Assembly (NCBI GenBank): GCA_944392815.1 | Contig: CALXXY010000013.1 | Span: forward strand, 1-16,015 | Source: an uncultured Alphaproteobacteria bacterium | Lineage (GTDB): Bacteria > Pseudomonadota > Alphaproteobacteria > Rs-D84 | Direction: 5' to 3' | Length of the DNA: 16,015 bases | Shown: positions 1-16,015 of the stretch, piece by piece | Position numbering within the stretch: the stretch's first letter is position 1 | Layout: each line of letters opens with the position of its first letter | Translations under genes and position numbers: made by a program | The notes under the pieces: model-generated | Told to the model about the DNA's origin: nothing | What the model saw: only the letters and a program-made list of their open reading frames with translations | The model's database searches: none

Positions 1-18
1 TGATTGCGCCCCGTGCGA

Positions 19-1386
19 TTAATCCAATGTGCGTAAACTGATTTTATCATCGTCGACGATAACCAGTTTCCCAGATGTGACACCGAATTTGCGCGCAGAA
101 TTAAACGCGTCGCGCTGGGCAAATAAATCTGTGTCATATACCGGGAACACCCCACGCAACAGGCACAGTTGATTTGCTATCACGCGTTCGCTGCATACGG
201 CAACGATTGGAATGTCTGGTTTGCGGCATGAAATTTGCATGGCGGCGGTTGTATCACGCGCAAACACAACAATTGCAGACGCACGATTTAAATACGCCAT
301 GGACGCCACACTGCGTGACCAATCGTTTTCAGGAATATTTTCCACACGCGACCAATCAAACGGGTTGGCTATGGCGTCGCCGTCGGCATAGGATAATATT
401 TTATCCATTGTTTCAATCACATTAACTGGATTGATACCGATGGTTGTTTCTTCGGACGTCATGGTGGAATCCGCACGCAGATATGCCGCATTTGCAACGT
501 CTGTGATTTCTGCGCGTGTTGGGAATTCGCTGTTGACCATGGTGCCCAACATTTGCGTCGCCATAATGACAGGTTTATTCATTTTGCGGCATTCACGAAT
601 AATATGGCGCGAAATAGCGGGGACGTGATCAAACGGAACCTCTACGGCCAGGTCGCCACGCGCAATCATTATTCCGTCGGCCGCGGCGGCAATGTCTGTG
701 ATACGTTCAACTGCGTGCGGGCGTTCTATTTTCGCGATAATCTTTATCGGGTGCGATGTGCGCGCGGTGATGAAATCGCGAACCTCGGCAATATCTTCGG
801 GGCGTTGGACGAACGAAATGGCGACCCAGTCGGGTTCCTTGGTAATTGCGTATTCCAAATCCGCCCTGTCTTTGGCAGTTAATACAGGTGTATCGATTTC
901 TGTGTCCGGCAAATTAAATCCGCGGCGCGACCAGATTTCATTTCCACGCACCACCGTGGCCACGATTTTATCGGGCGACACAGAATCCACTGTCATTTCG
1001 ATTTTGCCGTCGTTTAACAAAATTCTGTCGCCGACATGCAAAGATTTCATTACGTCCGCATCAGGCAACTGGACACGTGTGCCGTCGCCCGGCGTTGGGT
1101 CGGAATCAAATGTAAATTTCTGGCCCGGGGTTAGTGAATATTTATCTTCGGTGGCGAAATTGCCGATACGGTGTTTTGGGCCCTGCAAATCAATCATGAC
1201 CGCCACAGGCGTGTGCAATTCCGATGATATTTTCCGAATTAAATCGATTTTTTTACCCTGGGTATCGCCGGTGTCGTGGCTGAAATTCAGGCGACACATG
1301 TTCACACCCGCCGCAATCATTTGTTTTAATGTTTTTTTATCTTCGCATTTGGGGCCAATCGAGGCCGTTATTTTTGTAAATCTCAT
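19..1386 (-). CDS. pyk: Pyruvate kinase (455 aa)
   Basis: PK motifs TKITASIGP, RLNFSH, DLQGPK, AISFVQ, IIAKIE, IMIARGDLAVE, ATQML, PTRAE. AGGA RBS upstream on the minus strand. Confidence 0.96.
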   Translation of the reverse strand: MRFTKITASIGPKCEDKKTLKQMIAAGVNMCRLNFSHDTGDTQGKKIDLIRKISSELHTPVAVMIDLQGPKHRIGNFATEDKYSLTPGQKFTFDSDPTPGDGTRVQLPDADVMKSLHVGDRILLNDGKIEMTVDSVSPDKIVATVVRGNEIWSRRGFNLPDTEIDTPVLTAKDRADLEYAITKEPDWVAISFVQRPEDIAEVRDFITARTSHPIKIIAKIERPHAVERITDIAAAADGIMIARGDLAVEVPFDHVPAISRHIIRECRKMNKPVIMATQMLGTMVNSEFPTRAEITDVANAAYLRADSTMTSEETTIGINPVNVIETMDKILSYADGDAIANPFDWSRVENIPENDWSRSVASMAYLNRASAIVVFARDTTAAMQISCRKPDIPIVAVCSERVIANQLCLLRGVFPVYDTDLFAQRDAFNSARKFGVTSGKLVIVDDDKISLRTLD

Positions 1387-1470
1387 ATTAAATCCTGTAT
1401 ATGTTATGACTTGATTTTTTCGATTTATGATATATCATATGTTGCGTCAAAAAACAAGGGGAAAACAGCA

Positions 1471-1719
1471 ATGAAAAACGCAAATCACGGTGCAATTGAT
1501 AACCAACAATTGTTAAGCATTATCGAAAGAATTGAAAAATTGAACGAGGATTCTGCCGCTATCGCTGCTGATATCAAAGAGATTTATAGCGAGGCCAAAT
1601 CCGCGGGTTTCGATCCGAAATATATTCGTCAAATGATACGGTTGCGCAAACTGGATCCAGATGAATTGGACGAAGCCGATGAATTAACACAAATGTATCG
1701 CAACGCGTTGGGGTTGTGA
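1471..1719 (+). CDS. gapR: DUF2312/GapR-like nucleoid-associated DNA-binding protein (82 aa)
   Basis: QLLSIIERIEKL...DIKEIYSEAKSAGFDPKYIRQMIRLRK...MYRNALGL matches the DUF2312 (UPF0335) pattern. ATG at 1471 with AAGGGG RBS is preferred over the TTG at 1411. Confidence 0.9.
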   Translation: MKNANHGAIDNQQLLSIIERIEKLNEDSAAIAADIKEIYSEAKSAGFDPKYIRQMIRLRKLDPDELDEADELTQMYRNALGL

Positions 1720-2033
1720 TGAAACAATTCACCAAACGGGTTGAAAATTTTGTCTGTGCGCATTGTGGTGCACATGTTCAGGGCAATGGGTATACCAACC
1801 ATTGCCCCAATTGTTTGTGGTCGCGCCATGTGGACAATACACCCGGCGACCGGGCGGCTGGGTGCGGCGGTATGATGCGCCCGATTGCCGTGGAAAAATC
1901 TGGCGACGGTTTTATTATCACCCACAGGTGTGAATCATGCGGCAAAACAATGCGTCAACATGCCGCTGATAATGACAATATGGACGAAATTATAAAACTG
2001 ACCGTCGACAATTCATTTATTTTTGGGAAATAA
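1719..2033 (+). CDS. RNHCP-domain zinc-ribbon protein (104 aa)
   Basis: FVCAHCG...YTNHCPNCLWSRHVDNTPGDRAAGCGGMMRP...HRCESCG...DND is the RNHCP domain layout. The start overlaps the gapR stop (TGATG, 1717-1721). Confidence 0.88.
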   Translation: MKQFTKRVENFVCAHCGAHVQGNGYTNHCPNCLWSRHVDNTPGDRAAGCGGMMRPIAVEKSGDGFIITHRCESCGKTMRQHAADNDNMDEIIKLTVDNSFIFGK

Positions 2034-2058
2034 AATCCCGGGAATTCCCGGGATTTTA
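2031..2058. terminator. Bidirectional intrinsic terminator between the convergent RNHCP gene and pyrG
   Basis: Perfect 28-bp palindrome TAAAATCCCGGGAATTCCCGGGATTTTA with T-runs on both strands. Confidence 0.85.
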
Positions 2059-3633
2059 ATTTGTGCCGTGTTTGGCCGCCGCCGCAATAAATGCGTTGAA
2101 CATCGGGTGGCCGGTGTATGGGCTGGATTGAAATTCAGGGTGAAATTGTCCAGCAATGAAAAATGGGTGAGTTTTCAATTCGATTATTTCAGGCAAACGA
2201 CCATCTGGACTGCGGCCTGATATCACCATGCCGGCGGCGTCAAACTTATCGGCGAATGATATATCCATTTCGTATCTGTGGCGGTGACGTTCGGAAATTC
2301 TGTCTGTGCCATAGATTTTGTGCGCCAATGTATTCGGCGAAATCACGCATGGATATGCACCCAACCGCAACGTACCGCCCATATTTTCAGCGTTGTGGTC
2401 GGGCATGATATTTATCACCGGCGTGCAATTTTTCGCAAATTCGATGGAATCAGCGTCCGAAATGCCCAATACATTGCGTGCAAATTCAATAACCGCCACC
2501 TGCATGCCCAGACAAATTCCCATGTATGGGGTGCCTGTTTCACGCGCGTATCCTGCGGCGGCGATTTTACCGGCAACGCCACGCGTGCCGAATCCGCCAG
2601 GCACCAATATTCCGTCCAGACCCGTCGCTGCGTCGGGCGTGAAATGTTCTGCGTTTATTTTGACTAAATCCACATGCACACTGTTTTGAATGCCGGCGTG
2701 GAATAATGCCTCGTTCAAAGATTTATATGCGTCGGGCACGTCGAAATATTTTCCGACTATGCCGATTTTTACATGCGGTAAATCCGCGGCCAGATAGTGT
2801 TCTATTTTCTGGAATTTATCCATATTGCCGACAGCGTTTGGTAAATCAAAATGGTCTGCGATTATGTCAAATACATGTTGGGCATCGTATGCCAACGGGA
2901 TTTTGTAAATGTTATCCACATCAATCCCACTGATTACATTTTTCGCAGGCAAATTACAAAACATTCCGATTTTGGCGCGTTCATCAGGCGTCAATATGCG
3001 CGGGGTGCGCACGATTAACATGTCCGCCTGAATCCCGTTTTCCAGCAATTCGCGCACAGACATTTGTGTGGGCTTGGTTTTTAATTCACCACTTTTTTCC
3101 AAATACGGTGCCAAAGTCAAATGCACAAACATAACGTTTTTACGTCCAACGTCATTGGCAAATTGACGAATTGATTCCAGGAATATTTTCCCTTCGATAT
3201 CGCCGACGGTGCCGCCGATTTCGCACACAACAAAATCTGTATTTGTTGGGGCGGCGATGTATTCTTTGATTTTATTACTGACGTGCGGAATCATTTGAAC
3301 CGTCGCCCCCAGGTAATCGCCACGACGTTCGGCGTTCAATACGTCCCAATAAATGCGCCCGCCAGACACCGAATCATTGCGCGTCAGGTGCGCCCCCAGA
3401 AAACGTTCGTAATATCCTAAATCCAAATCGGTTTCAAATCCGTCATTTGTCACGTACACTTCGCCATGTTGAAACGGCGACATAGTGCCGGGATCTATGT
3501 TCAAATACGGGTCAAATTTGCGCGCATGCACAGTATACCCACGCGATTGAAGAAGGGCGCCACAACTTGCCGCTGCGACGCCCTTGCCCAAACTGGAAAC
3601 AACACCACCGGTGATGAAAATGTATTTAGCCAT
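2056..3633 (-). CDS. pyrG: CTP synthase (525 aa)
   Basis: MAKYIFITGGVVSSLGKG, KFDPYLNIDPGTMSPFQHGEV, GICLGMQ, ERHRHRYE, QFHPEF. Start set at ATG 3633 because of the AGGAGG RBS (3643-3648) and the canonical N-terminus. Confidence 0.98.
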   Translation of the reverse strand: MAKYIFITGGVVSSLGKGVAAASCGALLQSRGYTVHARKFDPYLNIDPGTMSPFQHGEVYVTNDGFETDLDLGYYERFLGAHLTRNDSVSGGRIYWDVLNAERRGDYLGATVQMIPHVSNKIKEYIAAPTNTDFVVCEIGGTVGDIEGKIFLESIRQFANDVGRKNVMFVHLTLAPYLEKSGELKTKPTQMSVRELLENGIQADMLIVRTPRILTPDERAKIGMFCNLPAKNVISGIDVDNIYKIPLAYDAQHVFDIIADHFDLPNAVGNMDKFQKIEHYLAADLPHVKIGIVGKYFDVPDAYKSLNEALFHAGIQNSVHVDLVKINAEHFTPDAATGLDGILVPGGFGTRGVAGKIAAAGYARETGTPYMGICLGMQVAVIEFARNVLGISDADSIEFAKNCTPVINIMPDHNAENMGGTLRLGAYPCVISPNTLAHKIYGTDRISERHRHRYEMDISFADKFDAAGMVISGRSPDGRLPEIIELKTHPFFIAGQFHPEFQSSPYTGHPMFNAFIAAAAKHGTN

Positions 3634-3661
3634 AAGATTATGCCTCCTCTTATGGGCTTTC

Positions 3662-3690
3662 ATCATACGAAATTTTTCGTTGCGACGCAA
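3662..3690 (-). promoter_or_regulatory. Sigma70-type promoter of pyrG
   Basis: Minus strand TTGCGT (3690-3685), N17, TATGAT (3667-3662). Confidence 0.65.
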
Positions 3691-3707
3691 TAATAAATTC
3701 CTATACT
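3680..3707 (+). promoter_or_regulatory. Sigma70-type promoter of comEC, probably giving a leaderless mRNA
   Basis: TTGCGA (3680-3685), N16, TATACT (3702-3707), then 6 nt and the ATG at 3714. No SD sequence. Confidence 0.6.
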
Positions 3708-3713
3708 TTTGAT

Positions 3714-5654
3714 ATGCGGGAATTGTGGGAAAATCAATTTGGCAATTTGTTCCTGTGGGTGCCGTTTTTAATGGCGTTTGGCGCGGGATTGTATTTCAAC
3801 CTGGGGACGGAACCCAATATTATTTTATGCGTTATTGGATTTTTCACCAGTTTGATTTTCATATTGATTAAAACGTTTGTGCCGATTCGCGCTGTGGCAT
3901 GTTTTGTGTTTGGATTTTGTTGGGCGTGCGTGTTTACGCACTGTATAAACACGCCACAAATACCGCGTGATTTACATGGTGTTAATTTAACCGGCATTGT
4001 GGAAAACATCGATTACACCGCCGACAAAACCAGAATTTATTTAAAAACAAATTTATCGCACATCACCGACAGCGCACACGACGCAATTGTTCGCGTATCT
4101 GTAAATTCCAACATTCGCGTACCGAACATAGGCGACGAAATTAATATTCATGGTGGGCTGTATCGGCCGGCCGGGGCGGACGCGCCGGAATCATTCGATT
4201 ATGCGCGATGGGCATATTTTAATGGATTAACAGCAACTGGATATGCCAACAGTATCAAAATCGTTCATTCTAATCGCATCAGCGACATTACCACACTGCG
4301 CGACAATATTCATCGGGGCGCAAAGTCCTTTTTGGTTGATACACTGGTGTTGGGGTATAAAAATGCAGTACCCGATGATGACGCGCCAATATGGACCGCA
4401 ACTGGTGTCGGGCATGTTTGGTCAATCAGTGGATTTCACATCACACTGGTATCTGGGTGGTTGTTTGCGATATTTTATTTAATATTTCGATCAATTGGTC
4501 CATTGGTGCAACGCGTGCCTGCGCGAATACCAGCATTAATCTGTGCGTGGGTTGGGCTGCTGTTTTATCTGTTTTTATCAGGCAGCGACGTCGCAACCAT
4601 TCGCGCATTTATCATGACCAGTTTGGTTTTTCTGGCATTCATATGCGGGCGCAGTGCGATTTCTGTGCGCAATGTATGTTTGGCGTTTTGTATGATATTT
4701 TTCATGAATCCCCATTTTGTTATGCAACCAGGATTTCAATTGTCTTTTGCAGCAATTTTCGGACTGGTATGGTTGTGGTATGATGCGCGCCCAAAATTAC
4801 CACACAATAAAATTTTAAAAGTAATTTATACGGCTGTACTGACGTCAATTGTTGCGACTGTATTTACCGCGCCATTTGTGGTTATGCATTTTTATGATTT
4901 GCCGATTTATGGACTGATTGGGAATCTGGTTCTGTTGCCGGTGTTTTCAATCGCAATTATGCCGCTGATTATGATTGGCGTATTTACAAATATTTTTGGC
5001 TGGGCGTTTCCGATTGATTTTGCACATGACATATATTCGTTCTGTTTGAATGTTGGTCGGTGGATAGCAAACCTGCCGGCGGCCACGATTACTTTGCCAC
5101 ATATTCCAAACGTCGCAATGGTGTTTATTATTTTGGGATTTATATCAGTAATGTTTATTCGGCCTGTGCGAATTAAAATCAATTATATTTTGGGCGGCCT
5201 GTTTATAGGCATTGGTGTGGCAATTATCGTCACGTATCCGCGACCAATGTTTTATGCAACATATGACCATGAACTGGTTGCTTTTGTTAATGCAGATAAC
5301 AAACTGGAATTCAGCAAATCACGCGCGTCAAATCATTATTTTACTTTTGATACATGGAAACAATTAAACGGTGAAAATGCGGGCACCAAAAATATTCGCA
5401 GAAAACCTGTTGATGGAATATGGATATATGAAACAGAAAATTTCACTGTGGCATACATTCAAAAATATATGCCGCTGCAAAACAACATAGTACATTTATG
5501 CAATGACGAAAACATTGATTACATAGTATCGTATTTCAATGTCAACGCACCAAAATGTAATCACAAAATTTTGCGTGGTGGTTTTGTAATTTATCCAAAT
5601 GGACGTGTTAACTATGTTTCACGGTTGCGTCCATGGCATAATCCGCGCGAATAA
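3714..5654 (+). CDS. comEC: ComEC/Rec2 family DNA-uptake membrane protein (646 aa)
   Basis: N-terminal LFLWVP TM segments, OB-fold region ending PESFDYARW, competence-domain motifs TGVGHVWSISGFH, ATIRAFIM, PGFQLSFAA, GLIGNLV, and C-terminal RPWH. No HxHxDH beta-lactamase domain. Confidence 0.92.
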   Translation: MRELWENQFGNLFLWVPFLMAFGAGLYFNLGTEPNIILCVIGFFTSLIFILIKTFVPIRAVACFVFGFCWACVFTHCINTPQIPRDLHGVNLTGIVENIDYTADKTRIYLKTNLSHITDSAHDAIVRVSVNSNIRVPNIGDEINIHGGLYRPAGADAPESFDYARWAYFNGLTATGYANSIKIVHSNRISDITTLRDNIHRGAKSFLVDTLVLGYKNAVPDDDAPIWTATGVGHVWSISGFHITLVSGWLFAIFYLIFRSIGPLVQRVPARIPALICAWVGLLFYLFLSGSDVATIRAFIMTSLVFLAFICGRSAISVRNVCLAFCMIFFMNPHFVMQPGFQLSFAAIFGLVWLWYDARPKLPHNKILKVIYTAVLTSIVATVFTAPFVVMHFYDLPIYGLIGNLVLLPVFSIAIMPLIMIGVFTNIFGWAFPIDFAHDIYSFCLNVGRWIANLPAATITLPHIPNVAMVFIILGFISVMFIRPVRIKINYILGGLFIGIGVAIIVTYPRPMFYATYDHELVAFVNADNKLEFSKSRASNHYFTFDTWKQLNGENAGTKNIRRKPVDGIWIYETENFTVAYIQKYMPLQNNIVHLCNDENIDYIVSYFNVNAPKCNHKILRGGFVIYPNGRVNYVSRLRPWHNPRE

Positions 5655-6366
5655 AATATAATCCAGCCGCAGGCGCAGTTGGTCCGGCCGCGCTGCGATT
5701 ATGCGCGTTGAAAATTTCGTCTATGTCATATGTTTTGCCCAATCCGATTTCGACCAAAGTGCCAACCATATTGCGAACCATATGATGTAAAAATGAACGC
5801 GCTGAAAATTCAAATACTATCAAATCACCACGCTGGGTTATTTTGCATTCGTCCAAAGTTTTTATCGGACTTTTGGCCTGGCACTGGGTGGCGCGAAAAC
5901 TGGTAAAATCATGATGGCCAACTAATTTTTTTGCCGCACGCCGCATGGCCGTGACGTTCAATTTGCGCGGCACCCACCATACGCGATTTTTATCCAACGT
6001 TGGCGCGGAACTGCGATTTAAAACAATGTATTTATAATGACGCGCGGCACACGAAAAACGCGCGTTAAAATCGTCCAACACAATTTCACAATCCAACACG
6101 ACCACAGGCGTATCTGTTAAATAAAAATTTATCGCACGCATAACTGTATCCGCCGGACGCGCCACGTCCAAATCAAAATGCGCGGTCATCGCAACCGCAT
6201 GCACACCCGCGTCCGTGCGGCCGGCCGCCACAATATCAGGGCGCGCACCACAAAATTTTTCAATCGCGTCCAATAACAAAGATTGCACAGATGTCCCCTG
6301 GTGATTCTGTTGCCAACCAATTAAATCCGTACCATCGTATTCAAGAGTTATTTTATACCGCGTCAT
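5608..6366 (-). CDS. truA: tRNA pseudouridine(38-40) synthase TruA (252 aa)
   Basis: LEYDGT..GWQ, AGRTDAGVHA, FNARFS, GHHDFTSFR, SFLHHMVRNMVG, AGPTAPAAGLY. Confidence 0.97.
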   Translation of the reverse strand: MTRYKITLEYDGTDLIGWQQNHQGTSVQSLLLDAIEKFCGARPDIVAAGRTDAGVHAVAMTAHFDLDVARPADTVMRAINFYLTDTPVVVLDCEIVLDDFNARFSCAARHYKYIVLNRSSAPTLDKNRVWWVPRKLNVTAMRRAAKKLVGHHDFTSFRATQCQAKSPIKTLDECKITQRGDLIVFEFSARSFLHHMVRNMVGTLVEIGLGKTYDIDEIFNAHNRSAAGPTAPAAGLYFIRADYAMDATVKHS

Positions 6367-6549
6367 TTATCGCCCCAAACATTTATCGCATTTAGTTTTT
6401 TCAAACGTGTCCATAATCAATGATTGCATACGCGCATATGTTTTACAACTGTGACAATGTGACCCAAAACACCCCAAGCATTCGCATTTACCAAAATCAT
6501 TATGAACAGATAATTTTACATGCGCGTGCCACAATCCACAAAACTGCAT
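6367..6549 (-). CDS. Small Cys/His-rich hypothetical protein (60 aa), putative metal-binding
   Basis: Exactly fills the fmt-truA gap: ATG 2 nt after the fmt stop with a GGGGA RBS, and TAA abutting the truA ATG. Eight Cys (CxCxxC, CxxC, CxxC plus one) and 5 His. Confidence 0.7.
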   Translation of the reverse strand: MQFCGLWHAHVKLSVHNDFGKCECLGCFGSHCHSCKTYARMQSLIMDTFEKTKCDKCLGR

Positions 6550-6551
6550 TT

Positions 6552-7358
6552 TTATTCCCCGAATTTTATTTCTGCGCCATGCAGACCATTTACAAAACTG
6601 CGCCAATCCATGGGGCGTTTGCCGGCGGGCTGAATCATGATGATTTTCAGTTCATCGTTTTCCACGCGCGTTTCCAGAATCTTTACATCTGTCCCGTTGA
6701 TTTTTGTACGCCCCGCCCCCAATGCACGAATTTGATTGTGGATTTCACGCGCGCTGCGGTGCCAATCAATTATTTCGTCGGCACCTGTAAATTTACGCGT
6801 ATATGTCGGTGTGCCGATTTGTGGTGTTGGCGCATACCCGGACGGATTCGATAAATATTCCACCAACATTTCCGCACCGATTTTGGATACAATGCGTTCA
6901 ATATCTGAATTTGTATCGTTTTCGCCGATACCAAATTCGCGACGCATATATACATCGCCTGCATCCATTTCAGCCGTGACTTGCATTAAACAGACCGCTG
7001 ATTTTTCATCGCCGTTATAAATCGCAGTACGTATTGGCGATGGCCCGCGATAGCGCGGTAAATCACTGGGGTGAATATTTATACATGGTGCAGACGACAA
7101 AACATTATCGCGCAAAATCACCCCGTATGACGCAACCACAATCATATCAGGCGAAAAATTATAATCCCTAATATTTGTGTACACAGGCAACCCGCGGGCG
7201 TTCGCCCAATCATGCACAGGCGACGGGGTTAAAATTTGTTTGCGTCCCGCGGGGCGTGGGGCACGAGTAAACACCGCCATGATTTCATGACCTGCATTTA
7301 ATATCGCGTCAAACATAGGCACTACAAAATCATTTGTGCCCATCAGTACAATTTTCAT
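6552..7358 (-). CDS. fmt: Methionyl-tRNA formyltransferase (268 aa, compact)
   Basis: MKIVLMGTNDF, VVASYGVIL, INIHPSDLPRYRGPSPI, MDAGD, IDW, QIRAL, QPAGKRPM. Lies downstream of def with an ATGA overlap. Confidence 0.95.
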   Translation of the reverse strand: MKIVLMGTNDFVVPMFDAILNAGHEIMAVFTRAPRPAGRKQILTPSPVHDWANARGLPVYTNIRDYNFSPDMIVVASYGVILRDNVLSSAPCINIHPSDLPRYRGPSPIRTAIYNGDEKSAVCLMQVTAEMDAGDVYMRREFGIGENDTNSDIERIVSKIGAEMLVEYLSNPSGYAPTPQIGTPTYTRKFTGADEIIDWHRSAREIHNQIRALGAGRTKINGTDVKILETRVENDELKIIMIQPAGKRPMDWRSFVNGLHGAEIKFGE

Positions 7359-7855
7359 TTGTGTTTCCGAACCTTTCGCATGACCATTTCACGCCGCACA
7401 GGCGACAGATAATCAATGAACAACACACCGTCCAGATGATCTGTTTCATGTTGAACTATACGCGCCGGCAATCCAGACATTTTTGCCGCCAAATGCTGGC
7501 CATGTTCGTCCGTCCATTCCACATCAACCGCGGCAGGCCGCGTGACATTGGCATACACCGGCAAATCATCGGGCCCCAGAACGGACAAGCAGCCCTCTTC
7601 CATAGTGCAGGTATCTGTGCTGCGGGTTATGATTTTTGGGTTAATCATTTTGAATACTGTTTCGGTGTCTGGATCCATCATGACCAGAAAACGTTTTAAA
7701 TGTCCAACCTGGGGCGCGGCCAGGCCAACCCCATTTTGATCACGCATCATGCCGACCATTTCATTCATAATATCCAAAACATCGGGCGTGATTTCCGTGA
7801 CAGGTTCACATTTTTCACGCAAAATCAAATCACCACAAAGTTTCATTTGCAACAT
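7355..7855 (-). CDS. def: Peptide deformylase (166 aa)
   Basis: All three PDF motifs: GVGLAAPQVG, EGCLS, QHETDHLDG. Confidence 0.97.
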   Translation of the reverse strand: MLQMKLCGDLILREKCEPVTEITPDVLDIMNEMVGMMRDQNGVGLAAPQVGHLKRFLVMMDPDTETVFKMINPKIITRSTDTCTMEEGCLSVLGPDDLPVYANVTRPAAVDVEWTDEHGQHLAAKMSGLPARIVQHETDHLDGVLFIDYLSPVRREMVMRKVRKHK

Positions 7856-7874
7856 ATATAAATCCTTTTATAAT
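7847..7874 (+). promoter_or_regulatory. Sigma70-type promoter of rmuC
   Basis: TTGCAA (7847-7852), N16, TATAAT (7869-7874). AAAGGA RBS at 7885-7890. Confidence 0.6.
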
Positions 7875-7876
7875 GG

Positions 7877-7904
7877 ATTTTATCAAAGGATTGGGAAATG
7901 ACAA
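7877..7904 (-). promoter_or_regulatory. Sigma70-type promoter of the def-fmt-orf-truA operon
   Basis: Minus strand TTGTCA (7904-7899), N16, TAAAAT (7882-7877). AAAGGA RBS before the def ATG. Confidence 0.55.
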
Positions 7905-8770
7905 CCTATATTTTTGTATTATTGTTTATTATCATAGTACTGTTAATCGTGCTGTTGTTGCGGCGGCCAACTGTGGATATTTCCAGTTTACGCGAAGATA
8001 ACGCCCGCCTGCGCGAACGGTTGGCGGAACGGTTGGGCGCACTGAGCCAAAACGCCATCGAATTAAAAAATATCAGTGCGGATATTGCCAATTTTAAAAA
8101 TATTTTAATGGGAAATAAACAGGCACGCGGGACTTTTGGCGAACGGCAACTGGCTGATTTGGTGGCCGACATTATGCCGCCGGACACGTATTCTTTTCAA
8201 ACTGTGTTGGATACGGGCGTGCGGCCGGATTGTATTATACGGTTGCCATATCCGCCGGGCGATATGATTATCGACAGCAAATTCCCATTGGAAAGTTATA
8301 CCCGCATGACGGAATTAAACGATGACGGGGCGCGCAAACAATTTGAATTGGACGTACGTAAACATATTGACGCAATCGCAGACAAATATATTATCGCGGG
8401 AAAAACTGCGGAATCGGCAATGATGTTTATTGCATCGGAATCTATATTTGAAACGCTGCACAGGGATTTTCCAGGTATTGTTGATTATGCCGCGCGACGT
8501 AAAGTGTTTATTGTGTCGCCTGCGACATTGTGGGCAACATTGAACACCATACGCGCGGTGTTGTCGGATATAAAAATCAAACGCGTGGCGGACAAAATCA
8601 AACGCGAATTGGAATTGTTGCTGACGGATTTGGGACGATTGGCTGATCGCGCCGGCAAAGTGCAACAGCATTTTTCATTGGCGGCAACCGACATAGAACA
8701 ATTGCAAACGTCAATTGGTAAAATCACGCCCCGCGCAGAAAAACTGCGTGATATGGATTTTGAATCGTGA
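7898..8770 (+). CDS. rmuC: DNA recombination protein RmuC family (290 aa, short coiled coil)
   Basis: N-terminal TM helix, NKQARGTFGERQL, RPDCIIRLP, IIDSKFPLESY, HIDAIADKYI, MFIASES, VSPATL. Confidence 0.92.
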   Translation: MTTYIFVLLFIIIVLLIVLLLRRPTVDISSLREDNARLRERLAERLGALSQNAIELKNISADIANFKNILMGNKQARGTFGERQLADLVADIMPPDTYSFQTVLDTGVRPDCIIRLPYPPGDMIIDSKFPLESYTRMTELNDDGARKQFELDVRKHIDAIADKYIIAGKTAESAMMFIASESIFETLHRDFPGIVDYAARRKVFIVSPATLWATLNTIRAVLSDIKIKRVADKIKRELELLLTDLGRLADRAGKVQQHFSLAATDIEQLQTSIGKITPRAEKLRDMDFES

Positions 8771-8773
8771 TAA

Positions 8774-8807
8774 TAGAGTGTAGAGTGAAGAGTATAGAGT
8801 GTAGATG
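8774..8807. repeat. Short tandem heptamer repeat (TAGAGTG, about 4.5 units)
   Basis: TAGAGTG TAGAGTG AAGAGTA TAGAGTG TAGATGT directly after the rmuC stop. Confidence 0.85.
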
Positions 8808-8811
8808 TTGT

Positions 8812-8841
8812 CTGCGGGCGGTACGCCCGCAGTGCTTTTTT
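8812..8841 (+). terminator. Intrinsic terminator of rmuC
   Basis: Stem CTGCGGGCG-gta-CGCCCGCAG followed by TGC and T6. Confidence 0.7.
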
Positions 8842-8903
8842 ATTTACTGGATCGCCACGCTTTGCTCGCGATAACAATGGGGACTAAGTGCGTGTTCTTT
8901 AAA

Positions 8904-8958
8904 TCTCTGACCACCCTGCCCTAGCCACCCACGCGACACGTCGCGCGGGGCCCGGTGT
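8904..8958. repeat. 55-bp GC-rich direct repeat, copy 1, containing a hairpin element at 8925-8955
   Basis: 54/55 identical to 9218-9272; similarity extends about 19 bp upstream (14/19). Confidence 0.95.
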
Positions 8959-9003
8959 GGCGGTGGGCATTCTGCTTGGTTATTGTTCGGACATGCTCTC
9001 CCC

Positions 9004-9187
9004 TGTCATTCCCGCGCCCGGGGTCCCCGCAAACACGAATGTGTTTGTGGGGTGGACAAGGCGGGAATAGGGTCTATAAAATTCGTATCGCAGATTTCAT
9101 AATAATAAAAACGCGATACAGAATTATTCCCCCAATTAAATAACTAATAACAACCCAAGCCCTATTCCCGCCTGCGCGGGAATGACA
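9004..9187. repeat. Inverted pair of dRS3/RPE-like palindromes (GTCATTCCCGCGCAGGCGGGAAT) flanking an AT-rich spacer; left arm interrupted by a 41-bp insert
   Basis: 9004-9017 joined to 9059-9072 is the exact reverse complement of 9160-9187 (28/28). The core ATTCCC-N8-GGGAAT is the Neisseria dRS3 consensus. Confidence 0.9.
9018..9058. mobile_element. 41-bp miniature hairpin insertion element (putative, non-autonomous)
   Basis: Removing it restores the host palindrome. It has a 12-bp stem CCCCGCAAACAC-gaat-GTGTTTGTGGGG, and its ends match the hairpins at 8925-8955 and 9239-9269 in opposite orientation. Confidence 0.6.
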
Positions 9188-9217
9188 AGTTCAGAGAGTA
9201 AGTGTTTTTTCTTGAAT

Positions 9218-9296
9218 TCTCTGACCACCCCGCCCTAGCCACCCACGCGACACGTCGCGCGGGGCCCGGTGTTCGCCCACCCCTCCAATGGAGGGG
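9218..9296. repeat. 55-bp direct repeat copy 2 (9218-9272) followed by the hairpin CCCCTCC-aat-GGAGGGG (9280-9296)
   Basis: Direct comparison with 8904-8958; perfect 7-bp terminal stem. Confidence 0.92.
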
Positions 9297-9336
9297 AACT
9301 TTATTCCGCGACGGGACGATAACAAATAATACCGAA

Positions 9337-9582
9337 TTATGATTTTGATTTTTTCTGCAGGATTTTTTGCTGCAGTTCTAAAATTTTTGTCTCGCGATTT
9401 TTTATCGTTTCAATTAATCGATTGTTTTCCAGTCGTAATTTTTCTAAATCCTGGCGATTGACCAAAATTTCATTCGACAGACGGCGCGTTTTTTGGCGAT
9501 GAAACATTAACATTATCAACGCGCCAATTACTGCGCCCGCAACGCCGACTGTTAAATCATATAAAACGTCCGTTATAACCAT
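9337..9582 (-). CDS. Hypothetical single-pass membrane protein with C-terminal coiled coil (81 aa)
   Basis: TM segment LTVGVAGAVIGALIMLMF followed by basic residues and heptad Leu/Ile spacing (LEKLRLENNRLIETIKNRETKILELQQKIL). TATAAT lies 6 nt upstream of the ATG. Confidence 0.75.
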   Translation of the reverse strand: MVITDVLYDLTVGVAGAVIGALIMLMFHRQKTRRLSNEILVNRQDLEKLRLENNRLIETIKNRETKILELQQKILQKKSKS

Positions 9583-9617
9583 GTGATGATTATAACGGAC
9601 GCAATTTAATTTTGCAC
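9561..9617 (-). promoter_or_regulatory. Overlapping terminator-like hairpin (after the HAD gene) and leaderless promoter of the 81-aa ORF
   Basis: Perfect 12-bp inverted repeat CGTCCGTTATAA (9567-9578) / TTATAACGGACG (9590-9601) followed by TTTTAT on the minus strand. Also GTGCAA (9617-9612), N17, TATAAT (9594-9589), N6, ATG. Confidence 0.6.
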
Positions 9618-10219
9618 TAGGCGGATTTTCTTAATCCTGTGTTTCTGTCCACCCAAACCTGTTCGCCGGCAATTTCCATTATCGGCAAATCATGTTTGCT
9701 GTCAGAATATGCGCGGACAACACGCGGTATCATATGATTTTTTTTCGCCCATTCGTCCATAGCAATGACTTTGTTTTTACCCCAGCACAAAAATTCATAT
9801 TTCCACGGTTTATTTGCGTCCATACGCGAACACAGAACTGCGTCGAATTTCATATCATGCACCAGGTGCGGGATTAAATAATCTGGACTGGCCGTGACCA
9901 ATATAACCGTGCGGCCGTCGGCGCGTTCTTTGGCCACCTGGTCGCGGGACCAGCCAAAGCGTTCACGACGATGTTGGCGTATAAAATCACGTGAAAATTT
10001 ATTTACCATGTCGGTGGTTAAAAAACGGCGCATGGCCTGGCGCCACCAGATTCCGCCCGGGTTAAACATGCGCGCAATTGCCGCCACACCCATCAGTGGT
10101 AAAAACAACCATGGACGCACAGAATGCCGAAAACAATATTTGGCAAATTGCACATTGGTGTCATATCCAGACAATGTCCCATCAAAATCAAAAACGACTA
10201 TGTCTTCTTTTTTTAACAT
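9617..10219 (-). CDS. HAD-superfamily phosphatase (subfamily IB/IF, resembles PgpC/YfhB-type lipid phosphatases; 200 aa)
   Basis: Motif I VVFDFDGTL, motif II VTASP, motif III K (CWGKNK), motif IV AYSDSKHD, and a hydrophobic segment in the cap. Start at 10219 with AAAGGA RBS. Confidence 0.88.
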   Translation of the reverse strand: MLKKEDIVVFDFDGTLSGYDTNVQFAKYCFRHSVRPWLFLPLMGVAAIARMFNPGGIWWRQAMRRFLTTDMVNKFSRDFIRQHRRERFGWSRDQVAKERADGRTVILVTASPDYLIPHLVHDMKFDAVLCSRMDANKPWKYEFLCWGKNKVIAMDEWAKKNHMIPRVVRAYSDSKHDLPIMEIAGEQVWVDRNTGLRKSA

Positions 10220-10244
10220 ATATAATCCTTTTGTGAATGTGGGG

Positions 10245-10274
10245 ATTATAGCAATGTTTTTGCCAAAAATGCAA
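10245..10274 (-). promoter_or_regulatory. Promoter of the HAD gene (extended -10)
   Basis: Minus strand TTGCAT (10274-10269), N18, TATAAT (10250-10245) preceded by TGn. Confidence 0.55.
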
Positions 10275-10304
10275 TAAAAATGGGGCACACGCCCCATTTT
10301 TATT
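10273..10304 (-). terminator. Intrinsic terminator of the RND operon
   Basis: AATAAAAATGGGGC-acac-GCCCCATTTTTATT, a perfect 14-bp inverted repeat overlapping the RND stop codon, with T-tracts in both directions. Confidence 0.85.
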
Positions 10305-13300
10305 TGCGGTCACGCCATTGTTTTATTTTCGCGCGTCCCCGTTCCACCAGGAAAAACAGCGCAGGCGTCAGCACGAATGTAAATACCATACTGGCGAACA
10401 TACCCCCTATCATGACGGCGGCCATGGCGACCTTCATACCGTCGCCCGCCCATAATTGAGGCACCATACCAGTCATGACCGCGATGGACGTCATCAATAT
10501 CATGGACTGTTTATCTTTCAATTCTGTCCACAGGGCGTCGTATGGTTTTTCCCCATTTGCAATTCGGCCAACAGTTGGTTCCAGAACCAAAATGTTATTG
10601 TTCACCACCAACCCCACCAACATAACGCATGCCAACATAGCACCAACGTTCATGGACGCGCCGGACAAAAACATCAACGCAAACACACCTGCAAAACTGG
10701 TGACAATGGATGTCGCAATCGTGAATGGGTGCGCCAGCGAATTCAATATGGCGGCCAACAACATATATGTCAGGATAATAGCCAACATAAATGCGTTTCC
10801 GATTTCTGTGGTCGTTTCGCCCTGGATTTCAGACATACCGCCAAAATCCACACCATAGCCGGATTCCCAATCTATTTTGGCAATTGCGGCCTGGATTTTT
10901 TTCTGGACTGGGCCCATTGTGGATTTACCGATTGTCACATCGATTTCAGTAATACGATTTTTATCAATACGCATGATGTCTGGCGTTGCAACAACTGTGC
11001 GAATTTCGCCCAATTCAGACAAAGGCACCATTCCACGTTGGGAATTTACAAACACGCTGTCAAACATATCCATGCTTTTAAACGGTTTGGCAAATTCCAG
11101 AACGATTGGATATTCTTCGCCGTTTTCTTTGTATTTATAATCATCGTTTCCGTACAGCGCAGTACGCAAAGTCAACCCGGCGTATGAATTATTAATACCC
11201 CATGAATTCATTTTGTCTTCGTCTGGGACAAATTGAGTTTCCATGGCCGGTTTTTGCTGTGCCAGAACGGCCGATTGCACTTCGGGTATTTGGTTAATCA
11301 TATCCAAAACCTGGTTCGCGTACGCACTGCGTTTGGCGTCGTCAGACCCGTATACGTTCAAAACGATGTCTGCATTTGACGATCCTGTGGAAATAGCCGC
11401 ACCGGCACTGACCTGGATTTCTACATCGGGTATTTGCGCCAACACAGGCACGATGTCGCGGGCGATTTCCTGGTCAGATTTGCTGCGGTCCGCAACATCA
11501 CGCAGTGTTAATTTTACCGCGATATTTTGCAACCCACGATCGCCGATTTTAACGGACACATCTGTGATGTCATCAAACTGTGCCAGTTTTTGTTCGATTT
11601 GTTCCGCGATTGCTGTGGATTTTTCGTATGTCGAACCCATCGGTGCACGTGCCGTAATATTGATTTCGTTTGTGTCTGTTGATGGTGCAAATTCATTACC
11701 AACAAATCCCATCAACATAGACGACCCCACCAATACAGCAATTGCCATCACAACCACACGCCATGGGTGTGCGTGCTGATAATTATACCAACGACGCATG
11801 CGGGACGGACGTTTTTGGGCGCCGCGGTTGTCCACCACAGTTGCACGAACTGTTTTTACATTCTGGGACTTTTGGGATTTTTTAGATTTTTTATTATCCG
11901 TTAACCGCAGAATTTTTGCAATCATCATCGGCGTCAATGTGAACGAAAACAGCAACGACAGCAACGTCAAATACACAACAGTCAAACCGAACTGATTCAT
12001 GAATTGACCCGCTATGCCGCCCATAAACGCCAGTGGTAAAAACACCACAACGTTTGTGCCAACACCCGCCAGAACCGACACGGCGACTTTTTTAGTACCG
12101 TCGACGGCGGCGTCTTCGGGATTTTTGCCGCTGCGCATTTCTTGCAGTGATGATTCTATCAAAATAATAGCGTTCGACACCAATGTCCCCAATGCGGACG
12201 AATACGCCAACAATGTTAATGCGTTAATTGTAAAATTACTGGCGTCCATAAAGAAAAATCCAGCAATCAATGACGCAGGTATCACAACGCCTGCGATAAT
12301 TGTTGAACGCCAATTGCGTGTAAATGCCAACAATACCAAAACTGTAAATACTATCCCCAGGATAATGCCTTCGATAGTGCTGTACGTTTCGTCGGCAATT
12401 GCCGTTGATGTATCTGAAATAATTTCCATTTGCGCGTCTGGAAATTCAGATTGTAAATTCGCGGTTAATTCCGGCAATTGTTCATGCAATGCACGCGACA
12501 CATTAATCGCATTACCGTCGGACGATTTAACAACCGACGCAATAATAACGTCGCGCCCATTATAACGTGCACCGTTTTCTAAATCGCGCGCAGCGTCGGT
12601 GACTGTGGCAATATCTGATAATTTAAAACGTTGGCCTTCGACTGTGGTTAATTGCAGGTTGGCAATTTCATCAACGCTGGAAAATTCGCCAACAAAACGA
12701 ACATTGGACGAATTCGCACCAAATTCGATTTTCCCGCCCGGGACATTTAAATTGCGCGCACCCAATGCAGATACTACGTCCATTACCGTCGCACCACGCG
12801 CCGCCAATAATTCAGGATTCATTGCAATGCGGACTGCACGTGTTTTGCCACCGAACACATCAACACTGGCAACACCGGGAATGGCGGTGATTTGATTGGA
12901 CAGCGTGTCGTCAACGTATTCCTGTAAATCACGCAGATTTTCACCCGTCACCATGATATCAACAACGGGCTGTTCCAATGGGTTTAATTTTTCAACAACA
13001 GGTTGTTCCATGTCTGTTGGGAATTCAGACACCAATGCGTCCAGTTTAGTTTTTACTTCGCTGGCTTTGTCATTAACATCGACCCCGATATTAAATTCAG
13101 CCATGACAAATCCGCCGTTTTCAAATGCCTGGGACGTAATTTTTTTAATTTCAGATACTTCGGATATTGCGTCTTCGGCGCGTTTGATAACCTGGGATTC
13201 GATTTCAGCCGGCGCAGCACCCGGGTATATGAATGTAGCCGTCACCATGGGCAATTCAACCGACGGCGTACGTTCAATGTTCATTTTTGGAAACGACACA

Positions 13301-13371
13301 AAACCCAACACAACCCAGAACAACACAAACATAACTGTCGTGACAGGTCTGCGCACAAAAAACTTTAACAT
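10300..13371 (-). CDS. RND (AcrB/AcrD/AcrF family) transporter permease subunit with atypical proton-relay residues (1023 aa)
   Basis: FFVRRPV N-terminus, YPGAAPAEIESQV, IPGVASVDVFGG, NLNVPGG, VVFLP, TLTPMM, YMLLAA..NS..HPF, ILMTS, and the two-fold 1+5 TM layout with large periplasmic loops. Confidence 0.93.
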   Translation of the reverse strand: MLKFFVRRPVTTVMFVLFWVVLGFVSFPKMNIERTPSVELPMVTATFIYPGAAPAEIESQVIKRAEDAISEVSEIKKITSQAFENGGFVMAEFNIGVDVNDKASEVKTKLDALVSEFPTDMEQPVVEKLNPLEQPVVDIMVTGENLRDLQEYVDDTLSNQITAIPGVASVDVFGGKTRAVRIAMNPELLAARGATVMDVVSALGARNLNVPGGKIEFGANSSNVRFVGEFSSVDEIANLQLTTVEGQRFKLSDIATVTDAARDLENGARYNGRDVIIASVVKSSDGNAINVSRALHEQLPELTANLQSEFPDAQMEIISDTSTAIADETYSTIEGIILGIVFTVLVLLAFTRNWRSTIIAGVVIPASLIAGFFFMDASNFTINALTLLAYSSALGTLVSNAIILIESSLQEMRSGKNPEDAAVDGTKKVAVSVLAGVGTNVVVFLPLAFMGGIAGQFMNQFGLTVVYLTLLSLLFSFTLTPMMIAKILRLTDNKKSKKSQKSQNVKTVRATVVDNRGAQKRPSRMRRWYNYQHAHPWRVVVMAIAVLVGSSMLMGFVGNEFAPSTDTNEINITARAPMGSTYEKSTAIAEQIEQKLAQFDDITDVSVKIGDRGLQNIAVKLTLRDVADRSKSDQEIARDIVPVLAQIPDVEIQVSAGAAISTGSSNADIVLNVYGSDDAKRSAYANQVLDMINQIPEVQSAVLAQQKPAMETQFVPDEDKMNSWGINNSYAGLTLRTALYGNDDYKYKENGEEYPIVLEFAKPFKSMDMFDSVFVNSQRGMVPLSELGEIRTVVATPDIMRIDKNRITEIDVTIGKSTMGPVQKKIQAAIAKIDWESGYGVDFGGMSEIQGETTTEIGNAFMLAIILTYMLLAAILNSLAHPFTIATSIVTSFAGVFALMFLSGASMNVGAMLACVMLVGLVVNNNILVLEPTVGRIANGEKPYDALWTELKDKQSMILMTSIAVMTGMVPQLWAGDGMKVAMAAVMIGGMFASMVFTFVLTPALFFLVERGRAKIKQWRDRK

Positions 13372-13400
13372 GATAAATCCCCCTGTTATTGATAGAACAA

Positions 13401-14000
13401 TTATTTATTTACAATTTGAACCTTGGCACCGGCGTCAACGTGCGACAAAATCACCACGTCACCGTCATTCAGCCCGTTAACCAACGCAGTTTGCGCGTCT
13501 GTTCGCACTATATCCACCGCACGTGGTGTGGCCGTACCGTTGATATCCAGCATGACTGTGCCGTCACTGATGGCGTACAATGGAATAAAATATCCGTCTG
13601 CGTCAAATTCAGCGTATTGCAATCCGTCCGCTGCGCCACGTGTGCGAACAATGTGCATGCCTGTATTTAAATCGACATTTTGCGCCACGGACACTATTTC
13701 GCCGTCGCCGACACGCTGGCCTGGTTTTAATTTATCAACACGCACAGACGACACCAATGCACGATTATTTTTTATTTCAATCGGTTCGCGTAATGTTCCC
13801 GTTTCATTCGTGACGGTCATCGCATATACCGGCGCACCAACATCTGCGGCATATCGCGCAGGATTAAATACCGCACGCGCGTTTTCTGCACCGATGGCCG
13901 CGAAACGAAATATAACCCAACCGATTAACGCGACCAAACATGTGCCGTATACGGCTGTTTTTATTTTTTCTGATTTTAATTGCAACTTGATTTTTTCCAT
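13401..14000 (-). CDS. Truncated periplasmic adaptor (membrane fusion protein-like, 199 aa)
   Basis: N-terminal TM anchor, beta-barrel-like LKPGQRV..GEIVSVAQNVDLNTG, and a membrane-proximal-domain tail FIPLYAI...GTATPRAV...GLNDGDVVI....AGAKVQI. Lies between tolC and RND. Confidence 0.8.
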   Translation of the reverse strand: MEKIKLQLKSEKIKTAVYGTCLVALIGWVIFRFAAIGAENARAVFNPARYAADVGAPVYAMTVTNETGTLREPIEIKNNRALVSSVRVDKLKPGQRVGDGEIVSVAQNVDLNTGMHIVRTRGAADGLQYAEFDADGYFIPLYAISDGTVMLDINGTATPRAVDIVRTDAQTALVNGLNDGDVVILSHVDAGAKVQIVNK

Positions 14001-14002
14001 TT

Positions 14003-15337
14003 TTATTCACCCAATTTTTTGACAGATTCAGCAGACATCAAAATATTGTATTTCGCGTTCAATAACGCCATGTCCAATTGATACAGACCGGCGGAAACCT
14101 CGGCCAGTTCAACGGCTGATGTTTGGCCAGACGCAAAACGACCACTGGAAAATTCGTATGCTTTGGCGGCCAAATCACGCGCGTTTTCCAAAGTTTTCAA
14201 ATTGCCGCGCAAATGATTATATTGGTCAATGGCGCGATTGTATTCTTCGGTCGTTAATTTTTTCGCTTTGTCCAAATCCTGGCGGGCGGATTCAGCATTC
14301 ATGGCCTCTATCGTGGCATTGGCCATGTTGGCACCACCACTGAAAATAGGCACCTGTAAAGCCAATCCCCAATACGCAGATTGCATATTATCGTCGCCAA
14401 ACATATTGGACATATTTGGCCCGTACGCGATATAGTTATATGACGCAGTCGCCGCCAATGTTGGCAATGCACCCGCACGCTTTGATTTCGCGTTGCGTTC
14501 ATACATCTGGATTTGTTCGTTTAACGCGTCCCATTGTGGCGTAGATTTTAATTCGCCCGCCGTTAAATCTGGAAACGAGTTCGGAAATTCGTCCGTTAAA
14601 TTCAATTCAGTGTCCATATCTATCCCGGCCAAAATTTTCAGCATTCTGTGCGCGGTATCACGATTAAATTCTGCATTCGACAAATTGATTTCTTTGGTCG
14701 CGATATCAGATTCTATTTTCACCAAATTACTGCGGTTGGCACGACCGGCCGCGGTTAAACTGCGACGTGCGTCGCGCGCGGCATTCAAATCGGCACGCGA
14801 AATTTCCACAATTTTATCAGTCATTTTCGCGGTCCAATACATGTCAACCGCGCTATAGCGAACCTCGCGCGCGGTCATTTCGCGCGACGCGTTGGCCATG
14901 TTTATCGCAGATTTAACACTTTTGACGGCGTTGCCTATTTTGCCAAATGTGTAAATCGGCTGGGTAATTGTCACGCCCGCCATAAACATGCTGTCTGGGA
15001 TATCAATTTTATCGGGCAAATTAACCTGTTTATCCAAATAATACGACAACGCACCACCCAATTCAGGCGGCAAAGAAACCTGATACGATTTCAGCGGATT
15101 TTTCATATCCACTAAATCCATATATGTGGCTGTACCGTCGATTTTAAACCAACGGTTGGCGTTGGCCGCGTCCAGGGACGCTTCGGCTTTTTTTACATTG
15201 GCGTCGGCCTTTTTCAAATCCTGGGATTCGTCCAGAATCATTTCCACGGCCCTGTCCAACGACAAATCCATGGCATACGCCTCGGTCCCCATAATTGCCG
15301 CGCACAATACAATCGCGACTAATTTTAATTTACGCAT
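14003..15337 (-). CDS. TolC family outer-membrane efflux protein (444 aa)
   Basis: Signal peptide ending AYA, LSLDRAV, ITQPIYTFGK, LPTL, LQVPIFSGG, RFASGQTSAVEL; two OEP repeats. Confidence 0.92.
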   Translation of the reverse strand: MRKLKLVAIVLCAAIMGTEAYAMDLSLDRAVEMILDESQDLKKADANVKKAEASLDAANANRWFKIDGTATYMDLVDMKNPLKSYQVSLPPELGGALSYYLDKQVNLPDKIDIPDSMFMAGVTITQPIYTFGKIGNAVKSVKSAINMANASREMTAREVRYSAVDMYWTAKMTDKIVEISRADLNAARDARRSLTAAGRANRSNLVKIESDIATKEINLSNAEFNRDTAHRMLKILAGIDMDTELNLTDEFPNSFPDLTAGELKSTPQWDALNEQIQMYERNAKSKRAGALPTLAATASYNYIAYGPNMSNMFGDDNMQSAYWGLALQVPIFSGGANMANATIEAMNAESARQDLDKAKKLTTEEYNRAIDQYNHLRGNLKTLENARDLAAKAYEFSSGRFASGQTSAVELAEVSAGLYQLDMALLNAKYNILMSAESVKKLGE

Positions 15338-15779
15338 TTGTAATCTCCATCTTGGTCAAAATGTTGTTTATGGTTTTCATTGCGCCGGTCAAAGCAACCT
15401 CGTCATCACGCGAAAGCCCGGCGAACATTTTATCAATCGCGCTGCGCATAGCGTCCATTGCCTGGACCGCCAATTTTTCGCCCGCGGTCGTCACCGAATA
15501 CCATGTGTTTCGTCTGTCTTTGTCGTCAATTTTACGCAAAACCAACCCGTCACGTTCCAATTTGCGGAATGCCGCACACAGGTTCGGGGCAGTCACCATT
15601 TCACGACGGGCAATGTCTTTTAATAATGCTGGACCACCAATGTGCAAGCGCACCAATATGCTTAATTGCTGGCGCGGAAATCCAGACAACACAGACGGAT
15701 TTCGTTTTAATTTGTCCGACAATTTATCAAACAACAAAATATTCGATTCAAACAGTTTGACGAATTCTTTGTGTGCCAT
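15330..15779 (-). CDS. MarR family transcriptional regulator (149 aa)
   Basis: wHTH pattern QLSILVRL...LKDIA...KLERDGLVLRKIDDKDRR...VTTAGE. AAAGGA RBS; 8-nt overlap with tolC. Confidence 0.93.
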   Translation of the reverse strand: MAHKEFVKLFESNILLFDKLSDKLKRNPSVLSGFPRQQLSILVRLHIGGPALLKDIARREMVTAPNLCAAFRKLERDGLVLRKIDDKDRRNTWYSVTTAGEKLAVQAMDAMRSAIDKMFAGLSRDDEVALTGAMKTINNILTKMEITNA

Positions 15780-15807
15780 TTTTGAATCCTTTACGATCTA
15801 ATTATTA

Positions 15808-15847
15808 AAAACTTGAATGATTATAAGTTTTAACAAACAAAATGCAA
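15808..15847 (-). promoter_or_regulatory. Promoter of the marR-tolC-adaptor-RND operon with an overlapping candidate MarR operator
   Basis: Minus strand TTGCAT (15847-15842), N16, TATAAT (15825-15820). Inverted repeat AAAACTT-N10-AAGTTTT (15808-15831) covers the -10 and start site. Confidence 0.65.
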
Positions 15848-15901
15848 GGGGAAAAATAATATTTTTTTGCATTTATTTATAAAAAAATCAGAAAAATGTT
15901 A

Positions 15902-15929
15902 TTGCAAAACCCCGAAAGATATTTATAAT
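15902..15929 (+). promoter_or_regulatory. tRNA promoter
   Basis: TTGCAA (15902-15907), N16, TATAAT (15924-15929), with A-tracts upstream. Confidence 0.7.
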
Positions 15930-15941
15930 GCAACATTGCTT

Positions 15942-16015
15942 TGGGGTGTCGTCTAATGGTAGGACAAGAGATTTTGGTTCTCTTTATCATGGTTCGAATC
16001 CGTGCGCCCCAACCA
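15942..16015 (+). tRNA. tRNA-Gln (anticodon UUG)
   Basis: Acceptor TGGGGTG/CGCCCCA, D arm GTC-TAATGGTAG-GAC, anticodon arm AGAGA-TT TTG GT-TCTCT (TTG at 15974-15976), T arm CATGG-TTCGAAT-CCGTG, encoded CCA. Confidence 0.97.

Follow-up and report, generated by a model that had tools for sequence, protein, structure and literature searches.

REP elements are defined by a conserved 5' tetranucleotide tag next to a hairpin, and examples from the IS3 and IS110 families choose REP hairpins, sometimes their loops, as insertion sites. These REP-targeting insertion sequences carry genes, are about 1 kb or more in length and have known transposases. REPIN-RAYT systems include a cognate Y1 (HUH) RAYT gene, as a rule with REPs on either side, and IS200/IS605 elements, which encode TnpA (Y1) and/or TnpB, insert 3' of a short fixed target and duplicate nothing. 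The integron attC site is a single-strand hairpin that is defined by its structure, with a conserved base, unpaired bases and a variable tip, and only one of its strands is read.

The NTS of Neisseria is 28 nt long and forms a subset of the dRS3 repeats. SsnA, a GIY-YIG nuclease of 94 aa with no other domain, binds it in the form of a single-stranded hairpin and cuts a few bases upstream, on one strand only; duplex DNA and RNA are left intact (Chenal et al., Nat Commun 2025, PMC11893778). According to that report, homologues of ssn in many phyla are flanked by motifs resembling the NTS, the arrangement NTS-ssnA-NTS is similar to an insertion sequence, and many nuclease-hairpin pairs are expected; cutting by SsnA persisted when the two halves of the hairpin were on separate oligonucleotides, and a cytosine in the published motif was crucial for binding. 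The degenerate SRM search motif given there allows loops of 0-5 nt only, so that hairpins carrying the module described below are invisible to it.

The module is a hairpin of about 35-48 nt that is found across one family of the order Rs-D84, in Candidatus Enterousia and its sister genera. The repeats and genes studied here resemble the NTS/Ssn system in the single-domain GIY-YIG genes of about 100 aa flanked by hairpins, the intergenic hairpin clusters and the presence of competence genes; the difference is that the small module is not itself an NTS but sits inside an NTS-like loop. Compared with neisserial intergenic mosaic elements, in which dRS3 flanks RS, the host stem fits ATTCCC-N8-GGGAAT and the arrays are similarly modular and reshuffled; however, the organism belongs to another bacterial class and the insert lies in the N8 loop, an arrangement that was not found described. 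With REP/BIME and REPIN-RAYT elements the module shares short GC-rich imperfect palindromes in many intergenic copies, mostly at gene 3' ends, as well as mosaic clusters, a conserved base with a variable but compensated stem, and strand asymmetry. Unlike a REP, it has no classical 5' tetranucleotide tag; its conserved unpaired bases are a 5' GGGC and a 3' T, and its copies are nested inside other palindromes and do not lie side by side. Unlike the REP-targeting insertion sequences, the insert here is 34-41 nt long and no such transposase family was found. The structure-defined hairpin, conserved base, unpaired bases and variable tip are shared with attC, but the module has neither cassettes nor attC core sequences, and the tyrosine recombinases of the genome are Xer-sized or phage-type.

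The analysis started from a window of 16,015 nt (the whole stretch of DNA analysed), which is contig 13 of an 18-contig, 927-kb (0.93-Mb) assembly, G000, that is rated 96.8% complete. The sequencing runs that hold the window stretch are chicken-gut metagenomes. The window encodes ComEC, the product of a competence gene, and contains a repeat array after rmuC (identified by Pfam), between convergent genes. The features of the array are as follows.

8812..8841, forward strand: terminator-like GC hairpin with a T-run, 3' of rmuC, at the start of the repeat array; read from the sequence by eye.
8846..8877, reverse strand: further NTS-like hairpin (..ATCGCGAGC-AAA-GCGTGGCGAT-CCAG), read from the sequence; the same module occurs in other arrays.
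8909..8972, reverse strand: H2 host palindrome (ATGCCCACCGCC .. GGCAGGGTGG) enclosing type-B copy 1; its right arm, GGCAGGG, falls outside the H2 scan pattern.
8922..8955, reverse strand: type-B module copy 1, tip GCGAC-GT-GTCGC, from pattern search and reading.
9004..9187, no strand assigned: miniature hairpin-to-hairpin carrier unit with an AT-rich middle, some 143 nt long when the insert is left out and present in about 13 genomic copies.
9004..9017, forward strand: 5' half of the NTS-like host hairpin that the 41-mer interrupts (TGTC ATTCCCGC GC), from repeat search.
9018..9058, forward strand: type-A module of 41 nt, CC / GGGGT bulge / CCCCGC / AAACAC-GAAT-GTGTTT / GTGGGG / T / GG / ACA, a 12-bp inner hairpin inside the split host stem.
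9059..9072, forward strand: 3' half of the NTS-like host hairpin (AG GCGGGAAT AGGG), from repeat search.
9160..9187, reverse strand: intact NTS-like partner, whose loop is 4 nt long and which represents the 28-mer without an insert (-9.1 kcal/mol, z = -4.8).
9223..9296, reverse strand: H3-type host palindrome (GGAGGGGTG .. GGGGTGGTCA) around type-B copy 2, with an adjoining CCCCTCC-AAT-GGAGGGG hairpin.
9236..9269, reverse strand: type-B module copy 2, core identical to copy 1, from repeat and pattern searches.

An initial annotation of this DNA had proposed that deletion of 9018-9058 restores a 28/28 match to a partner palindrome, and that the 41-mer is therefore an insertion into a hairpin loop without clear target duplication. 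Direct reading and a repeat search confirmed that 9004-9017 and 9059-9072 are 100% complementary to 9174-9187 and 9160-9173, respectively; since the latter two segments are contiguous, excision of the 41 nt gives back the 28/28 match. The 41-mer splits the 28-nt hairpin TGTC-ATTCCCGC-GCAG-GCGGGAAT-AGGG in its loop, precisely where GC meets AG; the junctions are exact and no target bases are duplicated. For the composite at 9004-9072 the folding energy is -19.9 kcal/mol when the top strand is folded and -17.5 kcal/mol for the bottom strand, and on the opposite strand the two G.T pairs become A.C mismatches. A paired change, 9034 C>T with 9043 G>A, was common in the reads of other samples, which come from all paralogues; the same variant pair is also present at C4:9534 of G000.

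The reverse complements of 8922-8955 and 9236-9269 were shown by repeat search to be identical 34-mers, both of which lie within a 77-nt direct repeat (8882-8958 and 9196-9272, 91% identity). The frame CCGGG..CCCCGC..GTGGG..TGG is common to the 41-mer and the 34-mers, and the 34-mers have a different, fully paired tip. The pattern CCCCGC-N8-24-GTGGG was found three times in the window against 0.15 expected, a count that was reached in 1 of 200 shuffles. Judged against empty paralogues, the boundary of the 34-mer insert is ambiguous by 4 nt, with GGGC on both sides. The 34-mer alone folded no better than shuffles of its own GC-rich sequence (z = 0.01), and the case that it is real comes from copy number and covariation, not from folding energy.

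From its 5' start the module consists of a 3-bp covarying outer helix, a conserved bulge that reads GGGC, or GGGGT in type A, a helix CCCGC/GTGGG that is likewise conserved and usually includes a G.T pair, and a tip of 5-8 bp whose sequence is free apart from its pairing, closed by a loop of 2-6 nt; a lone T lies opposite the bulge on the 3' side. With its outer helix, GGGC bulge, conserved helix, variable helix and loop, the unit is longer than the version originally described. Covariation was measured in 47 of 68 distinct element-plus-flank sequences, after removal of near-duplicate G000 and G043 entries and of L089 and L098 as read on the reverse strand. Base pairing in the tip helix and in CCC..GGG was required by the selection filter and is present by construction. 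The outer-helix pairs, which were not filtered, were standard in 46/47, 41/47 and 34/47 sequences, with 3-17 double changes each (for example ACC/GGT, TTC/GAA, ATC/GAT, TACC/GGTA, AACC/GGTT, GTC/GAC and TAC/GTA), and a fourth pair outward failed (7/47). The covariation score was 0.43, compared to 0.16 for column shuffles, none of 500 of which reached 0.43, and to at most 0.14 when the partners were slid. RNAalifold returned the same fold, in which the first G of GGGC pairs with the lone T to leave a 3-nt 5' bulge. The alignment and the covariation score support the original proposal of a unit that is defined by its structure, its ends being conserved and its stem covarying. It had also been stated that the ends and a G-T mismatch are shared between copies while the tip stays paired; this held for the ends and the tip, but the G.T pair, although predominant, is not invariant, its position being A-T in L089, L098 and nine copies of G119.

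Pattern and covariance-model searches of the genome and its relatives, which the initial annotation had suggested, recovered many further copies. In G000 there were 25 copies with a paired core by pattern, every one of which has GC..GT where the mismatch lies, 28 with a less strict pattern and at least 28 by covariance model. Four main tips were present: A, AAACAC-GAAT-GTGTTT; B, GCGAC-GT-GTCGC; C, GCAAAC-ATA-GTTTGC; and D, GAAAAT-GCA-ATTTTC. Across the genus Candidatus Enterousia, 138 of 257 species genomes gave pattern matches (724 in total, range 0-62 per genome), the reversed pattern giving 0-4 matches per genome as a control, and sister species that share subtypes carried 25 (G000), 48 (G215) and 62 (G230) copies by pattern. 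The strict pattern under-counts, as seen in G119, which had no copies by pattern and nine by model, the G.T pair being replaced there by A-T. Within the order, the covariance model (R1) was positive in 78 of 151 sampled genomes and 73 were without the module; the positives comprised 77 of 121 genomes of one family, plus the window's own genome, compared to 0 of 29 in five other families, and they represented five genera besides Enterousia. G221, of the Enterousia genus and 100% complete, had no module.

The possibility that the element was undescribed was also raised at the outset, and it was borne out: there was no Rfam family at the gathering threshold and no description in the literature searched. 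Rfam yielded only a tRNA in the window, and in 8780-9340 its sole match was at chance level (E = 0.42, 21.6 bits against a threshold of 66). A literature search on nested REP insertion found nothing, an Enterousia paper searched by word mentioned no repeats, and among literature from 2025 on concerning SRM, SsnA or NTS only Chenal et al. was relevant. The words "Enterousia" and "Rs-D84" were absent from 12 of the 14 supplement files of PMC11893778, searched by word. Viral contigs were searched as well and set aside: of their 56 pattern matches just one had a paired core, on a contig that looks chromosomal (UPF0102 gene). The hairpins are a new, family-wide, structure-defined module that was previously undescribed.

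Nesting was assessed by replacing the element with a 4-nt loop and folding 32 nt of flank on each side, with controls displaced by 70 nt. At least eight flank pairs spanned the site in 59 of 85 copies (53 sources) compared to 48 of 168 displaced controls, and the median z against shuffled flanks was -2.1. These counts agree with the suggested preference for the loops of other palindromes, and tabulation of the insertion contexts, which had been proposed together with a search for empty sites, showed that one and the same host repeat can occur both empty and filled. The hosts in G000 are the 28-mer, H2 (ATGCCCACCGCC .. GGCGGGGGTG) and the H3 type (GGAGGGGTG .. GGGGTGGTCA); a pattern scan for H2 found six empty and eight filled copies. 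In other species the hosts have different stems, namely ATTCCGGTG, ATTCCTGC, TCCCGTGG, TCCTGTGG, ATACCCGC and CCCCTCC/GGAGGGG; such nesting was seen in G043, G032, G046, G049, G054 and G266.

The base of the small hairpin has stayed the same in many species whose host stems have diverged. A conserved base amid diverging hosts suggests that something reads the module directly, which a pure passenger would not need.

By crude rules, 30 of 98 distinct contexts scored as a GTC-tagged hairpin host, all in the same direction, one scored opposite and was on reading an H3-type host, and the other 67 had other or unclassified hosts. In GTC-tagged hosts the better-paired strand of the module is the GTC-tagged strand. 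The filled state is clearly the derived one, since loops are short both in the NTS of Neisseria and in the hairpins that surround ssn genes. The H2 insert is flanked by GGGC on both sides, and the left flanks share only a pyrimidine-rich end. A stretch orthologous to 9223..9296 (L038) is without the small hairpin. No orthologous empty site from the same species was found in the L038 stretch, the reads, the metagenome contigs or the rmuC spacers of 80 species. These spacers ranged from about 30 to 570 nt, were unalignable and contained the module in 4 of 80 cases. An exact 26-mer from the rmuC end gave no matches in metagenome contigs; Logan contigs break inside repeats and raw reads map from all paralogues. 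Read skips, such as one from 9236 to 9275 with four other letters, were considered as empty sites but were rejected, their sides being short and matching other paralogues.

The host hairpin had been called dRS3-like. This likeness holds and can be refined: the 28-mer matches the Neisseria NTS consensus at 25 of 28 positions, in a by-eye comparison with the quoted consensus, and closely resembles the published NTS hairpin of the Ssn system. The degenerate SRM motif gave no matches in G000 compared to 1-8 in ten shuffled genomes, and the main host hairpin fails it at the position following the palindrome, where A stands in place of C. Judged by its sequence, the host hairpin is NTS-like and not a formal SRM. 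The module itself has no sequence likeness to the published SRM motif.

Three GIY-YIG matches were present in G000. One lies in a 498-aa open frame and was taken as UvrC; the other two genes encode 102-106 aa, lie inside repeat arrays and have GIY-YIG as their only Pfam domain. The two Ssn-type paralogues are 48% identical to each other, had a weak, sub-threshold match to a group I intron endonuclease (NCBIfam), and no PDB relative was found. A carrier unit is located 160 nt from one of the two genes (C8). In G118 (L191) a hairpin-ssn-hairpin unit encodes a protein that is 76% identical, and the outer and inner flanks of its hairpins are those of the G000 carrier ends; a hairpin-gene-hairpin layout was seen in L193 as well as L191. 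Because its ends equal those of the L191 unit, the 143-nt carrier looks like a gene-less miniature. Of 23 ssn loci, 11 had perfect hairpins of the NTS-like type, and in several of these the gene had them on either side. Small open reading frames between paired hairpins were without transposase domains, one encoding DUF805 and one GIY-YIG.

The two terminal hairpins of the carrier are identical 28-mers, yet the 41-mer was found at one end only, beside AGGGTCTA, where eight copies were filled (six by strict pattern and two variants) and five were empty. At the other end there were no filled and 12 empty copies (Fisher p = 0.005 on the strict six); one further filled carrier copy has a truncated flank. 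Each subtype kept to its context: 10 of 11 type-C copies were in H2, both type-D copies were in one context, and all six type-B copies had the same 3' flank start, their left flanks falling into two kinds and their right flanks into one. In G043, 7-8 copies were in one hairpin context. Filling at one end and the tie of subtype to host suggest that most copies arose by co-amplification and recombination, and they do not support repeated independent targeting, as the initial idea of a mobile unit would imply.

Type-C copies are 100% identical, yet their H2 junctions differ in almost every copy, and empty H2 loops are equally varied; these junctions fit separate insertions as well as they fit fast change in unpaired junctions. 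One identical core was found in two unrelated hosts in G043, and one copy there is chimeric, with the left flank of one host and the right flank of the other, which indicates that cores move or exchange between hosts. In G000 and G032 there were also "half" junctions, consisting of the host left arm, YGGGCCCCGC and 13-20 nt, and ending exactly at the start of the next hairpin. Taken together with the shared core and chimeric flanks in G043, these junctions suggest that the small hairpins are also points of breakage or exchange.

The explanation that we favour, with slightly better than even confidence, is that the module is loop cargo of Ssn-type and other palindromic repeats, spreading mostly with its hosts and by exchange at the cores. 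The main hosts are the NTS/dRS3-like hairpins of the Ssn system, whose nuclease is a small GIY-YIG enzyme acting on single-stranded DNA. The module would rarely have entered each kind of host loop, and the loop may be a permissive site, since the nuclease, in its published description, reads the stem and flanks and still cuts a hairpin that is split into two oligonucleotides. Nearly all present copies would then have arisen through amplification and recombination of host units, which are probably miniature hairpin-hairpin derivatives of hairpin-ssn-hairpin units, and the small hairpin cores may double as break and exchange points. Several observations weigh against this account: the varied type-C junctions, the shared core and chimeric copy in G043, the conserved hairpin base, the failure of the SRM motif to match in G000, module-rich genomes whose only GIY-YIG match is UvrC, and the lack of an orthologous empty site from the same species in the material searched.

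It is unlikely, on our assessment, that the module is instead an active, non-autonomous REP-like single-stranded DNA element that is moved in trans into exposed hairpin loops, by an Ssn-type GIY-YIG nuclease or by another enzyme, possibly one encoded outside the binned genome. The same low probability attaches to the more specific proposal that a bare hairpin of 35-48 nt is mobile, being read as single-stranded DNA through the GGGC bulge and G.T base and placed one way into Ssn-type loops by the Ssn nuclease with host repair or by an unrecognised enzyme. Such movement would account for the exact, duplication-free insert at the centre of the loop, the invariant cores at junctions that vary, the occurrence of one core in two G043 host types, the strong shifts in copy number between sister species (25, 48 and 62) and the fixed orientation relative to the tagged strand of the host. 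Orientation agreed with GC-skew in five of seven informative type-C copies, a number too small to count for or against any reading. Against it, only one end of a carrier with identical 28-mers at both ends is ever filled, and each subtype is tied to one host.

The search for an enzyme that could move the module bears on this alternative. The initial annotation had linked the element to HUH enzymes (IS200/605 TnpA or RAYT). This link was not upheld: the Y1_Tnp profile (PF01797) had no matches at E≤1 in G000, and it was present in 4 of 257 genus genomes, each with only 0-2 hairpins; the flanks of three of these four Y1 genes had no such hairpin. This scarcity also sets the module apart from REPIN-RAYT elements. 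Profile searches for IS110, TnpB, rve and DDE_Tnp_1 gave no matches in G000, and the absence of Y1, IS110, TnpB and DDE genes weighs against mobility. The four tyrosine recombinases of this genome comprise two Xer-sized proteins and two phage-type integrases. A Phage_CRI-like Rep beside an integrase, in an AT-rich island at tRNA-Met, was considered as the mover and rejected, as it was present in 14 of 257 genomes, including G226 (no hairpins), and absent from most copy-rich genomes.

The number of GIY-YIG matches, in comparisons that ignore kinship, rose with hairpin count (Spearman rho 0.35), which favours a mobile element: two or more matches were found in 65 of 77 genomes with at least three hairpins compared to 64 of 119 with none. 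All 16 genomes with at least ten hairpins had at least two matches. However, UvrC was the only GIY-YIG match in G046, G192 and G203, which have at least 13-15 model matches, whereas G072 and G171 have 6-7 GIY-YIG matches and no module even by model; copy-rich genomes without a small GIY-YIG gene, and the converse, argue against this enzyme as the mover. It had been suggested that a nuclease or transposase gene flanked by the element should be sought. No transposase gene of this kind was found, and flanking of ssn genes was observed but was rare: R1 found the module in 2 of 22 ssn loci, a further point against mobility, and the small hairpin lay within 90-250 nt of an ssn gene in G032, G070 and G119. 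The genomes with most copies, G215 and G230, have one small GIY-YIG gene each, beside an NTS-like carrier.

Slightly less probable again is the view that the module is kept for a host function, as a protein-binding site in DNA or as a 3' UTR RNA structure for stability or termination, its spread being a by-product of array shuffling. Family-wide conservation of the bulge and helix base, with compensatory changes in two helices, is consistent with such a role, as is the location of 18 of 28 copies between convergent crude open reading frames, the usual place of REP-type elements, and in a transcript the G.T pairs would become G.U. However, the copies do not share one orientation with respect to the closest upstream gene, and both directions are present in one 350-nt array of the window; there was no Rfam family match; copy number varied from 0 to 62; and the module was absent from 73 of 151 order genomes and from complete genomes such as G221. 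That the module is the recognition hairpin of a second, diverged Ssn-type nuclease, and so a new Ssn-related motif class, is very improbable: the two divergent (48% identical) Ssn paralogues of G000, the copies 90-250 nt from ssn genes in three genomes and the many nuclease-hairpin pairs expected by Chenal et al. speak for it, but the module is present at only 2 of 22 ssn loci, does not resemble the published motif, and is most abundant in G215 and G230, where the single small GIY-YIG gene is beside an NTS-like carrier.

Genomes of about 0.9 Mb are expected to shed repeats, yet these keep dozens of stacked hairpins. The analysis links this mosaic repeat landscape to the Ssn nuclease system that was described in 2025, and the covariance model and anatomy of the module provide a concrete substrate for bench work with a 100-aa enzyme. 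If the module were found to move by itself, it would be a new minimal mobile element, one of the smallest mobile DNAs to be defined by structure, and the first known parasite of the Ssn hairpins. The conserved second hairpin in the loop is a layer that the published motif, with its loops of at most 5 nt, does not see; if this loop cargo alters binding or cutting by the nuclease, it would bear on how these bacteria police incoming DNA.

Small hairpins that are only partly present were found repeatedly in two species, the Candidatus Enterousia genome to which the window belongs (G000) and a relative (G032), at the following "half" junctions:

G000, contig C4, position 9362: half junction
G000, contig C10, position 18793: half junction
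G000, contig C14, position 772: half junction
G032, locus L001: half junctions, four copies

The order at these junctions was the left arm of the host hairpin, the 5' portion of the small hairpin, 13-20 nt of further sequence and then the next complete host hairpin; the end of the junction coincided exactly with the first base of that complete hairpin. A different variant was seen at C1:138978-139015 of G000 (L131:529-572), where a type-B-like hairpin carried the complement of its 3' arm in the place where the 5' GGGC bulge was expected. The result was a near-perfect 18-bp palindrome in which the G.T position was retained.

Three repeat copies, each approximately 110 nt long, flanked the second Ssn-type gene of G000 (C2:36990-37700, L167); the ends of this repeat look NTS-like (GTCATTGC .. 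GCAATCCAGG) and its long interior folds into its own hairpin. The repeat is a further example of a hairpin nested within an NTS-like stem. A second class of hairpin was present at 11 sites in G000 (e.g. C1:19133 and C1:43542) and had the ATTCCCGC stem in common with the first class; its flanks differed (TCTATT .. AATA), its loops were 4-9 nt long and it had no GTC tag. Among the relatives, a long imperfect palindrome spanned the region of the Y1_Tnp (PF01797) open reading frame itself (L032:1445-1877 in G111 and L033:1519-1878 in G260), with several arm pairs of 14-20 nt, 100% complementary and all nested about a single centre.

At the edges of the arrays, ATAGAGTGTAGA-like units formed short direct repeats, both in the window (8773-8805) and beside many other G000 arrays. 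The spacer 3' of rmuC ranged from approximately 30 to 570 nt among close species (L036-L115, rmuC loci from 80 species); in G230 (L037) it contained a small helix-turn-helix-like open reading frame in place of repeats. At C2:2944-3170 of G000 (L142), a reading frame with a signal-peptide-like start ran uninterrupted across a type-C hairpin and the palindromes after it, and it looks as if a gene for a secreted protein had lost its 3' part to a repeat array that took its place.

An AT-rich island (GC of approximately 33%) adjoined a tRNA-Met gene in G000 (C2:200000-216256, L147), extending from position ~1600 of this locus to the contig end, a length of at least 14.6 kb. It encoded a tyrosine integrase, a Phage_CRI-like Rep and a 1229-aa open reading frame. 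The 99% identity of this Rep to that of two other species (G226 and G230) suggests recent transfer.
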